This document shows, in pieces, positions 1-64,000 of a stretch of 64,000 bases of DNA (position 1 is the stretch's first letter; the number at the start of each line of letters is the position of its first letter). Both the position numbers and the translations under genes were made by a program. This stretch comes from a virus, in the IMG/VR virus record IMGVR_UViG_3300047388_000292, positions 34,428 to 98,427 of that record, one strand, 5' to 3'. Under the pieces are notes generated by a model that saw nothing but the letters and a program-made list of their open reading frames with translations, was not told the DNA's origin and ran no database searches.

Positions 1-150
1 GCGTTTGCACTCATCCTCAAGATGAAGAACAACCTGCATCAACGCCGCACGCTCGATTACATACGCCTCGTCCCCGTGGACCGGAAACAGATGATCCGCA
101 TTTCCTCCTCCAGGCTGAACACTACTCGGAAAAACGCTCATCAAGCACTC

Positions 151-1062
151 TTACGGGAAAGGCCACGGTCCAGTCAACATTCCCCACCCTCTTCCGCCTG
201 TCATGAGACCCTCAGTACGAAGAGGATTCCTTGTCACATACCCAGGATCGAGCAATCCGCTGAGAGTCGACGCCGGCAATGGTGTTACGGTGCGCATCGC
301 CAGTCCGGGCTGGATCACCATCAGGTCGCGCCACTCCTGCGTGAGCTCGCGAACTAACCGCGGAGCAAGCTCTTTCAGCGACGCGATCATGTCCGGATAG
401 GACGTGACCTCAGAGGTCTGCGTCGAGCTTGCTGTCTTCCACTGACGAGACCAGAACTCGATAGCCGGATTGATGAGTTGGAGCGCAAGCCGCTTGGACA
501 GATAATCGAGGAAGACAATCCCAAGCCCTGATTCGGAGTCCGGGGAGACCGTTGTCCCGAGCACGCGCCACTTGATCACCTCGGCCTGCTGCTGCAACCA
601 CAGGTCACCGAATCGCTCGTCTTTGCGCAACGCCGACAAAGTCAGCGGCATATGCGCTGTGACGCCCATGACGATCATCCCAATCTGAGACCCAACTCCG
701 GGTCCGTGATCTCCAATGTAGATCGGGAATTCCGGGGAATCCTTCGGCCCAAAACCAGGCAGAACGAACTGCCACCAGGCCATGAAATCGCCTTCTCCAA
801 GGGACGATATATCGGTAGTCAGCCAGTCATGGCGTACGTTGTTCCCGTCCTGATCAGTTGGATAGATCGTGATTGCATTCGGTACTGATGGATTGATGAC
901 GGGGGCTCTCGAGATAAGTGGACGTACAAAGATCGACACAGTCGCCCCCGGAACCATTGCAATCACCTGACCGTTCAGAATGATCGAGTCGTAGATGCTT
1001 CCAGGTGCATCAATTGGAACAAAGACCGGCGTGCGTTGAGAGGGGATAGTACCCGGGCTCAT
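151..1062 (-). CDS. Putative virion protein (head-completion/adaptor-like)
   Basis: 303-aa ORF, translationally coupled downstream of the structural genes. Function inferred from position only. Confidence 0.45.
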   Translation of the reverse strand: MSPGTIPSQRTPVFVPIDAPGSIYDSIILNGQVIAMVPGATVSIFVRPLISRAPVINPSVPNAITIYPTDQDGNNVRHDWLTTDISSLGEGDFMAWWQFVLPGFGPKDSPEFPIYIGDHGPGVGSQIGMIVMGVTAHMPLTLSALRKDERFGDLWLQQQAEVIKWRVLGTTVSPDSESGLGIVFLDYLSKRLALQLINPAIEFWSRQWKTASSTQTSEVTSYPDMIASLKELAPRLVRELTQEWRDLMVIQPGLAMRTVTPLPASTLSGLLDPGYVTRNPLRTEGLMTGGRGWGMLTGPWPFP

Positions 1063-3134
1063 CTTTTCTGGATTCTACCGCTTCGGTTGCCAAGCGATGG
1101 AGGATTCTGTGGAGGCCCGAGTTTCACGAATGGAATTCCTCGTCTGTCAAGTTCTGGCGAATCTCTTGGAGGACCTACTCGCACGGATGGGATCCCTCGA
1201 GATCCTAACGTGACCTCGCCATACGCAGTCAGATTCGACAAAGGAACGAAGATCGGGACAACCGCTCCTGTCTGAGACTGTGTCGCTGAAGCAAAGAACA
1301 CAGAGACCACTACGGTTGATTGCGCGTTCGAAACAGTCTGGCTTGCGACTATCAACAACATTGCAGTCTTCATCGTCGCTGTAGCAGTAGCCGTCGACAT
1401 TGCTGCTGGCGTAAAATGCCCCGCTGCAGTCATGTTTACAGACCCAGTGGTGCTGACGACCGCAGTTGGAGATAGTTGTGCTGCGGAGTTCACTGAAACA
1501 AGCGAGGTAGTAGTCACAGACGGAGCAACGATAAATGGCTGAATAACAGTAGGCTGTGCGATCGTACTCGAAACGCTGCTTGCAGCGGAAACAATAAGTA
1601 CTCGAGCAGTCAGCGGTGTAGTGGCACCCAATATCGAGCTTGCGGTTGGGGCGATAAATGCGACACCAGGAGACGTTACCCCAGCGACCGACGATGTAAT
1701 GCTCGTCACCGATGGAGAGAGAAGACTCGCAGCGGACATAGGAGAAATAGCCGAAGTCGTGCTATTCGATGTCGGCGATATCAAGGTAGCTGCTGAAACC
1801 GGCACAGACACGCTCGAGACCATTATTGCCGAAACCGTGAACATAGCCGCCGCGGTAATCGGAACAGCAGCAGCACTTGAGCTTGTAGAAATCAAGTTCA
1901 CAAACGTCTTGGCACTAACCGGAACAACTGCCGCAGAAACTGCGCTGACGACTGGCACAAGCTGTGGTGCTCCCGCGAGGATCGTAACATTCACAGAACC
2001 AATGCTCGTGATAGCCAGGGTGATAAATGTAGGCGCGCTGGTTGGCGTGGTCGCTGTTGAGATAGACGTAACCGAAGGTACAAGTAGCACAGGCGCAGAG
2101 ATTGGAACTGTCGCAGAGCTAATCGCGGTTGTGGTCGAAGTAATCAAAGCAGCAGCAGTAAGCGGGATGCCTGCAACAGAACTAGAGTTCGTAGTAACAC
2201 TCAAAAATGTCTGTGCCGTTATGGGTATATTCGCTGTGCTGATGGCCCCAGCGGCTACAGTAAAGAACGTCTGCGCACTGATCGGGACACTGGTTGCACT
2301 AACCGCTGTAGCAGTTGGAGTAATAAACGGCAAACCGTTTTGTATTGGCGAAATTGACGCCGTAACAGACGTTGCTGTCGGCACAAACAATGCTGCTGCT
2401 GTCAATAGCCCAGTGGGGGTCGTCGTGCTGCCGGTAGATATGGATAGAAGTGAAGCTGCCGTGAGCGGCACTACAACAGCGCCAGTAGTCGTGGCGATCA
2501 CGGAGAAGAACGTTTGTGCGGAGATAGGTACAACAACAGAACCTATAGCTGTCGCGTTGGGCACCAAGAACGTCGTGGCGCTCACGGGGATGACCGCATT
2601 GGACACAGCAATCCCGGACACTGTGAATAAACTTGTAGCCGTCAGAGGCGCACTCGTAGAAGAGACCGCGACGGCAGTCGGATTGATCGGCTGTTGGACA
2701 GTAGTCTGCCCGGTCGCAGTAGATGTCGAGCTTACAGACGGACCAAGCAGCGCAGCAGCAGTAGTCGGGCTAGAAGCTGAGCTCGAGCTAGTTGTAGTCA
2801 ACGAGAAGAACGTCTGTGCGCTTGTTAGCACAGAGGCAGATGCATTCGCAATAGCTGATGGAGTCAATAGCGCAGCAGCAGTCACAGGCACTGTAGATGT
2901 AGAACTAGACTGTGCGGTTGGAGCAATCAACGACGGAGCGGTTATCGTCACAGCAGCTTGCGTTTGAGCATTGGCAGACACGACAAATGATGTCGTCGCA
3001 GTAATTATTACAGCGGCTGCGCTTATGACTGCGGCAGTTACCGCGCCAAGGTCCGCCGCGGTTATTGCGTTCGAGTTTACATTCGGGAGCTTCCCGACGA
3101 GAAGCGGCCCGGGTCCCGGCAGGAACAGGGTCAT
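1059..3134 (-). CDS. Ala/Thr/Ser/Val-rich repetitive fibre-like virion protein
   Basis: Nearly charge-free 691-aa protein with ~20-aa repeats (VPISAQTFFSVIATTTGAVV / VPLTAASLLSISTGSTTTPT) in the structural cluster. Confidence 0.6.
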   Translation of the reverse strand: MTLFLPGPGPLLVGKLPNVNSNAITAADLGAVTAAVISAAAVIITATTSFVVSANAQTQAAVTITAPSLIAPTAQSSSTSTVPVTAAALLTPSAIANASASVLTSAQTFFSLTTTSSSSASSPTTAAALLGPSVSSTSTATGQTTVQQPINPTAVAVSSTSAPLTATSLFTVSGIAVSNAVIPVSATTFLVPNATAIGSVVVPISAQTFFSVIATTTGAVVVPLTAASLLSISTGSTTTPTGLLTAAALFVPTATSVTASISPIQNGLPFITPTATAVSATSVPISAQTFFTVAAGAISTANIPITAQTFLSVTTNSSSVAGIPLTAAALITSTTTAISSATVPISAPVLLVPSVTSISTATTPTSAPTFITLAITSIGSVNVTILAGAPQLVPVVSAVSAAVVPVSAKTFVNLISTSSSAAAVPITAAAMFTVSAIMVSSVSVPVSAATLISPTSNSTTSAISPMSAASLLSPSVTSITSSVAGVTSPGVAFIAPTASSILGATTPLTARVLIVSAASSVSSTIAQPTVIQPFIVAPSVTTTSLVSVNSAAQLSPTAVVSTTGSVNMTAAGHFTPAAMSTATATATMKTAMLLIVASQTVSNAQSTVVVSVFFASATQSQTGAVVPIFVPLSNLTAYGEVTLGSRGIPSVRVGPPRDSPELDRRGIPFVKLGPPQNPPSLGNRSGRIQKR

Positions 3135-3140
3135 GACGGC

Positions 3141-3689
3141 CTAGTCAGGCGAGCGGATGTTGGCCCACTGGGTGGTCCAGGACCCGGCGACGCTCAGGGT
3201 CTTGGAGATCCAGATGGTCTGGTTCACCGAGTGGTCAAACGCCGCCGAGGTGCCTCCGAACACCACAAGGAGCTGGGTGTTGGCGGTCGCCGCGACGCCG
3301 CCGGACACGAAGAACCCGGTGCCCTTGATCGTGGCGTTGGTCCCGCCCGGCGCGCCGGTGGTCAGCACGGTCAGCATCATCCGCAGATACCAGGGGCCCG
3401 ACAGCGAGGAGGCCGGCACGGTCTGGGCGATCGAGGCCCCGAGCGTGGTGCCGGAGGCGTTGGTGGTGGAGATGGTCGGGCTGATGGTCAGCGCCCCGGT
3501 CGCCGCGGTGGTGATCAGCCCGCCCGCCTCGACGATGTACATCTTCCCCGGCCGCGGGTCGTAGGCGAAGATCGGCGTGTACTGCTGGCTGTTCCACATG
3601 CCGACCGCGGTGGTCGCCGCATTGGCGGCTAGCGGATCGGTGATGGCCGGCTCGACCGGGCCGGCATCCTGTAGGTATTGCCTCGCCAT
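3141..3689 (-). CDS. Putative virion structural protein
   Basis: 182 aa, G/A/T-rich and beta-like, with upstream SD (GGAGG). Part of a GC-richer block. Confidence 0.5.
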   Translation of the reverse strand: MARQYLQDAGPVEPAITDPLAANAATTAVGMWNSQQYTPIFAYDPRPGKMYIVEAGGLITTAATGALTISPTISTTNASGTTLGASIAQTVPASSLSGPWYLRMMLTVLTTGAPGGTNATIKGTGFFVSGGVAATANTQLLVVFGGTSAAFDHSVNQTIWISKTLSVAGSWTTQWANIRSPD

Positions 3690-4448
3690 CTACAAGATCC
3701 CTCCTTGGGGAGCCATGAACGGGATTGCCCGAAAGCTCGGCTGAGGGCCCACCACAGCAGCGGCGGGCGTCGATACGACCTCCAGCACAACGATCGTGTA
3801 CGGGCCGGTTGACGTGCCGGAATAGCCGAACGATTGCGAGCCGGTGGACGTCTCATCGTCCAGCTCGGTTAGGTAGAGGGTGTAGTTCGTGCTGAACGCC
3901 TGCGCGAACGGCGACGCTGTCGGCCCCGGCGCACCCGAGCCGTGAGTGGTCGCCGCGGGCGACGGCGACTCCACCGCATGCGCCGACCAGTCGCCCGCAG
4001 CCCAGCAGACGGACGAATCCACCTTCGTCATCGTTATCGCCCCGGTCTGCGGCGATGACGTCGCGCCCGTCACCAGCTGAGACGCCCCGACCGAGATCGT
4101 GTCGGTGCCCTGCGCGCGGAACTGATAGACGCCCATCCCCATCGCCATCGCAGCGCTGCTGGGACAGTTGGCCGTGATGATGCCGGAGCTGCCCGCGGTC
4201 GCGACGGCAGTCCATACGGCCACGCCACAGTCGGTTCCCGTCGTGCTATGGACTTGCTGCGGCGTCCAGGACAGACCCGATCCCGTGTTCGTCGGCGCGC
4301 TCCAGGCGTGCGACCCGTTGCCTTCGTTCCCCGCGAGGCAGACGAGAACATCACCCGTCTGCCACGTCAGTGTTGCCGATGCTTGGCTGTTGGTTCCGGT
4401 GGTGCCGCTGTTGGCTGAGGAGAACGCGATGAGGGTTGGCGCGGCCAT
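3690..4448 (-). CDS. Putative virion structural/minor tail-type beta protein
   Basis: 252 aa, with GDVLV...AG and VWTAVAT patterns typical of actinophage minor structural domains. Confidence 0.5.
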   Translation of the reverse strand: MAAPTLIAFSSANSGTTGTNSQASATLTWQTGDVLVCLAGNEGNGSHAWSAPTNTGSGLSWTPQQVHSTTGTDCGVAVWTAVATAGSSGIITANCPSSAAMAMGMGVYQFRAQGTDTISVGASQLVTGATSSPQTGAITMTKVDSSVCWAAGDWSAHAVESPSPAATTHGSGAPGPTASPFAQAFSTNYTLYLTELDDETSTGSQSFGYSGTSTGPYTIVVLEVVSTPAAAVVGPQPSFRAIPFMAPQGGIL

Positions 4449-4451
4449 CGT

Positions 4452-4844
4452 CTACAGCGTCTCGTAGACAACCGACCCTGAGATCGTCGTTGGCGCTGTC
4501 GCCGTCAGGATGACCTGAAACGCCGTGTCGGTCGGGAACGGGGAGCCGATGCCGACCGACATCGTGTTCTCCGTGACCGTCACGCCTTTCGTGGTCACGG
4601 TCCCTCCGAAGAACGTGGCCGAGCCGATGTCACGCCACGTGGCGCCATTGTCGAGCGAGTATTGAATGTCGATCGTGAGCGCATCGGCAGGCGTGAGCGT
4701 GTTCAGCCACGGGTGGTTGCCGGCGCCGGCGCGCTCGATGATGACCTCGGCCTGCGACCAGGGCTGCGCGCTGTGCGCGAACGTGTTGAACGCGGTTTGC
4801 CCGGCGGCCAGCGTGATCGTTGGAATGTTCTGCGTTACCGACAC
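4452..4844 (-). CDS. Hypothetical protein (beta-sandwich-like, 'IQYSLDNGATW')
   Basis: 130-aa ORF co-oriented in the operon. Confidence 0.5.
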   Translation of the reverse strand: MSVTQNIPTITLAAGQTAFNTFAHSAQPWSQAEVIIERAGAGNHPWLNTLTPADALTIDIQYSLDNGATWRDIGSATFFGGTVTTKGVTVTENTMSVGIGSPFPTDTAFQVILTATAPTTISGSVVYETL

Positions 4845-4868
4845 GGCAAAGCCCCCCGAGAGGTTGGT

Positions 4869-6695
4869 TTACGGGTTGATCGGCGTGCCGTCGTCGTAAC
4901 GGTTCCCCGCCCCCCACACGTTCCCGGAGTCGGTGCCGCGCTGGTGGACGGTGCCGTTGTCCCAGCCCGCGATCGGGCCGTACACGCCGCACTGGCCGGT
5001 GACGCCGCGCCCGAAGACGTTATTGGCGATGTAGTCGCCGATCGTCGGATACGGCTTCTGCGTTCCCTGCCCCGGATACAGGCAGACCGCGACTTGGCTG
5101 CCGTCAGCATAGTTCGGTCCGGCGGGAGCCAGATAGTTGTATTCGGCGTCGAGCGTGACCTGGTTGAAGTCGGGGAACACTGACAGGTCGCCTGAGCAGC
5201 CTGCGTTCCCGCCGCCGACAACTGCGCCCGGTAGCGTGGCGGCCTGGTCGCCGCAGTTGATGTAGTCGTGAATGGCGGTGAGCTTGTTGCCCGGCCCGTT
5301 GCCGTTGCCACCGATCCCGTTCATGTGGAATGTGGATTGGACGACGAGGCCGTGCTCCCACGAGTCCTTGACGATGCAGTTCCCGTCGCAGTGGTCGGGG
5401 CCGTTGCCGCCGTGATTGTTGACGTGGTCCTCGTAGAAGTTGCCGTAGGAGATGTTTGCGCGGTTGACCTGGATCGTCGACCCGTCCGATGCGGTGTAGG
5501 TCGGCATGTCAGCCGTGTCGATCTCGTCGTAGCTCATCACGAGCGGGCCGTTGACGTCCACGTAACCGATGACCTTCGAGTTCTTCAGCGTCACGCACGG
5601 CGTCGCCGGGGAGCTGGTGCCGTTGCCAGCGTTGTCGGAGAAGCTGCCGGTGATGAGCAGGCCCGAGATGGTGACGTTGCACGAGTTGACCTCCACGGCC
5701 TGATTGCTGGCGTTCCAAGTCCAGCCCGGGCCGGAGGTCGCGTCCTGCGGGACGCGCGTGAGGACCGTTCCGGCCGGCACGCCGGTGCTGCTGGGGCCGG
5801 GCCAGCAGCCGCCCCACGGGTCGGGGCTGTCGGGCGCGTTCGGGGTGCTCGCCGGGCAGTTGCCGCTCGGCGTGGTCGACGTGGTGCTCGTCGTGCTGGT
5901 TGTGGTGGTCGGCGTTGTCGAGGTTGTCGAGGTGGTGGTCGGCGTCGTGGTGCTCGTGGTCGTGCTGGTCGCTCCGGTCCCCGAGACGTAGGCGCTGACC
6001 GGATTGGAGTTCCACTGCAGCGCGGGCGAGTAAGGGTTCGGGAAGCCGCTGCCGGACCAGTCGAGATTCGACCCGCCTGAGCCCATGTCCCGGTAGCTGA
6101 TCGTGCCGCCCGTCTTAGCGCCGAGCGCGATCCAGTACCGGGTGCCGCTGGTGATGCTCGCGTCGCCGGCCAGCGGGACGGTCGCCCACCCCGCCGCGTT
6201 AGAAGCGATGGTGGCGGTGTCGAGGCGGGCGCCCGGCTTGCCTGCGCTGTCGGCATACAGTCCGACCTGCGCGCCGTCCGTGGAGTCGAGGTACACGCTT
6301 ACGCTGGCGGCAGTGCCGGACGCACCGGCCGTGTAGCCGAATGCCTCGCTTGCAGGCGCAGAGCTTCCGTCGTGGGTGCCTTGGACAGTTTGGCTTCCCA
6401 GCAGCACCGTGCTGGGTGGAGGAGGGGGGGGCGTTGTCGGGACGGTGAAGCTGCCGATGATCGTTTCGGTGTGCGCGCCCGGCGCAAGGCCCGTCTGATT
6501 CAGCGGACTCGTACAGGCAGCCGGCGTGCCGCCGTCAAGCGAGCACTGGAAAGTCGCGCCCGGCTCATCGGACGAGAAGCTGAAGGATGGGCTTGAGCCG
6601 GCGCCGAGGGCGACCGCGCCGCCGATCCCGAGGATCAGCGCGAGGAGGCCGAGGACGATGTAGGTGGTCAGGTCGGGCTTGTAGATTCGGCGCAC
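4869..6695 (-). CDS. Secreted multidomain protein (signal peptide, Ig-like domain, DUF4082-like domain, Thr linker, beta-helix-like C-terminus)
   Basis: Hydrophobic N-terminus (YIVLGLLALILGIGGAVALG), SFSSDEPGATFQCSLDG Ig-like motif, Pro and Thr linkers. Probable GTG start at 6695 (ORF track gives 6725). Confidence 0.6.
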   Translation of the reverse strand: MRRIYKPDLTTYIVLGLLALILGIGGAVALGAGSSPSFSFSSDEPGATFQCSLDGGTPAACTSPLNQTGLAPGAHTETIIGSFTVPTTPPPPPPSTVLLGSQTVQGTHDGSSAPASEAFGYTAGASGTAASVSVYLDSTDGAQVGLYADSAGKPGARLDTATIASNAAGWATVPLAGDASITSGTRYWIALGAKTGGTISYRDMGSGGSNLDWSGSGFPNPYSPALQWNSNPVSAYVSGTGATSTTTSTTTPTTTSTTSTTPTTTTSTTSTTSTTPSGNCPASTPNAPDSPDPWGGCWPGPSSTGVPAGTVLTRVPQDATSGPGWTWNASNQAVEVNSCNVTISGLLITGSFSDNAGNGTSSPATPCVTLKNSKVIGYVDVNGPLVMSYDEIDTADMPTYTASDGSTIQVNRANISYGNFYEDHVNNHGGNGPDHCDGNCIVKDSWEHGLVVQSTFHMNGIGGNGNGPGNKLTAIHDYINCGDQAATLPGAVVGGGNAGCSGDLSVFPDFNQVTLDAEYNYLAPAGPNYADGSQVAVCLYPGQGTQKPYPTIGDYIANNVFGRGVTGQCGVYGPIAGWDNGTVHQRGTDSGNVWGAGNRYDDGTPINP

Positions 6696-6696
6696 G

Positions 6697-7173
6697 TCAG
6701 CTCGCCAGTTCGGTGTTACCGGCATCCGTGCGTTGGTATGGGCCTGGATGCGATCCTTCTACTAACCCAGCCTCAATCAGCAAATTGAGCTGCTCAAACA
6801 CTTGCCGAATCGTATCCTCGAGCGTGCCCGATATATCGAGCTTATCGGCCTCTGGATTCTGCGGGTTGAAGGTATGTGGGTCCAGCATCAGAGACCGAGT
6901 CAGCGCAGCCAGAGTGTTTCGAGGGCCATACGCTGTCTCATCTTCCTCATCTGCTATGAACCCGAGGACACGTCTAGTTAGAGACAAACGCTTGAACTTT
7001 GTTTCTGGTAGCACAGCACCAGGACCACCACCTGCAGTGAGGCTGACGCTCGCCCGAACACCAAGCATAAGAGCGGCTGCTACAGCAACCGGATCAGTCA
7101 CCTCTGGCGTGACTCCCTCGGGGATAGACGCAACGTCTGCGGGAGTGATCTCGATCGAATCTGAAGCTTCCAT
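6697..7173 (-). CDS. Hypothetical protein
   Basis: 158-aa ORF with strong SD (GGAGGAGG). Confidence 0.6.
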   Translation of the reverse strand: MEASDSIEITPADVASIPEGVTPEVTDPVAVAAALMLGVRASVSLTAGGGPGAVLPETKFKRLSLTRRVLGFIADEEDETAYGPRNTLAALTRSLMLDPHTFNPQNPEADKLDISGTLEDTIRQVFEQLNLLIEAGLVEGSHPGPYQRTDAGNTELAS

Positions 7174-7182
7174 CGCCTCCTC

Positions 7183-7818
7183 CTAACTTCCGGTGATGGA
7201 TAGTGACATCGCAGCCGAAGCGATTGTGGGCGGAGTTTGGGTCGTGCTGATTACCGTGCTCGTGACACTCGCGACCCACAGCAAGTTTGAGCCAGAAATC
7301 GTCGCCGAGTCGCTGATGCAGAACCCGAGCAGCGTCGAGGTCGAGGCCGTGCAGGCGCCCCAAGTGATCGCACCATTGTTCGTTACGACCGACGGGGTAG
7401 CGCTGGTCGCAGCGTTTGTCCATGTGCCGACCGTAGGTGTCAAGATCGCGTAGCCGGTGTAGGCTGCAACGGTTCCCGCAACGGTGGTGCCGGTGCTCGC
7501 GGTGGTCGGCGCAGTCGTGAGCAGTGATAGGCCGATGACGGCCGGCAGTGTCCACTGCGAGCCGTGGCCGACGCACATGTCGCCAACCTTCGCCATCGAA
7601 TACTGCGCCATCCCAGTAAGCGCAGTCGGACAACCAGCCGCGTCGAGCTCGCGAGCGATCTCCAAACCTTCGGGAATTTCGTGTGCGGCTAGGTTGCAGA
7701 TGTCCTGAAGCACATCCCGGAAACGCTCGATATCCTCGAGCCGCGTGTTCATCCAACGCTTGCCGTACTCGGTAAGCCGTGCTGGTTCAAGCTCGAGATA
7801 GACCGGCTCAATGCTCAT
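7183..7818 (-). CDS. Putative phage structural protein (tail-fibre-associated type)
   Basis: C-terminal half (IGLSLLTTAP...GYA...VTNNGAITW...GSNLL) resembles a common phage structural family. Confidence 0.5.
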   Translation of the reverse strand: MSIEPVYLELEPARLTEYGKRWMNTRLEDIERFRDVLQDICNLAAHEIPEGLEIARELDAAGCPTALTGMAQYSMAKVGDMCVGHGSQWTLPAVIGLSLLTTAPTTASTGTTVAGTVAAYTGYAILTPTVGTWTNAATSATPSVVTNNGAITWGACTASTSTLLGFCISDSATISGSNLLWVASVTSTVISTTQTPPTIASAAMSLSITGS

Positions 7819-8100
7819 TTACCCGGTGTTCCTTCCATTCGGCATAGATTGGAACATTTGCTGAGGCATGCCGGGAACTGCGATCTCTACGCGCTTCTTC
7901 GCAGGTTCACCGCGCAATTGCCCAGCGATGTCATCGGCAGCAAAGTCGTCGAGCGGAAACTGCCATTGCCGGCCAAACTGATCATCCTTGAACACAAGCA
8001 CACGGCCAGCGATGATTGTCTGTCCCGGATTCTGAGGATCAGGTGCCTGCTGTTCGGCGATGACGTATCCAACTCCGATGATTGTTTCTGCAATCGGCAT
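7819..8100 (-). CDS. Hypothetical protein
   Basis: 93-aa ORF coupled to its neighbours. Confidence 0.55.
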   Translation of the reverse strand: MPIAETIIGVGYVIAEQQAPDPQNPGQTIIAGRVLVFKDDQFGRQWQFPLDDFAADDIAGQLRGEPAKKRVEIAVPGMPQQMFQSMPNGRNTG

Positions 8101-8690
8101 CAGACATTCACTCCTGCCGGCTGCTGAATCTCACCCTCGTAAATACCACGATCCCATTCAACAATCGCCGGCCGATTCTTGTGTTCGCGCTCATATGCAA
8201 TGGCGTCCTTCACCAACGGATCTGAGGAAACCGAGAACTTCTCAAGGATCTGACGCACATCCCACTGGTCAAATCCATCGAACGGCTCGCGCTCACGAAC
8301 TGAGACGAAGTCCACAATGTCAGCACGACTCATACCGCCCTCGGCACGCTCGTAGTCCTTGGCCTGCCTGACCGTCGACACATCTGCGTCTCTCAGGCGA
8401 TCGATGATTTCCTGCGGATGCAAACCAACATAGTCAGGCCACGGCGGCTTGACTTCTGCACCCTCGAGCGTCCGCACACCGGCCAACTCTGTCGCCTTGA
8501 CGCGATACGAATACGCCTCGGACACAGTCAGCGGCTCGAAGCGCTCGCGATACCAGTCCGACCCCTCCTTGATCTTGTCGCGGATGAAGTCGTGGACCTC
8601 CCAGTCCGAGAGCACAGTGCCCTCTTGATGAACGAAGTGGTCGTTGTTGACGTTTCGAACAGTCGTGTGCTTTTTCAGCAGGTATGCCAT
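8100..8690 (-). CDS. Hypothetical protein downstream of the capsid gene
   Basis: Probable start MAYLLKK at 8690 after SD AGGAG. Contains a duplicated YER...R..IV motif. Confidence 0.55.
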   Translation of the reverse strand: MAYLLKKHTTVRNVNNDHFVHQEGTVLSDWEVHDFIRDKIKEGSDWYRERFEPLTVSEAYSYRVKATELAGVRTLEGAEVKPPWPDYVGLHPQEIIDRLRDADVSTVRQAKDYERAEGGMSRADIVDFVSVREREPFDGFDQWDVRQILEKFSVSSDPLVKDAIAYEREHKNRPAIVEWDRGIYEGEIQQPAGVNV

Positions 8691-8713
8691 CAGGGCCTCG
8701 CTCCTGTTAGTTA

Positions 8714-9973
8714 CTAAAAACTTTTCATGTACAAAAATGCTTCGGGGCGCCGCAGACGACCAAACCGAGCCGACGCCTGACGGAAGAAGTGCTTCTTGGC
8801 ACCGTGGTCGACGATGATCTCCGACTGCGGTCCCTGCACCCACTTCAGCTCGTTGAAAGCGGCTGAGAGTGCAACCATGCCGTCAGCGACATCAGCGATG
8901 CGCTCACCTTCATGGACGTACTCGGTGGTGTACATGAGCTCGCCGTTGAGCAGGTACTTCGTCAACGCACCCATGCCTCGGGAGTATCCCTGCGTCTCCG
9001 AACGGTAGCCGGAGTCGGTAACGATGAGCTTCGGTGCCGGAGCCACATTCGAATCGACCTCGTCCATGCCTCCTCCCCAGAGCAGCGTCTGCATGTCTGC
9101 TGCCGTCGGCAAGTAGACGTTGCGGTCCGTCGGCGTGAGATAACCGCGGGCCTGGTTCGAACGCTGCAGATTCGAGAACGTAATCGTGTTCTGGTGGATC
9201 CTTGACGCGTAGACGCCGATGTCGTTGGCGATCAACTGCTGACCCGAACGAATGTCGTCGATCGGCGTGGAGTTCACGCGGTCCGTCCACGGCACCGACG
9301 TCGTGATGTTGTGGGTGCTCATGTACGGCCACGTGATCGTCGCTGATCCCTGGTCGTAGGTGACCACGAGGGACTGACCCTTGAACATAGCCCAGCGCAT
9401 GACTTCGGTAAGACGCTCGTTGCGCAACTGGAGCATGCGTCCCTGAGTAACAAGGTCGACACCTGCGCGAGCGCGGATCGACTCATCCTTCGAGGTCATG
9501 CGCAGCCACAGATCCTCCTGAATTGCCACCATCTCGTCGAGGAGGAGCAGCTCAGAGACTTCCTGAGTAAACGCCATCTTCGGGACGAAGATTTTCGGAG
9601 AAGCATCCGGAGCGCGGAACTGCCCGATTCCGAAGGCCGCGACTTCCGCGATCTCCCGCTTGATCGTGCGGTCATAGCACGGGACCAGCGGTGCAATCTG
9701 CGGGCCCATAGTTGGCAGCCGCTCGAGCACCGTCTCGAGATTGCGTCGCACCAGATCGGTAATCGCTGCCTGTTGGAAGACATCGAACACGTTCTGGTCT
9801 CCGGCCTGTGCGCCGGCAATGAGTGGCATTCCGTGCGGATACTTCTGCTGGAACCACTCCCACGACCCAACCATCGGTCGTGAATCGTCAGCTCGACGCC
9901 GGGGGTGTCCGAGATGATCGTGAGATCCCCCGTGTAGATACTTCATCCGCTTGCGGTTTTTGCGGTCGGCCAT
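8714..9973 (-). CDS. Major capsid protein (HK97 fold, capsid-E-like)
   Basis: 419 aa directly after protease and decoration genes, with a 'W...STPIDDI' motif typical of E-type capsids. Confidence 0.8.
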   Translation of the reverse strand: MADRKNRKRMKYLHGGSHDHLGHPRRRADDSRPMVGSWEWFQQKYPHGMPLIAGAQAGDQNVFDVFQQAAITDLVRRNLETVLERLPTMGPQIAPLVPCYDRTIKREIAEVAAFGIGQFRAPDASPKIFVPKMAFTQEVSELLLLDEMVAIQEDLWLRMTSKDESIRARAGVDLVTQGRMLQLRNERLTEVMRWAMFKGQSLVVTYDQGSATITWPYMSTHNITTSVPWTDRVNSTPIDDIRSGQQLIANDIGVYASRIHQNTITFSNLQRSNQARGYLTPTDRNVYLPTAADMQTLLWGGGMDEVDSNVAPAPKLIVTDSGYRSETQGYSRGMGALTKYLLNGELMYTTEYVHEGERIADVADGMVALSAAFNELKWVQGPQSEIIVDHGAKKHFFRQASARFGRLRRPEAFLYMKSF

Positions 9974-10000
9974 GTGATGCTCCTTTCTATTCCGGCCGAC

Positions 10001-10777
10001 CTAGTACCAATCGCAGGTCGGGAGGGATGTCTTTGCCGTGGCCCCATACTGGAACCAGTTCGGCAACTTCGAAATGTCGAAGACACACTCGTGGAAGTAC
10101 ATCGGGATGGCCTCGTTATCTCCGACGACATTCCCGAAGAAGTCTCGATCAGGACCATCGAAGACACCCAGGAGATGCTGAGCGAAGGTACCCGGAGTGG
10201 TATGCACTGGCGTCACTACAGGAGTCGTGCCCCCGGTCAACCCGGAGCTGTTGGCAGTGATCAATGGCTGCGGCAAGTTCCCAAGTAGACCACCGAACGT
10301 CACAACCAGTGGCGTACCAGGGAACGCACCGCCGGTTACCGTAACGTTCGCGGTTGCACCAATCGTCGGCAACGCAACTAGCGCCGCCTGGAGCACCGTT
10401 GACGTGGAGTTGAACGCAATGTTGGTAGTAGTTGCGCCGTTGAACGTCAGCGTGTAGGTGCCTCCTGTCGGAGTACCCGTAGTCGTGAGCGTCTGCACAT
10501 CGTTGGCGTTGGATCCTGTGCCTGTGTATGCAGATACCTTGGTCGCGTCGTTCGGAGACTCGCCGAGGAACGTCCCGATCGGCAGTACATACGCCTGAAT
10601 CGTCTGAAGAAAGGACCCCCAGATATTCTGATACTGCAAAGGCGCCGAGATGGTCGTCGCAGTGAGCGTCGAGGCATCGAAGACGGCCGATTTGATGCTC
10701 CTCGTACCAGTGAACGCCCGAATACAGGTCGGCCGCGGAATCTCACGAGAGCGGAGGGTCTGTTGAATCGGTGACAT
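10001..10777 (-). CDS. Head decoration protein with an inserted Ig-like domain
   Basis: Sits between scaffold and capsid. 'VLPIGT' decoration-like motif, plus an inserted 'VQTLTTTGTPTGGTYTLTFNG...LQAALVAL' domain. Confidence 0.6.
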   Translation of the reverse strand: MSPIQQTLRSREIPRPTCIRAFTGTRSIKSAVFDASTLTATTISAPLQYQNIWGSFLQTIQAYVLPIGTFLGESPNDATKVSAYTGTGSNANDVQTLTTTGTPTGGTYTLTFNGATTTNIAFNSTSTVLQAALVALPTIGATANVTVTGGAFPGTPLVVTFGGLLGNLPQPLITANSSGLTGGTTPVVTPVHTTPGTFAQHLLGVFDGPDRDFFGNVVGDNEAIPMYFHECVFDISKLPNWFQYGATAKTSLPTCDWY

Positions 10778-10781
10778 CTAC

Positions 10782-13061
10782 CTACTCCTCCTTCCCGCCA
10801 ACAACCGGCGCGAGTTCGAGTTCCAGAGTCCCGCCAAGGGACTTCCGCATCCACGCCTCGAGCTGCTCACCGGTCATCTCTCCCTCGCCGGGGTTCTGAC
10901 CCTCCGGCTTGAGGTCAGGACGCCCGGGAAGCGGACTCGTGAGCAGGTTGGCCTTCTGCGCGAGAGCAAGCGTGCCCTCGTCATCCTTCGGCAGTGCAGC
11001 AACGATGCGATCAACGATTTGAGTGACCGTCTGGTGCTCGCTGCGATGCTCCTCGGAGAGGTTGAGCTTGATCGCTACCTGACCGTCGTCTGAGCGAAGG
11101 ACATCCTCAATCACCCGGAGAAATCCCGGACAATCCTTGAAGCCCATCTCAGAGAGCTTCGTCAGACGATCTGTGACGCCGTCTTCCTTGCGCTGCTTTC
11201 GGTAATCCTCGAGCTCGCGCTGCTCGGTCTGACTGGCATCCATCTCTCGCTGAAGCAGCTCCCGCGCATTGTCGTCGAGGTTGAGCCGATCCAGCAGTTC
11301 GAGGGTGAGACCCATGAGGGTTCCTCCTTGCTGGGGGGTTGACGGCTCGGAGAGCCGGAGTGCAGATGCCCGCTCAAGCGGGTCTTCGGGAAGAGAAGTG
11401 TTCGTCTTGCTGTCGCCCTGACTACTGTCAGTAAGCGTTGGATAACGCTTTTTCACAGCAGCGCGAATCGTGGCTAGACGCGTGCCAGTCTCATTCTGAA
11501 CACCGCGAGACAAAGCATTGCGCGCGTGAGCCAGATCATGAATTGGATACTCGCGCGTCTTCGGGAAGACAAAAGCGGTGTCAGGAAGATCCTTGCGTGA
11601 CTTGGCTGTCAGCGTCGCAAGATTGAGTTCATCTTCAGAAAGACTGAGGTCAGATTCCATCTGGAGGATAGCCTGTACCTCCTGCTTGTCGGTGTCGGCG
11701 TCTTCGTCCGTCACCCACTTCTGCTCCACAACCTTCCATTCACCGAAGTCGCTGAGATGAAGAATTCCTTCCGAATCCATTGAGTACGGGATCACCCAAG
11801 CATCGTTGGTTCCATCCGGATCCCCATAGTCGAGCCGCACAAGAGCTTTCGAAGCAGACACATCCATGACATCGAAATAAGCATTCTCCTCGTCATAGTC
11901 CGGAGAGCGTCCCATCGTGCGCAACTGCTCGTAGATCTGCCGCTGTACTTGTATAAGGGACGGCTCATCGCCCCACTGAACATCAGTAGCAAGCTTGAGT
12001 TCAGCCTCGAGCGATTCGATCGGACCGCGAGTGGAAAATATCGGACGCTTCGGTTGAGGCTCAGGTGCCGGTACCTTGATGTCCTCCGAGAGAAGCATGT
12101 CGACGATCGTTCGATTGTCAGAGAAACAATTCGACCCGTACGGTTCCATGCCGGTTACCCACGGTCGATTCGTCAGAGCAACATGCTCGATAACGTGCGG
12201 ATAAGTCTTTGCCGTCTCCTGGTTGGCATAACGATGCAAGATCCCACAAGAGCGAGAGAGCACCGACCCGCGCTCAACCATTCCTTCAACTTCAGGCTCG
12301 GTGAACTTGTGACCTCCGAGAATTACCTTCTCGCCCGGACGAGTCGTCGAATCGGCGATCTTCATCCTGACGATCGTCCCTGTGTTCTCAAACGTCCCGT
12401 TGGCGTGAGTCTTCGGAATCGTGACGTGCTCAACAGCCTTCTCGTTGAAGGCATCTACCAAATCCTCGAGACCGATCTCCTTGTTGTGATTCTCAGCATG
12501 CCCCGGAACAAACACGAGCGGTACCTTCTCTTTGCCGCCTGGAGCATCGGGATTCGGTCGCATCGCGAGCGTCCCGGAGCGAAGGATCGGAGCCCAGATC
12601 AGACCCTCGGCATCCTTCTGCAGGTCAACTCGCTCGCCGAGAAGATCAGCACGCGCGAAGACCTCAATCGAGAGGTGATCGGAATCAAGAAGGGTCTCGT
12701 CGAGATCAGGACCGCCGGCCTCGACAAGCGATGTCGCATCCATCGCAGCGCAACGGGAGGCAGACCATGATGCGCCGGCAGGGCCTCCCCACATCAAATC
12801 GTCAGCATGCTCAGGACTAGGCTCTCCAGCAGGACATCCGCCGCCACCGGAAGCAAACGGCATCGCGTGGCCAGAGTGGTACTCAGCCATCGAACGCACA
12901 TGATCATCGGAAATCTGCTGTCCCGAGGCGATCTTGCGACCTGACTTCAACGAGATCTCGTGGACCTGATCCTCGCTGACGTGACCGTCCTTGATCATCT
13001 GTAGCCCGCGCTGCGCAGCCGTTTTCATGGCGGTCGAAGGGGTATGTTTAGTCTTCGCCAT
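10782..13061 (-). CDS. Prohead protease/scaffold multidomain protein
   Basis: Mu gpI-like protease motif HVALTNRP, N-terminal 'LMWGG.AG..W' phage domain, DUF6582-like 'RKDLPDTAF...YPIHD..HARNAL', coiled-coil scaffold. Confidence 0.8.
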   Translation of the reverse strand: MAKTKHTPSTAMKTAAQRGLQMIKDGHVSEDQVHEISLKSGRKIASGQQISDDHVRSMAEYHSGHAMPFASGGGGCPAGEPSPEHADDLMWGGPAGASWSASRCAAMDATSLVEAGGPDLDETLLDSDHLSIEVFARADLLGERVDLQKDAEGLIWAPILRSGTLAMRPNPDAPGGKEKVPLVFVPGHAENHNKEIGLEDLVDAFNEKAVEHVTIPKTHANGTFENTGTIVRMKIADSTTRPGEKVILGGHKFTEPEVEGMVERGSVLSRSCGILHRYANQETAKTYPHVIEHVALTNRPWVTGMEPYGSNCFSDNRTIVDMLLSEDIKVPAPEPQPKRPIFSTRGPIESLEAELKLATDVQWGDEPSLIQVQRQIYEQLRTMGRSPDYDEENAYFDVMDVSASKALVRLDYGDPDGTNDAWVIPYSMDSEGILHLSDFGEWKVVEQKWVTDEDADTDKQEVQAILQMESDLSLSEDELNLATLTAKSRKDLPDTAFVFPKTREYPIHDLAHARNALSRGVQNETGTRLATIRAAVKKRYPTLTDSSQGDSKTNTSLPEDPLERASALRLSEPSTPQQGGTLMGLTLELLDRLNLDDNARELLQREMDASQTEQRELEDYRKQRKEDGVTDRLTKLSEMGFKDCPGFLRVIEDVLRSDDGQVAIKLNLSEEHRSEHQTVTQIVDRIVAALPKDDEGTLALAQKANLLTSPLPGRPDLKPEGQNPGEGEMTGEQLEAWMRKSLGGTLELELAPVVGGKEE

Positions 13062-13234
13062 CAGGCAAATTCCTTGACTGTCCGTTGAAGCTCATCGCGA
13101 TGAATAATTTCTAACCCACGCATGTGAATCTCAATTTCCGGAGCGCAAAAGCAATTGGATTCGAGCACATGTCCAGGTTCAGTATCTGGAACAACATGAA
13201 CTTCGCCTTCATACTCTTGAACAATCCAACCCAT
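13061..13234 (-). CDS. Small hypothetical protein (57 aa, not in ORF track)
   Basis: MGWIVQEYEGEVHVVP...H....C.C.P; start and stop overlap both neighbours. Confidence 0.55.
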   Translation of the reverse strand: MGWIVQEYEGEVHVVPDTEPGHVLESNCFCAPEIEIHMRGLEIIHRDELQRTVKEFA

Positions 13235-13791
13235 CAGACCGTCGCCGCCTCAACATACTCAGTCAGGAAGGTCTCTGAGGGAGATGGAGCCGGATCAAGA
13301 CCAAGCAGCACGCGACACGGATTGCAGTTGTCTGCAATGTCGAGCAGAACTGCGTGGACTTCGTCAGCGACGTCGGCGTATTCCTCTGGGATATCGAGCT
13401 TCGCGATGTGCCCGTATGGCCACTGCTTCGTGCCGGGGACATCTGCGTAAGCGATGCCGACGCCCGGAGTTCCTGCATCTGGGTGGCCGGGATGTGACCC
13501 TGCAGGAGGACCATGACGCCAGTCGGTACGACCTCTCAAAGTATCTTTCAAGACTCCACACAGGCCCCGAGTCTTAGGACCAAAACGCTTGAAATTGTCA
13601 TGAAAACAAGCAGTCCAGGGATGAGGGCTGGCGGCGTAATGCTTGAGCAGAAAACGGAGATAAGACATCTTTTGTCGATCTGCTGTCACAGCCTCAAATC
13701 GAGCAAGCAACGTCATAATTGCTTGATCAATCCGCTCATCTTGAGCAACTTCAATACGATTCCTCGCAGCGGCTTCAACAACAGCATCCAT
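13234..13791 (-). CDS. Hypothetical protein
   Basis: Probable ATG at 13791 overlapping the upstream stop. Confidence 0.55.
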   Translation of the reverse strand: MDAVVEAAARNRIEVAQDERIDQAIMTLLARFEAVTADRQKMSYLRFLLKHYAASPHPWTACFHDNFKRFGPKTRGLCGVLKDTLRGRTDWRHGPPAGSHPGHPDAGTPGVGIAYADVPGTKQWPYGHIAKLDIPEEYADVADEVHAVLLDIADNCNPCRVLLGLDPAPSPSETFLTEYVEAATV

Positions 13792-14321
13792 CAGACCAAC
13801 ATCGCCTTCTTCTTCGCTGCAGCAGCTTCTCGGCAACAGGCTCGACAATAACGATGCCCATTTCTGCGAATCCCTCGATTAGTACTACCACGTGGAGCAT
13901 CATCGTCAAGTCGATGGCCATTGCGGCAGTAAAGGAAAACTTCAATACGTTGCACAGATTGTTCTGCGTACTTCGCTACACACTCCTCGATCACAGCCCG
14001 ACGACGAGAACTCATAAGCGGATAGACAGCGACCATGATGTCGATCGCGCGTCTTGCTGTAACTCGATACTCCCAGTGTTCATTCCCGGCGACTGTGATG
14101 CTATTCATCCTCACGGGTCCTGGGAAGGTTGCAGTTAGCCGATCAAGAGGCTCTCGGAAATTCTGCGATGCAATGACAAGTGGATAACCAGAATGATCAA
14201 TCCGGCTCTCCGGACGCCGATCATCTCCGTACCAACCGAAGCACCCTTCACCTTCAAGGAACCCAGCGATCCAGTAGATCTCGGGATCTCGCTCCCATGT
14301 TTGAACTGACGCGTCAGACAT
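13791..14321 (-). CDS. LAGLIDADG-family homing endonuclease with C-terminal Zn-finger
   Basis: WIAGFLEGEGCF motif and C-terminal CRNGH...RYCRAC. Probable start at 14321. Confidence 0.75.
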   Translation of the reverse strand: MSDASVQTWERDPEIYWIAGFLEGEGCFGWYGDDRRPESRIDHSGYPLVIASQNFREPLDRLTATFPGPVRMNSITVAGNEHWEYRVTARRAIDIMVAVYPLMSSRRRAVIEECVAKYAEQSVQRIEVFLYCRNGHRLDDDAPRGSTNRGIRRNGHRYCRACCREAAAAKKKAMLV

Positions 14322-14550
14322 TCGCAGTCTCCACTTGTGCCATGTTGCGAAGCATCTCCCCCATCTCGAAATCCGACATCCCGGGAGAGAAGATGTGTCC
14401 ACATCCGCTGCACTTGAGCACCACGTTCAGCTCGTCGGCATATTCCTCGACTCGCTGAAAATGCTTGTATGACAGGATGTTTCGGCGCATCTTGCAGTTA
14501 GGACAAAGCAGCCGACTACCCTGCATCAGGCGTGGCTTCATCTCATACAA
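14314..14550 (-). CDS. Small Zn-ribbon protein
   Basis: CPNC...CSGC. Confidence 0.55.
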   Translation of the reverse strand: MYEMKPRLMQGSRLLCPNCKMRRNILSYKHFQRVEEYADELNVVLKCSGCGHIFSPGMSDFEMGEMLRNMAQVETANV

Positions 14551-14992
14551 CTTCCATCATTGGTTTGAATTCAGACCAACGACGACCTGCCAATATCCTA
14601 CTAATCTGGCATGGATGAACCCCTACCATCGCGGCAATCGCTCTGTGTGTAATCCCAAAATTATGATGCAAGTAGATTGCCTGAACAAGCTCTTCAGTTA
14701 GTTTCGTACCGATACCTCGACGAATATTTACGGCCTGCGTCACAACTTCCATGTGATCGGGATTGACGCATGACGGCTGCCTACAAAGATGATCAATGAC
14801 CATCCCTTCAGCGATCTGTTCGTGTCGATCTTCATAATATGCTCGATGCGCACCTACAGACCTTCCATTCCTCCTCGTCTGAGGATAAGTACGAAATTTA
14901 CCTCGCGGAGTAGCTAACGCCCACAGCCAACATGGAGACGTATAGCCACAATCCTTCTCAACGTACTGAATTGGAGATTTAGCAGGCATCAT
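14543..14992 (-). CDS. HNH homing endonuclease
   Basis: CWLW...AHR...IDHLC....CVNPDH motif, followed by an HTH. Confidence 0.85.
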   Translation of the reverse strand: MMPAKSPIQYVEKDCGYTSPCWLWALATPRGKFRTYPQTRRNGRSVGAHRAYYEDRHEQIAEGMVIDHLCRQPSCVNPDHMEVVTQAVNIRRGIGTKLTEELVQAIYLHHNFGITHRAIAAMVGVHPCQISRILAGRRWSEFKPMMEVV

Positions 14993-15052
14993 GTAGCGAC
15001 GCTGAGCGCAGCACTGCGCCCAATCATCTGCTCGCGCGCCTATAAAGGTCGA

Positions 15053-15068
15053 TGGGTATTTATACCCA
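15053..15068. promoter_or_regulatory. Perfect palindrome TGGGTAT-TT-ATACCCA, candidate operator/promoter for the head operon
   Basis: Intergenic, between the LuxR-type gene and the head genes. The minus strand contains TATAAA. Confidence 0.4.
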
Positions 15069-15138
15069 GCGATTACTTTGCGTAAGATGCCGCCATGCAG
15101 TAGGATTGCTCTTGCAACACCTCTCCTCCCTCAGACTT

Positions 15139-15163
15139 GCGCCTCGGTTCCGGACCGGGGCGC
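15139..15163 (-). terminator. GC-rich hairpin downstream of the LuxR-type gene
   Basis: GCGCCTCGGT/ACCGGGGCGC 10-bp stem; no U-tract. Confidence 0.35.
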
Positions 15164-15169
15164 TCGTCG

Positions 15170-15520
15170 TTAGGCAGCGTTACGATGCCCGAGAGTGAGT
15201 CCGCCAGAGTTGTAATAGAGATGATTACTCGACTCTGGAACGGTAACTACGCCATCAGAATCCAAAGCAAGTATCTCTAAGGCTATGGCAAGGACTACGG
15301 CATGAAGAGTATTCTTCGCGCCTAATCTTTCGCGTGCGGCCTCAAGAGTCTTGTGGACTGTTTGCTCGATTACAAAACATTCTTGCGCGATCTTCCGGTT
15401 AGTCTTCCCGGTAGCGCGGAGTGAGAGAAACTGCTGCTGCCTATATGACAGCAGGGGTCTAGGAGGACGCGGCTGGACCGACTGGGCGCCCTGCGGCTGC
15501 CCTGCGGGAATCGTCTCCAT
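15170..15520 (-). CDS. LuxR-type HTH transcriptional regulator
   Basis: LSYRQQQFLSLRATGKTNRKIAQECFVIEQTVHKTL...LGAKNTLHAVVLA. Probable start METIP. Confidence 0.8.
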   Translation of the reverse strand: METIPAGQPQGAQSVQPRPPRPLLSYRQQQFLSLRATGKTNRKIAQECFVIEQTVHKTLEAARERLGAKNTLHAVVLAIALEILALDSDGVVTVPESSNHLYYNSGGLTLGHRNAA

Positions 15521-15983
15521 CAGACAAAAGCGTAGCAAGACGCTGTAGGTCGCAGCCGAAGTCGGTCTCAATCCACGCTTCAGCGGATTTCTCGAGCGCG
15601 TCTATAAGCCCGGCTGCAATCAGTTCACATCCAGTCATCTCGGCTGATTGAGACAACCACCAAAACAAGAACATTCCGACGATCTCGTGGGCCTGATGAA
15701 CGGCTTTAGGGTGTGCTTCTTCGTAGGACGCCTTGATTCGCTGTAGGACTTCGGCGACCTTCGACATCCTCGAGTCCGCATCCACAAAGCAGACTTGACC
15801 CGCATCGCCCTTCAACGACCGCGGAGGCCCGTCGTTGGGGACCAGGACTACAGTCTTCGCGCGCGAGTAGCGCTCAGCAAACGGAAGACCGAGGGGCACG
15901 AGATCGTCTGTAGACGAAGCTCCACGCACAATGAGAAGGTCACACTCCTCATCAATGCTCGGCAGATGCCGACCCTCGGTCAA
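15459..15983 (-). CDS. Hypothetical protein
   Basis: 174-aa ORF downstream of a predicted promoter. Confidence 0.45.
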   Translation of the reverse strand: MTEGRHLPSIDEECDLLIVRGASSTDDLVPLGLPFAERYSRAKTVVLVPNDGPPRSLKGDAGQVCFVDADSRMSKVAEVLQRIKASYEEAHPKAVHQAHEIVGMFLFWWLSQSAEMTGCELIAAGLIDALEKSAEAWIETDFGCDLQRLATLLSDGDDSRRAAAGRPVGPAASS

Positions 15984-15999
15984 TCCCAGCTCGTTGATC

Positions 16000-16035
16000 G
16001 TCCTACTGTACCACAGACCTATTAGGTTGTAGGAC
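16000..16035 (-). promoter_or_regulatory. Sigma-A-like extended -10 promoter (TGTGG-TACAGT) flanked by inverted GTAGGAC motifs
   Basis: Minus strand reads GTCCTAC-aacctaataggtctgtgg-TACAGTAGGAC. Confidence 0.55.
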
Positions 16036-16062
16036 GCTTCTCACGACGCTTCGCACGTGCGA

Positions 16063-19000
16063 TCAGGAGCCTACGGTCGAAGTCGTCCACTCGCCGCCAC
16101 ACGTAGGACAAACGGACGGATGCGGATCTGGCTCGTCTAGAGCCGGCGTGACTGCCCACCATGATTTCCCATCTTCTTTCTTCCCGCCAATGTTCTCCGT
16201 CTTGACCATCACGATGGTGTCCTCGATTGAGTCAAGGCATTGGAGCGAATCACCCCACGCGTCATAGACCTCAAGCAGTCGAGATCCGTCGGTGATGTAC
16301 TTCGGACGGATCAGGGGTGGCGCTGCGCTCATGGCTAGGGAGAGCGGGGACTACAACCACCGTAGCGCGATTATCAGGAATGTCTAGCGGATCTGTCCCG
16401 AGACAGCCAAGACCATGAAACACCAAAATCCAAAGCCTACGACAAACCGTAGGCCACTCGGGATGCTCTTGTCGCCAACAAACTTCCAGACCGCGTAGAT
16501 CAGGAGAAGCGGCCAGAGGAAAACAAGGAAGATGAGTGGAAACGCAGGAAGCGAGACTCCAGTTCGTCTTGAAGTGCGGAAGAAGAACCTCATTGATATG
16601 ACTTCCATGCAGTCGAATATCGATCTTTGATATATCTCATCGCAGAGATTGCATTATCGACCGGATTGAGATAATCAATCATCCGTGCATGAGCGAGATC
16701 ACGGTCCTCCTGCCACATCTCCCAGTAGTTACCTTGATGCGCCCACGGACGCACAACCCTGCCACTAGGGATATGTCCATCTTGGATGTTCTCTACGCGC
16801 TTGATGTATCGAACAATATCGCGTGCTAGATCACTCATGGTTGGATCCCCAACTGTCCGTTACGAAGTCTTCCAGCCATCCACTCGAGATAGTCAGCTCG
16901 ACGGGGATTCTTGTTCAAAGCATGTTCTGCCGCTTCGTCTTCCCAAGACTCAATCAAATCGACAACTGCATTCACGTAGCGAGCGTGGAGCATGATCTTT
17001 ATCTGATCCATCACGCACGTCGCTTCTGCTCGCGGCGAATCTCATCCAATACGCGCACTGCCCGTCGACAACGATCGACTTCCATTTGAGCAGCATCGTA
17101 GTGGCCTGCATCAAAGAACTCGCGCGCTTCTCGACCAGCCTCTTCCAATTCCTTGAGCGCTCGTGTAGCTCGTGCCACATCGAGTCCCGGGAAGAGATCG
17201 ATCATCGTTTACTCCTCGAAAATATCCATCCGTAGGCCGGGAGAATGTCTAGGTAGTGCTTTGTCCTCGCGCTTCTTCGCCGGCTGTGCTCGAGTTCCGG
17301 AAACGCGGCGGATGTGGGCCTCTTCGTCAGCAAGGTAGGTGTCGATCGCATCGCGCACGATCTGAGAGACCGTAGTCCCCTCTCCCTGAGCAAATCGCCG
17401 GAGCTCGCTCTCCATCTCATCGTTGATTCGCACCCGCAGGACTGTAGATGACGCCATGAGAGCGAACCTATCAGGTTAGAACGCTTCATGTAGATTTCTC
17501 CTCGTTTTTCTCGCGCTCAATGTCCTGCCGCTCCCGTTCCCACGCGCCGTGACGGCAATGCCGCTTGCAACAACACAGGCACGATGGATGGCCGCACCAC
17601 TTGGCCAACCTTCTCGCCTCTTCCCTCGCAACAGCCTTGATCTTCTTCCGTTTCTCCCGCTCAACCAGCCATCTATGAAACCAGCGAATCATCAGTCCTC
17701 CAAGGTCTCGTTCAGCGCAGCGCGAGGACGCTGAGGTTGACCTACTACTTCAGCGAGCCTGTGCAATTCAAATCCCAAACGACCTGCCCCCAACGCTGGC
17801 GTGTCCCAGAACGCCTCCACCACTCTCGTGGCCGCGTCCCGTACAGGATCAGGCAACGCCAGAAGGGCATCCACAATGCACGCGGCATTCCTCCGCTTCA
17901 ACGCGAAATGATCGGGCATCGAAGTGGGGAGCTGCGACAGCACCGCCTCGATCGCTCTCTCCCGCTCAGGAGTCATATCCGCCTCGTCGGAGTCTTGTCA
18001 ATACGCAACGCATCACTACGTCGGGCATGAATCAACGTCGAGTACAGGTCGTTGGTGGTCTGGCAGTCAAGGGCGTTCGATGCGCCGGTGCGAGTGTCAG
18101 TGACTCGGATGATCGAGGTCAAAGTCCGCGGACCGTGGCAAACAACATCAATATCTCCGTGATCGCGGAACACAGTCCAAGTAATCGGCCAACCTCGGTA
18201 GATGATCAACTCAGTCTGCCCTGACTTGATTGTCCACGGGCCGGACAGATGACCGTTAGTCTGTAGCGCGTTCGCCGTCACTGGCAGTACTAATAGCAGC
18301 ACGAGAATTAGGATGGCCTTCTTCATTCTTAGTTCCTTTCTTCCAGAGCGTCGACCCACTTTCGCCACTCCTCATTGTCTCGGACTAGCCGGCGGACGTC
18401 GTCAGAGACTTCGAGGTGGTCATACTCAGCAAACTCATCACTATCTCCACCAACTCCCCGCGCGCACACGAAGCCGTACTTGATCCTCTGGTAGATGTGC
18501 ACATGTTCTCCGTCTCTGACTTCGTCGTCGAGTTGATCGAGCGCATCAATGTTGTAGGTGTCTGGATTGTGCACAACGCGCAAGAAGACCGGATAACGAG
18601 AGATATACATCTTGCTGCCACGGGCCGGCCCACCAATGAATGTCGCAGCCATCAGACCTCCTCAGTTTTCCGGGCTTCCATGAACATCGCAGTCACGATC
18701 TCAATCAACTGCATACCAGTCACATACTCTGACCCGTCACTTGAGATCTTCTCTGCAGATTCATTGATCGCGTCAAAAGCAATAGTGCAGTTCTTGATCA
18801 GATCGACGGGACTGAAGTCCAGCGAAGAATGAAGTTTGTCGCGAACATAGGACATCACTCGAAATCTCTGATCTCCATTCAAAGGTTCGAGGGCTTTCAG
18901 CACTGTCGAGATCGCGCGGAGTTCTGGGTCTTGCTGAGTCGCCATCACTTCTCCAACTTCGCGAGCTCGCGTTTGCCAGATTCCAGAAGAGGAACAACAG

Positions 19001-20102
19001 GATCCTCTTTCGTCACGCGAGCAGTTCTGTAAGAGTCATGGCTTGGCCAAGTGATCAAGCCGGCGTAGAGCAACTTCTCTCGGAGCCGGCGGTCAGGGCG
19101 CTTCTTCTCCCCGTCAATGGTGTAACGACCAGCGCGGTTGATTCTCAGCTTCTCATCTCGCGCAGCGCGGAGAATCCGCAAGACTTCGGGTTTATCTAAA
19201 TCATCAAAGTACATCTTCGTCTCCTCTCGTGAACCGTTCAACCAGCGCAGGTGGAACGTCCTCTACGTACGTAGAAACAATTCCTTCAACACCTTGAATG
19301 TCGCGCATGATCCTCCAATAGTCATTCAAACTAGCGTCGGTGACACGGATCCTCACATCGAACTCAACGAAGATATTGTCTCCGTAGCGGATCACCTGGA
19401 AATTCTCAGGCATCTTTATCTTCTCTCGGCTCTGGTACGACGTTGTGGCAGACAATGCATTTTTTGCCGTGGTAGATCTTGCGCATCTCTTTGCTGTCGC
19501 AGACGGTACAAGGCACGCGAGAAGACGAAGCAGCCAGAGCTTCTTCCAAGACCTCTCGAGAATCGCGGGTATTAGGACGCTTCCCAGTCTCGGCTTCGAT
19601 CTGATCTCCTATGGACTCTCGGATCTGAGCATTAGCTTTGCGTTTAGGAACCTCAGAGACTTCCCGAGCGATCTGCTTCAAGATCCAAGCATTGCGGGAT
19701 AGACCTCCTCGAAGCTTCTCCATCTCGTTGTAGATCACACGGGGCATACGTACCGTCACCTGCTCCCAGCCATCATCAGCCATTTCCGTCTCCTTTCATG
19801 CGCAGGATCAGTCGCGCGAGCGGAGCCAAACGCCGGCGGCATTGGTATGGCGTAGGCGGAGCGAATAGTGGAAGACTTCTACGGAAGTGAAACTCCTGCT
19901 CGAGTGCGTTGCAATAACGCTTCAGATCACGGACTTCCTGGCGACGCTCTCGGTAGCGCGCTATCAAAATAGCTACGTCGGCAGGAGCAGGTCGGTGATC
20001 TGAAGGCCAGAAACGACCATCACCGAAGTTAGCGTAAGAACTTAGACGCTGAACTACTTCGCTAAACATGTTGTCCTGCACAGCCATGTGTTTCTCCTCC
20101 AT
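16063..20102 (-). other. Cluster of ~15 small, coupled leftward ORFs (hypothetical, membrane and DNA-binding proteins)
   Basis: ORFs 16063-16332, 16384-16608, 16590-16838, 17011-17205, 17486-17692, 17692-17976, 17973-18368, 18329-18652, 18652-18948, 18945-19241, 19204-19455, 19406-19783 and 19776-20102, many with overlapping stops and starts. Confidence 0.6.
17209..17457 (-). CDS. Ribbon-helix-helix (CopG-like) DNA-binding protein
   Basis: VLRVRINDEMESELRRFAQGEGTTVSQIVRDAIDTYL. Confidence 0.75.
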   Translation of the reverse strand: MASSTVLRVRINDEMESELRRFAQGEGTTVSQIVRDAIDTYLADEEAHIRRVSGTRAQPAKKREDKALPRHSPGLRMDIFEE

Positions 20103-20201
20103 TCAAGAATTCCTTGACTTGATTGCTCCCCAAACCGCTTCTGCACATAGCAAATCGTAGGCACTGCTCGTCTCCTCTCGTTGAAGCCATGAGTCAGTCA
20201 G

Positions 20202-20272
20202 TGAATGACTGAATGAATGAATCTATCACGATCCGTCCTACAATCCCAAAATTTTCCTCATTCAGTCATTCA
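20202..20272. repeat. 15-bp inverted repeat built from TGAA/TCAT units in the divergent non-coding region
   Basis: TGAATGACTGAATGA (20202-20216) / TCATTCAGTCATTCA (20258-20272). Confidence 0.7.
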
Positions 20273-23200
20273 TTCAGTGAATCATTCAATGCCCTGCGGC
20301 CCATTTCCCCCAAATTATCCGATTGTGTTTGCTGCCTACCATCGGGGGCGCTAGGGCGCCGGTATGTGCTCAGTCGTTTCCCCCTGGGGGTGGGGAATGT
20401 ATCGATTTGCAGGGCTTTGTACCTACTGAGGATGTAGGTAGGAACATGTTCGAGTGTGCGTGAGGAGCAAGGTGGGAAGTCATATCAAGTCAGTGGAGAG
20501 GCTAGTCAGATGCCTTACAATGGCTGTCTGTAGCCTCACACTGTGGTTCGAAGGTATGTCCAGTATCTACCTACCTTCATCCCGCGGATTTCAGATCTTC
20601 TCGCTACATGTCCGGTGTCCTACGGCATATGTCCGCCGATCTCGGCGCATGTAGTGGAGTAGAGGTCTACTGAGCTTAGGAAGGCTTACATCCGCGCGAT
20701 TCTGACGCTACGGTGGGATCATGGAGATAGGATCAGTAGTTACTACTGTTGATTCTGTATGTGGGAGGAGTATTGTCGTGCACATGTCGACCACACACCT
20801 AGCCACTAGTTCGGTCTCTCCGAGTAGCGCGATTCTCGACATGGCAGGGATGCCGTGCGGACTACGGCCGGATACTGCCGATCAAGCTAGGTGTATGTGC
20901 CGGCCTACTCATATCCTCGCGCAAGGTACCTTTCGGTATCTGCGCCATGATCTCGGTGTCTGTGATGTCTATGCGATCGAGCTTGCCTTGATCGTCGCTT
21001 CTCGAGCCCGCGATACCAACTAGGGAGATCTAATGTCCGCAGCACTCATCCGCAAGTCCGATCCTACCCTCGACAGCTATACGCAGCGAGAAGATTGGGA
21101 GCTCAGGCGCCGTAGTATGCGCTATCCGATCGGATCGGCCGAGCGTACTGCGTTCGCCTATGCGGCGGATCGTATGTTTGATCGGATCGACTATGCGGCT
21201 AGGGTTGATCTCGCCAAGCTTGGCCAATCGATCTCAGGCCGGCGCGACGACCTACACACTATCGTCTCGGAGGAGATCTAATCATGCCCGCCGATGACCG
21301 CCGATATATGCCGTTTGAGCTCCGCGCGATCGATGATCCGCGCTACCGTGGGGAGATCTCGCGCAATGCGCCACCATAGCGATTGTGATGGATTTCGCAC
21401 TGAGCATAGAGTCTCGATTGTCTCAGCCGGCGCCGGAATGTATCGCGCGGTGTGCGAAGACTGCGGGGCCCTACATGCCGGCGCCTATGGTCGAACCTAT
21501 TCGGCCAATGACGTTTGGCGCATGTATGCCGATCATCCCCGCGAGATCCCGTGTGATGGCCGATGCCGGCAATGGGAAGACTAACGCCATGCGAACCTAT
21601 ATCTATGAATACGATGGCGCCCTATATCGGGTTACTGTCGACTATGCCGGACATATCGTCCGGTTTGAGGAGATCTCGACATGACCGCACAAGTTCTAAT
21701 CAGTCATCGCGCGGAGCTCGCTTGTAGGCTCGCTGAGCTCCGGCGCATGTCCGATCATACAATTGTCAATAGGCCGGCGCACAAGCGCTAAAGGAGATCG
21801 ATCGATGACTGAGCTCCGCCCAGATCAGCGATGCCACCATCGCGATTGTCCGCGCAAGCGCGATAAGGGTTGGACTACATGCGCCAGACATCACACCGCG
21901 GGAATTAGCATCCGCCAATGGAATAAGCGCACTAAGGGGAAGCGATGACAATCGAGCTCATCGAACGTGAGGCTAGCGGCGAGCTTTGCGCGCTTGTATC
22001 GGTCAACGGAGACTTGATCGAGGTAACCCGCCGTTTCGGTAGCTGGACCACGCTACCTAACGAGAACACTGGCAAGTTTCGAGAGATCTTGCCGGCATAT
22101 GCGCGCGAGCTCCAGCTTGCGGCAAAACATATCTAGAGGAGATCGAACTATGTTCGGAGACATCACAAACGAGACTGTCCGCGATACGGAAGACCGGCGC
22201 TATGGCGACGTCGATATGGGTGGCTGGACGATCTACGCTCAGCGCTTCTCAGCGCCGATCCGGGAAGGCTTCCACTACTTCGGCAGCTTTGAAGAGGAGA
22301 CCTACTCAGGGCCCTGCAATAGCGCTGAGGATGTCTGGACAGAGATCCTCGAGATACGCGCGGAGATTCGCCCCAACGGGCTAGCCGCACTTGATCCGCG
22401 CGGGAATGCATTGGAGCTCGAACGCGCTTCAATTATCGCGCTAGCACGGCGCCTAAGCAATCCTGGGGAGTTTGACGCCGAGACATCCTATAACGGACCT
22501 GGGCGATTTGAGGGTGCCGACGATCGCGCGCTAGTAGTCTCGCTGGACATTCTGAGCTCGCACGGCTACGCCGACGATCAGGCCGGCTCGACAGAGTACG
22601 GTCTCTATCTCGAACGTTTCGGCCGGCATGTCCTCGCGCATGACGATCGCGGGTTTGTCGTGGCATATCGCATGGACACGGAGGAGCTCGCACAAGCGGA
22701 GCTAGACGCTGAGGATGCGCGACAGAATCCGATTTGTGAGAAGTGCGGAGAATCGCACGACGAAATGAATCCAACATGCGCGTCTTAGTCTTAGCCGGCA
22801 TCGTCGGATTCATCATCGCGGCACAATTCCTAGTGCGAGGCCAAGACTCGACGTTTCTACCACCGCAGCGCGTACCCACTGGAGTCTGTCTCCGCGGATA
22901 TGCGCAGGATGCCGAGTATGTCCGGTCTACGGATACCGTGCGAGTCTTGTGCTCAGACGGTACATACGTCGTCGGCACCTATCACCCGTAGGTCAATCAA
23001 CGTCTGAGGAGACGAGAGAATGAGTAACGCACACTTCACTACCGCGCGGGATCTCCGCGCAAGTCAGACTGCCGAGTATCGCGCTAAGACAGCGCGTATG
23101 GAATTCGAGCACAAGCTACGCGCGATCGATGGTCTACGGGTCTCGACTATGGGGGCTACCCGAGACATCCTCGCCGCGCGCTACGTCGCGCGCATCCGGA

Positions 23201-23637
23201 ACAAGCGCAAGCGAGAATACGCAAGCGCATATCTGGCGTTCTTACGTCAGGAAGCGACGATTGCGCCAGCTCATAACGGTCTCTCTTTCATGGCCGCGCA
23301 AGCGGTCTAGATGAGACTACGCGCGATCTTGAGAGGAGATGAGACGCGATGACTGATTCTCAGACGGTTTACTACGTCTGCGACCGTTGCGCGCATGTTG
23401 AATCATGGCCAAGCGAACATGCTGATGAGATGCCTGACCGATGCGAGAATTGCCGAACATGCGCTAACCAACACGGACCATTCGAGGATCTCGGCACGGC
23501 TGAGGATCTCTCACAAGACATCCTCGACAATCAAGGGACGTATCGATGATCGATAGCAAGCGCACACAATCCGCGCGAGCCGAGACCTTGCGCCGACGCA
23601 CAGTTCGAGCAATCAAATACGGGACGGAGACGAGACG

Positions 23638-24528
23638 ATGACCGATACAACCACAATTCGCGCCGAGATCGGCACTAGCGGAGACTTCGGCGAGGTTACG
23701 CTTACAAGTGATCCACACGAAGCTATCGGCGACGCGGTCGAGCTCGAACATTCTTGTGAAGATGCTGCCTGCGACATCTCGCGGGCCCTTGACGATGGTT
23801 TCCCGCTATGGTCAGCATATCTCTTGCAGGGTGCTACAGAGTGCCCGTTGCTTGACGCTGTCATCGGACACTACGCAGGCACGGAAGCCTTGCCAGACTG
23901 GCAGGAAGCCGCAGAAGCCGAACGCGTTGCATGGCTCGCTTCCGACACCTGGACTAAGCACGCACACGAGTGCGAGTCTTGCGGCGCCTACACATTTGGC
24001 GATGACTATTGGACTCCTGAGCGTTGCGAGAACTGTCTAGCCGTATTCCCGCGGCTATCCGACGATGAGCTAGACGAGTTTGTCACTGGCTATATCGAGT
24101 CTGCCTTATGGTCGAGCTCGATTGAGGAAGACTTCGCCCGCGCGCATAACGCCGAGACGGGCGATGACATCGCGCCAGATACGTCTATGCAATCGTTCGG
24201 TCTCACGGATGACGATATCTCCGATGACGCACGCTCAGCGATCGAGGATGAGTGCCGAGACTTCTGTAAGGCTACCTACGCCGATCTCTGCGCTTACGTC
24301 GAACGTATGGGGGAATGGCACGGTCAAGACTCAGTCCGCGGCGCCGATGCGCGCTATAGCGGTTGGGAGCAAGCCGGCGGCGACTTCTGGCTTACTCGCA
24401 ACGGTCACGGCGTCGGATTCTGGGATAGGGGACTAGGCGAGCTAGGAGACCGTCTCACGGCTGCCTCTAAGCCTCACGGATCGTCTGACCTATACATCGG
24501 CGACGATGGGAAGGTGTCTGTCTCGTGA
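23638..24528 (+). CDS. Conserved phage early protein with Zn-ribbon and acidic C-terminal domain
   Basis: CESC..CENC, and the C-terminal motif GGDFWLTRNGHGVGFWDRG that recurs in phage early genes. Confidence 0.6.
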   Translation: MTDTTTIRAEIGTSGDFGEVTLTSDPHEAIGDAVELEHSCEDAACDISRALDDGFPLWSAYLLQGATECPLLDAVIGHYAGTEALPDWQEAAEAERVAWLASDTWTKHAHECESCGAYTFGDDYWTPERCENCLAVFPRLSDDELDEFVTGYIESALWSSSIEEDFARAHNAETGDDIAPDTSMQSFGLTDDDISDDARSAIEDECRDFCKATYADLCAYVERMGEWHGQDSVRGADARYSGWEQAGGDFWLTRNGHGVGFWDRGLGELGDRLTAASKPHGSSDLYIGDDGKVSVS

Positions 24529-25563
24529 GCGCTGAGCGTAAGCCTCAGAGTGCGTCTAAGGAATGGGCCCGCGGTAAGGCGGGAGTGTCGAGCCTAGTCC
24601 GTTGGTCTGAGGATCGAAAGAGTATCCGCGCCGAGCTCCGTCGATCTGGGTTGCTGTGATGACTAGCTCTAAGCCGTTTATCTACATCGATCGACGTCCC
24701 GGCAAACCGATCGAGCGCGGTATTCCATCCGGTGTTCGAGTTGCAATACACCTTCCCGGGCGAGATTGTCTAGAGCTCCACGTCGACCCTAATGGTTGCT
24801 GGCGCGTCCAGGTTGGGCCCGAGCTGGGCGAGTCAGGCGAGTTTCGCAAGCTTGCCGATGGGCGCCTAATCAAGTGGGAGCGATGAGATTTACTCGCCGA
24901 CCATATCCAACGAGCATGGTTGTCTACATGCTCGCAATCAGTAAAGCTAAAAGAGACGAGAGACGATGAGTCAGTTTCCATATACAGACGAGACCGGTAG
25001 GCGAGTCAGGCCGGCGCCGCTGACGTTCGAGATCGAATGGCTTGATTACAAGCGTAAGGTGATCGGGCGAGATGAGATCCGTAAGGTGGATCTCTCGGCG
25101 GCGATCAACTACGCCTGCAATCAGTTGAAAGCAGCCAAGCGCTCTCCAATATGGGACGCTCACGGCTTCTTTGTCCAGTCCAAGCGAGAGGAGATGATGC
25201 AACGATGAGCACAACTGAGAAACATCAGGGATATACAAACTACGCGACGTTTGGCGTAGCGGTAACACTCGACAATAATCGGCCGTGGGCGGAACGCATT
25301 CACGCGATTACGTTTGCAGCGATCGATAATGCTCCAACCGACGAGAACGTCTCCGGGAACATCTGGACCGTTGAGGAAACGGAGCGCTTCCGGCTCTCCG
25401 ATGCGATCAGGGATTACGTAGAGAATCTATGCGAGTCTGGCATCCGATCGGTGAGCGACGCTGGCCTAATGGCGTCTCAGATGGTGCAAGCTGGACTATG
25501 CGAGGTCGATTGGCAGGATCTCGCGCGCACCTATCTCGACCTAGCGAAAACTGAGTGGGAGCG

Positions 25564-26061
25564 ATGACAGAATCATTTGAGAATCTGCGCGCCACGTCGC
25601 TGAACCCAGAGCAGCACGAGCGCACGTGTGGATACTGGTACACGGTGACCAATGGCGCGATGGCTCATACAGCGTTCGCTACTCGTGCCGGACTAAACCG
25701 CTGGCTACAGGAGCGTGGGTTGAGTCTCAAGACTGACCTACCCGCACAAGGCGAGTGGGGTACTACCGCGATCGTCGGCACATATCGCAAACGCGCGTAT
25801 TTGTACGACACTGACAAATTCGAGGAGATGCTTAGCGATCTAGAGGGTTCGCCAGATTACCGCGATCGTCGAGACCGCGCGATTGCTACTGCGGTTCTCG
25901 ACAATGCTAACTATATCGACGGACAAATCGATGATGAACTGAGAGAGATACCCGGGGAGATCGAGACAATCTGGCGTCTCGCCCGATCACTGGACTGTGA
26001 CTACGTACGGTTGGATGCAGACGGACCAGTTGACGAGACCCTGCCGACCTGGGATTGGTAG
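25564..26061 (+). CDS. Hypothetical two-domain fusion protein
   Basis: N-terminal YWYTVT..AMAHTAF.T..GL..WL.ERGL and C-terminal ARSLDCDYVRLDADGP....LPTWDW, each usually seen in a separate small protein. Confidence 0.5.
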   Translation: MTESFENLRATSLNPEQHERTCGYWYTVTNGAMAHTAFATRAGLNRWLQERGLSLKTDLPAQGEWGTTAIVGTYRKRAYLYDTDKFEEMLSDLEGSPDYRDRRDRAIATAVLDNANYIDGQIDDELREIPGEIETIWRLARSLDCDYVRLDADGPVDETLPTWDW

Positions 26062-26486
26062 ATGAATCCAGCCGTAGCCATCGGCGCCACAGTTCTAGGC
26101 GCCGTCGCAGCAATCTCGCTCAGCACATCACCTGGAGGGGGGAGTCCTACTCCTGCGAGCACTCCTAAGCCCATAGACCTATGCGCGACGAGTCAACCCG
26201 CGGCTTACTGCACCGCGCTCGCATGGCAACGCGCAGGAAGCCCAGAGACAACGCCACCGCACTCGGCGAGCAAGGGAGATCCGCTGAGAGGAGCCCTCTA
26301 CAAGATCGCCCCGCCGATCATCGTCGCGAAGACAACCAAGACGCCGAAGACCAAGACGAGAACGAAAACGGTTTACAAGACTCGAACTATCACTCAATAC
26401 CGCACAACGCCAACTCCAGTCCAGACGACGACGTTCTCGGTGCTGGGAAAAACAAAAACGCAAATTCCATAGAGGGAGATGAACAC

Positions 26487-26729
26487 ATGAACACTCGAAG
26501 GATCATTAGCACAATCTCAATCGCGGGGTCTATTGCACTCGGCGTCTCCGCTTGCGGCGGACAATCCGGCCCGTGCGTCGTTCTCGCGAACGGCGGAAAT
26601 ACGCTCTGCGGCGGAACGGCTGCGAGCTGGTGTCGAGCGACAGACCCACTACGGCAATTAGCGGCGAGTAATCTGACGAACTCCTCAAACGATCTCTGCC
26701 AAACGATCGAGAGTCAGTACCCACAATGA
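26487..26729 (+). CDS. Small lipoprotein
   Basis: MNTRRIISTISIAGSIALGVSAC lipobox, SD GGGAG. Confidence 0.65.
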   Translation: MNTRRIISTISIAGSIALGVSACGGQSGPCVVLANGGNTLCGGTAASWCRATDPLRQLAASNLTNSSNDLCQTIESQYPQ

Positions 26730-28740
26730 AGTTTCCATACAACATGATCGAAAAGCTAGAGGAATATCGAGACTACTACTCAGTCTCACCAAACTCAGAC
26801 GCGTGGCGCCGACTTGGCGAGAAGTCCGTCAACGAGATCAAACAGGACGAGATCGCTCTATGCCGACTTGAAGATGACGGAGGACCCTGCCGATGACTGA
26901 GCAAGACTACTGCCGCACAGTCGCCTTTGGACTAATTCGCGCCGCCGATGCCGCACTCTGGCACGCACATTCACTACTCGACGCCGCCAAAGACGAACAC
27001 CGCGATCGAACGCGCGAGGTAGCACAACGAACGCGACGACTTGGAGATGACCTACACAACGTAATCGAGTGCTCATGACGATATTCGTCGCGATCGTGCT
27101 GACCGCCGATGAAGCCAAGGCTGCGGCTAATGCTTGTGCGTCGGTAATGACGGCTGGCCGCGGGTTGTTTTCTCTTGGCCATCCAGTATTCACCGCTGCT
27201 CTCGCCATCGAAGATGCGATGGTCAAAGCCGGCGCAATGGACCCACTACCACGCCATCTGCGAAACAAAGAAGAGAAATATGACCTGGGCTGAGACCGTC
27301 CAACGCCGGAACCGTCTGATTGCCGTCGCCGCTGAGCTTGAGTCCGCGGAGGAGCGCATCCGAGAAGCTGTAGTCGCGTGGGAGAAGACCGTCGAGCTCG
27401 CTGAGGATCCCGACTTCGGTCTTCCCTGCTGCGCTCAGAGTCCTTGCCACGACCTACACGACGAGATGATCGCTGTATGCCGTCGCCTACGACTCTCTCG
27501 GCGAGTTGTCGAGCACCGAGTAGAAGCGCTGAGGCGAGAAGCTCAGAATGTCCCACAACGAGAGGAGATCCACGCATGAGCCAAGATAACTGGCACAAAC
27601 TCCGAGACTGGCTAACGAGAGTCTTCGGCGAGACTGAAGGCGAAAAGATGTTTGCCGATCACGTCAAAGAAGCCCGGAAGAACGGACTCGAACTACCACA
27701 GGACAAATAGCCTAACCTGATAGGCTTGACTGTAGGACAATTCAACGAGTTGAAGGAGACGAGAATGACTGTTGTAGATGATGATGAGAGGGCTCGAGAT
27801 GCTGCGATCGAGAGCGAACTTCTTCCCGGCCCTTACCGAATCAATCCTGCCACCGATCAAGCAATGAGGCTTGAGTACCAAGTCCCCGAGCGAGGCCACG
27901 TCGTCGTGACCGATGTATTTGGGGGTTGCGAAAGGACGATCACGGCGGATGAGTGGAACGAGTGGAAGCGTTGCGGGTCAAATGACTGACGTCGAGAGAG
28001 TCATCGGATCTTCAATCGCTATCGGATTTTGGGCGATGATCACCGCAGTAGGTATCGGCGAGTTGGCCTACAAGATCACGACGAAGATCATTGAGAGGAG
28101 GCGAGGATGATGAGCGACGTCAAGATGAATCCTGAGATCCTGCAACATGGCGTCGAGGCAACTATCGCACAACTACACGACTATCCCCGCCGGATCGTCG
28201 TCGCGCTGACAGAGGACGAGATCATGGAGTTAGACAGGATGTGCGTCGAACCGAAGTACGAGATGTCTCAGGTTGTCCGGGAAGACATCCACAAAAAGCT
28301 TCGCACCGCGCAAATGGATGCCTTTGTAGCGAGACACGGATGAGTGATACTAAATACGTCCATCTCGGCGAGGAGGAAATCTCTATCTTCCAGTCGATCG
28401 CTGCGTCGCTGGAGAAAATCGCTAATCCTCCAATCATCATGGATGATCATAGTAATCCGATCCTTTTATCAACTCTCCCTCAATACCTCGCCGGCCTGCG
28501 TGAAGCGCTAGATAGCGCAATGAAGTCACAGGCTTATTGGTGTTCACGATACGACGAAGCAATTTCTCACAGTCTCCCACATCGCAGAGATCCAGTCGCG
28601 ACGTACATCAAGCGTTGGCGAAACCGCTACGACGAGAACACCTCGGGATGGATCGCGCTCGACAACCTCCTCGATGATTATCGCTTACATGCCGACACCG
28701 GCACCAAGCTCAGCGACGACGTCAGAATAGGAGATGAATC

Positions 28741-29421
28741 ATGAAACTTGTAGGTATGGTTTCCTTCTGGGATGAAGACCCAAACTTGCTACGCAGTTGC
28801 TTCGATGGGATGACAAAGCTTGGCGTTACTCACGTCGTCGCAGTAGACGGAGTCCTTGACCTCTACCCCGGCGGAGAATCAAACTCTGCCGTCTACAAAC
28901 ACAAGATCATACTCGAGATGACAGAAGCCCGCGGAATGGATCTCCTCCTCTACCGCAACCAAGAGCGCTGGACTGGGAACGAAGTCGGCAAACGACAGTT
29001 CATGCTAGATCTAGCGCTCGCCATAACGACAGCCGAGGACTGGCTCCTCGTCTGGGACACCGACTACGTCCTGCTGGAACCATTCCATCCAAGATATCTG
29101 TTGGAACATACCGACCTCAACTTTGCCGATGTTTCCTACGGCGAGGACCCAGACCATCTCTACCACGCCCGCTTACTTATGCGCGCTCAGACCGGACTCC
29201 AGTTGAGGACAAACCACTACGCCTACTACGAGGACCTCACTGATGTGATCGGCTCGTGGTTCCTACCAGACAACCGCCGCGACGGCGGAGAGAATCCGCA
29301 AGCACTCGACCTGACCAAGCTCATCCGAGTCCACCACGACCATTCTCTGCGTCCACAGGAGAGGCTCGACGGGCGCACGGTGTTCTATGAGCGGCGCGAT
29401 GAACAGAAAGTGGAGTGGTAA
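28741..29421 (+). CDS. Glycosyltransferase (GT-A/GT2-like)
   Basis: VVAVDG, then DWLLVWDTD (DxD) and a C-terminal H..H. Confidence 0.55.
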   Translation: MKLVGMVSFWDEDPNLLRSCFDGMTKLGVTHVVAVDGVLDLYPGGESNSAVYKHKIILEMTEARGMDLLLYRNQERWTGNEVGKRQFMLDLALAITTAEDWLLVWDTDYVLLEPFHPRYLLEHTDLNFADVSYGEDPDHLYHARLLMRAQTGLQLRTNHYAYYEDLTDVIGSWFLPDNRRDGGENPQALDLTKLIRVHHDHSLRPQERLDGRTVFYERRDEQKVEW

Positions 29422-29602
29422 TGAACAAGCTACGTGGGGAGTGGGGCACCTGGATCGAAAACAAAGATCATCACATAACAACGATCGTGGGATGGCTACC
29501 AGACGATGAGAGTGAACCGACAAGCCACAAAATGGCGATGGAGTCTCATCGTGACGCACATCTTCTCGTCGATATTCTGAAATCACTTGAGGCGAAACCA
29601 CA

Positions 29603-30742
29603 ATGACTTGGCGACTCCCACCCTGGGACTTTCCGGTCTCCGAGCGTCCATTCGACGACGACAAGATCCTCGACGCGGGCATTGCGCTTGTCGAGAAGTT
29701 CGCTTCGCTAGGCGTCGAGTGTGAAGTTCAGGACATCTCTGTCGGCCCATCCACAACCATCTACGAGCTGCGCGCAGGCCCGAAGACGACGATGCGCGAG
29801 TTTCGGCGCCTAGACCGCGCTCAGGATCTCGCGTACGAGCTCGGAGCAGCCAGCGTACGGATCCAGACCCCGATCCCCGGCCGGCGCGTCGTCGGTGTGG
29901 AAGTTGGGAGCCAGAATCGCCGACCTGTCGTCCTCGGAGACGTCCTGCAGGCTGCGTCTGCACCGCTCACAGCCGCGCTGGGGCTCACGGACGCTGGTCC
30001 GCTGGGGTTGGCGCTCAACGAGTGCCCGCACACGCTCCTGGCAGGCCGCAGCGGTGCCGGGAAGTCAAACCTCCTGCACGGGATCCTCGCCTCTCTGCTC
30101 GTGTGCTCGACCCCAGATGATCTTCGTCTTATATTAGTGGACACTAAGATGACCGAGCTCGTGAAGTGGGCTGGCATCCCGCACTTGCTGGGAGAGCCAC
30201 TGACGAACGTCAACCGCGCACTCGACGGCTTCGACTGGCTCTGCATGGCAATGGAGGAGCGCTACGAGGAGATCGCCTCGATGGGCTGCAGTGACATCGC
30301 TGAGTACAACGCGACGCGGTCACTCCTCAAGCTCTCGACGATGCCCTACTACCTGCTCGTGTGCGATGAACTCGCAGACGCGATGATGATGGCTGCCGGC
30401 GAACTCGAGTCCTACGTCGTGCGCCTGGGTCAGAAGGGGCGCGCGGCCGGCGTGCATCTGCTACTTGCCACGCAAAGCCCGCGGGCACAAGTGTGTTCAG
30501 GGCTCATCAAGGCAAACATGGGCGCCAAGATCGCGCTACGCACGGGAACGGCACTCGACAGCCGTGTGATCCTCGACCAAAACGGTGCCGAGAGCTTGCT
30601 AGGCAAAGGTGATGGCTTGTTTGATGACGGCTCGAGTGGCCAGCTCCAGCGTTTCCAAGCTCCACTCATCGCACCTGAGACCATCCGCGAGATTACCGGA
30701 TGGTGGAAAGCACAAGTACGAGAGGAGGTTGCTGCAGCATGA
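29603..30742 (+). CDS. ftsK: FtsK/SpoIIIE DNA translocase motor (no TM domain, no gamma domain)
   Basis: PHTLLAGRSGAGKS Walker A, LLVCDELAD Walker B, KGRAAGVHLLLATQSP, GAESLLGKGDGL. Confidence 0.9.
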   Translation: MTWRLPPWDFPVSERPFDDDKILDAGIALVEKFASLGVECEVQDISVGPSTTIYELRAGPKTTMREFRRLDRAQDLAYELGAASVRIQTPIPGRRVVGVEVGSQNRRPVVLGDVLQAASAPLTAALGLTDAGPLGLALNECPHTLLAGRSGAGKSNLLHGILASLLVCSTPDDLRLILVDTKMTELVKWAGIPHLLGEPLTNVNRALDGFDWLCMAMEERYEEIASMGCSDIAEYNATRSLLKLSTMPYYLLVCDELADAMMMAAGELESYVVRLGQKGRAAGVHLLLATQSPRAQVCSGLIKANMGAKIALRTGTALDSRVILDQNGAESLLGKGDGLFDDGSSGQLQRFQAPLIAPETIREITGWWKAQVREEVAAA

Positions 30743-31082
30743 ACCCTCATTGGCAAATCAGGACCAAAGACGGAAAAGTGTTTCCAATCTATCACGCGTC
30801 TGATCAGCAACGCATCATGGCAAAGTGCTTATGGGTCTACCTTCACCCAAAACTTACCGGATCATCTCGCGAGGTACTCCAATATATAGATGAAGTCGAA
30901 AGAATGGTTGCAGCATGAAGTATGAACTCGCCGCGATTGCTTGCGCTCTGCTTGCCATCGCCATAAACGATGGGACCAAAGGTCTTGAAACTAGTCGTTC
31001 CGTAAATACCCTAATAGCGCTCATCTGGGCGGCGCTCGTCACTATCGCCACTGTCTTCGTCTTCAAAGGTGTTGCAGCATAA
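30739..31082 (+). CDS. Two small ORFs (30739-30918; 30915-31082, a membrane protein), both ending in VAA
   Basis: ATGA-coupled, sharing the TGCAGCATRA junction. Confidence 0.55.
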
Positions 31083-31085
31083 ACA

Positions 31086-31113
31086 CTGCTCGATAACCCG
31101 CATTACGGAGACC
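31086..31113 (+). repeat. dif-like site 1: CTGCTCGATAA-CCCGCA-TTACGGAGACC
   Basis: 11-6-11 layout with the inner ATAA/TTA core of XerCD sites. Confidence 0.55.
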
Positions 31114-31115
31114 TG

Positions 31116-31418
31116 ATGAAACGCGACGACATCAACGTGGAGGCCGTGAAGTACCAGATCATCGTCCAAGGCGACGATGGCGACGAACTATGGGAGGCCG
31201 ACAGCGACTATGAAACCAATCGCGGCAAGGCGCGACTCGCAGCAAAGACGATGTTGCGCTTCGGTCGGCGGATGGTCACGCAGCCACCCGAAGCCGCCCG
31301 CGACGTGGAACTAATCGCCTACATCTACGAGGGCAAAATGGTCAACGTCGGCGACGAGACCGACGAGGATTGGGTGTTTGAGTCCGACCCAGCCATCCAA
31401 GCCGAGATCGTCCACTAA
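31116..31418 (+). CDS. Acidic hypothetical protein (cassette 1)
   Basis: 100 aa. Fills the space between dif-like sites 1 and 2; its SD lies in the right arm of site 1. Confidence 0.65.
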   Translation: MKRDDINVEAVKYQIIVQGDDGDELWEADSDYETNRGKARLAAKTMLRFGRRMVTQPPEAARDVELIAYIYEGKMVNVGDETDEDWVFESDPAIQAEIVH

Positions 31419-31456
31419 CGCTCGATAACGCGGTCTAGCGACCCCTTACGGAGACA
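31418..31456 (+). repeat. dif-like site 2: ACGCTCGATAA-(17 nt)-TTACGGAGACA
   Basis: Same arms as sites 1 and 3, with an elongated hairpin-forming spacer (GGTC-TAGC-GACC). Confidence 0.45.
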
Positions 31457-31460
31457 CGAT

Positions 31461-31676
31461 ATGGAAACCACACACCCGCCACTGCTCGGCCTCGGTGCCG
31501 TGCTCGCACCCGAGAGCGAGGAGCTAGCCACTCGCCAGCGGGACGCCTTCAATCACGCCGCTCTGGCCTACTCAGAGGTTACCGGAGCATGTGTGCCAGA
31601 GGCCATGCATCGGGCCATCGACACCTACCTCCGCGTGATGCGCGAGGGGGTTCATAACGAAACGACACCCGCGTAG
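31461..31676 (+). CDS. Hypothetical protein (cassette 2)
   Basis: 71 aa between dif-like sites 2 and 3. Confidence 0.6.
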   Translation: METTHPPLLGLGAVLAPESEELATRQRDAFNHAALAYSEVTGACVPEAMHRAIDTYLRVMREGVHNETTPA

Positions 31677-31680
31677 CGGA

Positions 31681-31709
31681 ACGCTCGATAACGTCGTCTT
31701 ACGTCAAAC
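31681..31709 (+). repeat. dif-like site 3: ACGCTCGATAA-CGTCGTC-TTACGTCAAAC
   Basis: Right arm matches the E. coli XerD arm TTATGTTAAAT at 8/11 positions; 7-nt spacer. Confidence 0.6.
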
Positions 31710-31735
31710 CAACATCAACGAGAAGAGACGAGTAA

Positions 31736-32671
31736 ATGACCACTACACAAGCAGATGGAATCTTCAGCGGAGGGGGCATCAAAGGTTTGGCGTTTGCCGG
31801 CGCAATCCAAGCTGCCGAGGAAGCTGGCTACACAGAGTGGGGAAGCCTCGCCGGCACATCCGCAGGCGCGATCTGCGCGCTTGCAATGGCTCTCGGCTAC
31901 GACGCCGCTGGACTCAAACAACTGTTCTCCTACGATTTCTCGAAGCTCGACGACGAGATCCTCGGATTCATCCCCAACTACTTTGGCCATGCGATCACAA
32001 AGGGCAACGGCCTGACAGCGTTCATCGCGTCAATCCTCGCCAACGCACCGCTCAAGACCAGTTCGTTTGAGGTCTTTGGTGAGTTGCCGGACGGCAAGCT
32101 GCAGGTGATCAGCACTGACATCACCCGTCAGCGCATGATCGTCTTCCCTCGAGACGCGGCGCTCTACATCGACCCGCTAACCGACAAGCCGTATAAACCG
32201 AGCATGTTTCCACTCGCGCTCGCTGTGCGGATCAGCGCCGGCTACCCCGGATTCTTCCCACCGGTCCTGTTGAAAGACGCAGCATCCGGGCAGGACTCAG
32301 CGCTTGTCGACGGGGGCGTGACTTCCGGCTTCCCGATCTTCCTGTTCGACACACCGAAGCCCACGCGGCCAACCTGGGGATTCGAGCTCTACGACGGGCC
32401 ACCGAACAATCCGATCAGCGGACTACTGTGGCCAATCGGCATGATCAACGCAATCATCAACACCGGCATCAACTCACTCGACACGTTCGAACTCGAAACA
32501 TTCGGAAACCGGATCGTCGCGATCCCCACTGGCTCGGTATCAGCACTCAACTTCTCGCTGACCGACGTACAGAGGAAAGAGCTCTACGACTCGGGCTACC
32601 AGACAACGAAGAAGTTCTTCGCAGCGATCCCGGATCCTACGAACCGCTTCGGCGCAACACCAAGCGTCTGA
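31736..32671 (+). CDS. Patatin-like phospholipase
   Basis: GGGIKG, GTSAG nucleophile elbow and DGG motifs. Confidence 0.9.
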   Translation: MTTTQADGIFSGGGIKGLAFAGAIQAAEEAGYTEWGSLAGTSAGAICALAMALGYDAAGLKQLFSYDFSKLDDEILGFIPNYFGHAITKGNGLTAFIASILANAPLKTSSFEVFGELPDGKLQVISTDITRQRMIVFPRDAALYIDPLTDKPYKPSMFPLALAVRISAGYPGFFPPVLLKDAASGQDSALVDGGVTSGFPIFLFDTPKPTRPTWGFELYDGPPNNPISGLLWPIGMINAIINTGINSLDTFELETFGNRIVAIPTGSVSALNFSLTDVQRKELYDSGYQTTKKFFAAIPDPTNRFGATPSV

Positions 32672-32675
32672 TTCC

Positions 32676-32873
32676 TTACTGCGACGGAGGCGTCCTACGT
32701 CCTACAGGGACAGCTAATTGTGTGTAGCCACCTAGCAGGACATCGACTGCCCAGAAGATGAGTCCTCCGGAAATCCAAGCGTCCCAATTAGCACCGAGTA
32801 CAGCAGTCGGGACGAGCGCACAGATCAGCGCAACGACGAGACAGACAACGGAGAGAAGCATTAGTAAACGCAT
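32676..32873 (-). CDS. Small two-TM membrane protein, probably leaderless
   Basis: Two hydrophobic segments; -10 TAGACT lies 7 nt upstream of the ATG. Confidence 0.6.
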   Translation of the reverse strand: MRLLMLLSVVCLVVALICALVPTAVLGANWDAWISGGLIFWAVDVLLGGYTQLAVPVGRRTPPSQ

Positions 32874-32901
32874 GTCCTACAGTCTACCCCTGTTGTAGGA
32901 C
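32874..32901 (-). promoter_or_regulatory. Promoter (-10 TAGACT) flanked by inverted GTAGGAC motifs
   Basis: Minus strand reads GTCCTAC-aacagggg-TAGACT-GTAGGAC-ATG. Confidence 0.55.
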
Positions 32902-33446
32902 ACTCACAACCCCATCAGAAGATTCATGGGATGCCACGGGAACCACTGAGACCCGAGCAGCTCCCAGTAGCCAGACGCCGTCTCACCAATGATGCTCACA
33001 AGCCAACCACCCTTGCGGCCGTAATTCTCGTCACATTGGAACCGACGCATCATGGGATAAAGTACGGCTCCGAAGCTCGATAGATCGGATCCACCCCGGC
33101 AGCCTTGAGCATCTCGCAGTAGTCAACCGCCTGACCTATATCGAACGTTTCTGTCAAACCGTCAGTAGGCGCGACGATGTAAAAGCGTCTGACCCCAAAT
33201 CCGTACGCCTGCCAGCCAGTGATGAAACCGGCGATCTTGGCGCCGCGGAACATCGCTCTAATCTCCCTATCTTCGTAGGGCACACTCACCGGAAGCACTC
33301 CTCAATCGCGCGGCATATCGCCGACCGATCAGCCTTTCGATACATCTTCCAGGTCAAGTAAGCGCGACAGGAGGATGAGATCAACTGATAGACGTTCCCG
33401 AGAACGAAGACCAGAAGAGCGGCATCAATTGTCCTACGAACCATAA

Positions 33447-33791
33447 CTACGTGAGGATGTAGATAACCCCCGCGATGCTTCCCGTGACTGATAGGAAGAT
33501 CGAGCCACTGAAAACCTCGACTGGGTTTGCAGGTGGCTGAGCCGCAGATACTCCGTTCTGCTGAAGGTTGATATCCATGAGCTCGACGCCACCCGTTCCC
33601 GTTCCATCGAACAACCTCACTCGAGCAATTCCCGAGCCAGTCTCGTAGACCTCCCAGCCAGCAAGCCCGGAAATCGAAGGAATCTTGACCCCAGATGCAT
33701 CCCCAGGAAGCTGCGTGACACCGACCTGTGCGATGACCGACGAGACAGTCGTCGGATTCGGAAGCGCAATAGGTACGCTCGCGCCAGACAC
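33447..33791 (-). CDS. Hypothetical protein (possible structural beta protein)
   Basis: 114 aa, 'VRLFDGT...PVEVFSGSIF'. Confidence 0.45.
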   Translation of the reverse strand: MSGASVPIALPNPTTVSSVIAQVGVTQLPGDASGVKIPSISGLAGWEVYETGSGIARVRLFDGTGTGGVELMDINLQQNGVSAAQPPANPVEVFSGSIFLSVTGSIAGVIYILT

Positions 33792-34134
33792 GGTACGATC
33801 TCCGTCGTACTACGTGTTGACAACCATCACGATATGGGATAGAGAGAACCAGACAGTCTCTCCGCCTGGATCCCCATCGCCCATCCCGCCGGCTGCAGTC
33901 GTTGCCGTGAAGCCATTGAGCGATCCACTCGCGGTGATCATCGCAGCGATGGTCGCTGGCGAGGAGCACCTGACCGTCCGCGTGCCAGACTGCGGAGCGG
34001 CACTCGTGTCTACGGTTACTGCGATGCCAGCTATGACTTCGTCTCCTTTGCTCGTTGAAAAGCACTTCAAATCATAGCGCCTTGCGGGGTCGCATCACCA
34101 AAGCCCGCAAGAATCTCCCGCGATAGGCAGAAAA

Positions 34135-34261
34135 AACCAGCCTCGACGGTCTACCTGACAGGGTCCTGTGGTAGATTGCTCGTGCGTTCCGGCTACTCAC
34201 CGGACGCAGCGGGTTCGTCTCCCGCTCGTTGAGCGACTGGACCCCTCGACAGTCTCTGGCT
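34135..34261 (-). ncRNA. Candidate structured non-coding RNA (multibranch with pseudoknot)
   Basis: Intergenic. Five or six nested or adjacent stems, loop-loop complementarity, U-tract at the minus-strand 3' end. Strand uncertain. Confidence 0.5.
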
Positions 34262-34947
34262 AGAAGAGCATCGGGGGGTCCTTTCGCGTCATGCGCGCGG
34301 AACCTAACTGATGGGGTTCGTCTACCCGTTCTTTTTGAGCGCTGGACTTCCTTGGTTCCCTACAACCAACACAGATACTACTGCCTACTCCATCCGGCGC
34401 GTAGGCTCTTTGCACTCCTGAATTCCCGCAATTTGCTCTTTTTGGCAGCGCATCGCCCAACGCCAACACAAGTACTCGATCGGGTTCCTCCTGGAAATAC
34501 CTCTGGAACCCAACATAAACCCGACTATTCCTCCAATAGTTAGAGACCACACCACAATGATGACGATCAAGAAGCTCATCTGTCCTGTTGGTAAGTCAAC
34601 CACTTACCATATATATAAGATCCTACACACGTTCCCCCACAACTTCCCATTCCACCCCGGCATAGGGATCGATCCGCACCCGCACCTTGCGGCCACCATC
34701 GCCGACCATGGTCAACGTGACCGATGGCCAGCCGGGCGCACTCAACTGAGTTCGCTCCTCTTTCTCTACCCCTCCGATCTCGTGTAGGAGGTTGACCAGA
34801 TCAGACTGAACAGAGGTGAGGGACGAGTCGGTAGGAGACATCATCAATCCGTCAGCCATGCGCCCACGATCAAAATCAAGATCAACACAATGGCGAACAC
34901 CCCAAAGGTCCAGTAGTCGTAGCTGTGCAAGCCGAGGAACGCGAAGA

Positions 34948-35409
34948 TCATTTGTCCTCCCGATCGAAACGATCAAGGATTGACTTGATGCCACCCTCAG
35001 TGTGCTCATCCAAGCGGTCGACGATCGTCTCAATATCAGAAAATTGCTTCTCTGCCCGCGCATCAGATACTTTCTGCTGAACATCTTGGCCAACCATGAT
35101 GATCGACAGAAGAACGAGCTGAATAAACGTCTGCGCGATCCAAGAGACGATCAGAATCAACCCCGGCTTGGTCATGAACGTCGGCACCGAGCTCGCCTTG
35201 ATCACCCCGGCTTCGATCAAAATCGCTGGCAGCGAGACCAACGCGATCAAACAGAACAAGTAGGCGCAGGCCATCGTGCCAACTGCCCCAGTCACAATCA
35301 CCGCAACCTTGGCATTCAGCCCTTCAACCGCTGCCATGTCACGCTTGATCTGAGCAGGAGAGAATCGAACCGCTGCAGCAAGATGATGACGAGTCTTCGG
35401 AACGCTCAC
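34948..35409 (-). CDS. DUF1003-like membrane protein
   Basis: VTGAVGTM.CAY.F..IAL...QTFIQLVLLSIIMVGQ. Probable GTG start at 35409. Confidence 0.65.
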   Translation of the reverse strand: MSVPKTRHHLAAAVRFSPAQIKRDMAAVEGLNAKVAVIVTGAVGTMACAYLFCLIALVSLPAILIEAGVIKASSVPTFMTKPGLILIVSWIAQTFIQLVLLSIIMVGQDVQQKVSDARAEKQFSDIETIVDRLDEHTEGGIKSILDRFDREDK

Positions 35410-35668
35410 CCTGACAATTCCTCTATTGGTTTCACGAGCAAGCTTTGTCATTTCGTAGGCCAAACCCCTATCCAACCGGTGAGCTCGAGTAGAAAAGTGC
35501 AACCCTGGCAGCGTTCGTCGTCAGCGCCAGCGAGACGCGAGCCATTATTCCTGTGACCACAGAGCGCCACGTCACCAACCATAGGCGCCCGAGGAGAAGA
35601 CGGCCTCAAATAGAAGTGAACAACCGTAGACGGCGCCAGCCCCGCGAGCTCACCCGGATTGGTGATGC

Positions 35669-36097
35669 TCATCGTTGACCCCTCAACGATAATGTTGATC
35701 CGTCCTCTACCCCCTGAAGGATTTTTGGCGTATCGGCCATACGACGACGCTCTTCTCCTCGAGACTCGCCACCGGAAAGCGGCTGAGCACCTGACGAGAG
35801 CACTCCGATGACGTCGGAAAGGCGCGCGACGAATAACTCTTCGCCATCATCGTCAAGCAGGGCGAGCGCGGCTGGCCTGCCAGTCCCAATTGAATCGTCG
35901 ATGGCATCTTTCAGCTCTCGACGCGTCTGCGACCACGACCTGCCGCGCTCAGCTTTTGCCTGGATCAGGAAGACCGCTTGAACATCACCACGCGAGCTCC
36001 ACTTGTTACCGCTACCAGGAACCAGATGACCACCAGAAATAACCGAGACACGTTCCTCCCAATCCCGGCCTCTCTGGAGTGCGACCTGATCAGGCAT
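35669..36097 (-). CDS. Holliday junction resolvase-like PD-(D/E)XK nuclease
   Basis: G.DWE.RV....GG..VPGSG....GDV....IQAK. Confidence 0.65.
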   Translation of the reverse strand: MPDQVALQRGRDWEERVSVISGGHLVPGSGNKWSSRGDVQAVFLIQAKAERGRSWSQTRRELKDAIDDSIGTGRPAALALLDDDGEELFVARLSDVIGVLSSGAQPLSGGESRGEERRRMADTPKILQGVEDGSTLSLRGQR

Positions 36098-36259
36098 CTT
36101 CCTCCTACTGTTGCGGCTTCGGAGTAGGAGAGTCTGGAATGCCTTCGCCACCGGTGGGTTGATTCACAGGAGGCACTTGAATCTCAGAACGATCATCCTG
36201 AGCTGCAGACGTGGCCTGCTCTGGAGTCCCGGCACCAATGATTTCCTCAATCTCCTCAG

Positions 36260-36940
36260 TCATGCCGATCCTTCGGCGTCCGCGGTCAGATTCTCTGCGA
36301 TGTCCGTCTTCGTGTCCGCCGACTTGACATCCACGCCCGCTTCGCCGGCTGCGGCCACGAGCTCGTCCTTGCTGTGATCTGAGACCATCTGCTCCGGCTC
36401 CACGGCCGGGTCGGCAGCTTGCTCTGCAACGGTCGGAGCAGCCCCCTCAGCGTCACCAGACGGGGGCACATCCGACAACGCTTCGCCCGACCGGGGGTCT
36501 GAGTCGGACTCCGGGGACTGCTCCTCCTGCGCCGGGGATTCGGTCGGCGCAGTCTCTGTGGGAATCGGGTACGCGCCGACGACGCCACTGTCCGACAGTG
36601 GGGCCTCAGTCGTTTGCTCAGGCTCGGAAGGACTCGCAGCCAGCGCATCAGCGATCGGCATCGGCTCTCGCGCAGCAGGAGGAACTGCATCCGGCTCCAG
36701 TACACCAAAAACATGGATCACAACACTGTCTCCGGGGCCTGACTCGGAGGCCGCATGTCCTGACGCACTCGCTCGAACATGTCCACCGAACGCCTTGACG
36801 ACATTCCGAACAGCCTCCTCGACAGCGCGCACCACGCTCTGCTCGCGTTCTCCCATACTGTTGACGTAGTCAGGAACAAACTCATGGCTCTCGAGGTGTT
36901 CCTCAGCATTGCCATCAAACGAATTCAGGTTGAAAGACAT
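36260..36940 (-). CDS. Acidic low-complexity protein with a C-terminal Rho-N/HeH-like motif
   Basis: SKDELVAAAGEAGVDVKSADTKTDIAENL. Confidence 0.5.
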   Translation of the reverse strand: MSFNLNSFDGNAEEHLESHEFVPDYVNSMGEREQSVVRAVEEAVRNVVKAFGGHVRASASGHAASESGPGDSVVIHVFGVLEPDAVPPAAREPMPIADALAASPSEPEQTTEAPLSDSGVVGAYPIPTETAPTESPAQEEQSPESDSDPRSGEALSDVPPSGDAEGAAPTVAEQAADPAVEPEQMVSDHSKDELVAAAGEAGVDVKSADTKTDIAENLTADAEGSA

Positions 36941-36967
36941 GTGGGTCTCCTTATTTGTCGGATTTTC

Positions 36968-37663
36968 TTACTGCCTTGCGCCGGCTGGAACTGTGACATC
37001 GCCTTGTTCTGCGAGCAACTGTGCCCATGTGTCCCAACTCATGTAGAACCGACCGCCGACGCCGTAGGACGGGCCCCACGAATTCATAAATCCGACGAGT
37101 TGGTTGGGAGCGTCGATCTCGTCCGCCATGAACTCGTGCCCGCCGCGAACTGTCGCATCAGAGGCAATCTCCACCAACCCACTAGAATCCGGTTGATCAA
37201 ACGAGCTATACCAATTGACACCAGTGATCACAGAGCCGAGAACGAGCGCACCGAGAGCATGCTGAACATCGAACGCGTGCGCGTAAGACTTGATCATCCC
37301 GAGCTCGACCGCAGCCTTGCACACCTCGAGCCCAGACCCACCCGGATCGTTGGGCGGGTAGGGCTGCCCCTCGTTCGCGGTCTCCCGCTCATACAGCCTG
37401 ACAGCGCCGCGCTCGGTCCACGGGCCATGCGCCGGCACGTTCGGTTTGGTGTTCAGGTGCCCGATGAGCGCGTTAGCAGTGCAGGACCCGATGTTTCCTT
37501 GATCGAGCGGCAGGCCGATCGAGGCATGCTTGATCGACACAATGGTGGATGCAGTAGGCGCAGCGAAGTTGCGCGACCGCGAATCATGCACGACATGACG
37601 TCCAAGTGGCTTTCCAACAACATGTATCTCGGGAATTAGGATGCGGACGATGTCGACAGACAA
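36968..37663 (-). CDS. Papain-like (C1) cysteine peptidase
   Basis: DQGNIGSCTANA, GGHEF and NSWG catalytic motifs. Confidence 0.85.
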   Translation of the reverse strand: MSVDIVRILIPEIHVVGKPLGRHVVHDSRSRNFAAPTASTIVSIKHASIGLPLDQGNIGSCTANALIGHLNTKPNVPAHGPWTERGAVRLYERETANEGQPYPPNDPGGSGLEVCKAAVELGMIKSYAHAFDVQHALGALVLGSVITGVNWYSSFDQPDSSGLVEIASDATVRGGHEFMADEIDAPNQLVGFMNSWGPSYGVGGRFYMSWDTWAQLLAEQGDVTVPAGARQ

Positions 37664-37955
37664 GACTTCTCCTCGGTTATTTCGTAGATCTGAAGGAACA
37701 CTTGATCTTTACATGGATAGTATTCGTTCTCCACGCCCTGAATAATCCAGTCAGTCTGACCTGCCTTCATGTCTCCCTCGAGTGTCGAAACGATGATGAA
37801 GGCAGTCTCATTCAGCGGTAGACGCAGGATCCCCCCGCACCAATCAGCAAGATCTTGAGCTTGGCGCCGGAATTCACGCCAATTATCCTCGAACTCTTCG
37901 ATCGGAACAAACCTCCGAGCTTCGACAACCACAGGGATTTTCCGGAAGAACGGCA
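37636..37955 (-). CDS. Conserved phage protein
   Basis: FRKIPVVVEA...TLEGDMKA...DWIIQGVENEYYPCK..VF...YE. Confidence 0.65.
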
Positions 37956-38175
37956 TCAGAGCTGTGTCAAAACATGCTTTCGCAGACTGGCACGAATACT
38001 GATCGATTCCCAATCTGAAACCTCTGGATGTCTAGCGAGAGCCATCAATAACGCATGGTTGATACTAAATGCCTGCACGTCTTCAGAGACAATGCGTGAG
38101 GAAGTGTGTCGCTGCTTGAACGCCACATGAAAGCAATGTTTATCGACTTCCATCATCCCCTTCTCTATTAGCCCT

Positions 38176-38631
38176 TCACTGAACGAGAGGAGACTGAGAC
38201 TGGACAGGAACCTCAGAGGTCTGAGGAGCAAGACCAGCAGTACCGAGCTTGGAGAACAGCGCATTGATCGACTGACCGACCGCAACAGGAACATGCTGAT
38301 CGATCGCCTTCTCGATCTCAGCCTGATGTGTCCGAAAGAGCTCCTCGATGTCCTTGATGGGGACAACAGTTTGCGGGTTAGCGGCAATTTCAGCGCGAAC
38401 CTTCGCCTCAATCCCAGCAGCCGACTGCGTCAGCGCAACCCACTTCGCTCGATGGTGAAGCCAGGTGAGTGCAGCACCACCGGCAACGGTGAACCCAGCA
38501 ATCATCGGCGCGACAATCTGATCAGACGGGACGTGGATGGCATGCTTAGCCAGCCACCCACTGAGCACCCCGGCAGCGGCAGCGAACAGAGGAGTGAGAA
38601 CGGCAACAGTACGTTCGATAGACCAAGTCAT
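38176..38631 (-). CDS. Putative holin
   Basis: Two N-terminal TM segments, directly after the lysin. Confidence 0.6.
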   Translation of the reverse strand: MTWSIERTVAVLTPLFAAAAGVLSGWLAKHAIHVPSDQIVAPMIAGFTVAGGAALTWLHHRAKWVALTQSAAGIEAKVRAEIAANPQTVVPIKDIEELFRTHQAEIEKAIDQHVPVAVGQSINALFSKLGTAGLAPQTSEVPVQSQSPLVQ

Positions 38632-38643
38632 GCAGATATTCTC

Positions 38644-39615
38644 CTAACCGCCTAGAGGCTTTGAGTTGAAGGGCAACGAATGAACACGCCACCCCTTACC
38701 ACTGACCGTCCAATGGCCCTTCGTAATTCGTACAGTTGCGCTACCAGATGCAGCCGGAACCTGTATCTCAGCGCTCGACTGCTTAGCTGCAGGTGGCTTT
38801 GGCGGCGGCGGCTTCGGTGCGACAGGCAGCTTGGTAATCCCATAGTCGACATTCACGTCGTCACGTCCGATACCGGGAACACTCACAACTGGCCCATATC
38901 GTCCGTCGGTGAACTGCCATGCCAAAATAGATTGTGATGTCAACGATCCAACCGAACAGGTCCAGACGCACGGTGTATGCGCCGGCCCGAATGCGGCGGT
39001 CCACATCGGCAAGCCTGGATTCGAGCTGTCCGGGTTCGAGCCGGGCGACGTGTACTCCACCACCGTCAACCCTGCTCGCCTAACGATCGGTGCCATGCAC
39101 GCGTCGTAGCCGCGAGCCTCCGGCGTCTCCGAGTCAAACACGACAACCTTTAGACCAAATTTCTGCGCCGCCCACACGATCAGCCCCGCCTCATGTGCAC
39201 AGCCGGTGTTGCGCACAAACCAGTAGCCCGCGCGCCAGAAACCCAGCCGTGCCGTTTCGCTCGCGTTGCGTGTCGCCTGCGAATCAAGCGTGTACTCGCC
39301 GAGCTTGAAGATGCCGGCCAGATGCCAACCGTGAGAACGCTGCCATTGAGCAACAGAGCCCCAGTTGACGGCCCCTTGCCATACGCTCACATCCGGATAT
39401 AAAGACCCAGACGGCGCAGTCAGCGTAGGATTGAGCAACAGCGAGACCGAGGCGTTGCAACCCATTTGCGCCTCATTCTTCGGACAAGGATTTGTCGACG
39501 CTGTATGCGGCGACGGCCCAGGAGAAACCGTAGATGTGGACTTAGAAGTACTTCCCCCGCATGAGGAGGCTAGTCCTACACACAGGATCGCGCACGTAAG
39601 CATGCGGATCTTCAT
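38644..39615 (-). CDS. GH25-family lysozyme/endolysin with lipoprotein signal
   Basis: DVSVWQG, FDSE, WQFTD and D.N GH25 motifs. N-terminal MKIRMLTCAILCVGLASSC lipobox. Confidence 0.75.
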   Translation of the reverse strand: MKIRMLTCAILCVGLASSCGGSTSKSTSTVSPGPSPHTASTNPCPKNEAQMGCNASVSLLLNPTLTAPSGSLYPDVSVWQGAVNWGSVAQWQRSHGWHLAGIFKLGEYTLDSQATRNASETARLGFWRAGYWFVRNTGCAHEAGLIVWAAQKFGLKVVVFDSETPEARGYDACMAPIVRRAGLTVVEYTSPGSNPDSSNPGLPMWTAAFGPAHTPCVWTCSVGSLTSQSILAWQFTDGRYGPVVSVPGIGRDDVNVDYGITKLPVAPKPPPPKPPAAKQSSAEIQVPAASGSATVRITKGHWTVSGKGWRVHSLPFNSKPLGG

Positions 39616-39644
39616 TATTTGACTCCAACTCGTTGAGGACAACG

Positions 39645-39683
39645 ATCCTACGCCTACCTGACAAGATCGTCAAGGTGTAGGAC
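39645..39683 (-). promoter_or_regulatory. Sigma-A-type promoter for the lysis cassette
   Basis: TTGACG-N17-TAGGAT on the minus strand, with GTCCTAC just upstream of the -35. Confidence 0.65.
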
Positions 39684-39693
39684 AAAACGACCT

Positions 39694-40446
39694 TTACACG
39701 ACCTTCCTCCTCATTTCGTCCGTAATCTTATTCAGGTCGTCGTTGAGCTCAGACGACCCAAAATGAAATGCAAGCCAACGAGCGATGTAGTCGAGAAAAC
39801 TTGAAGCCCAAGGGATGTCTGGATTATCAGTCTCGCCAAGTGGCTCAAATCTTCTATGAGCGAACTTGCGAACAAGCATGTCGAAGTCAGCTCCATACTG
39901 GGCACCGATACTCCACATGGTCGCGTACCCATCGAGGAGACCTTGAATAGTGCTCCCCTCCTTACCTGCACCTTTGATAAAAATCTCTCCCACAGTCCCG
40001 TCGTCGTAGAGGCCCGCAGTGATGTAGAAACGGAATCCTCCGACGGACGCATGATGTGTGAGACCTCTGCGCTCGATCGGCATCTTCCGTCGCTGAAGAG
40101 CCTCTTTGGATCCCTCCACTCTTCCTCCATTCACGAGCAAGTCATACGGCGACGGTGAACGCAACTCAATTTGTCGAGCTCGCCGATCTGCCTCGTTCTG
40201 GACCACTTCCACACGTTTCTGATCCTGCTTGCGCTGCCGATCATCCTCGGCAACACGAAGATCTACCCAAACACGCACCGTGTGATGAGTCACACCAAGT
40301 TCCGCAGCAATCCCCCTGTAGGACATCCCATCCCGGAACATCTCTCGAGCGCGCTCCCGACGCTGCTCGCGCGCCAACTGCACCCCATCACGACGCCGAT
40401 CTATATCCTCCGGATCGACACCGACCATCAGCTCGATTGGTCGCAA
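39694..40446 (-). CDS. HTH domain fused to a class II ribonucleotide reductase C-terminal (TSCPD/NrdJb-like) domain
   Basis: GMSYRGIAAELGVTHHTV HTH, then YITAGLYDDG.VGEIFI....EGST...FEP.G.TDNPDI..ASS.LDYI.RWL. Confidence 0.75.
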   Translation of the reverse strand: MRPIELMVGVDPEDIDRRRDGVQLAREQRRERAREMFRDGMSYRGIAAELGVTHHTVRVWVDLRVAEDDRQRKQDQKRVEVVQNEADRRARQIELRSPSPYDLLVNGGRVEGSKEALQRRKMPIERRGLTHHASVGGFRFYITAGLYDDGTVGEIFIKGAGKEGSTIQGLLDGYATMWSIGAQYGADFDMLVRKFAHRRFEPLGETDNPDIPWASSFLDYIARWLAFHFGSSELNDDLNKITDEMRRKVV

Positions 40447-40576
40447 GTTCGTCTCCTTCGTTGAGTCCTCTTCCTCAAATGAATCGCCCCGATCCGTCAG
40501 GTACTCAAGACCAGGGCGAAACTACACGGGAATCTGTCGAGGCAGGTATTCCATCAGCACCACCTCCTCTATTTGT

Positions 40577-43500
40577 TCATCGCAGACGCAGCATTTCGCC
40601 AACGGCGAGCGCGTAAACCTGAGCATCCTCGTCGCTGACAGACTCAGAGACGTAGAGGACTTCCTTGTCAGAGTCGTAACCAGCGAGCTCACCGTGTCCA
40701 TTCAGATGAACCGGGACCATAGGAACTCGCTCAACAACAAGATGATCAGTCGAAAGCGGCGAGAACCACAACGTCCCCCGTATATGCTCCTCCGCGGCAC
40801 GCGAAATCGCCTCATCGACAGATAACACTTCTCCATTTATCCTACGGCACTCACTATCCGTAAGCTGGTCACGCCCATCAGAAGCATCATGGGCCTGAAC
40901 CTGTCCTACACCCGCATCACGGAAGGCAAAGAGCGCTCCGTGGTTGTAGGCCGGCAACGCTTCAGCGAGAACAACACGCTCTGAATGGGTCTCCGCGGTG
41001 TCCGCGAAACGCTCCTCAGCATCCTTAGCCACCTTCGCCGAGTCAGTCTCCTTCTGAAGCTCTTGCTCGAGAAACGTCTGCATCTCCGCGCGAATGGTCT
41101 CATCGATTGACTGCACAACGAACGACGCCCTCTGCTGTGCGTGTTGGGCGAGCACTCCCTCATCAACCACCTCGGCGCCAAGGTGTGCCTGCTTGAGCTC
41201 GCGTCGCGCCGCCCGGATCGCGATGGCCAAGAGAATGGCTGCGATCGTCGTAGCAGCAAGGTCGGCGCTGCGTCCAGTCTGCCACGCACCCACGACAGAC
41301 GCAGCAGTACCGGCAGCAGCGATTGCCGATAGCCCAGCGGGCAGTGCCATATGTTGAGACATCGACTGCTGAGCAAGGTGTAAGACAGTCTGGTCAAGCA
41401 TCGAAACGAACGAGGAGACCTGCTCCTTGTAGCGCTCGAGCATCACCTTGCGCAGCCGCATCATCGACGCACGCACCGACGCGTCTCCGTACGCCGGCAC
41501 CCCATCGGGAAGTTCAGCGAGGAATCCCTGTCCAGAAGTCGAGAGATCAATGCGCTGCGGCGGCTGAACATAGATGAAGCCATTCTGGGTCTTCTCAACT
41601 CCCGAGTTGTAACCCTGCATCCCTACCTTGCTTGGCGGCATCTGTGCAGGCTGCATCGCTGCGGCTTCCTTGGCAATCTGCTCTAGTTGTTGCTTCTGTT
41701 GCTTCTCGGTGAGCACTGGAATACCCATGCGCTTTAGTACCTCATAGATGTTCACCGGAAGAACATTGCCTTGCACCTGTCCAACCAATTGAATTACTTG
41801 CTTCATTATTTCCGTGTCATATTCCCCAAATCCCTCCGTGACTTTCTCGCACGGTATTCCTGCGTACTCCGGGAAGTTAGACGCAATGAACTGAGGGATC
41901 ATGTGATCGTTGATCTCACGATCATTCTCATCAGCAAGCATCTGCTGAGACTCTTGATAAACCTCACCGAGCTGGATCCCCATCAATCTCGACGAACCTC
42001 CCTGCGATCCAGACGAAGAACTCTTTGTACCCTCAATGAATGCCTGCTCAGGAATGAGCATCGAATTATGAAGCACAACACCCCCGGAGATGAAGTTCTT
42101 GCGCTCGTCAGGAGCGTCAATCGCTACATCCCATACGTCCTCAATTCCGTCAAATTCTACTAAGACAACCGTGACTGCATCGCATTGCTCCTCGAATGAT
42201 GGAGTAGGACCTGATCTGGCTCCCATCAGACGTCCAGTTGTTTCATCGACATGCCCATTACGCTCACGCCATGATCGGTTGTCTCGAATTCCATGTTCAT
42301 ACCTGCACGCCTGGCACTGATACTGCCGAGACCCAGTTGGAGCATACTCGCGGCCACACTCATCGCAATGCTTGAGTTTGAAATCGACTGAAGATCTCGG
42401 AGGTAATGCGACCTCTTCCAGTTCTCCGTGATAACGAGCAAGTTGATAGTGGTTGTTGCATAGCCCGCGAGCATAGACCCGACCACTACACCCCTCTCGA
42501 TCACAATCCATAGGCGTCTCATCAAGCACACGCCGACGCTCCTCCAAGAGAAGATCATCAGCAGCATGGAGGTCAGACACCCTCGCAGCTCGTCGTTCAT
42601 CACTGATCTTCAAGTGAGATTCGCTCTGCTTTCTCCTAGTCTCCGCTCCCCAACGCCGACCAGTACGTTCAATCGCATGATGCTCTGCGCTCGTGACACC
42701 TTGAAGATTCTCGACAGCGGTGTTCGCATGCATCGCATCTACATGATGTGTATGCAATTTCTCCTCACCGCCACGTATTCCCATCCATGCAGAAACCTCG
42801 TCGTACTCCTGAGTTCTGCAACCACTATGCGATGCCGGATCCAACTTCACACGTGGCTCAAAATCACGTCGGAATTCAATCAGTCGATCGCCTTCGACCA
42901 ACTCTCCAAGAATCTTCCACTTCAAATCAGTTGTCAAAAACGGATGATTAGCAGTTCCTCGAATATCTTTCCCGTTCGACAAGTGGACCTTGAAGACTGG
43001 TTGATCTTGCTGAGTCAGCATTGCTGCTTTCACAGGGCTAAGCTCGAACCTGAGAGTCATCAAGTTGAACGTCCAGACAGGGTCTCCAGATTTCAGCATC
43101 GAGATCGGCACGCCATCAGGGAACCGTCGATGATCACGAGGACAATCGATCGGGGTATCCGCTGTGACGCAGCGGAACTTCAAGCTATCCAAGTACGAGA
43201 ACGAATGTGCAAGCTCATCGAACTTGACCGGTGGATCGTAGTAACCAGCTTCCCACTTACGATGAGTCGACTGACGCCCTTGCTCATCCATCATGAAGTC
43301 ACCCGGCCACGCCACCGTCTGGCCAGAGCGCATCTGATCACCCATCGAGAGCGCAAGTTGCTGCAGATGCTTGATCGTCGGAGTACCAGTCTCGAGACCG
43401 GGATCCTCCGGATCAAGTGCCCACGGCACATCAGTGGGGTAGTAGACATATCGAGGAGGATCAGCCGCATTCTCGAAAGCTCTGTCGGATAAAGCCCATC

Positions 43501-44587
43501 GATACCAATAGCTCCACCAGTAGCGGTACGCACGTGCCGTGCGGGGATATCCGTAAATAGATCCGAAATTACGAGTTTGTTCATTGACCGGCCACATCGC
43601 AAACTCTGATTGGATCTCAAAGCCAGGAACAACTGAGTATCCATAGAGGTTTGCGAGCCCGATCTGAATCGGGTTAGGCAACGGGACAATCGAGTAATAG
43701 AAACCAGCAAACTCTCCGCGCTGGTTCCATCTCGGCATGCAGTGCTCTGGCGCCAATACATACGGCGTATCCCACATCAGAGGTGCAACGTTGGAATCCC
43801 AGACAGGAATATCGTGCTCCGGATCATCGCCGTTGGGATCTCGATATGAAGACTTGAGTTCGCCGAGCTTGAAGCGCTTGCACATCGGCTGATATCCGTA
43901 TGGCAACTTCCCGTTGATACCTACTTGGAGCTTAGGATTGACCGGACGAAGAGCCTCATCCACAGCCGCCGCGACTTGAGCCACTGGACACTTTATATAC
44001 CACGGCGCACGAACAAGAGGAACATCCGTGAAGTGGAGCGCAAAATTGACCATCGGGTCCGTCGTCATGTCACGTAGGACACTGAACGGAAGCCGGCGTA
44101 CGGAGAAGGGATTACCAAGACGCTCGTAGAGCAGAGTCAGATTGATGAGCTCGCCCTGCGTCTGTTGACGTGCAGACGGAGCGATCGAGCGCGCGTTCCG
44201 AAGACGATCAGCTACGCCCTTGTCGATATCGACCCGGAGTGAAGCCACTTCCTCTGGCGAGAGACCTTGGACGGCCTCGTACCCACCAAACGGTGTCTGC
44301 CCGTAGGCCGGCCCTCCACCGCGTCCTACAGGAGGCGTTTGCACCCCTGTCAGCGGCGCCTCAGTCGGCGTCTGAGGACTGTAGGACATCGGACCCTCTG
44401 CCCCAGTAAATCTCGGATCCTGCGTGTTCGATCCAGGCGACGTCGACTTGAAGCTCGATTGACCTCGATCACGTCCCTCCGGCGCCGTCGATACATATCC
44501 AGGGACACGCCCTTGCGATTTTCCACCTCGAGTTGCCCGACTACGAGCGAGGAAGAGATCGAGATCGGTGAGATTGTCGCTACTCAT
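40577..44587 (-). CDS. Portal protein fused to a MuF-like head morphogenesis domain, containing an intein
   Basis: Follows TerL. Mu gp29/DUF935-like N-region and C-terminal E...AYN.G...D...D..C...NG...H MuF pattern. Confidence 0.8.
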   Translation of the reverse strand: MSSDNLTDLDLFLARSRATRGGKSQGRVPGYVSTAPEGRDRGQSSFKSTSPGSNTQDPRFTGAEGPMSYSPQTPTEAPLTGVQTPPVGRGGGPAYGQTPFGGYEAVQGLSPEEVASLRVDIDKGVADRLRNARSIAPSARQQTQGELINLTLLYERLGNPFSVRRLPFSVLRDMTTDPMVNFALHFTDVPLVRAPWYIKCPVAQVAAAVDEALRPVNPKLQVGINGKLPYGYQPMCKRFKLGELKSSYRDPNGDDPEHDIPVWDSNVAPLMWDTPYVLAPEHCMPRWNQRGEFAGFYYSIVPLPNPIQIGLANLYGYSVVPGFEIQSEFAMWPVNEQTRNFGSIYGYPRTARAYRYWWSYWYRWALSDRAFENAADPPRYVYYPTDVPWALDPEDPGLETGTPTIKHLQQLALSMGDQMRSGQTVAWPGDFMMDEQGRQSTHRKWEAGYYDPPVKFDELAHSFSYLDSLKFRCVTADTPIDCPRDHRRFPDGVPISMLKSGDPVWTFNLMTLRFELSPVKAAMLTQQDQPVFKVHLSNGKDIRGTANHPFLTTDLKWKILGELVEGDRLIEFRRDFEPRVKLDPASHSGCRTQEYDEVSAWMGIRGGEEKLHTHHVDAMHANTAVENLQGVTSAEHHAIERTGRRWGAETRRKQSESHLKISDERRAARVSDLHAADDLLLEERRRVLDETPMDCDREGCSGRVYARGLCNNHYQLARYHGELEEVALPPRSSVDFKLKHCDECGREYAPTGSRQYQCQACRYEHGIRDNRSWRERNGHVDETTGRLMGARSGPTPSFEEQCDAVTVVLVEFDGIEDVWDVAIDAPDERKNFISGGVVLHNSMLIPEQAFIEGTKSSSSGSQGGSSRLMGIQLGEVYQESQQMLADENDREINDHMIPQFIASNFPEYAGIPCEKVTEGFGEYDTEIMKQVIQLVGQVQGNVLPVNIYEVLKRMGIPVLTEKQQKQQLEQIAKEAAAMQPAQMPPSKVGMQGYNSGVEKTQNGFIYVQPPQRIDLSTSGQGFLAELPDGVPAYGDASVRASMMRLRKVMLERYKEQVSSFVSMLDQTVLHLAQQSMSQHMALPAGLSAIAAAGTAASVVGAWQTGRSADLAATTIAAILLAIAIRAARRELKQAHLGAEVVDEGVLAQHAQQRASFVVQSIDETIRAEMQTFLEQELQKETDSAKVAKDAEERFADTAETHSERVVLAEALPAYNHGALFAFRDAGVGQVQAHDASDGRDQLTDSECRRINGEVLSVDEAISRAAEEHIRGTLWFSPLSTDHLVVERVPMVPVHLNGHGELAGYDSDKEVLYVSESVSDEDAQVYALAVGEMLRLR
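42065..43171 (-). mobile_element. Intein (369 aa) with HNH-type endonuclease in the portal
   Basis: Starts C-VTADT, block B TANHPF, internal HHVD...N..VENL, ends VWDV...NFISGGVVLHN/S. Confidence 0.9.
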
Positions 44588-44771
44588 ACCAACAACCCTC
44601 CCGACCTGATGCCCGCTTGATAGTTGTCCACGGTCCGCAAAACATCGCTTGCCTTTTCCCTGTATCGATCACCTACATTGGATGCCCAATCGTTAGCTCC
44701 AATGTGATTCCCGTCCTGTTTCGCCAAACAACGTGCAACCGCATCCTCTAAACCCTGATCAAGTTGCAGAT

Positions 44772-45113
44772 TCACGGCGTCATCACGCCGTCGTTGATGT
44801 GGCCATGCCAGTTGCCGGGACCCGCACCATCACCCGCGTTGATCGACGGAGTGACGGTGATGTTCGGCGGTTCTCCGGTGACCTCCCACATGCGACCAGT
44901 AGTCGAGCCATCTATGTTCGAATCGTCGGCAACGTAGGTCGTCCACCAGATCCCGGCGCGGTTCGGGAGCACGATTACCCACGCTTCACGGCCATCACGA
45001 TCAAGGTCTGGCCAACGCCACATCGCACCTGGATCATCCATCATGATGCCTTGACTGATGTACTCAGGCTCATCGACAATGTGAAGAGTCGTGCTCATAC
45101 CGGATTGCGCCAA
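44772..45113 (-). CDS. DUF6527-like small protein
   Basis: W..TGEPPNITVTPSI......WHGHINDG. Confidence 0.5.
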   Translation of the reverse strand: MAQSGMSTTLHIVDEPEYISQGIMMDDPGAMWRWPDLDRDGREAWVIVLPNRAGIWWTTYVADDSNIDGSTTGRMWEVTGEPPNITVTPSINAGDGAGPGNWHGHINDGVMTP

Positions 45114-47056
45114 TCATTCACTCCCGGATTACCTGGGCCCATCATTCCGTAAGATCGCCGCCAATTCTCAGATTGGACACCACTCGCTGAGGTTGGAAGG
45201 ATAGCCGACAAAGCCCCGCTGTCCAACGACGCCCGCTCCTTGACAACAGGGAGCGCTCGATTGGATGTCTGGTTGCGCCCTTCCCGGCGCTCGAGCACGA
45301 TTACATTTGCCAATCCATATCTGCTCGCCGCAGGACCGTGGGTCGAATCGTCACGCACCTCTTTTCCGTCTTTTGCCCTCCACGACTCGAAGTCATCACA
45401 TAGGCTCGAGCACTTATTCACGTCGACATAGAGACGTCCATTATCCACGAGCCCCTGAATGGCATCAACCGTAGGGTCGAAGTCTCTGGAGATATACCAC
45501 TGAGTTCTGAGCGGAGGATTGTGCTCAGCCCAGTCAGCTCGTTGCTGCGCGCCGGCCATGTCGGCAAAGCGTCCGCGCACACGCCAGTTAGGAAACTGAG
45601 CTCGCCACGCTGCTTCGCGCATGCACACCATGTCGGCCAACAGAGTCGCACCAGTCCGCGGCGCCTCGATCTGATCGAAGATCACATAGGAATCCTGGGG
45701 AACAATCACCGGTTGTCCATCGAACCCCGGGAGCTCAACAGGATGATTGAGCGGGCCTTGGATCCAAACGATGACAGAGTTCGCTGCGCCACCCCAGTCG
45801 ACTCCCTGCGTCAGGCGCCCGTACTCCGGCCTCGCGATCCAACCACGCACTGTGTAACGCTGACGAGTGAAGTTCTCTAGGTAGAGACCATCTGCTAGCG
45901 GGCGCCGACACTCCATCTCTGCGTCCCACTTGACCTGAGTGTTCTGCATGAACTTACGATCAACATCACTGTGCGGCATCCACCCACGCGATTTGAAGAA
46001 ACGCCCGCGACAAACAGATTCAAGAGTGCGGTCAACACCCTCTCTCCATTCACCTTGAACTGATCGATCACATTCACAAAGCTCGCGTGGATCACGGCCA
46101 AGTTGAACAAGTCGATGTACGCGCTCGATTGGATCCGCGCATCGACAAGTTGGTTCTTCGGCGGCGATCTCTGCCACACAGTATGAGTAAAGCTTCCAAG
46201 ACGGTTTGTTCCCCTTACGAATCGCATCATTGATCCCGTCGATCAACTTCTGCATGAGCCCCTTCATCGACTTACGTGTCGACGTAGCAATGTCAAGCGC
46301 TGGGATATACCTACCATCGGTACCCTTACCGCTGGAAGACATATTCCTACTCTGCTGCCACACTTCCTCATCCATAATGTCGATCTCATCTGCGTGGACT
46401 ACGTGAGGATGAGGACTGTTGACCCCGGCTACCGTTCCGATGATGATTTCGATAATACTTCCGGTCTTCCAGTTTGTCTCAGTCCTAGTTGGGTCTCCCT
46501 CGATCTGTGGCTTCGGGATCTTATTCCCATTCTCATCACGTGTATAGATAAAGGACTTGACGTGTTTGTACGCACGCTTAGCCTGCGCCTGAACAGTCGC
46601 AAAAGTGCAAGCTTCTGAGCCAGGTTTCGTCTCCGCGTTGGCGTAGTGAAGTATCGATACTCCGAGCGTCTTCCCTGATTCTCTGCTGCCAAGTACTAAC
46701 ATCGCGTCGTGGCGATTGAAATATGCGTCCTCGATCACATCAAAAGGTGCACAATGATCTTCACACACAGCAACACGCGGAATGTCGTACCCAGTCTCTT
46801 TTATAATCCAGGCATGTAGCTCATCACCATTACGCGGAGCCCGCGGAGTCGCAACGATCGCGCGTGCCTGTTGCTCCTTCTCTATCTCCGACGAGAGTTT
46901 GCGCTGTGACGGTCGAAGTTGCCGGATAAGAGCACGCTTCTCCTCATCATCGAGATGCGGAATGCGCTTAGCAAGCTCTTCGATCTCGCCAAGATCTAAC
47001 TGACCATTTCCATTGGTCTTTTTCTTACTGCGAGACGGGGGCTTCGTAGCCGCCAA
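45095..47056 (-). CDS. terL: Terminase large subunit
   Basis: GSRESGKT Walker A, VVHADE Walker B, GVDWG RNase-H nuclease motif, D..H...A.RY. Confidence 0.9.
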   Translation of the reverse strand: MAATKPPSRSKKKTNGNGQLDLGEIEELAKRIPHLDDEEKRALIRQLRPSQRKLSSEIEKEQQARAIVATPRAPRNGDELHAWIIKETGYDIPRVAVCEDHCAPFDVIEDAYFNRHDAMLVLGSRESGKTLGVSILHYANAETKPGSEACTFATVQAQAKRAYKHVKSFIYTRDENGNKIPKPQIEGDPTRTETNWKTGSIIEIIIGTVAGVNSPHPHVVHADEIDIMDEEVWQQSRNMSSSGKGTDGRYIPALDIATSTRKSMKGLMQKLIDGINDAIRKGNKPSWKLYSYCVAEIAAEEPTCRCADPIERVHRLVQLGRDPRELCECDRSVQGEWREGVDRTLESVCRGRFFKSRGWMPHSDVDRKFMQNTQVKWDAEMECRRPLADGLYLENFTRQRYTVRGWIARPEYGRLTQGVDWGGAANSVIVWIQGPLNHPVELPGFDGQPVIVPQDSYVIFDQIEAPRTGATLLADMVCMREAAWRAQFPNWRVRGRFADMAGAQQRADWAEHNPPLRTQWYISRDFDPTVDAIQGLVDNGRLYVDVNKCSSLCDDFESWRAKDGKEVRDDSTHGPAASRYGLANVIVLERREGRNQTSNRALPVVKERASLDSGALSAILPTSASGVQSENWRRSYGMMGPGNPGVNDWRNPV

Positions 47057-47567
47057 CGCTTTCCTCTACTTCCTCCGCTTCACCATCAAAGTCATAGTCA
47101 GGAGTGTCAAACTCATCCATACCCGTCAGCTCGCGCAAAATGGAGAACAACTCGCTCGTCAGTTCGTCGCCAGCAAGCCGAGCAAGATGATCTTCTTCTT
47201 CGCGGCGCTCAGACCGGACTTTGTGCTCAGCCTCAAAAAGAAGCTTGATCGCATTCTGCCGCTGCGTAATCGGTACATCCCCCTTACCGATTTTTCCTTC
47301 GCTATCCACATTCAACGCCTGCCGAATGAGCTCATCAGCAATCTTCGCCCCGTTGACTGCCGCCTTCGCCGCAGTGATCTCGTACGCCGGCCTACGCTTG
47401 CGGCGCCCGTAACCAGCCTTCCCAGAGAGCTTACCTTGCTCAATCAAAGCCTTGGCGCGCTCAGACTGCTTCAAGCGCTCCTCGGGGTGCGCATCCCACC
47501 AAGCCTTGTCCCGCTTACCTCCAGGGGATGCTAGTTGGACGTCCGTACCAGGCTGTTCGTCTGCCAT
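47025..47567 (-). CDS. Putative terminase small subunit
   Basis: Helical 180-aa ORF immediately upstream of terL. Confidence 0.55.
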   Translation of the reverse strand: MADEQPGTDVQLASPGGKRDKAWWDAHPEERLKQSERAKALIEQGKLSGKAGYGRRKRRPAYEITAAKAAVNGAKIADELIRQALNVDSEGKIGKGDVPITQRQNAIKLLFEAEHKVRSERREEEDHLARLAGDELTSELFSILRELTGMDEFDTPDYDFDGEAEEVEESVGGYEAPVSQ

Positions 47568-47673
47568 CGTAGGACAGATCGTACCGTAGAACTCTCATCA
47601 TCTCAGTATGTGGTAGCGAGGAGGCAATGCATCCTCTCCTTCCTCGCCCTTACCTGATGCTCTGACCACAGTC

Positions 47674-48063
47674 CTACCGTTCTGTCGCTGAAATCCTTCC
47701 CATCCGCTGCTCATGACGCTCAAGATAAGCCATCATCAGCCTCGCCCACACAAACGTGATGTATCGACGAAGTCGGAAGTTGCATTGGAAACATAGAAGT
47801 CCACGAATTTCCATCGTGGCATGGTCATGATCCCTATTGAGAACCCTCCCCGGCTTCGGCGACCGACCACAGATCCCACAGACTTCACCAAACATCGCGA
47901 CGCACTCCTCATACGAAACGTCCGGCACATCACGCGGACTCGCAGCAGTCTTCGGTCGGCGCTTACCGCAAGCCACACAAATTTGAAGCCGACGCGGATT
48001 TACGTGCCCGCAGCGAATTCCATTCGTAACCCTTTTACATGTCCAAACTCGAACAGACATCAC
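47674..48063 (-). CDS. Endonuclease VII-like protein
   Basis: CGIC...DHDH....RGLLC..CN. Confidence 0.85.
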   Translation of the reverse strand: MMSVRVWTCKRVTNGIRCGHVNPRRLQICVACGKRRPKTAASPRDVPDVSYEECVAMFGEVCGICGRSPKPGRVLNRDHDHATMEIRGLLCFQCNFRLRRYITFVWARLMMAYLERHEQRMGRISATER

Positions 48064-49189
48064 TCATCGATCAGAACGCAAACGGATTTTCATCATGCGA
48101 TTGCTTCTGCATCCTCATCTGACGATGACGATCAGTCTCAGTTTCGTACGCCCAGGCAAACGGAACTACATCGTCTTCCTCAATGCAATACCCAAACTCA
48201 TCATCAAGATATGCCTCTCCGACATGACGAAGTATCTCATCGTCGTTCTCCAAACATTCCTGCTTAGAGATCAGAACAGCACCGCAAGGACAAATCATTT
48301 CCTTGCGCTTCTGCGTGAAAGCGTCACTGGAGCATCCCCAGGTCCAACGCCGACAGCAGATCACTGATGGCTTGGATCGGCCCCTCGTCATTGACAACGA
48401 CTCTCCCGCGCCGCCGCCACCGCTTTGTCCGGTCATCGCGTACGAGCAGTGCTGCACCGAACGATGGCTCCATTGAGGTTCCGATCCAGCAACGCTCAAC
48501 GTCCACGCGCCACGTTCCGGGGAGGTCTGCGAAGCTGATGCTTTGACTCATGAGCGCCTCATTTCCTCAGCCGTAGCGTTTGGGCGCAGCCGCTCGTCAT
48601 CGCCGTAGACGCGAAGAACCTGCTGACATCGAAAACGCAGCTGGCCGTGCCAGTCGCCAGTGTCCGGAACGAGCTTGAGCGCTTCGAGGAGGTTGACCGC
48701 TTCGTAGGGCGACATCGGCACGTCGGGATGCCAGCAGCTTCCTTGCGCTCGCCGGGGCGGGTACTGGTCAAGGAGCGGAGCGCCGCACTCCCGGCACGGC
48801 TTCAGGCCGTGCCAATAGTCAGACGTAATCTCTACCTGGCGCTTGTACTGTGTTGCGTCGCTTTGCTCGGGTTGTGCCACTTTTTACCCCATCGTCGGAT
48901 TGACGTACGCTCGATGTTCAGACTGCGACATGGCCCCTGGAGACGCCGAGACCGGAAGCCTGACCTTCCCAGCCGCCACATAACGCACGGCTGACGGAGC
49001 CACGAAGATCGTCCCGAAGTCTGCCTCGCACTCCACCAGCTTCCCACCCTCGATGTCAGCGACTACTTCATCCACCAGTCGCTCGACATACAAAGCATGG
49101 ATGGTGGAGTCATCGAGGTTTGCGGCGATCGTCGTAGTAGGCATGTTTGGCTCCTTGGCTGGGATGAAGACCAGTTTACGCCGCACGTC

Positions 49190-50848
49190 CTACGGCGTCC
49201 CGCGCTTCGCTGGATTCTCTTCGCCGTATCTCATCGAGAACTCTCGAGAGCACCGCTGACAGGTCAGATGAGCGTTGTCGCGGAGCACCTTGAGCTTGTT
49301 CACAACCTTGCGTACCTCATGTGCCTGCTGCTCGTACGCCTGCACTTGTGGATCCACGTCAATGAGAGCCTGCATCTGATCCTTCGTTGGTGCTTTGCCC
49401 TCACGAGGCAAATTACGCACCTCGGCTCCACGCACGTTCTTCAACCGCTCGAGATCATCGATCTCATCCTCGTGCTGAGAGATGACCCAATTGAGCCGAC
49501 TCTCGACAGCGTGGAATCGTCCGTGAACCGAGCGAAGCTCCTCGTCGGAGATCTTCGAGATGTCTCCCGGCAACTTTGGAGGATCATCGATGTCGGGCGG
49601 AATCGGAGCCTTCTCCCTCGCGATAACCGCCATCGCCCGCTCAGATCCGGATGCAACCTGCACGGACGGAGGAATGATCGGCACACCGGCAGCCGCCGCA
49701 CGCTCCTTCGTCTCGCCGGGGACAGCGAGACTGGGCGGTGAAAGAAGTGCGACGGCTTGGGGCAGTGCCGGCGGGGTAGGAGAAAATGCCGCAGATGGAT
49801 CCAAGAAGCTCTCGCCCTGCGGTCTGGTAGTTGGGCCGGCGGGGTAGGAGATCATCTCCCCGAGCTCGACGTCTGAGAGGTTGACGACATCGACGCGGCC
49901 ACGACGCCAAGCCTTGAGCATGGGCCCGGTAATCTGCTCCTCGAGCTTCGCGCGCTCAGCCGAAATACCAGCAGATACTGGCTGCTGAGCTACACCAGGC
50001 GCAGCAAGCATAAGCTCAATGTGCTCGGTGGGCATCTGCTCGAGATCTTGGAAAGTCTTGCCGTACGTCTCGAGCACACCCAGCGTGACATGACGCATCA
50101 ACGCAGCACGCCGCTCATCTTCCGTAAGCGCTTGAGCGGCAGGTCCCGGCCCTTGCTGACTCGGTTGAGGAGTTTCATGCCCTGGGTCAACGGGGGCATT
50201 GGCGAGGGGCCGAGGCTGTCCTGCAGCGTCAATGCCTCCCGTAGGTAGCTGCTGTCCTGCGACTTCTGGATCCGGTGAAGATGGAATAGTCGGTCCCGCC
50301 GATATCGCAGGCGGTTGGGGTGGCGCCGCTGCCGTCGGCGCTGGCGGTGGGACTTGGGCTTGCGGCTGCGTACCGATGCCACTCTGTCTCCTTATCTGCT
50401 CGGCTCGATGACGTTCGATCTCCACCTTGACCGCTGGGATGCCTTGGTTGGGCATCAGCGCTTCAAGGATCTGAGAAAGCTGTTCGTCCGTCAGCGCCGC
50501 GAGCTGGGGGTCTGACCCATTCGGTTGCGCCGGCGGCGCCATAGGCGCAGGAGCGAACGCTGCGGCCGGATCAACCGTAGGCTGCGCAGCAGGCGGATCC
50601 GGAACACTATCGGACTTCTGGTCTACATCAGCGAGAAGACAGATCTGACTGACTTCTTCCCGCGTATTTCCGTTGTCCCGCGCTCTGCGTGCCTGATACA
50701 CCATCGTCGCTGCATCAGTCCTTCTCATCTCAGGATCAGTCGGGACCGAACCGTCATACATTCCTGCCTTGATCAAGTAGTCGATGATCGCGTCTACCTG
50801 CTCATCGTTCAAAACTACCTGCTGAATCGGATCAGTCGTTGCTGACAC
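49190..50848 (-). CDS. Pro/Gln-rich protein with a C-terminal coiled coil (possibly UvsY-like mediator)
   Basis: In the recombination operon. The C-terminal helical region 'LIDVDPQVQAYEQ...' is only weakly suggestive. Confidence 0.4.
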   Translation of the reverse strand: MSATTDPIQQVVLNDEQVDAIIDYLIKAGMYDGSVPTDPEMRRTDAATMVYQARRARDNGNTREEVSQICLLADVDQKSDSVPDPPAAQPTVDPAAAFAPAPMAPPAQPNGSDPQLAALTDEQLSQILEALMPNQGIPAVKVEIERHRAEQIRRQSGIGTQPQAQVPPPAPTAAAPPQPPAISAGPTIPSSPDPEVAGQQLPTGGIDAAGQPRPLANAPVDPGHETPQPSQQGPGPAAQALTEDERRAALMRHVTLGVLETYGKTFQDLEQMPTEHIELMLAAPGVAQQPVSAGISAERAKLEEQITGPMLKAWRRGRVDVVNLSDVELGEMISYPAGPTTRPQGESFLDPSAAFSPTPPALPQAVALLSPPSLAVPGETKERAAAAGVPIIPPSVQVASGSERAMAVIAREKAPIPPDIDDPPKLPGDISKISDEELRSVHGRFHAVESRLNWVISQHEDEIDDLERLKNVRGAEVRNLPREGKAPTKDQMQALIDVDPQVQAYEQQAHEVRKVVNKLKVLRDNAHLTCQRCSREFSMRYGEENPAKRGTP

Positions 50849-51926
50849 CAGCCATCTCCTCCTGTCGTCTACTTAGATCCTCGGCACCCCACCGGAACAG
50901 CACCGAAGAGCGCTTCTGTTCAAGATCGTAGTCCGGCCGAATCCCTCTTGCGAATCCTATCAGGTTGGAGTCCGAAAGTCTCATGGTCTTGTTCTGATAG
51001 TCCGTCTTACAAAATGCTCCCTTGAAATCACAGTTAGCACAGGCAGGAGCGGTCCACTTCTTAGCTCGGCCCTCGTACGGATGAGCAGGAATTTCCCCTC
51101 GAAGGAAGTAATCCCTCCACTCCGCGAGCCTCACGCGTCCTACAGCGAGGAACTCAGGGTCGTAGAACACCCGAAACGACGCGGTGGTCAGAGGATCCTC
51201 GCGTGAGCTGTAGATCAGCGTCCCATCATCTGGTGGCATCAGCGGGATCGACTCGAAAGCACAGCGCTGACCGTGGATCGGACAGATGTAGTCGTCTCGC
51301 GACGAGATGATTGCTCCAGACTCGTTGCAGATATGAACGGTCGGCGTGTAAGGCATCTCGTGCGCGAGACCGATATATGTTTTGAGCTGCCTCACATACT
51401 TCGGATGCTGTAGCGGGAACGTCGGCTTCTCCGCACGCATCGCGAGCACTTTCTCATGACTCGTAGTCTTTATCTCGACCAAGTGAGGCTTCATCCATCC
51501 ACGCGGTAGAACGATCGCATCGCAAGATCCTGTGAGCCAATGCTCCTCATCCTCGAACCCGGTCTGGAAGTCATCCTCAGCAGTCACATCAGCGGAAAGA
51601 AGCACCCCGTAATTCCGCAGCCGTCTAATCCAGTTGTGCTCCAATGCATTGCCAATATCAAACCACGCCTGCAGAAACGGTTTCCTCGGCGCCGGCGCTG
51701 GAGGATCAAGCAATCCATAGACCAACTTTCGCCCACAGGCATCAGGATCATCACCAGGGAAAGAACTCGCGTGGAACGAAGAAAACCAAGGTTGACCATG
51801 AGGAGAACGATCTTCACTGCGCCACTCTTGTTCAAGTTCCTGCTCGTACGCAGCCATGATCAACGGAGAAACAACTGGGGCATGCTCCTCAACCATTGCC
51901 CACAATTGAGTGCGCGAAAGTCCCAT
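50832..51926 (-). CDS. Cas4/AddB-like PD-(D/E)XK exonuclease with Fe-S cysteines
   Basis: C.RK, G..D, EIKT, QL..Y and C..C......C motifs. Confidence 0.75.
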   Translation of the reverse strand: MGLSRTQLWAMVEEHAPVVSPLIMAAYEQELEQEWRSEDRSPHGQPWFSSFHASSFPGDDPDACGRKLVYGLLDPPAPAPRKPFLQAWFDIGNALEHNWIRRLRNYGVLLSADVTAEDDFQTGFEDEEHWLTGSCDAIVLPRGWMKPHLVEIKTTSHEKVLAMRAEKPTFPLQHPKYVRQLKTYIGLAHEMPYTPTVHICNESGAIISSRDDYICPIHGQRCAFESIPLMPPDDGTLIYSSREDPLTTASFRVFYDPEFLAVGRVRLAEWRDYFLRGEIPAHPYEGRAKKWTAPACANCDFKGAFCKTDYQNKTMRLSDSNLIGFARGIRPDYDLEQKRSSVLFRWGAEDLSRRQEEMAGVSND

Positions 51927-52408
51927 TATGCCCCCGCCAACATCGCTCGCTTGATTCTGCAAATCGTCGCCTGCCCCACTCCATATTCTTTAGCGATTTC
52001 CCGCTGGGTACGAAGATCCTTAGATATCGCCTCTACCTGTTGTACATTCAACTTCGACCTTCCATCAAATATCGCATGACATCGGTCACATAGCTCAAAC
52101 CAATCCGCAAAGTTCAACGTATACCTATGACCAATACACGCATACTCGGTTTTAGCATCCACGCGACCGCAATATTCACATCGACCGCTGTATGGATATA
52201 TTTCCCGCATCAATTGATGAATACGAAAATACGGGCTCGCAAAATGTCCGCCCCCTAACTCAACAACATGGCTAAACCAAGATCTCTCACGATTATATTT
52301 GGAGAAAGATGGGTCTCCATATCTGAGCCACCGCTTGTAATGCTTGGCGCATAACCCACGCGCCCTGACTACTCGGTTACAGTCAAGAACTGAACAGATC
52401 TCGATCAT
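51926..52408 (-). CDS. HNH-like homing endonuclease
   Basis: N-terminal C....C....ARGLC..HY finger, CEYC...LC..CH, and a C-terminal HTH. Confidence 0.7.
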   Translation of the reverse strand: MIEICSVLDCNRVVRARGLCAKHYKRWLRYGDPSFSKYNRERSWFSHVVELGGGHFASPYFRIHQLMREIYPYSGRCEYCGRVDAKTEYACIGHRYTLNFADWFELCDRCHAIFDGRSKLNVQQVEAISKDLRTQREIAKEYGVGQATICRIKRAMLAGA

Positions 52409-53541
52409 CCCCCCGACATCATTGCCCTACGAATTCTTTGCTGGAGCATCGGATCGCCTGAGATGAGATAGCAAAGAGCGTCCATCCCGTGCGCCGACTT
52501 CTCATATCCATCGGGCCGATAAAACGATCCACTCTGAATCACCATCGGAGAACGTCCCGACCGATGCGCTAGCTCTCCCTGCTCGTCGTAGGCGAGCGAT
52601 GCCTCAGCCAACTCCCAATCCTGATCGAAGCGCATCGTGTTCAGATCGAGCCGCATCGTGGCATCTCGGAGAGGGCGACACACTCTGCTCTTATTCACGC
52701 GTACCTTCACCTCAGTACCATCAGCCTGCTTCGTACCCCGCGGGTCATCCTTGAATGTCTCCTTGACCTTGTCGTAGACATCGAGACGCCCATTTTTGTT
52801 GTAGTAAAGATGCGCGCCCTTCTTGAGGTGAATCGAGAGGTCAGATCGAAACGCCATTCGCTTGCCAGACAAGGCATACTCAACCTTGTTCATATCCTGA
52901 GAAGCATGATCGATGATTACGATCGCGTTCTCATCCTTGTCCATGCGATGATGAATTCGATTGATCGCAAACTTCCAAGCTCGAGCGTGGAGCCCTTGCT
53001 GTGAGTAGACGTCGTACTCCGGACGCTTTGATCCCTTCGGACCAGCGATCTCGCCCATCGGTGTAGCGAACGAAGCAGAGTCAAGAACATGTAAGTGGAT
53101 AGATCCGAGGGCCAGTTCCATCGCTCCGGCTATGTCCTCGATCAGCGTGTATCCCTCAAACAGTTCCAGCTTCTCCAGGTCAATCCCGAACGTCGCCGCG
53201 TGAACAGAATCGAACTGCCCCTCGATATTCCAATACGCAGTCGTGATCCCATCCGGGAATCGCTCTGATCGATACTGCTGAGCCGCAGCGATGATGTAGT
53301 AGGTGATCATCGTCTTCCCTGTCGAAGTGTCTCCCCACAACCTCGTAATGCGACCCATAGGTATGCCAGCAATCACACGCCCCTCATCATCGTGCGTCGA
53401 AATGATCCGCATAATCTCCGGCAGAGGAAGAGGGATCCGCTCAACAGGAATCTGATCAGAAGCACGATGAAGAGACTCGTTCCCGTAACGCTGACGCAAA
53501 AGCTTTGAATCACGATCGAATAACGACACATCCACGGTCAT
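52405..53541 (-). CDS. recA: RecA/UvsX-like recombinase
   Basis: GIPMGRIT.LWGDTSTGKT, EGQFD, VLDS, NKSR motifs. Confidence 0.85.
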   Translation of the reverse strand: MTVDVSLFDRDSKLLRQRYGNESLHRASDQIPVERIPLPLPEIMRIISTHDDEGRVIAGIPMGRITRLWGDTSTGKTMITYYIIAAAQQYRSERFPDGITTAYWNIEGQFDSVHAATFGIDLEKLELFEGYTLIEDIAGAMELALGSIHLHVLDSASFATPMGEIAGPKGSKRPEYDVYSQQGLHARAWKFAINRIHHRMDKDENAIVIIDHASQDMNKVEYALSGKRMAFRSDLSIHLKKGAHLYYNKNGRLDVYDKVKETFKDDPRGTKQADGTEVKVRVNKSRVCRPLRDATMRLDLNTMRFDQDWELAEASLAYDEQGELAHRSGRSPMVIQSGSFYRPDGYEKSAHGMDALCYLISGDPMLQQRIRRAMMSGG

Positions 53542-53780
53542 GTCGCAACCTTTGTCTTCACTTTAGGTTTCGCAGGTGGATCGACCTGATACAGCATGGT
53601 CACGATCCCGCCCTGAGGAGCACTACAGACCAGAACCGGCATGTCATGACTAACGGCATACTCAAGAGCCTCTTTATAAGCGGCATCAACACCCCACACC
53701 CAGAACGATCTCGACCGTCCTTGAGTCGGGATCAACCGATGTCGAGACTCAACCTGGAATGGATCAGCAACTAATCCCAC
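53538..53780 (-). CDS. Hypothetical protein
   Basis: 80-aa ORF coupled between dnaE and recA. Confidence 0.55.
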   Translation of the reverse strand: MGLVADPFQVESRHRLIPTQGRSRSFWVWGVDAAYKEALEYAVSHDMPVLVCSAPQGGIVTMLYQVDPPAKPKVKTKVAT

Positions 53781-56700
53781 TATGCCGCTACCTTTGCCTT
53801 CTGATCCTCAATCCACTCTTGCACGCTCATCGACGCCTTGACAACGACCTTGTCCGAAGAATCTTTCGAGCCCTCGACGATGATCCCATTCCCGACTGTG
53901 AGCAACCCATTCGCCGCCGCCCACGGAGCCGGAAAGAATGTGCAGTTCCACTCATCAAGACCGAACTTCATCCGAACATGACCCATCGCCTGACCTGGAT
54001 TCCGTCCCTTCTTCGTCACAGTCGGACGCACGTCTGAGATCACACCGGCGATCACGATGCGGTCACCCGGATCCATTTCATCGAACTCATCCTGAGAGAA
54101 GACATTGCGTAGCACAAGTTCTTCATCATCTCCAAACGTTGCCCCCGGCCTGAGCGCCATCCCAAGCCTGCGCAGCTCGGTCGCCGCCTTCTGAGAGTCG
54201 GTCCAATCGGTGCGGGCCCCGAGAGAATCAAGCGCGCCAGCCTCGAGTAGCGCCTGCCTATGCCCCTTGTTCACTTTCGAATACTTGAAGCTGTGCGACA
54301 GCTCGAAGTGCTCGACCGAGTCATATGGAGCTCGTTCAACAACTTGATCAGCAGCGATCTTCCCCACCCCATCCACTCCGATCAACCCGTAGCGGATCGC
54401 GCCGGCGTCATAGTCCACCGTGAACCCGATACCACCTCGATTGATATCCGGCGCCTCGATCGAGACACCAAAGTGCCTGGACTCCCGAATCGCCCTCGGA
54501 GTCTTCTCATCCTCGAGCGTCAAAAGCACAGCGTAGAACTCGAAAGGATAGTGGACCTTCAACCAATCGTCTTGATATGCCTGCACGCTGTACCCGCTCG
54601 CATGAGGGCGATTGAATGAATACCCAGTGTAAGGAAGAATCTCCTGCCATAGCTCCTCAGCCGGATCAACACCGATATGCTCAGACGCCTTCGCAATGAA
54701 CTCTTCCTTGCGCGCGGCCAACCGAATCCTTCCCTGATCACTCTTCCCTCGGTTGAGCTTGTCAATCTCCTTACGCACATCATCAGCTTGCGCCGCCGTA
54801 TACCCAACGAGAACCTGGAAGATCTCCATAATCTGCTCCTGGAAGCAGAGACTTCCGTACGTGTCAGCAAGCACAGGCTCAAGAACTGACGGGATCTCTA
54901 CATCCTCAGCACCATTCTTGCGCTTGACGTAACGATTGTGTCCACCTGACCCCATCGGACCCGGTCGATAGATGGCATTGACCGCAGAGAGATCGACTAC
55001 ATTCATCGGCCGCGCTTGTTTCAAGTATGACGTGATCCCTGAACCCTCAAACTGCCAGATGCCGAGAGTGAATCCATGATGGAACACCTCCATCACCTCT
55101 GGCTCAACGTCGTACGGATCGAAACAGACTGGCAATGAGTCAAGGTCGATCTGTTGGCCAGTACGTTCAGCGATCAGCGTCACTATCTGATTCTGCTGAG
55201 TCATGCCGCGGATGCTGAGGAAGTCCCACTTGCAGAATCCAAAATCATCAACAATCGAAAGACGCGGAGTTTCCGACCAAGCAGTGCGTGATGTCGGATC
55301 TTCCTCACTAGCCCTGATCGTCGGCATGTAGTCATTGATTGGACCTGGAGTGATGATCACACCAGCAGCATGCTTACTGAGCCGACGATTGAATGGATCA
55401 CCGTGATTCTCCAAACGCACAGACGAACGCCATGCATCCGGATATTTGTTGGCCCACGCATCAAGACCAAAAACATAAGACCGCATCTCTTCAAGATCTT
55501 CATCGTGGATCGGATCAATGTTGTCTGTGACCACACGTGTTTCCATGTAGTCAATACCCATAATGCGCGCCACATCAAGGATCGCCGCCCGTGGAGTAAA
55601 CCTCTGCATCGCCACGATGTCCGCGACTCGATCACGTCCGTGCTTACGAGCCACATACTCTTTGATCAGATCGCGCTTGTCATCCGGAAAGTCGATGTCA
55701 ATATCCGGAAGCCCCTTACGCCCTGGATTGAGAAATCGCTCGAACTTGAGCTTGTGCCTGATTGGATTGATACCCGTAATACGGGCCGTGTAACAAACCA
55801 ACGAAGCTCCCGCTGATCCTCTAGACGACCCTACTCTGATCGGTCGCTTCGGCTGGGGATTTGGATCTTCAGGTGTTGACGGCAACGGATCAGTGGAACG
55901 AGCCCACCGTACGACATCACCAGTCAGATACAAATACTGCCAGTGGCCCTTCATATCGATGATCGAGAACTCGTAGTCAAGCTGTTGCTCGTACTGCTGA
56001 TCGCCAACAACGCCAAGCCGATCCATTCCCTCCCTACACCACTGACGCACAATACGTTCAGCGTCAGCCATCGTCGGGGCACCGCGGGGCATCTTCAGCG
56101 ATCGATCAACAAGGAATGGGATGATCGACTGAGCAATGCGCTCGTTATTCGACACAGCCTCGTGTACGACTGACTGCGGTATTCCTGGGTGATTGACCGC
56201 GAACTTCGAGAGAACCTCCTCGGTACTCATCAAATGCATCCCATCGTGCCATAGATCGTATGGCTCAAGACCCTCCGCGCGCTTGGCCTCCTGCTTCTCC
56301 TCCCAAGCCTCGACGGTCTTGTTCATGCCGATAAGAATCGCGATCTTCTGCGTATCGACCCAGCCCTCGTGAACGTAGTGTGCGTCTCCTCCGACCGAAA
56401 GCGGTATCCCCCACTTGTTAGCGCGGTAAACAATCTCCGGGTTGACAGCTCGCTGAATCTCGAAGTCGTGTGGCTGGATCTCGAAGTAGAGCCTGTCCTT
56501 GAATCGATCAACCATGCGCTGAATCCACCCGTCGATCGCAGCGTCAGTGGCTGACTGGATCAGATAGGAGAGAGGACCGAGCACGCACGCAGTGGTACAG
56601 ATCAGTCCCTCGTGGTACTGGTCAAGCAACTCATCCGTCACCGAGGGATACTGATAAAAATTCTCCGGTCGGTACGCCGCCGAGGAGATCTTCAACAGGT

Positions 56701-56993
56701 TATGCCAGCCCGTGAGATTCTGCGCGAGAAGAATCATGTGCCAACGTCGATGCTGCCACTCCTTCTCGCGAATCACCGTCGGTCTGTAGTACGCCTCAAT
56801 ACCCATGATCGGTTGAATCCCGGACTTCTCACACGCCTTCATATGCTTCAGAGCACCGTTGACGTTGCCATGATCAGTCTGCGCAAGCGCCCACATCCCG
56901 AGCTCGGCTGCACGCTCGGCGAACATGGATGCAGTCCCACACCCATCAGAGATAGCTGTCGTCAGAGTGACGATGAAGCTCTATATATTGCAC
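53780..56993 (-). CDS. dnaE: DNA polymerase III alpha subunit (apparent +1 frameshift near the 5' end)
   Basis: PHP motifs TDHG and G.EAY, RGSAG.SLV, FERFLNP.R...PDIDIDF, HAAG, YSFN..H, OB fold. The first PHP motif (HRHSDDSYL/DG) starts at GTG 56993 in another frame. Confidence 0.9.
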
Positions 56994-57000
56994 AGCCAGA

Positions 57001-57630
57001 TCACCCCCTCTCAACCAACTCCGAGAGATGCTTCCAACTACGACGTTCTACTATCGCCTGAATGGTCGTTCTCGCAACACCATACTTCTCGGCAAGAAAA
57101 GTTTGCCTTGATCCGGTTGCATACTCTTGCAGAATCTCTAGAACCTGTTCCTCATGCAAGATCGCTTGTCCGTGCTTCTCTCCGGTCGTCGGATTGTGAC
57201 GACCGCGCCGCATCTTGTCAGCCATGTTGTCAGCTTGCGTTCCTGCGTATAAATGATCTGGGCGAACGCAATTCGGAACATCACATGTATGCAAGACCTG
57301 AAGACCATCTTGAACACATCCAACCAACAGCCTGTAAGCAAATACGTGAGCGCCAATAAATTTCCCGTCAACCCAAAGCTTCCCATGCCCAAAATCATTC
57401 GCTGGAGTACCAGTCCAAAGCCAACATGTATCAGTCTTCTCGACATGCAACCAAAAACGCGTTACAGGATCTCCGTATCCAACACGATTTGAAATAAGCG
57501 GATTGCCATGCTTTGCCCATCGCTTGTAGTGCATTGAACACCACCCGCGCGCACGCACCTTACGAAAACACCCGTCTACAGAACAGGAGTCGTCGCTATG
57601 TCTGTGAAGCTCGATGTACTGCATGCCCAT
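57001..57630 (-). CDS. HNH homing endonuclease with a DnaE-derived N-terminus
   Basis: CWLWTG...AH...VLHTCD...CV.PDHL..GT..DN and HTH. Begins MQYIELHRHSDDS. Confidence 0.85.
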   Translation of the reverse strand: MGMQYIELHRHSDDSCSVDGCFRKVRARGWCSMHYKRWAKHGNPLISNRVGYGDPVTRFWLHVEKTDTCWLWTGTPANDFGHGKLWVDGKFIGAHVFAYRLLVGCVQDGLQVLHTCDVPNCVRPDHLYAGTQADNMADKMRRGRHNPTTGEKHGQAILHEEQVLEILQEYATGSRQTFLAEKYGVARTTIQAIVERRSWKHLSELVERG

Positions 57631-58159
57631 ATCGACTTGCGACCACGCCTACAGAGTCCTGGTAATGGTTGCGCTCATTCGAGTAGAGACGTTCGCATCT
57701 AGCCGAGAGCTCCTCGAAGCGCAACTGAGCAATCAACAATTCTGACCAAATCCGCATCGGCCGTGGCCAGAAGTTGACGATCTCAAGAGTCACGTTGCCA
57801 TGAAATCCGGGATCTAGATAGCCAGCACTTTCAATCTGCATACCCTGCCTTGCCCGACTCGACTTGCCAACAACAATGCCAACCAGCACGCTCGGAATGT
57901 GAACTGATTCGACTGTTGATCCAAGCACAAACTCACCGCTGGCTATCAAGAACCCGTCACTGATGTCAACTTCTTCCATCATGTCATCAGTCATTGGCTC
58001 TCGTATGTCGAGCACGCCATGATTGCGACTCGGCACAAGGATCTTCGATGACAGCCGGCAGTCATAGGAAGAAGGTTGAAGCTGCTTCTCATCATATGGA
58101 TCAATCAATTCATCGCTAAGCACGTAGCGACGAATATGATGATCAGGAAGAACGGTCAT
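57596..58159 (-). CDS. dcd: dCTP deaminase
   Basis: LQPSSYD.RL, GKSSRAR.G, AGYLDPGF.G..TLE. Confidence 0.9.
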   Translation of the reverse strand: MTVLPDHHIRRYVLSDELIDPYDEKQLQPSSYDCRLSSKILVPSRNHGVLDIREPMTDDMMEEVDISDGFLIASGEFVLGSTVESVHIPSVLVGIVVGKSSRARQGMQIESAGYLDPGFHGNVTLEIVNFWPRPMRIWSELLIAQLRFEELSARCERLYSNERNHYQDSVGVVASRYGHAVHRASQT

Positions 58160-58932
58160 ACCTTCTGGTACTCCGGAACCCACGATCCATCTACATCGAG
58201 ATTGAAATCCTGGAAAAGCAGCGGAGCCTCTTGCTGCATGATGTATCCAACCCTCTCGAAGACAAACCGAATCTCTTCCTCGGCTCCCGCTGCCGTGCGC
58301 GCAGCAATCACATGACGAAGGGTCCGAATGTTTGCCGTCCAGACCATGCCAGTGGAGAGACCAAGAGGAGCCAGCCGACGCAGCGCAGACGTAACTTCCT
58401 TCTTGACGTGGAATGGCACGCCATCATCATCCAGACCCAGCTTGTCTGCAGCCTCGATCTGGAATTCCTCCAACCTCTCCACCATACTGATGACGGATTG
58501 ACGCATCGGCTCCAACCCTGGCGGTACACGGAACCCAAGCTCAGTCAAGCGCACATACCGCAGAGACTCCTGACTGATTGCCACACCAGCACGATGACGG
58601 ACAAGCTCGTGCGTAAATACCCTCGAGACATTGTGGAAGATGAAGGTGTAATAGGCATGTTCAAGAACGCTGCCGTGACGAGACTTGAGCAAGTTATCGA
58701 AGTACTCCCGCTGGTCCGTGCGAATCTTCGTAACGTTCTTGTTGAGGCCCGGCTTCCACGAGCGATAGCAGTAACGCCCACAGAACTCAACCAACGACTC
58801 TGCATCCTTCTCATCGTGCGTACCGCTATCAAGCCAGTCCTCTCCACCGACCAACTCCAAGTACTCAATAACAGCATCCCAGATCAACGCAGGACGTGCG
58901 ATCAAATAAACCTTTGGCTCTGTCTCAATCAT
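58156..58932 (-). CDS. thyX: FAD-dependent thymidylate synthase
   Basis: H.SVLEH and RHR......SQESLRY signature. Confidence 0.95.
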   Translation of the reverse strand: MIETEPKVYLIARPALIWDAVIEYLELVGGEDWLDSGTHDEKDAESLVEFCGRYCYRSWKPGLNKNVTKIRTDQREYFDNLLKSRHGSVLEHAYYTFIFHNVSRVFTHELVRHRAGVAISQESLRYVRLTELGFRVPPGLEPMRQSVISMVERLEEFQIEAADKLGLDDDGVPFHVKKEVTSALRRLAPLGLSTGMVWTANIRTLRHVIAARTAAGAEEEIRFVFERVGYIMQQEAPLLFQDFNLDVDGSWVPEYQKV

Positions 58933-59270
58933 ACGAATGGCCGTCCAGTCGATACCGGAAGAGCTTCTTCACGCTTCTCCGTCACGAGTCCGAGCAACAG
59001 GAACCCATAAAGGATCAGATCGTGGATGCGTCCCTCGATCGGCTCTGATTGCACGTCGCCCTCGCGCACGTAGGTCATGATCGAACGCCAATGCTTGCCA
59101 GCATGCACACTCCAAATCTGTTCTGGAGTCACACCAGACTCGGCACCCTGCTCCTTGAAATTTGCAAGCGCATCATCATCGCCTGCATAGTCGTGCCCCT
59201 TCCTCGTGTTTGTCTCGAGCAAACTCTCGAACTCATTCTTCATAAGTTCCTGAAACTGATCTCTGCGCAT
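58929..59270 (-). CDS. Nucleotide-modification-associated (NMAD1/DUF1599-like, MazG-fold) protein
   Basis: KGHDYA...D.LANF...K......SE.I..RI.DLI.Y. Confidence 0.65.
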   Translation of the reverse strand: MRRDQFQELMKNEFESLLETNTRKGHDYAGDDDALANFKEQGAESGVTPEQIWSVHAGKHWRSIMTYVREGDVQSEPIEGRIHDLILYGFLLLGLVTEKREEALPVSTGRPFV

Positions 59271-59272
59271 AT

Positions 59273-60226
59273 CTACGCCACGTTCGGCGGAGGAATGGGT
59301 GGCATAGACGCATGCATGGGTTGAGCGCCTTGCTCAAACGGATTCACCCCGCCCACCTGCGGAACCGCCGGCACCAGAGTCGGAATTGACGGCGGCATCC
59401 CCGGCATCCCGCCTCTCATAAATGTCTCCTGGGGCCCGGAAGTCGCGACGTTTCCAGAGAGGATCTTCTGAATGTTCTCAAGTGGCTCTGGAGTGATGAA
59501 GGGCTCAAGGTCATACTTCGCCGCCGCCAGTGCCATGTCCGTCGCGCTCATCGGCTGCGAAACGTTGTTGACGTCGTATGGCTCGACAAAATACGCGGTG
59601 TCCTGCATTGTCGAGCCCTGCCGGCGAACAGTGAAGTCACAAGACATCAACCCACGGTATGTCGAGTCCTTAGACATCAACTCCTGGAAGACAGTATTCG
59701 AACACTTCCAGAGGAAGACCCCGTCGGCGTAGCCAGTGATGATCTTTGCCTTCGTCTGGGGATCGGTCTCCGGGAGTCCCTGCTGCGAGCGCTTGTAGAC
59801 CGGCGCGAGACTGTAGGTCAGATATGGCGACAGTTGCTGAGCCATCCTCTGCTGATTCTGAGCAAGGATCTGCTGATTGACCTGTTGGATCGGCGCACCA
59901 CCCCGCCAGATGACGTTGACGAATCCCTTCGTCGAGCGACTCCTGATCTCTTTATCTTCGTGAGAGCACATCGGACAAGGAGTCCCATCGTCCTGCTGGT
60001 CGAGACAGAGAACGTCATTCGGATACTTCGAGCTTCCGTACTGGACTCGATGGGAAGCTGCATACGCGAGCTCCTCTCCCTGCTCGAGAAAACGGACCAC
60101 GGCGATCTGTCCTGAATTCAGCGTGAAGAAATCCGCTCGTGGTCCAAATGACGAAAGCGCTTGTTCTCTACGCTGCTCCACCGCCACAGCGTGCCGAGTA
60201 AATGATGCAGTGCCCCTCGGGGACAT
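59273..60226 (-). CDS. Single-stranded DNA-binding protein (gp32-like)
   Basis: FFTL..G....VRFL, CL.....CP.C, D..V.R.G....T.Y; located in the replication operon. Confidence 0.7.
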   Translation of the reverse strand: MSPRGTASFTRHAVAVEQRREQALSSFGPRADFFTLNSGQIAVVRFLEQGEELAYAASHRVQYGSSKYPNDVLCLDQQDDGTPCPMCSHEDKEIRSRSTKGFVNVIWRGGAPIQQVNQQILAQNQQRMAQQLSPYLTYSLAPVYKRSQQGLPETDPQTKAKIITGYADGVFLWKCSNTVFQELMSKDSTYRGLMSCDFTVRRQGSTMQDTAYFVEPYDVNNVSQPMSATDMALAAAKYDLEPFITPEPLENIQKILSGNVATSGPQETFMRGGMPGMPPSIPTLVPAVPQVGGVNPFEQGAQPMHASMPPIPPPNVA

Positions 60227-60313
60227 ATATTCGTCTCCTACACTCGTTGAAGTGCCTCGCCGACCGAGGCTCCTGGTTTTTGCTGAGGTCCAGCGACCTC
60301 TTGTACTACGTTA

Positions 60314-61330
60314 TCAGATAGGTACAACAGTAATCGAGAGCGCTGGTACCACGCCCTCCACCAATTCCTCAATCTCCTCAGCACTCAACTCCGCGGCGTC
60401 TCCCTTAGCACCTACGACTACAGACACGGGCATATATGGAGAGAGCATCTCGATCGCCTTCTGACGACCTCTCACCCCAGCCGAGTCTTCATCGAAATAG
60501 ACGACAACGCTTCCGCACCGCTCAACAATCAATGCTCGTTGAGTCTCAGAGAACTCTGAGCCGGCGACTCCTACCGCAAAGATATGCGGAGTCTTCTGCG
60601 ACATCGCTACAACATTGAGTTCTCCCTCAACGATCACTACTTTCGACATCCACGGAACTCGATTCAGACCATAGACATGCTTTGACTTATGATACGGATC
60701 AAAGCCATAGCGAGGAATGTCGCTTCTCCGCGCGTCTCCCAATATCAGATAGCGCGGCTCTTTGTTCCCAAATGTTCGCGCCTTGAAACCCACAAGCGTT
60801 CCCATAACATTCCTCACTGGTATCGCAACACGCCCTGAAATGGGATCAAAACCGATCTCCCAATCGTCAAGCACCTCTCGCTCAAACCCACGTCCACGCA
60901 TATAAGAAATCGATGTTCGTCCCTCAGAGTTCATCCGCCACGATTTCATGAAGAACTCAACCCAAGACTCTGTGGGCAATACCCTCCCATCCGGCATCGT
61001 CGCCCTGATCGGCGTGAGGTTCCGCTTGACCTCCTGCTCGAGCTCACCAATCGCCTCAGTGGGACCAGATCCATATCGACGATCGATATGCCCTCGAGCC
61101 TCTGCATTCGTCATTCCGCGAAGTTGCGCGAGGAAAGAGATCGCATTCCCCGTAGCGTGACAAGTCGAACAGATAAAGAGCGTCGTCTTCAAATGCATCC
61201 GCGCCGATGGATGTCGATCATTCCCGTGAAGTGGGCAATGCATCAAGATGTTCTCGCCACTCACGCCGGCGGTCTGAACACCGAGCGCTGAAAGGAAATC
61301 TCGCACATCAACCCGCGAAAAGTCAGTCAT
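60314..61330 (-). CDS. dnaG: DNA primase (CHC2 zinc finger + TOPRIM)
   Basis: CPLH..D.HPS...C..C, VIVEGE, FDED.AG. Confidence 0.9.
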   Translation of the reverse strand: MTDFSRVDVRDFLSALGVQTAGVSGENILMHCPLHGNDRHPSARMHLKTTLFICSTCHATGNAISFLAQLRGMTNAEARGHIDRRYGSGPTEAIGELEQEVKRNLTPIRATMPDGRVLPTESWVEFFMKSWRMNSEGRTSISYMRGRGFEREVLDDWEIGFDPISGRVAIPVRNVMGTLVGFKARTFGNKEPRYLILGDARRSDIPRYGFDPYHKSKHVYGLNRVPWMSKVVIVEGELNVVAMSQKTPHIFAVGVAGSEFSETQRALIVERCGSVVVYFDEDSAGVRGRQKAIEMLSPYMPVSVVVGAKGDAAELSAEEIEELVEGVVPALSITVVPI

Positions 61331-61938
61331 CACCCCTCCTCAACAGGGCCTCGCAGCTCAGCCGCGACACGCTCGCCCTCCTCACGGGACGTGATGCGCC
61401 AGCGAATCCCATCGGCGCAGCCCGCTTTGATCGCCGCCGTGTCATCGGAGATGTAGACCACATCGAGGATCGTGGGTAGCGCGTTCATCGCCCCGCCTCT
61501 CCGGGAACGAGAGCCGTCCAGGGTTCCATATCCTTCTCAACCCGCTCGGACTGCTGCCGGTCGAAAGGACGCGCAAAGTAGGCAGCGTGCTCGTCGCAGA
61601 CTTCGTAGTGGACGGTGTTCTGCTTAGTGCTGAACCATGAGCCCACGTCGAACGCTTGCGTCGCGGGGCGCCTGCACTTCCGATGTGCACATGCTCTCAT
61701 CAAGACGCCTCGCCGGGACTGAAGCGGCGGAACGGGCCGAGCGCTGAAAGGAAATCTCGCACATCAACCCGCGAAAAATCAGTCATCGCCCATCCTCAAC
61801 AGGATCTCGAAGCTCCGCAGCAAGCTCAGCCGCGACACGCTCGCCCTCCTCACGGGACGTGATGCGCCAGCGGATTCCATCGCTGCAACCCGCTTTGATA
61901 GCTGCACGAGCATCGGAGATATAAACCACGTCAAGAAT
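61281..61938. repeat. ~190-bp imperfect direct repeat (61281-61470 vs 61737-61938) covering the primase 5' end and its upstream ORF
   Basis: Near-identical CCGAGCGCTGAAAGGAAATCTCGCACATCAACCCGCGAAAA...; differences are mostly at third codon positions. Confidence 0.9.
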
Positions 61939-63096
61939 TACTGGTCCCACGACTTGCCTGCCTCTCATAGATCAAACACATGTTCGCCCCCTGAGAAATA
62001 GGAGGGTGCCCCACCCAAAAAACTCCCATCCGTGCACAGCTTCCGAGAAACCCCTGCATCTCAGTGCAGCCCGGTGCAGTTGGCTGAGCAGGAAAAACTC
62101 CAGCATCTGCGCAGTTTGCAGCCCCATGCAGCTCTACCAGAGCAGTGCCCCCGGCAGGTCTGATCGACATGAAAGTCTCTGGAAATACAAACAATTCTTC
62201 TTGTGGTTCCCTCCCAAATTCCTCCCATAGCTCTTCTGTATATAGCAACGATCATCGGAGACCCATCGCAAGGTCCAACGCCGACTCGAATTCGTCCACA
62301 TCAAGTCGGCCAGCCAAGTAATGCTCCGTCAACCGCTCAACCGCATCAGGTGCCGAGTAACGTCTCCGGTTCCACTCCGCGGCCAACTGCTGCCAACTGG
62401 CCAGGACCCAGACAACGCAGACGACCATCACAAACACGACTATCTCAATCATCGCCCCGCCTTGTCGGGAACGCTCGCAATCGCCTTCAGCTCATCGAGT
62501 GTGTAGCCAAACCAAAGATCCACGCCACGATCAACGCAGTGATGCGGCCAAGGCCCCTCAACATGCCAGCCACGGATTTCCCATCGGCCATCGGAATGTC
62601 GAAGCACAAGCCCGGAACTAATAACCGTGTTCGGAGGATCGTCGGGCCGATGAAGGCCCTCGGGACGCGGAACTGTGTGCGGAAGAGTCATCGCCCCGCC
62701 TCGCCGGGAACGCTCGGGGAAGGGCGAAGAGTCCGAAACCCGTTCACACTGAGCCTCCCGGCGTCGCAGTTCGGATTCCAGCAGTAGCCCGCCCAGAGCC
62801 CGAGCGGACTACCGTAGACGACCGAGTAGGGGGCGAACCTCAGCCACCATCGGCACTTGGGACAACGGGCCCCGCTCATCGCCCCGCCTCGCCGGAAACA
62901 ACCTTCGGTGACCAGCTCATCGCAGCCACCCAAAGACTCGCCCGACCACCCGCTCAATCCGCGATGGTCGCCGTATATACGCCGTGCCGCCACGCACGAG
63001 CCAGACATAGAAGCAACCGCGCGTCCCGCTGATGACAATCCGATACTCGCGAGACGCCGCCGGAAGCGGCACGCTCGTGCTAAGCGAATTCCTCAT
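61330..63096 (-). other. Array of mini-ORFs joined by a repeated stop/start junction
   Basis: ORFs 62917-63096, 62876-62920, 62688-62879, 62449-62691, 62252-62452, 62061-62255, 61783-61968, 61700-61786, 61485-61703 and 61330-61488. Confidence 0.7.
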
Positions 63097-64000
63097 CGCC
63101 CCGCCTCGCCAAGCACATCTAGTTCCACCTGCTCTACTACCTCGGGCTGCTCGAATGCCGCCCGGATCCGATCTCGAGAACGATCCTTGTAGAGATGAAT
63201 ATAGACCCGCTGACAGACTTCCTCGGAGTTCCCTAGTTGCTCAGCAATGTCTCGGGCCGTCATCCCTCGATCAGCCAACAACGACCCGCAATAGTGACGG
63301 AGCTCATAGAAGTCAAGATGATCTTGTGGATCTTCCTCAAGCCTCTTCGGCAACCAGTGAGTCTTGGGAAGCTCACGCTCGAACGCATCGCGGACAGGGC
63401 GCCAGTAGTAGCCCCAAGATCCTTTCGAAAATGACTTCCCCGTCGGCGTCGTGAAGAGCCACTCAACATGCTGCACCGGCATCGATCGAATCGCATCGGC
63501 AGCCTGCGTCGGCATCACGATCAATCGCTTGCGCTTGGTCTTGGGAAGCTTGAGCCCATCCTTCCGGAGCTGACGCTCAACGTTGACGGTGCCGGCGGCG
63601 AAGTCGAGATCATCATGACGCATCCCGGCGAGCTCTCCCGGCCGGCATCCAGTCCAAGCGGCAAACAGGATCATCGCCCTGAATGTGGACCCGAAGAGCA
63701 CACCGTGAACCTCGACTGAAATATCCCCTAAACGCCGTACCTCGACCTCCGTGAGAGGCGTAATGTCCTGTCTTCCTTTCCCCTCATGGACGAGCATCGC
63801 AAACGGGTTGCCAGCACGATAGCCCTCCATGTAGCGGATCGCGTCGTTGTACATCGCACTGACGGTCTTAGCGACATGGGGTCGATACTCCGCAACTCTT
63901 CGAGCCTCAGCCTTCATGATCCGATCTGGCCTACGATCGCCAAACTCCTCGAGAAACAGACGTAAGTTCGCTGCGTGATAGTCGCACGTAGTCTGCTCTG
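63093..64000 (-). CDS. Tyrosine recombinase/integrase (5' end outside the window)
   Basis: TGCRPGEL, PKT, YELRH, LGN and VY motifs. The reading frame stays open past 63917 to the window edge. Confidence 0.9.
   Translation of the reverse strand, partial: EQTTCDYHAANLRLFLEEFGDRRPDRIMKAEARRVAEYRPHVAKTVSAMYNDAIRYMEGYRAGNPFAMLVHEGKGRQDITPLTEVEVRRLGDISVEVHGVLFGSTFRAMILFAAWTGCRPGELAGMRHDDLDFAAGTVNVERQLRKDGLKLPKTKRKRLIVMPTQAADAIRSMPVQHVEWLFTTPTGKSFSKGSWGYYWRPVRDAFERELPKTHWLPKRLEEDPQDHLDFYELRHYCGSLLADRGMTARDIAEQLGNSEEVCQRVYIHLYKDRSRDRIRAAFEQPEVVEQVELDVLGEAGR

Follow-up and report, generated by a model that had tools for sequence, protein, structure and literature searches.

Phage genomes have a mosaic structure, but sequences for the exchange of small accessory genes are, to our knowledge, known in only a few groups, for example, the lambdoid phages, with their boundary sequences, and the T4-type phages, with PeSL. 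Among the recombination sites, a Xer/dif site consists of two 11-bp arms around a 6-bp central region (8 bp on some plasmids), and recombination at such sites is carried out by XerC and XerD, activated by FtsK-gamma. In the T4-type phages, small ORFs are shuffled by way of the PeSL repeats (PMC2839356), and modular shuffling by recombination between copies, with indels and mini-circles as the products, has been proposed. In the Cluster K mycobacteriophages, a start-associated sequence is combined, across a variable spacer, with an upstream extension (SAS/ESAS), and the function of SAS is thought to be translational (PMC3203893). In dif sites, TTATG is invariant (PMC2731167, Table 1), likewise in the Actinomycetota sites collected here, and the central region is a hexamer in all proteobacterial chromosomes (PMC2731167). 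The phage locus described below resembles each of these systems in some respects and departs from each of them in others.

The window, that is, the whole stretch of DNA that was analyzed, is 64,000 nt long and belongs to the 98,427-bp genome of a soil phage (G000). The features of the locus are the following.

29603-30742, plus strand: FtsK/SpoIIIE-like translocase gene, with alpha and beta domains (Pfam PF17854, FtsK_alpha, and PF01580, FtsK_SpoIIIE)
30915-31082, plus strand: 55-aa hydrophobic ORF before copy 1 (from the ORF list and the sequence)
31085-31124, plus strand: junction copy 1, short form; L box 31085-31097, spacer CCGCA, R box TTACGGAGAC 31103-31112, ATG 31116
31116-31418, plus strand: gene for a 100-aa acidic protein (unit 1), filling the interval between copies 1 and 2
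31417-31468, plus strand: junction copy 2, long form; L box AACGCTCGATAAC 31417-31429, 16-nt spacer, R box 31446-31455, ATG 31461
31461-31676, plus strand: 71-aa orphan ORF (unit 2), filling the interval between copies 2 and 3
31680-31709, plus strand: junction copy 3; consensus L box 31680-31692, spacer GTCGTC, right arm TTACGTCAAAC 31699-31709
31715-31735, plus strand: start-associated leader belonging to the phage itself, TCAACGAG..AGAGACGAG, serving the patatin gene
31736-32671, plus strand: patatin-like phospholipase gene downstream of the array (Pfam PF01734, E 8.8e-21)

The core of the repeat, GCTCGATAAC, is found exactly at 31088-31097, 31420-31429 and 31683-31692, each time on the plus strand and between genes, in agreement with the three co-oriented intergenic sites of the initial annotation, the coordinates of which were 2 nt early. 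The spacers of 6, 17 and 7 nt between GCTCGATAA and TTACG and the presence of one ORF in each interval, also reported there, are as claimed. The full genome contains four exact forward matches to GCTCGATAAC and none in reverse, with none for the reversed control; the fourth match (12185) lies within a minus-strand ORF, unlike the three intergenic ones. When up to one mismatch is allowed, there are 11 matches compared with 4.96 expected, a number that is reached in none of the 100 shuffles. The composite element, in which the L box is joined to an R box, forms three clustered copies within 600 bp and has none elsewhere in the genome, being confined to the few places in a tightly packed early operon where adjacent genes do not overlap. 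The triplet, which is significant, co-oriented and strictly intergenic, was counted for the linker model outlined below.

Exact TTACGGAGAC is limited to 31103 and 31446, where it follows copies 1 and 2 and provides the SD, with GGAG 5 and 7 nt upstream of the ATGs at 31116 and 31461, just as the right arm had been proposed to do at these two sites. The conservation of GGAG is explained by the SD, whereas that of the L box and of TTAC is not. The three copies differ in their arms: copy 1 has a deviating outer part of the L box, ACTGCTCGATAAC, and a consensus R box, with conservation up to 31124; copy 2 has both boxes in the consensus form and a spacer that includes GGTC-TAGC-GACC; and copy 3 has a consensus L box followed by a diverged right arm, TTACGTCAAAC, with no SD role. 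L and R make up an imperfect inverted repeat, such that 6 of the 8 positions match between CTCGATAA and the reverse complement of TTACGGAG, and copy 3 keeps TAA/TTA only.

The 100-aa ORF is, judging by sequence conservation, a real gene, with one homologue (P0002, 61% identical) among 5.8 billion database proteins, and a homologue search for the 71-aa ORF found none. Neither of the two proteins matched a Pfam or PHROG family. The possibility that they are paralogues was considered and rejected, given that comparison revealed no relation between them. The GC3 of the flanked genes (0.78 and 0.72) is equal to that of the FtsK and patatin genes and, therefore, there is no compositional sign of foreign origin. 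The TAG stop of the 71-aa ORF is followed in frame by CGG AAC GCT CGA TAA, which is the L box of copy 3. On the upstream side, there is no gap ahead of the 55-aa ORF because its start overlaps the stop of the preceding neighbor. On the downstream side, the CAACGAG..GGAGACGAG leader of the patatin gene is also present upstream of several other genes in the window genome. The FtsK-like gene ends 346 bp before copy 1, close to the ~350 bp given previously, and a Pfam search detected in it no gamma domain (PF09397), which is present in the cellular homologues, so that this caveat of the initial annotation was justified. The closest relatives of this FtsK (P0003 and P0004, both of the short form) are 60-63% identical to it, and the IMG/VR loci picked by FtsK (L038-L043) have nothing but FtsK in common with the region, the motif being absent. 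No link between the FtsK-like gene and the repeats is shown by these data, and the gene is treated as context only.

The composite element (L box AACGCTCGATAAC, spacer of 5-8 or 16-17 nt, R box TTACGGAGAC and ATG) is present in three further phage-like contig groups, always ahead of unrelated small genes. This recurrence is new here, and the independent contig groups known to bear the element are four only. A 1.2-kb soil contig (L017) carries five junctions, at 90, 360, 585, 805 and 1033, each ahead of a small ORF; an 84.8-kb phage (L005/G001), distantly related to the window genome, contains one gene flanked by two copies; and L024, L027 and L029, which represent one population, have a single long-form copy. 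In the instances outside the window, the spacers from GCTCGATAA to TTACG measure 6, 6, 6, 7, 8 and 17 nt, and the long 17-nt form is kept in three contig groups. The similarity is close to complete: 22 of 22 nt between 31103-31124 of copy 1 and junction v of L017 (with CTGATGAAACGC in common), 38 of 38 nt between copy 2 and the same junction, 51 of 53 nt between copy 2 and L024/L027/L029 (with ACGATATGGAAAC in common with L024), and 25 of 25 for the motif in the window genome and G001, two phages that have only core genes in common, mostly at ~30-40% amino-acid identity (26-56%). The motif is the sole nucleotide similarity between the window genome and the other motif-bearing contigs, and no protein homology between them was found within the stretches compared. 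Conservation continues for 8-9 nt past the start of the next ORF (+8/+9), and the bodies of these genes show no relation to one another.

The position of the element relative to the coding sequences is equally regular. In L017, three of three L boxes encode the last codons and the stop of the upstream ORF (NAR, NAR and DAR, each followed by the stop), and the L005 unit terminates with HAR and a stop in the second copy of the element. This second site (site B) reads ACGCCCGATAA-6-TTATGGAGTGC and has no downstream gene. In seven instances, 3-5 nt separate the end of the R box from the ATG, the downstream proteins being unrelated, and in G001, the SD context of the element is unlike the usual GAAAGGATCAC context of that phage. 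Two of the L017 junctions (at 90 and 585), along with copy 3, have decayed into coding sequence or lost one box. As shown by this comparison of contigs, the element closes one small gene and opens the next, and recurs in otherwise unrelated sequence. The part of the initial annotation that is supported is the array of units: the three sites are members of a genuine family of repeats, placed around individual small genes that are unrelated and ready for expression. The family also recurs in other phage contigs. The Xer/dif mechanism that had been attached to this array fares differently, as discussed below.

Scans of IMG/VR with the long-form spacer yielded no further instances, and no near relative of the window genome was found among the deposited phages. 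Most of the pattern matches in metagenomes and cellular genomes are due to chance, for example, those in L016/L019, which lie inside an 825-aa ORF. The composite motif was detected in 2 of the 401 Actinomycetota genomes, compared with 1 for the control; it is not a host-genome motif, the matches in cellular genomes being without the junction context. Gain or loss variants of the units were not observed, and among the contigs of the sole public run with the region, probably the source sample, one spans the whole locus and there is no joint or alternative form at the sites, with rare variants being invisible in contigs.

A close parallel at the level of the sequence layout is SAS/ESAS (PMC3203893): in both cases, a short repeat, asymmetric and built around GGAG, is located on the coding strand, a few nt before the starts of non-structural genes of unrelated families, at unusually large intergenic gaps and with an additional conserved upstream element past a variable spacer. 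The element described here, however, has a different sequence (TTACGGAGAC, compared with GGGATAGGAGCCC in SAS), forms 3 clustered tandem copies rather than the 11-19 dispersed ones of the SAS genomes, and includes one 13-nt stop-bearing upstream box instead of the paired 17-bp inverted repeats of ESAS; owing to these differences, it is to be considered an analogue of SAS rather than a member. It is also unlike SAS in being common to very distant phages and reaching into the ORF. The likeness to PeSL (PMC2839356, PMC4122927) consists in a regulatory junction that is present as direct repeats on both sides of individual small ORFans, within a region that is plastic. PeSL cassettes combine a strong sigma-70-like early promoter with a terminator stem-loop; in contrast, a search of the three junctions found no promoter-like and no terminator-like site, and the 25-50 nt of the element link a stop codon, an SD and a start codon. 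A reading of the long form as a promoter, with TAGCGA as the -10 element, was rejected, the -35 position being unconserved and the short form having no such hexamer.

With a probability of about 0.5, the sites are a start-associated intercistronic linker, SAS/ESAS- or PeSL-like, that marks exchangeable accessory genes. In each copy, the L box, (A)ACGCTCGATAAC, brings the TAA stop codon and is followed by a spacer, either in the 5-8-nt form or in the conserved 16-17-nt form with a small GGTC/GACC hairpin; the R box, (CGCA)TTACGGAGAC, brings the GGAG SD, and the copy then takes in 3-5 nt, the start codon (ATG) and the opening two or three codons of the gene that follows. At the mRNA level, such an element would be a start-associated signal for translation initiation or re-initiation, and because a pairing between L and R would partly cover the SD, it may be regulated. 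This pairing is compatible in 94.5% of the cells, with no compensatory change, and no covariation was found in it; the RNA fold energies of the element are not better than those of shuffles (z -0.5 to -1.2), and Rfam yielded no fitting family, the single match being far below the threshold. Because the element is the sole homology between differing gene bodies, it could also be the crossover point for the swap, gain or loss of small accessory genes, which would be exchanged by short-homology recombination at the element, as proposed for the PeSL of T4-type phages. The 100-aa and 71-aa genes would be two such units, with the 55-aa gene on one side and the patatin gene on the other; the patatin gene retains the leader of the phage itself. 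The element occurs in a soil phage lineage, with Actinomycetota as the probable hosts.

An alternative, unlikely in our assessment, is that the repeats are core sites of a tyrosine recombinase, either the host XerCD or a phage enzyme, and that units consisting of the R arm, a gene and the L arm are inserted and excised by crossover in the spacer, to form an integron-like phage array. There is a partial resemblance to Xer/dif sites, pdif modules, IMEX attP and Xer-cise (PMC2731167, PMC3025954, 10.1101/758037) in the partly symmetric arms (6/8), with a CGATAA end and a TTA start, and in the direct repeats around a gene, for which XerCD excision would be expected if the sites were functional. The L box is similar to the dif XerC arm, AACGCCGATAA, with one base extra; the left arm of the second L005 site equals real Actinomycetota dif left arms; and two statements of the initial annotation proved accurate, namely, that the right arm of site 3, TTACGTCAAAC, matches the E. 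coli XerD arm in 8 of 11 positions and that actinobacterial dif left arms end with CGATAA (Frankia alni, PMC3025954, and the 30 sites collected here). Furthermore, the arm pattern of copies 1-3 fits insertion into one backbone site, the L005 gene lies between a full site and one with no downstream gene, and the phage encodes a tyrosine recombinase (63093-63917), which is, however, the only one and is located 31 kb from the array. The R-like arms of copy 3 and L005 site B, which serve no gene, are predicted by a recombination site and not by a pure translation signal.

The dif matrix, for which 25 distinct dif-like sites of Actinomycetota were used, nevertheless assigns only -1.9, 4.2 and 10.4 bits to copies 1, 2 and 3, respectively, compared with 31.6-37.8 bits for true dif sites. 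The maxima in shuffled genomes range from 8.3 to 21.4 bits, and 16 of 20 shuffled genomes reach at least 10.4, so that in this check, which the initial annotation had itself suggested, the sites score no better than background, even though copy 3 has the best dif-like score in the window genome. The spacer varies across the family (6, 7, 8 or 17 nt, compared with 6, or 8, in Xer/dif), with the 17-nt form kept in three contig groups, and tandem copies differ in spacer sequence; in place of the conserved XerD arm TTATGTnAA, the consensus R box is TTACGGAGAC, that is, TTACG for the dif-invariant TTATG, and it doubles as the SD. The breakpoints fall outside the spacer because whole L-spacer-R blocks, together with 8-9 nt of the ORF, are common to the contigs. 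The supposed partnership with FtsK is not supported either: the FtsK has no gamma domain, and the motif-bearing relative G001 (85% complete) had no match to PF00589 or PF01580, that is, no tyrosine recombinase or FtsK. Thus, the junction looks like a portable accessory-gene linker rather than a Xer/dif recombination site. Integron attC arrays are similar to the locus in that single-gene units lie in one orientation, with imperfectly palindromic sites of differing lengths between them, but here no integrase is located next to the array, attC sites are much longer, and no R''/L''-L'/R' architecture was identified. It is similarly improbable that L-spacer-R represents the core sites of an undescribed tailed-phage cassette system, in which units made up of an R arm with the SD, one small gene and an L arm with the stop would pass between widely differing phages, and a tyrosine recombinase, either the host Xer or a phage-encoded enzyme, would insert them one after another at a backbone site.

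About as unlikely is the possibility that a trans-acting factor binds the L box on the transcript or DNA; candidates are a BoxA-like NusB/NusE site just upstream of the SD and the site of an RNA- or DNA-binding phage regulator of a small accessory-gene regulon. The E. coli suhB BoxA, a site of Nus-factor translational repression located 6 nt before the SD (PMC5725501), is likewise an 11-nt GCTC..TAAC-like box a few nt before the SD; of the 9 specified positions of the gamma-proteobacterial BoxA consensus GYTCTTTAANA that are covered by GCTCGATAAC, 7 match, although this consensus may not be that of the host. The element is on the coding strand in every case, and the small hairpin after the box in the long form recalls a boxA-boxB arrangement. 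The mismatches, however, fall on positions 5 and 6, the latter of which is one of the two bases altered together in an E. coli mutant (C4T/T6C) without function (PMC5725501), and the eleventh consensus position (A) is unmatched in any copy. For a regulon or for antitermination, three tandem copies within 600 bp and none elsewhere would be unusual, there is no promoter-like site nearby, and the composite motif is not enriched among the 401 Actinomycetota genomes.

Least likely, by a small degree, are repeats with no function of their own, whether remnants of local duplication or short junction segments recently transferred horizontally and hitch-hiking with neighbor genes: the few copies, their decay or loss of one box and the missing structure and covariation signal would be in line with this, but near-identity over 25-53 nt between phages with such divergent core proteins and between contigs without other similarity, two flanked genes that are not paralogues, and a position relative to stop and start codons that is consistent in all instances argue against it.

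In the locus described here, a junction of 25-50 nt is near-identical across soil phages with core proteins that are only ~30-40% identical and brackets unrelated single genes. This junction provides a testable handle on how ORFans are added to phage early operons and set up for translation, in a poorly studied lineage with soil Actinomycetota as the probable hosts. If the site-specific cassette reading were true, the locus would represent a new kind of mobile gene-cassette system, a phage counterpart of the integron and pdif cassettes.

The window is the final 64 kb of a 98,427-bp IMG/VR virus record, bases 1-213 of which are repeated at its end (window 63788-64000) with one mismatch, so that the record represents a complete phage genome; the 213-bp repeat is either a direct repeat at the termini or a sign that the genome is circular, although the collection labels the record 'linear'. 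A rightward early operon spans window 22-33 kb and consists mostly of small genes with overlapping starts and stops, along with a glycosyltransferase-like gene. There are only three real intergenic gaps in this stretch (33, 42 and 59 nt), all located 3' of two tiny ORFs, and each of these contains GCTCGATAAC.

Features of the operon around the three gaps (all on the plus strand)
29603-30742, short FtsK/SpoIIIE protein
30739-30918, tiny ORF
30915-31082, tiny ORF
31088, copy 1 of GCTCGATAAC
31116-31418, 100-aa ORF between copies 1 and 2
31420, copy 2
31461-31676, 71-aa ORF between copies 2 and 3
31683, copy 3
31736-32671, patatin-like phospholipase gene after copy 3 (PF01734, E 8.8e-21)

The same-orientation intergenic triplet with one ORF per interval, described in the initial annotation with coordinates off by 2 nt, is thus confirmed, and the FtsK indeed consists of the alpha and beta domains only, with the gamma domain absent. 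Downstream of this short FtsK, the phage encodes the patatin-like phospholipase as an early-operon gene.

The repeat is unlikely to be fortuitous. The genome contains four exact copies of the 10-mer, the fourth of them within an ORF, and none on the other strand or for the reversed control (0 each); with one mismatch allowed, the observed count was reached in 0 of 100 shuffles. Exact TTACGGAGAC is found only 3' of copies 1 and 2, with GGAG 5 and 7 nt upstream of the ATG, so that the right arm does supply the ribosome-binding site (SD) of the next gene, as originally proposed. At the start of the patatin gene, the right arm of copy 3 is unused, and the phage's own leader, CAACGAG..GGAGACGAG, located directly 3' of this copy, is used. 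This leader, (T)CAACGAG-N2-4-GGAGACGAG-N2-5-ATG, precedes several genes on both strands (starts at window 19214, 23020, 23638, 27765, 31736 and 60226, and at genome base 7557).

Public collections scanned for GCTCGATAAC-N(4-20)-TTACGGAGAC yielded mostly chance matches inside ORFs and three genuine groups. In L005, a locus of the 84.8-kb, distantly related phage record G001, site A (ACGCTCGATAA-CGCGCG-TTACGGAGAC) lies 6 nt upstream of the ATG of a 79-aa ORF that terminates with HAR-stop within a weaker site B (ACGCCCGATAA-GAGGGA-TTATGGAGTGC), 3' of which there is no co-oriented gene. The 1,237-bp soil contig L017 has five successive junctions (90, 360, 585, 805 and 1033), each followed by a small ORF; at three of these, the TAA of the L box is the stop of the upstream ORF (endings NAR, NAR and DAR). 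Almost all of this contig (1-1237) is array, with five ORFs of about 54-79 aa, one of which has a CPTCGHP zinc-ribbon-like start. The third group (L024, L027 and L029) is a single population, with mutual identity of 98-99.8%, and carries one long-form copy. The sole similarity of these contigs to the window genome is the motif itself (blastn matches: L017, 38/38 and 22/22 nt; L024, 51/53; L005, 27/30), and no protein encoded near the motif in the carriers is related to a protein of the window genome. Compared over their full length, the window phage and G001 records share syntenic core genes with only 26-56% amino-acid identity, yet the noncoding element is identical at 25/25 positions, which implies that it is either strongly constrained or recently moved. 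In L005:1900-3700, most small genes share one ribosome-site context, (a)GAAAGGATCAC, located 0-5 nt before the ATG; the one gene behind the junction element has TTACGGAGAC in its place and therefore appears to be foreign to the genome that carries it. No more than four independent carriers are known. A search with an HMM of the element detected no additional copy in the window genome, G001 or six FtsK-bearing IMG/VR loci. The composite motif is not one of host genomes, matching 2 of 401 in Actinomycetota compared with 1 for the control.

Across the family, the element consists of an L box, (A)ACGCTCGATAAC; a spacer of 5-8 nt or of the conserved 16-17-nt form GC(G/T)GTCTAGCGACCCC; and an R box, TTACGGAGAC, often with CGCA directly 5', followed by ATG after 3-5 nt. 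On the upstream side, the L box of copy 3 encodes an in-frame RNAR-stop after the TAG stop of the 71-aa ORF. On the downstream side, the identical stretch extends 8-9 nt past the ORF start and has two versions: copy 1 shares CTG-ATGAAACGC with L017 junction v, and copy 2 shares ACGAT-ATGGAAAC with L024. Beyond it, the gene bodies are unrelated. Because junction v joins the spacer of copy 2 to the downstream part of copy 1, exchange has taken place at the R box or beyond it, outside the spacer.

With this anatomy, recurrence in unrelated contexts and restriction to phage-like contigs, the element could be a portable stop-SD-start linker of the start-associated or junction-repeat kind, a reading to which we assign a probability of about 0.5. 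It rests on resemblance in behavior and arrangement to two known systems, neither of which includes the element as a member. The start-associated sequences (SAS) of Cluster K mycobacteriophages are asymmetric GGAG-core repeats directly 5' of start codons, located in the non-structural arm at the wider intergenic gaps, ahead of unrelated gene families, often with an upstream extension past a variable spacer, and their role is thought to be translational (PMC3203893). The junction element behaves similarly, but its upstream box, its sequence and the number of its copies differ from those of SAS/ESAS. In T4-type phages, PeSL cassettes, in which direct repeats likewise surround single ORFan genes, mediate shuffling and the formation of mini-circles (PMC2839356); unlike these cassettes, the junctions contain no promoter-like or terminator-like sites.

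No Rfam family fits the element. L (CUCGAUAA) is able to pair with R (UUACGGAG) in a way that partly covers the SD, with a further 4-bp hairpin in the long spacer; an SD-masking hairpin is possible but unsupported, the L/R pairs being compatible in 94.5% of cells with 0 compensatory changes, shuffles being equally good and fold energies ordinary. The L box matches 7 of the 9 specified positions it spans in the Nus-factor BoxA consensus GYTCTTTAANA, which is gamma-proteobacterial and may not be that of the host. The mismatches are at positions 5 and 6, the latter being one of the two bases altered in a loss-of-function mutant; in E. coli suhB, translation is repressed by a BoxA located 6 nt upstream of the SD (PMC5725501).

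It is improbable that the sites are Xer/dif-like recombination sites receiving tandem gene insertions, as initially suggested. The end given for actinobacterial dif left arms in the initial annotation is right, as seen in Frankia alni dif, CACGCCGATAA-TGCACA-TTATGTCAAGT (PMC3025954). Real dif sites were gathered with CGATAA-N6-TTATGTNAA across 201 Actinomycetota genomes, of which 41 matched, mostly once each (reversed control, 2 genomes), and 25 distinct sites gave an arm matrix that is strict because it is conditioned on the search pattern. True dif sites score 31.6-37.8 bits on this matrix, compared with 10.4 for copy 3 (7-nt spacer allowed), 4.2 for copy 2, -1.9 for copy 1 and 9.8 for each of the L005 sites; the maxima of 20 shuffled genomes span 8.3-21.4 bits, and 16 of these reach at least 10.4, so that even the best copy scores no better than background, an outcome that the initial annotation listed among those counting against its proposal. 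The L box does equal a dif XerC arm (AACGCCGATAA) if one additional base is allowed, the left arm of L005 site B is perfectly dif-like and is accompanied by TTATG, the arrangement of consensus and deviant arms among the three window copies (backbone-L/unit-R, unit-L/unit-R, unit-L/backbone-R) is that expected from tandem insertion into one site, and the R-like arms of copy 3 and site B serve no gene. However, the central region is 6, 7, 8 or 17 nt long in the family, as opposed to the fixed hexamer of dif (PMC2731167), and differs among tandem copies; the consensus is TTACG, compared with TTATG in all dif listed, and the remainder of the R box is accounted for by the SD. Moreover, G001 (85% complete) bears the element with no FtsK or tyrosine-recombinase match in that record, and the window's only tyrosine recombinase is 31 kb distant. 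Among the Actinomycetota with a dif-like site, most have one each; genome G158 has six matches to the pattern (contigs C1, C18, C23 and C62), three of these on C18 (3504, 21626 and 23214), and G146 has three, which may represent dif-flanked modules or Xer-exploiting elements.

A second mini-gene array, of minus-strand genes, occupies window 61485-63106; TCATCGCCCCGCC(TCGCCGGGAAC) recurs at its junctions in five plus-strand copies (61485, 62449, 62688, 62876 and 63093), and the last copy is located where the tyrosine-recombinase gene (63093-63917, PF00589) has its 3' end. The phage thus has two different junction-repeat arrays.

The hosts are probably soil Actinomycetota, because the best FtsK relatives from cells bear the names Solirubrobacteraceae, Conexibacter and Acidimicrobiia and all element carriers come from soil metagenomes. 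In such phages, a portable linker of this kind would act in translation initiation or re-initiation, and its shared homology would be the site at which small genes are swapped.

Follow-up and report, generated by a model that had tools for sequence, protein, structure and literature searches.

A reused start-associated repeat at the stop/start overlaps of small ORFs between integrase and primase in a soil phage

An uncultivated soil phage of ~98 kb reuses one short sequence, here called R, at 5-8 successive boundaries of tiny ORFs that lead from its integrase gene to its primase gene. R is the final 18-29 nt of the upstream ORF and closes with an ATGA stop/start overlap. On balance we favor the view that R is a reusable start-associated translational-coupling module that has been carried along, by copying or recombination, as a hypervariable ORFan region gained genes. 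We infer both the coupling function and the recombination route from sequence. Positions below refer to the window, which is the whole stretch of 64,000 nt that was analyzed.

Results

The 5' end of the integrase gene lies outside the window: the two ends of the record share a circular overlap of 213 nt, and the rest of the gene is found at the record's beginning. Upstream of the gene is an Xis-like HTH ORF. At the downstream end of the predicted coupled chain is the primase, the first conserved replication gene. Between int and primase there are 10 junctions in a row, and 10 of 10 are ATGA or TGATG overlaps. The features of this region, and a recombinase gene elsewhere in the window, are as follows.

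63093..64000, minus strand: tyrosine integrase gene (PF00589, 4.3e-14; phrog_1, 1.4e-36); its last 18-24 nt are R copy 1
63093..63116, minus strand: R copy 1, at the int/o59 junction; 18-mer exact, tail VLGEAGR-stop
62917..63096, minus strand: o59, a 59-aa ORFan; no family match, ambiguous coding signal; ends GWLR-stop, with a weak R-like CGATGA junction
62876..62920, minus strand: o14, a 14-codon mini-ORF, MSWSPKVVSGEAGR-stop; its second half is R copy 2 (62876-62899, 18-mer exact)
62688..62879, minus strand: o63, an ORFan of 63 aa, rich in Cys; R copy 3 (62688-62716, exact) makes up its final 29 nt
62449..62691, minus strand: o80, an ORFan of 80 aa; R copy 4 (62449-62477; 18-mer with 2 mismatches; tail VPDKAGR-stop) makes up its final 29 nt
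62252..62452, minus strand: o66, encoding a small membrane protein whose C-terminus is SHOCT-like; ends GLR-stop, ATGA junction without a clear R
61969..62251, minus strand: stretch of ~280 nt without convincing coding signal that interrupts the chain; contains a direct repeat pair of 15 nt (62065-62079 and 62117-62131)
61783..61968, minus strand: orfA', 61 aa, a paralogue of orfA on its upstream side; terminates in a degenerate R (61783-61800, 14/18)
61700..61786, minus strand: o28 (28 aa), a truncated second copy of the 5' end of primase; 49/50 matches over its first 50 nt, then a degenerate R (61697-61714, 14/18)
61485..61700, minus strand: o72, 71/72 aa, rich in Cys and His; R copy 5 (61485-61513, 1 mismatch) makes up its final 24-29 nt
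61330..61488, minus strand: orfA, 52 aa; its end and the primase start form a degenerate R (61327-61344, 14/18, TGATG overlap)
60314..61330, minus strand: DnaG-type primase (PF01807, PF08275, PF13155, phrog_47)
61281..61470, minus strand: downstream copy of a segmental duplication (orfA codons ~8-52 and primase codons 1-17); the partner copy is at 61737-61938
52405..53541, minus strand: UvsX/RecA-like recombinase (phrog_97, 2.1e-25), a possible agent of homology-assisted exchange

The o66 product matches PF08044 (DUF1707) at 1.8e-5, just under the cut-off, and has a good codon-position signal. A search for o80 relatives among 1.84 billion representatives returned only the self-match. No Rfam match was found in 61969..62251, and no known RNA family or tRNA-like attP within the region as a whole.

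The 18-mer GGCGAGGCGGGGCGATGA has five matches at <=2 mismatches, all on the minus strand at 61485-63110 of the window. Three are exact (63093, 62876 and 62688), one has 1 mismatch (61485) and one has 2 (62449). The number expected by chance is 0.26, and 5 copies were reached in 0 of 100 shuffles. Three degenerate copies, each with 14/18 bases, lie at 61327-61344, 61783-61800 and 61697-61714 and include the native junction that precedes primase. All of these copies, near-exact and degenerate, sit at stop/start overlaps in the same phase, and all lie between int and primase, that is, only among non-structural (early) genes. The whole 98,427-bp record has no further copy of the 18-mer at <=2 mismatches; R is restricted to 1.8 kb of this one genome and occurs nowhere else in its 98 kb. 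The sequence-only reading had placed the repeat at 63093, 62876, 62688, 62449 and 61485, with degenerate copies besides, and the scan agrees with it (5 at <=2 mismatches and 3 at 14/18). Translation bore out the C-terminal tails as first read (VLGEAGR, VSGEAGR, VPGEAGR, VPDKAGR, VPGEAGR and SPGEAS), the matches to PF00589 and phrog_1 support its assignment of the first copy to the 3' end of a tyrosine recombinase gene, and the 62688 and 62449 copies do have 27 of 29 nt in common, with two mismatches.

R consists of a GAGG Shine-Dalgarno (SD) sequence, a spacer of 7 nt that never varies (CGGGGCG) and the overlapping stop and start codons in ATGA; its GGC/GTTCCC flanks are conserved as well. It is asymmetric, is not palindromic and lies in one orientation at the start codons of genes from different families. 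Its 3' edge is sharp, at the start codon, and its 5' edge is ragged, which fits the expectation for a start-associated element. When 3381 candidate start sites in the genome were compared, the R family (5 members) was the largest family of similar start sites and had the most uniform sequences. Other ATGA junctions of the genome have GAGAGGAG-type SDs and no R spacer. GAGG is a weaker SD than this GAGAGGAG type, and thus R is not simply the best available ribosome binding site (RBS).

The conserved positions of R (CGGGGCG and the GGC/GTTCCC flank) appear to exceed what SD pairing explains, as far as the limits of pairing can be predicted. With its invariant spacer, R is not sufficiently explained by coupling alone. 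The claim that the repeat is longer than an RBS needs therefore stands: CGGGGCG and the flanks are invariant, and the other ATGA junctions do without them. Nor does the similarity reduce to SD plus ATGA, since the spacer is invariant and up to 29 nt are identical. Among the copies, a single change is synonymous (GGC to GGA) and two are radical (GE to DK), which argues for selection on the nucleotides and not on the peptide.

A scan for E. coli-type signals found no sigma-70-like promoter or terminator at any copy of R. Folds of 51 nt around each copy were no better than those of shuffled sequence (z = -1.2 to +1.0). A 4-bp stem, CCCG/CGGG, that displays the SD in its loop can form in 5 of 5 near-exact copies, without covariation. 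A conserved RNA hairpin at R was rejected, because R folds as shuffled sequences do and shows no covariation. No complement of R of >=12 nt was found elsewhere in the genome beyond chance.

The int-primase stretch is a hypervariable ORFan region. In relatives of the primase, a DnaB-like gene lies directly upstream, where this phage has ORFans. The fetched relative loci contain no homologues of these ORFans, viral contigs contain no homologue of orfA, and o72 has a single distant homologue in viral contigs (L241). The bodies of the small ORFs have no protein or DNA similarity to one another, except for the orfA pair. The repeat joins unrelated ORFs, and we reject a reading of them as diverged paralogues of a tandem unit.

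The region has recombined recently, as proved by the duplication of orfA and the primase 5' end around o72. The two copies (202 and 190 nt) are 90.5% identical with one 12-nt indel, and the primase 5' end matches at 49/50. The 28-aa ORF, o28, is a genuine recombination scar. Both small ORFs that had been read as scars, of 14 aa and 28 aa, exist; the interpretation holds for the 28-aa ORF, with its 49/50-nt duplicate of the primase 5' end. We considered o72 as a decayed primase zinc finger and rejected it: BLASTP gave no N-terminal match, and the DNA alignment past primase codon 17 was marginal.

The protein tails also point to replacement. Neither o72 homologue, P0171 (63% identity, on a 4.3-kb Logan contig) or L241, has the R-encoded tail, and integrase homologues have variable, unrelated tails of the same length. 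Because the homologues of both proteins end differently, the R-encoded tail is non-ancestral and looks grafted. The tail VAGERRDEE of an o72 homologue might hide a frameshifted R, a guess made from the protein sequence.

We looked for R in related phage contigs, as the sequence-only reading had suggested, and it was present in 0 of ~100 related loci and 0 of 5 whole related records; these relatives are distant (30-55% amino-acid identity), making this a weak test. Neither R nor analogous junction repeats were found in the primase relatives L009-L107 or the integrase relatives L108-L115. One relative, G001 (locus L108), is a syntenic genome with a 70% identical Int and an Xis, and its genes downstream of int are unrelated to those described here. 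It has no R at <=3 mismatches in 74 kb, which speaks against the suggested co-occurrence of the repeat with this recombinase clade; the comparison of integrase neighborhoods is with G001/L108, at 70% identity. Two closer integrase homologues, P0084 (81%) and P0085 (75%), are encoded on JGI contigs of 7.9 kb and 16 kb. In IMG/VR, an exact scan with the 18-mer gave three single matches, which is chance level. They are in unrelated GC-rich viral contigs, and each ends in ATGA followed by a possible gene start (ORFs there unchecked). An exact scan with a 14-mer gave at least 120 contigs, again chance level, with single matches in all 80 of those listed. With R absent from relatives and at chance level in IMG/VR, a pool of exchanging genes is not demonstrated.

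Discussion

We postulate that a ribosome terminating at the TGA of R would be held by the SD seven bases upstream and would reinitiate at the overlapping ATG. Of 14 gene pairs tested with stop/start overlaps of the ATGA and TGATG types, 13 showed strict coupling (PMC6728339). With retention by the SD and reinitiation at the overlapping ATG, the promoterless ORFans, and finally primase, could therefore be translated as a single coupled chain that starts at xis/int. The apparently non-coding gap of ~280 nt breaks this chain, and thus primase may have a promoter of its own.

The near-identity of the copies suggests that the module travels along at each gene gain, loss or duplication in the stretch, and the joins that survive would be only those that keep coupling to the downstream genes. 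Such joins could arise by general recombination over very short homology, carried out by a phage UvsX-like enzyme or by the RecA of the host, or else by illegitimate recombination; the neighboring integrase would probably not be their maker. At 18-29 nt, R just reaches or falls short of the length of homology that RecA-type enzymes use efficiently, and this counts against the proposed route. The sequence-only reading had named RecA-type recombination as one possible driver, and it is at least possible, as the phage encodes a UvsX-like recombinase.

If R couples translation as we suggest, the phage could keep adding small accessory genes ahead of an essential replication gene without silencing it, and each incoming gene would inherit a standard ribosome hand-over signal. 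The finding reveals no new recombination system.

The other driver proposed for this array was the adjacent tyrosine recombinase, which would excise and insert ORF+R cassettes site-specifically at R, in the manner of an integron. Like integron attC cassettes, the array consists of promoterless ORFs in the same direction, each with a repeat at its 3' end, beside a tyrosine recombinase, and the first R is inside the recombinase gene. However, attC sites are imperfect inverted repeats of ~57-141 bp that form hairpins, whereas R is 18-29 nt, asymmetric and not folded beyond shuffles. Integrons encode an IntI with an IntI-specific additional domain and take up cassettes at attI, upstream of and divergent from intI; the array described here is downstream of int on the same strand, with its first repeat within the int coding sequence. 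The enzyme itself has an Xis-like HTH gene as its partner, the usual arrangement for phage integrases, and PHROGs places it in phrog_1. Its best NCBIfam matches score 20-29 bits against cut-offs of 220-330 (XerA, 28.7 versus 220; XerD, 19.6 versus 329.6), and no dedicated integron-integrase model is among the matches. In addition, G001, with its 70% identical Int and its Xis, lacks R in 74 kb and has unrelated genes downstream. An IntI-type enzyme, folded attC sites, attI and the divergent intI/Pc layout are all absent, and we reject the integron reading: with an ordinary phage Xis/Int enzyme, a repeat unlike attC and no repeat in G001/L108, recombinase-driven cassettes are disfavored and very improbable, and this part of the first reading is not supported.

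R might instead be an mRNA or DNA operator for a trans-acting regulator, such as a T4 RegA-like protein or a small RNA, that switches the early ORFans together, with the identity of the copies reflecting binding specificity. The spacer and flanks are invariant where full pairing to 16S rRNA appears impossible, an argument also made for the mycobacteriophage sequences discussed below (PMC3203893), and the 4-bp stem could present the SD in all 5 copies. Yet that stem has no covariation and its folding energies equal those of shuffles, anti-R sequence of >=12 nt is absent from the genome beyond chance, and we identified no candidate binder. An operator also leaves the tail replacement and the confinement to 1.8 kb unexplained, and we regard it as improbable. 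We give still less credence to the idea that the functional unit is the peptide (V)PGEAGR, as a tag for degradation or interaction for instance, and that the nucleotide repeat is there only to encode it. The C-termini of five proteins, Int among them, do read xGEAGR or a near variant of it, but the copies share identical codons, the 62449 copy changes GE radically to DK with the nucleotides downstream kept, the tails of integrase homologues are equally long but unrelated, and the homologues of o72 have no such tail. Least probable of all is that there is no special element, only chance or independent convergence on a good SD and ATGA in a GC-rich stretch. The 18-mer does occur singly, ending in ATGA, in three unrelated GC-rich viral contigs. 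However, five copies against 0.26 expected rule this out; moreover, the identity spans the spacer and reaches 29 nt, and other coupled junctions of this genome have not converged on R.

As a putative translational-coupling module, R has its nearest counterparts among phage start-associated sequences. Cluster K mycobacteriophages contain start-associated sequences, SAS and ESAS (Pope et al. 2011, PMC3203893; 188-genome survey, PMC12699233), whose function is still unproven (PMC3203893, PMC12699233). SAS and R are both short, asymmetric and in one orientation, at or just before the starts of a subset of non-structural genes from unrelated families, and both combine an SD core with conserved positions beyond it; the upstream stop is overlapped in R and sometimes in SAS. 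The sequences are unrelated (SAS consensus, GGGATAGGAGCCC; R, GGCGAGGCGGGGCGATGA), and R falls outside the <=2 mismatches that define cluster K SAS. SAS lie 3-7 bp before the start, whereas R takes in the start together with the stop that overlaps it, and in every case encodes the last 6-9 residues of the upstream protein. There are 11-19 copies of SAS over half a genome, cluster-wide, in contrast to 5-8 copies of R in 1.8 kb of one genome, and R has no ESAS-like inverted repeats beside it. If our reading is correct, R would be a second, sequence-unrelated example beside the mycobacteriophage sequences, in a stop/start-overlapping form.

T4-type phages have mobile regulatory cassettes known as PeSLs (Arbiol et al. 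2010, PMC2839356; PMC4122927). They are proposed, and partly shown, to be sites at which single genes are inserted, deleted or replaced by general recombination with expression preserved (PMC2839356). Like R, they are conserved expression signals on the flanks of ORFans within a hyperplastic region. A PeSL measures ~100 bp, lies between genes and acts on transcription (an early promoter and a terminator stem-loop), whereas R measures 18-29 nt, lies within genes and, by prediction, acts on translation. Exchange at PeSLs is documented by the phi1/RB49 comparison and by mini-circles; R is known here from the sequence of one genome. By analogy, R seems akin to the cluster K SAS in kind and to the PeSL cassettes in evolutionary role. 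We speculate, as a rather doubtful extension, that R is a translational counterpart to the T4 PeSL: related soil phages would swap single ORFans at R by general recombination, and an incoming gene would be plugged into a coupled early operon without polar effects on primase.

The junctions themselves resemble known termination-reinitiation pairs (Huber et al. 2019, PMC6728339), which likewise overlap by 4 nt or 1 nt and have the SD within the first gene of the pair. Ordinarily the sequence is particular to each coupled pair, whereas one sequence recurs at successive junctions in the R array.

Short conserved boundary sequences have been proposed to account for phage mosaicism. Recombination at a ~50-bp repeat is described in cluster I mycobacteriophages (PMC3029335). 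Like R, these direct repeats are short, mark the boundaries of modules and could be used by general recombination. In contrast to R, which is found at several boundaries and carries a translation signal, those cases concern single boundaries, and no translation signal is reported in the repeats. Elsewhere in the window, at 31086-31700, a second boundary repeat, different from R, brackets single genes.

Repeated junctions between the integrase and primase genes

R is a repeat with an 18-nt core that closes upstream ORFs with an ATGA stop/start overlap. GGCGAGGCGGGGCGATGA, searched at no more than 2 mismatches, has 5 matches (chance expectation 0.26), all on the minus strand at window positions 61485-63110, and no copy in the remainder of the 98,427-bp genome. 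Three more junctions, at 61327, 61783 and 61697, match R at 14 of 18 positions. When the five strong copies are aligned, 17 of the 24 columns ending at ATGA are invariant. Toward the 5' side some pairs stay alike over as much as 29 nt (27/29 for the copies at 62688 and 62449); on the 3' side the likeness breaks off sharply after ATGA. The phase is identical in every copy: each codes for the final 6-9 residues of the ORF before it, with the TGA serving as the stop of that ORF and the ATG as the start of the next. The junction repeat reported by the sequence-only reading is thus confirmed, with five strong copies and three at 14/18.

That reading also held that the match between the copies at 62688 and 62449 is longer than a ribosome-binding site needs, and the likeness among the R copies indeed does not reduce to a Shine-Dalgarno sequence (SD) plus ATGA. 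When all 3381 possible start sites of the genome were clustered by their 15 upstream bases and start codon, the R family was the largest (5 members) and had the most uniform sequences; the remaining families were loose GAGAGGAG-type SD groups. Other 4-nt overlaps in the genome have GAGAGGAG- or GGAGA-type SDs with varied spacers, whereas in R the SD is a weaker GAGG, the spacer is invariably CGGGGCG, and bases farther upstream are conserved. Judged by these comparisons, R is more than SD plus ATGA. We rejected R as a conserved peptide: one copy carries a synonymous change (GGC to GGA) and another replaces Gly-Glu with Asp-Lys, and the other nucleotides are kept.

Gene order and genome layout

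The virus record in IMG/VR is 98,427 bp long, and the window is its bases 34428-98427. Although the record is labelled linear, its last 213 nt (window 63788-64000) overlap its first 213 nt, with a single mismatch. The sequence therefore assembles as a circle or a terminally redundant molecule whose unique length is 98,214 bp. The junction falls inside the integrase gene (int), which runs off the window end and continues at the record start. Upstream of int is a putative xis, which shares 68% identity with the ORF that precedes int in the related 74-kb phage record G001:

Record bases 433-651 (outside the window), minus strand: Xis/MerR-like HTH ORF, with a TTGA overlap with the integrase start and a strong GAGAGGAGGAGAG SD

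All genes from xis to the primase region are on the minus strand, in the order xis, int, o59, o14, o63, o80, o66, a gap of ~280 nt, orfA', o28, o72, orfA and primase (small ORFs are named by length in amino acids; orfA and orfA' are a duplicated pair). Genes for SSB-like, MazG-like, ThyX, dCTP deaminase, HNH and DnaE proteins lie downstream of primase. The ~280-nt stretch between o66 and orfA' has no clear coding signal. Within it CTGCAYSGGGCTGCA occurs twice (62065-62079 and 62117-62131, minus strand), 52 nt apart. At no more than 2 mismatches this sequence has 3 matches in the window against 0.48 expected, with a search pattern itself derived from the two exact copies. The pair may be an operator or an attP-related site. 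The stored gene calls at 60314-61333 and 63093-63917 (minus strand) are shorter than the ORFs: the primase, P0001, is called as 266 aa rather than 339, and the integrase, P0083, as 253 aa. The 339-aa primase ORF is correct, because homologues align from its residue 1; the integrase call may be shortened simply by the record end.

Unrelated genes with similar ends

The ORFs joined by R are unrelated, as had been proposed. In an all-against-all BLASTP comparison the sole likenesses were the tails and the orfA/orfA' pair, and local DNA alignments of the ORF bodies scored no higher than shuffled sequence. Codon-position GC supports coding for o66, o72, orfA and o80 and leaves o59 and o63 ambiguous. 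For o80, a search of 1.84 billion representative proteins gave no relative except one weak repeat-protein match. o66 (62252-62452, minus strand) has a hydrophobic helix at its N-terminus and a C-terminus resembling the SHOCT-like DUF1707 domain, at 25.1 bits, below the Pfam cut-off of 27.6. This domain is mainly actinobacterial, a weak hint of an actinobacterial host.

Homologues indicate where these proteins would otherwise end. Integrase homologues (45-81% identity) all terminate at the same position, give or take a few residues, and over the last ~15 residues they are related neither to each other nor to VLGEAGR. The one clear homologue of o72, P0171 (63% identity), is similar as far as ...PW/PY-xA, after which similarity is lost (LVPGEAGR* in o72, GERRDEEAHG* in P0171). 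A distant o72 homologue in viral contig L241 ends ...VKAVAA*. By these comparisons, the R-encoded tails are grafts rather than ancestral ends. In L241, an unrelated 38-kb contig, the o72 homologue lies within a chain of small genes with ATGA or GTGA overlaps (4400-7700, plus strand), two junctions of which resemble each other (GAGGCGGTAGGACGATGA and AAGGCGGTGGCAGCGTGA).

Recombination and the role of the integrase

Two segments, one of 202 nt (61737-61938) and one of 190 nt (61281-61470), lie on either side of o72. Their identity is 90.5%, with a single 12-nt indel, and they cover most of orfA plus the first 17 primase codons, the primase part matching at 49/50 nt. In the upstream segment the primase start is truncated and leads into a degenerate R, which produces o28. 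From this duplication, recombination evidently did occur between int and primase. In the orfA part many of the differences fall at third codon positions, so the copies are either old or derived from two diverged phages by unequal or illegitimate crossover. The proposal that vestigial ORFs are recombination scars thus holds for the 28-aa ORF, a duplicate of the primase 5' end; comparable evidence is absent for the 14-aa ORF. Since an exact R-to-R crossover would be scarless, the scars document illegitimate joins beside R and not exchange at R.

Two agents had been suggested for swapping cassettes at R: RecA-type recombination, and the adjacent recombinase acting as in integrons. The replication module encodes a UvsX-like recombinase, a Cas4-domain exonuclease and at least three HNH endonucleases:

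52405-53541, 50832-51962, 51926-52408 and 57001-57630, minus strand: UvsX-like, Cas4-domain and HNH gene set

For RecA-type exchange, 18-29 nt is very short homology. We reject the integron-like mechanism on enzyme type, R structure and the absence of R from G001. The enzyme is a standard phage tyrosine integrase (PF00589, phrog_1) with an Xis-like partner, and none of the integron-integrase or Xer models matches it significantly. R is short and asymmetric, and RNA folds at the eight junctions have z-scores of -1.2 to +1.0. A 4-bp CCCG/CGGG stem with the SD in its loop is possible in all five copies, and three C-to-U changes retain G-U pairs; the stem lacks covariation because its 3' side never varies. 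G001 (L108, IMGVR_UViG_3300044838_000061) is a true relative, with most structural and replication genes in common (amino-acid identities of 30-55%), and is the only fetched relative showing the integrase neighbourhood (Xis 68%, Int 70% identical). Its whole 74-kb record has no R at up to 3 mismatches. As far as seen, therefore, R does not travel with this recombinase clade. The G001 xis-int pair occupies a different backbone position, followed by a non-coding stretch and unrelated genes, so that by gene position the integration module apparently moves within this phage group. Homologues of genes at 2-4.6 kb of our record are placed between replication genes in G001.

Primase relatives (30-52% identity; 24 viral, 71 metagenomic and 4 genomic loci) contain neither R, nor an analogous repeated junction, nor homologues of the small ORFs. 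In the closest of them (L033, L034, L012 and L019) a gene for a DnaB-like helicase of 411-428 aa is immediately 5' of primase, where this phage has its ORFan array. This makes the int-to-primase interval a lineage-specific, hypervariable insertion zone. Exact-motif scans of IMG/VR yielded, among the matches listed, single hits only, about as many as chance predicts. There is no near-identical genome among the records, and the proteins of this phage were each seen on a single contig.

Possible function and related systems

In its position, its phase and the sharp 3' edge where the start codon lies, R fits a start-associated translation signal. Ten overlapping junctions in a chain fit coupling by termination-reinitiation; in experiments, such coupling is strict at stop/start overlaps of this kind (PMC6728339). 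The proposal of a boundary repeat that guarantees translational coupling therefore stands in outline, on position, phase and the overlap chain, and is unproven. Because one module is common to unrelated genes with non-ancestral tails, it was most likely copied in, or acquired by recombination, as the genes became joined. The selective reason would be that any insert 5' of primase must pass ribosomes on. The invariant spacer leaves room for an additional factor that might bind R; no antisense partner was found in the rest of the genome.

The closest known kind is the start-associated sequences of cluster K mycobacteriophages, 13-bp asymmetric repeats 3-7 bp before the starts of non-structural genes from many families, with an SD core and unexplained conserved positions (PMC3203893). 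Their function is still untested (PMC3203893, PMC12699233). Closest in evolutionary role are the PeSL regulatory cassette of T4-type phages, where ORFans are gained and lost by recombination between repeated expression signals (PMC2839356), and the broader idea of short boundary sequences (PMC3029335). R has several distinguishing features: it is translational, takes in the stop/start overlap, encodes a common C-terminal heptapeptide as a by-product, and is restricted to 1.8 kb of one genome.

By sequence reading, a second, unrelated boundary repeat, GCTCGATAAC...TTACGGAGAC (window 31086-31700, plus strand), brackets single small genes and precedes three of them in succession, its right part providing the SD. 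This points to boundary-signal reuse as a habit of the genome and not a property of the integrase.
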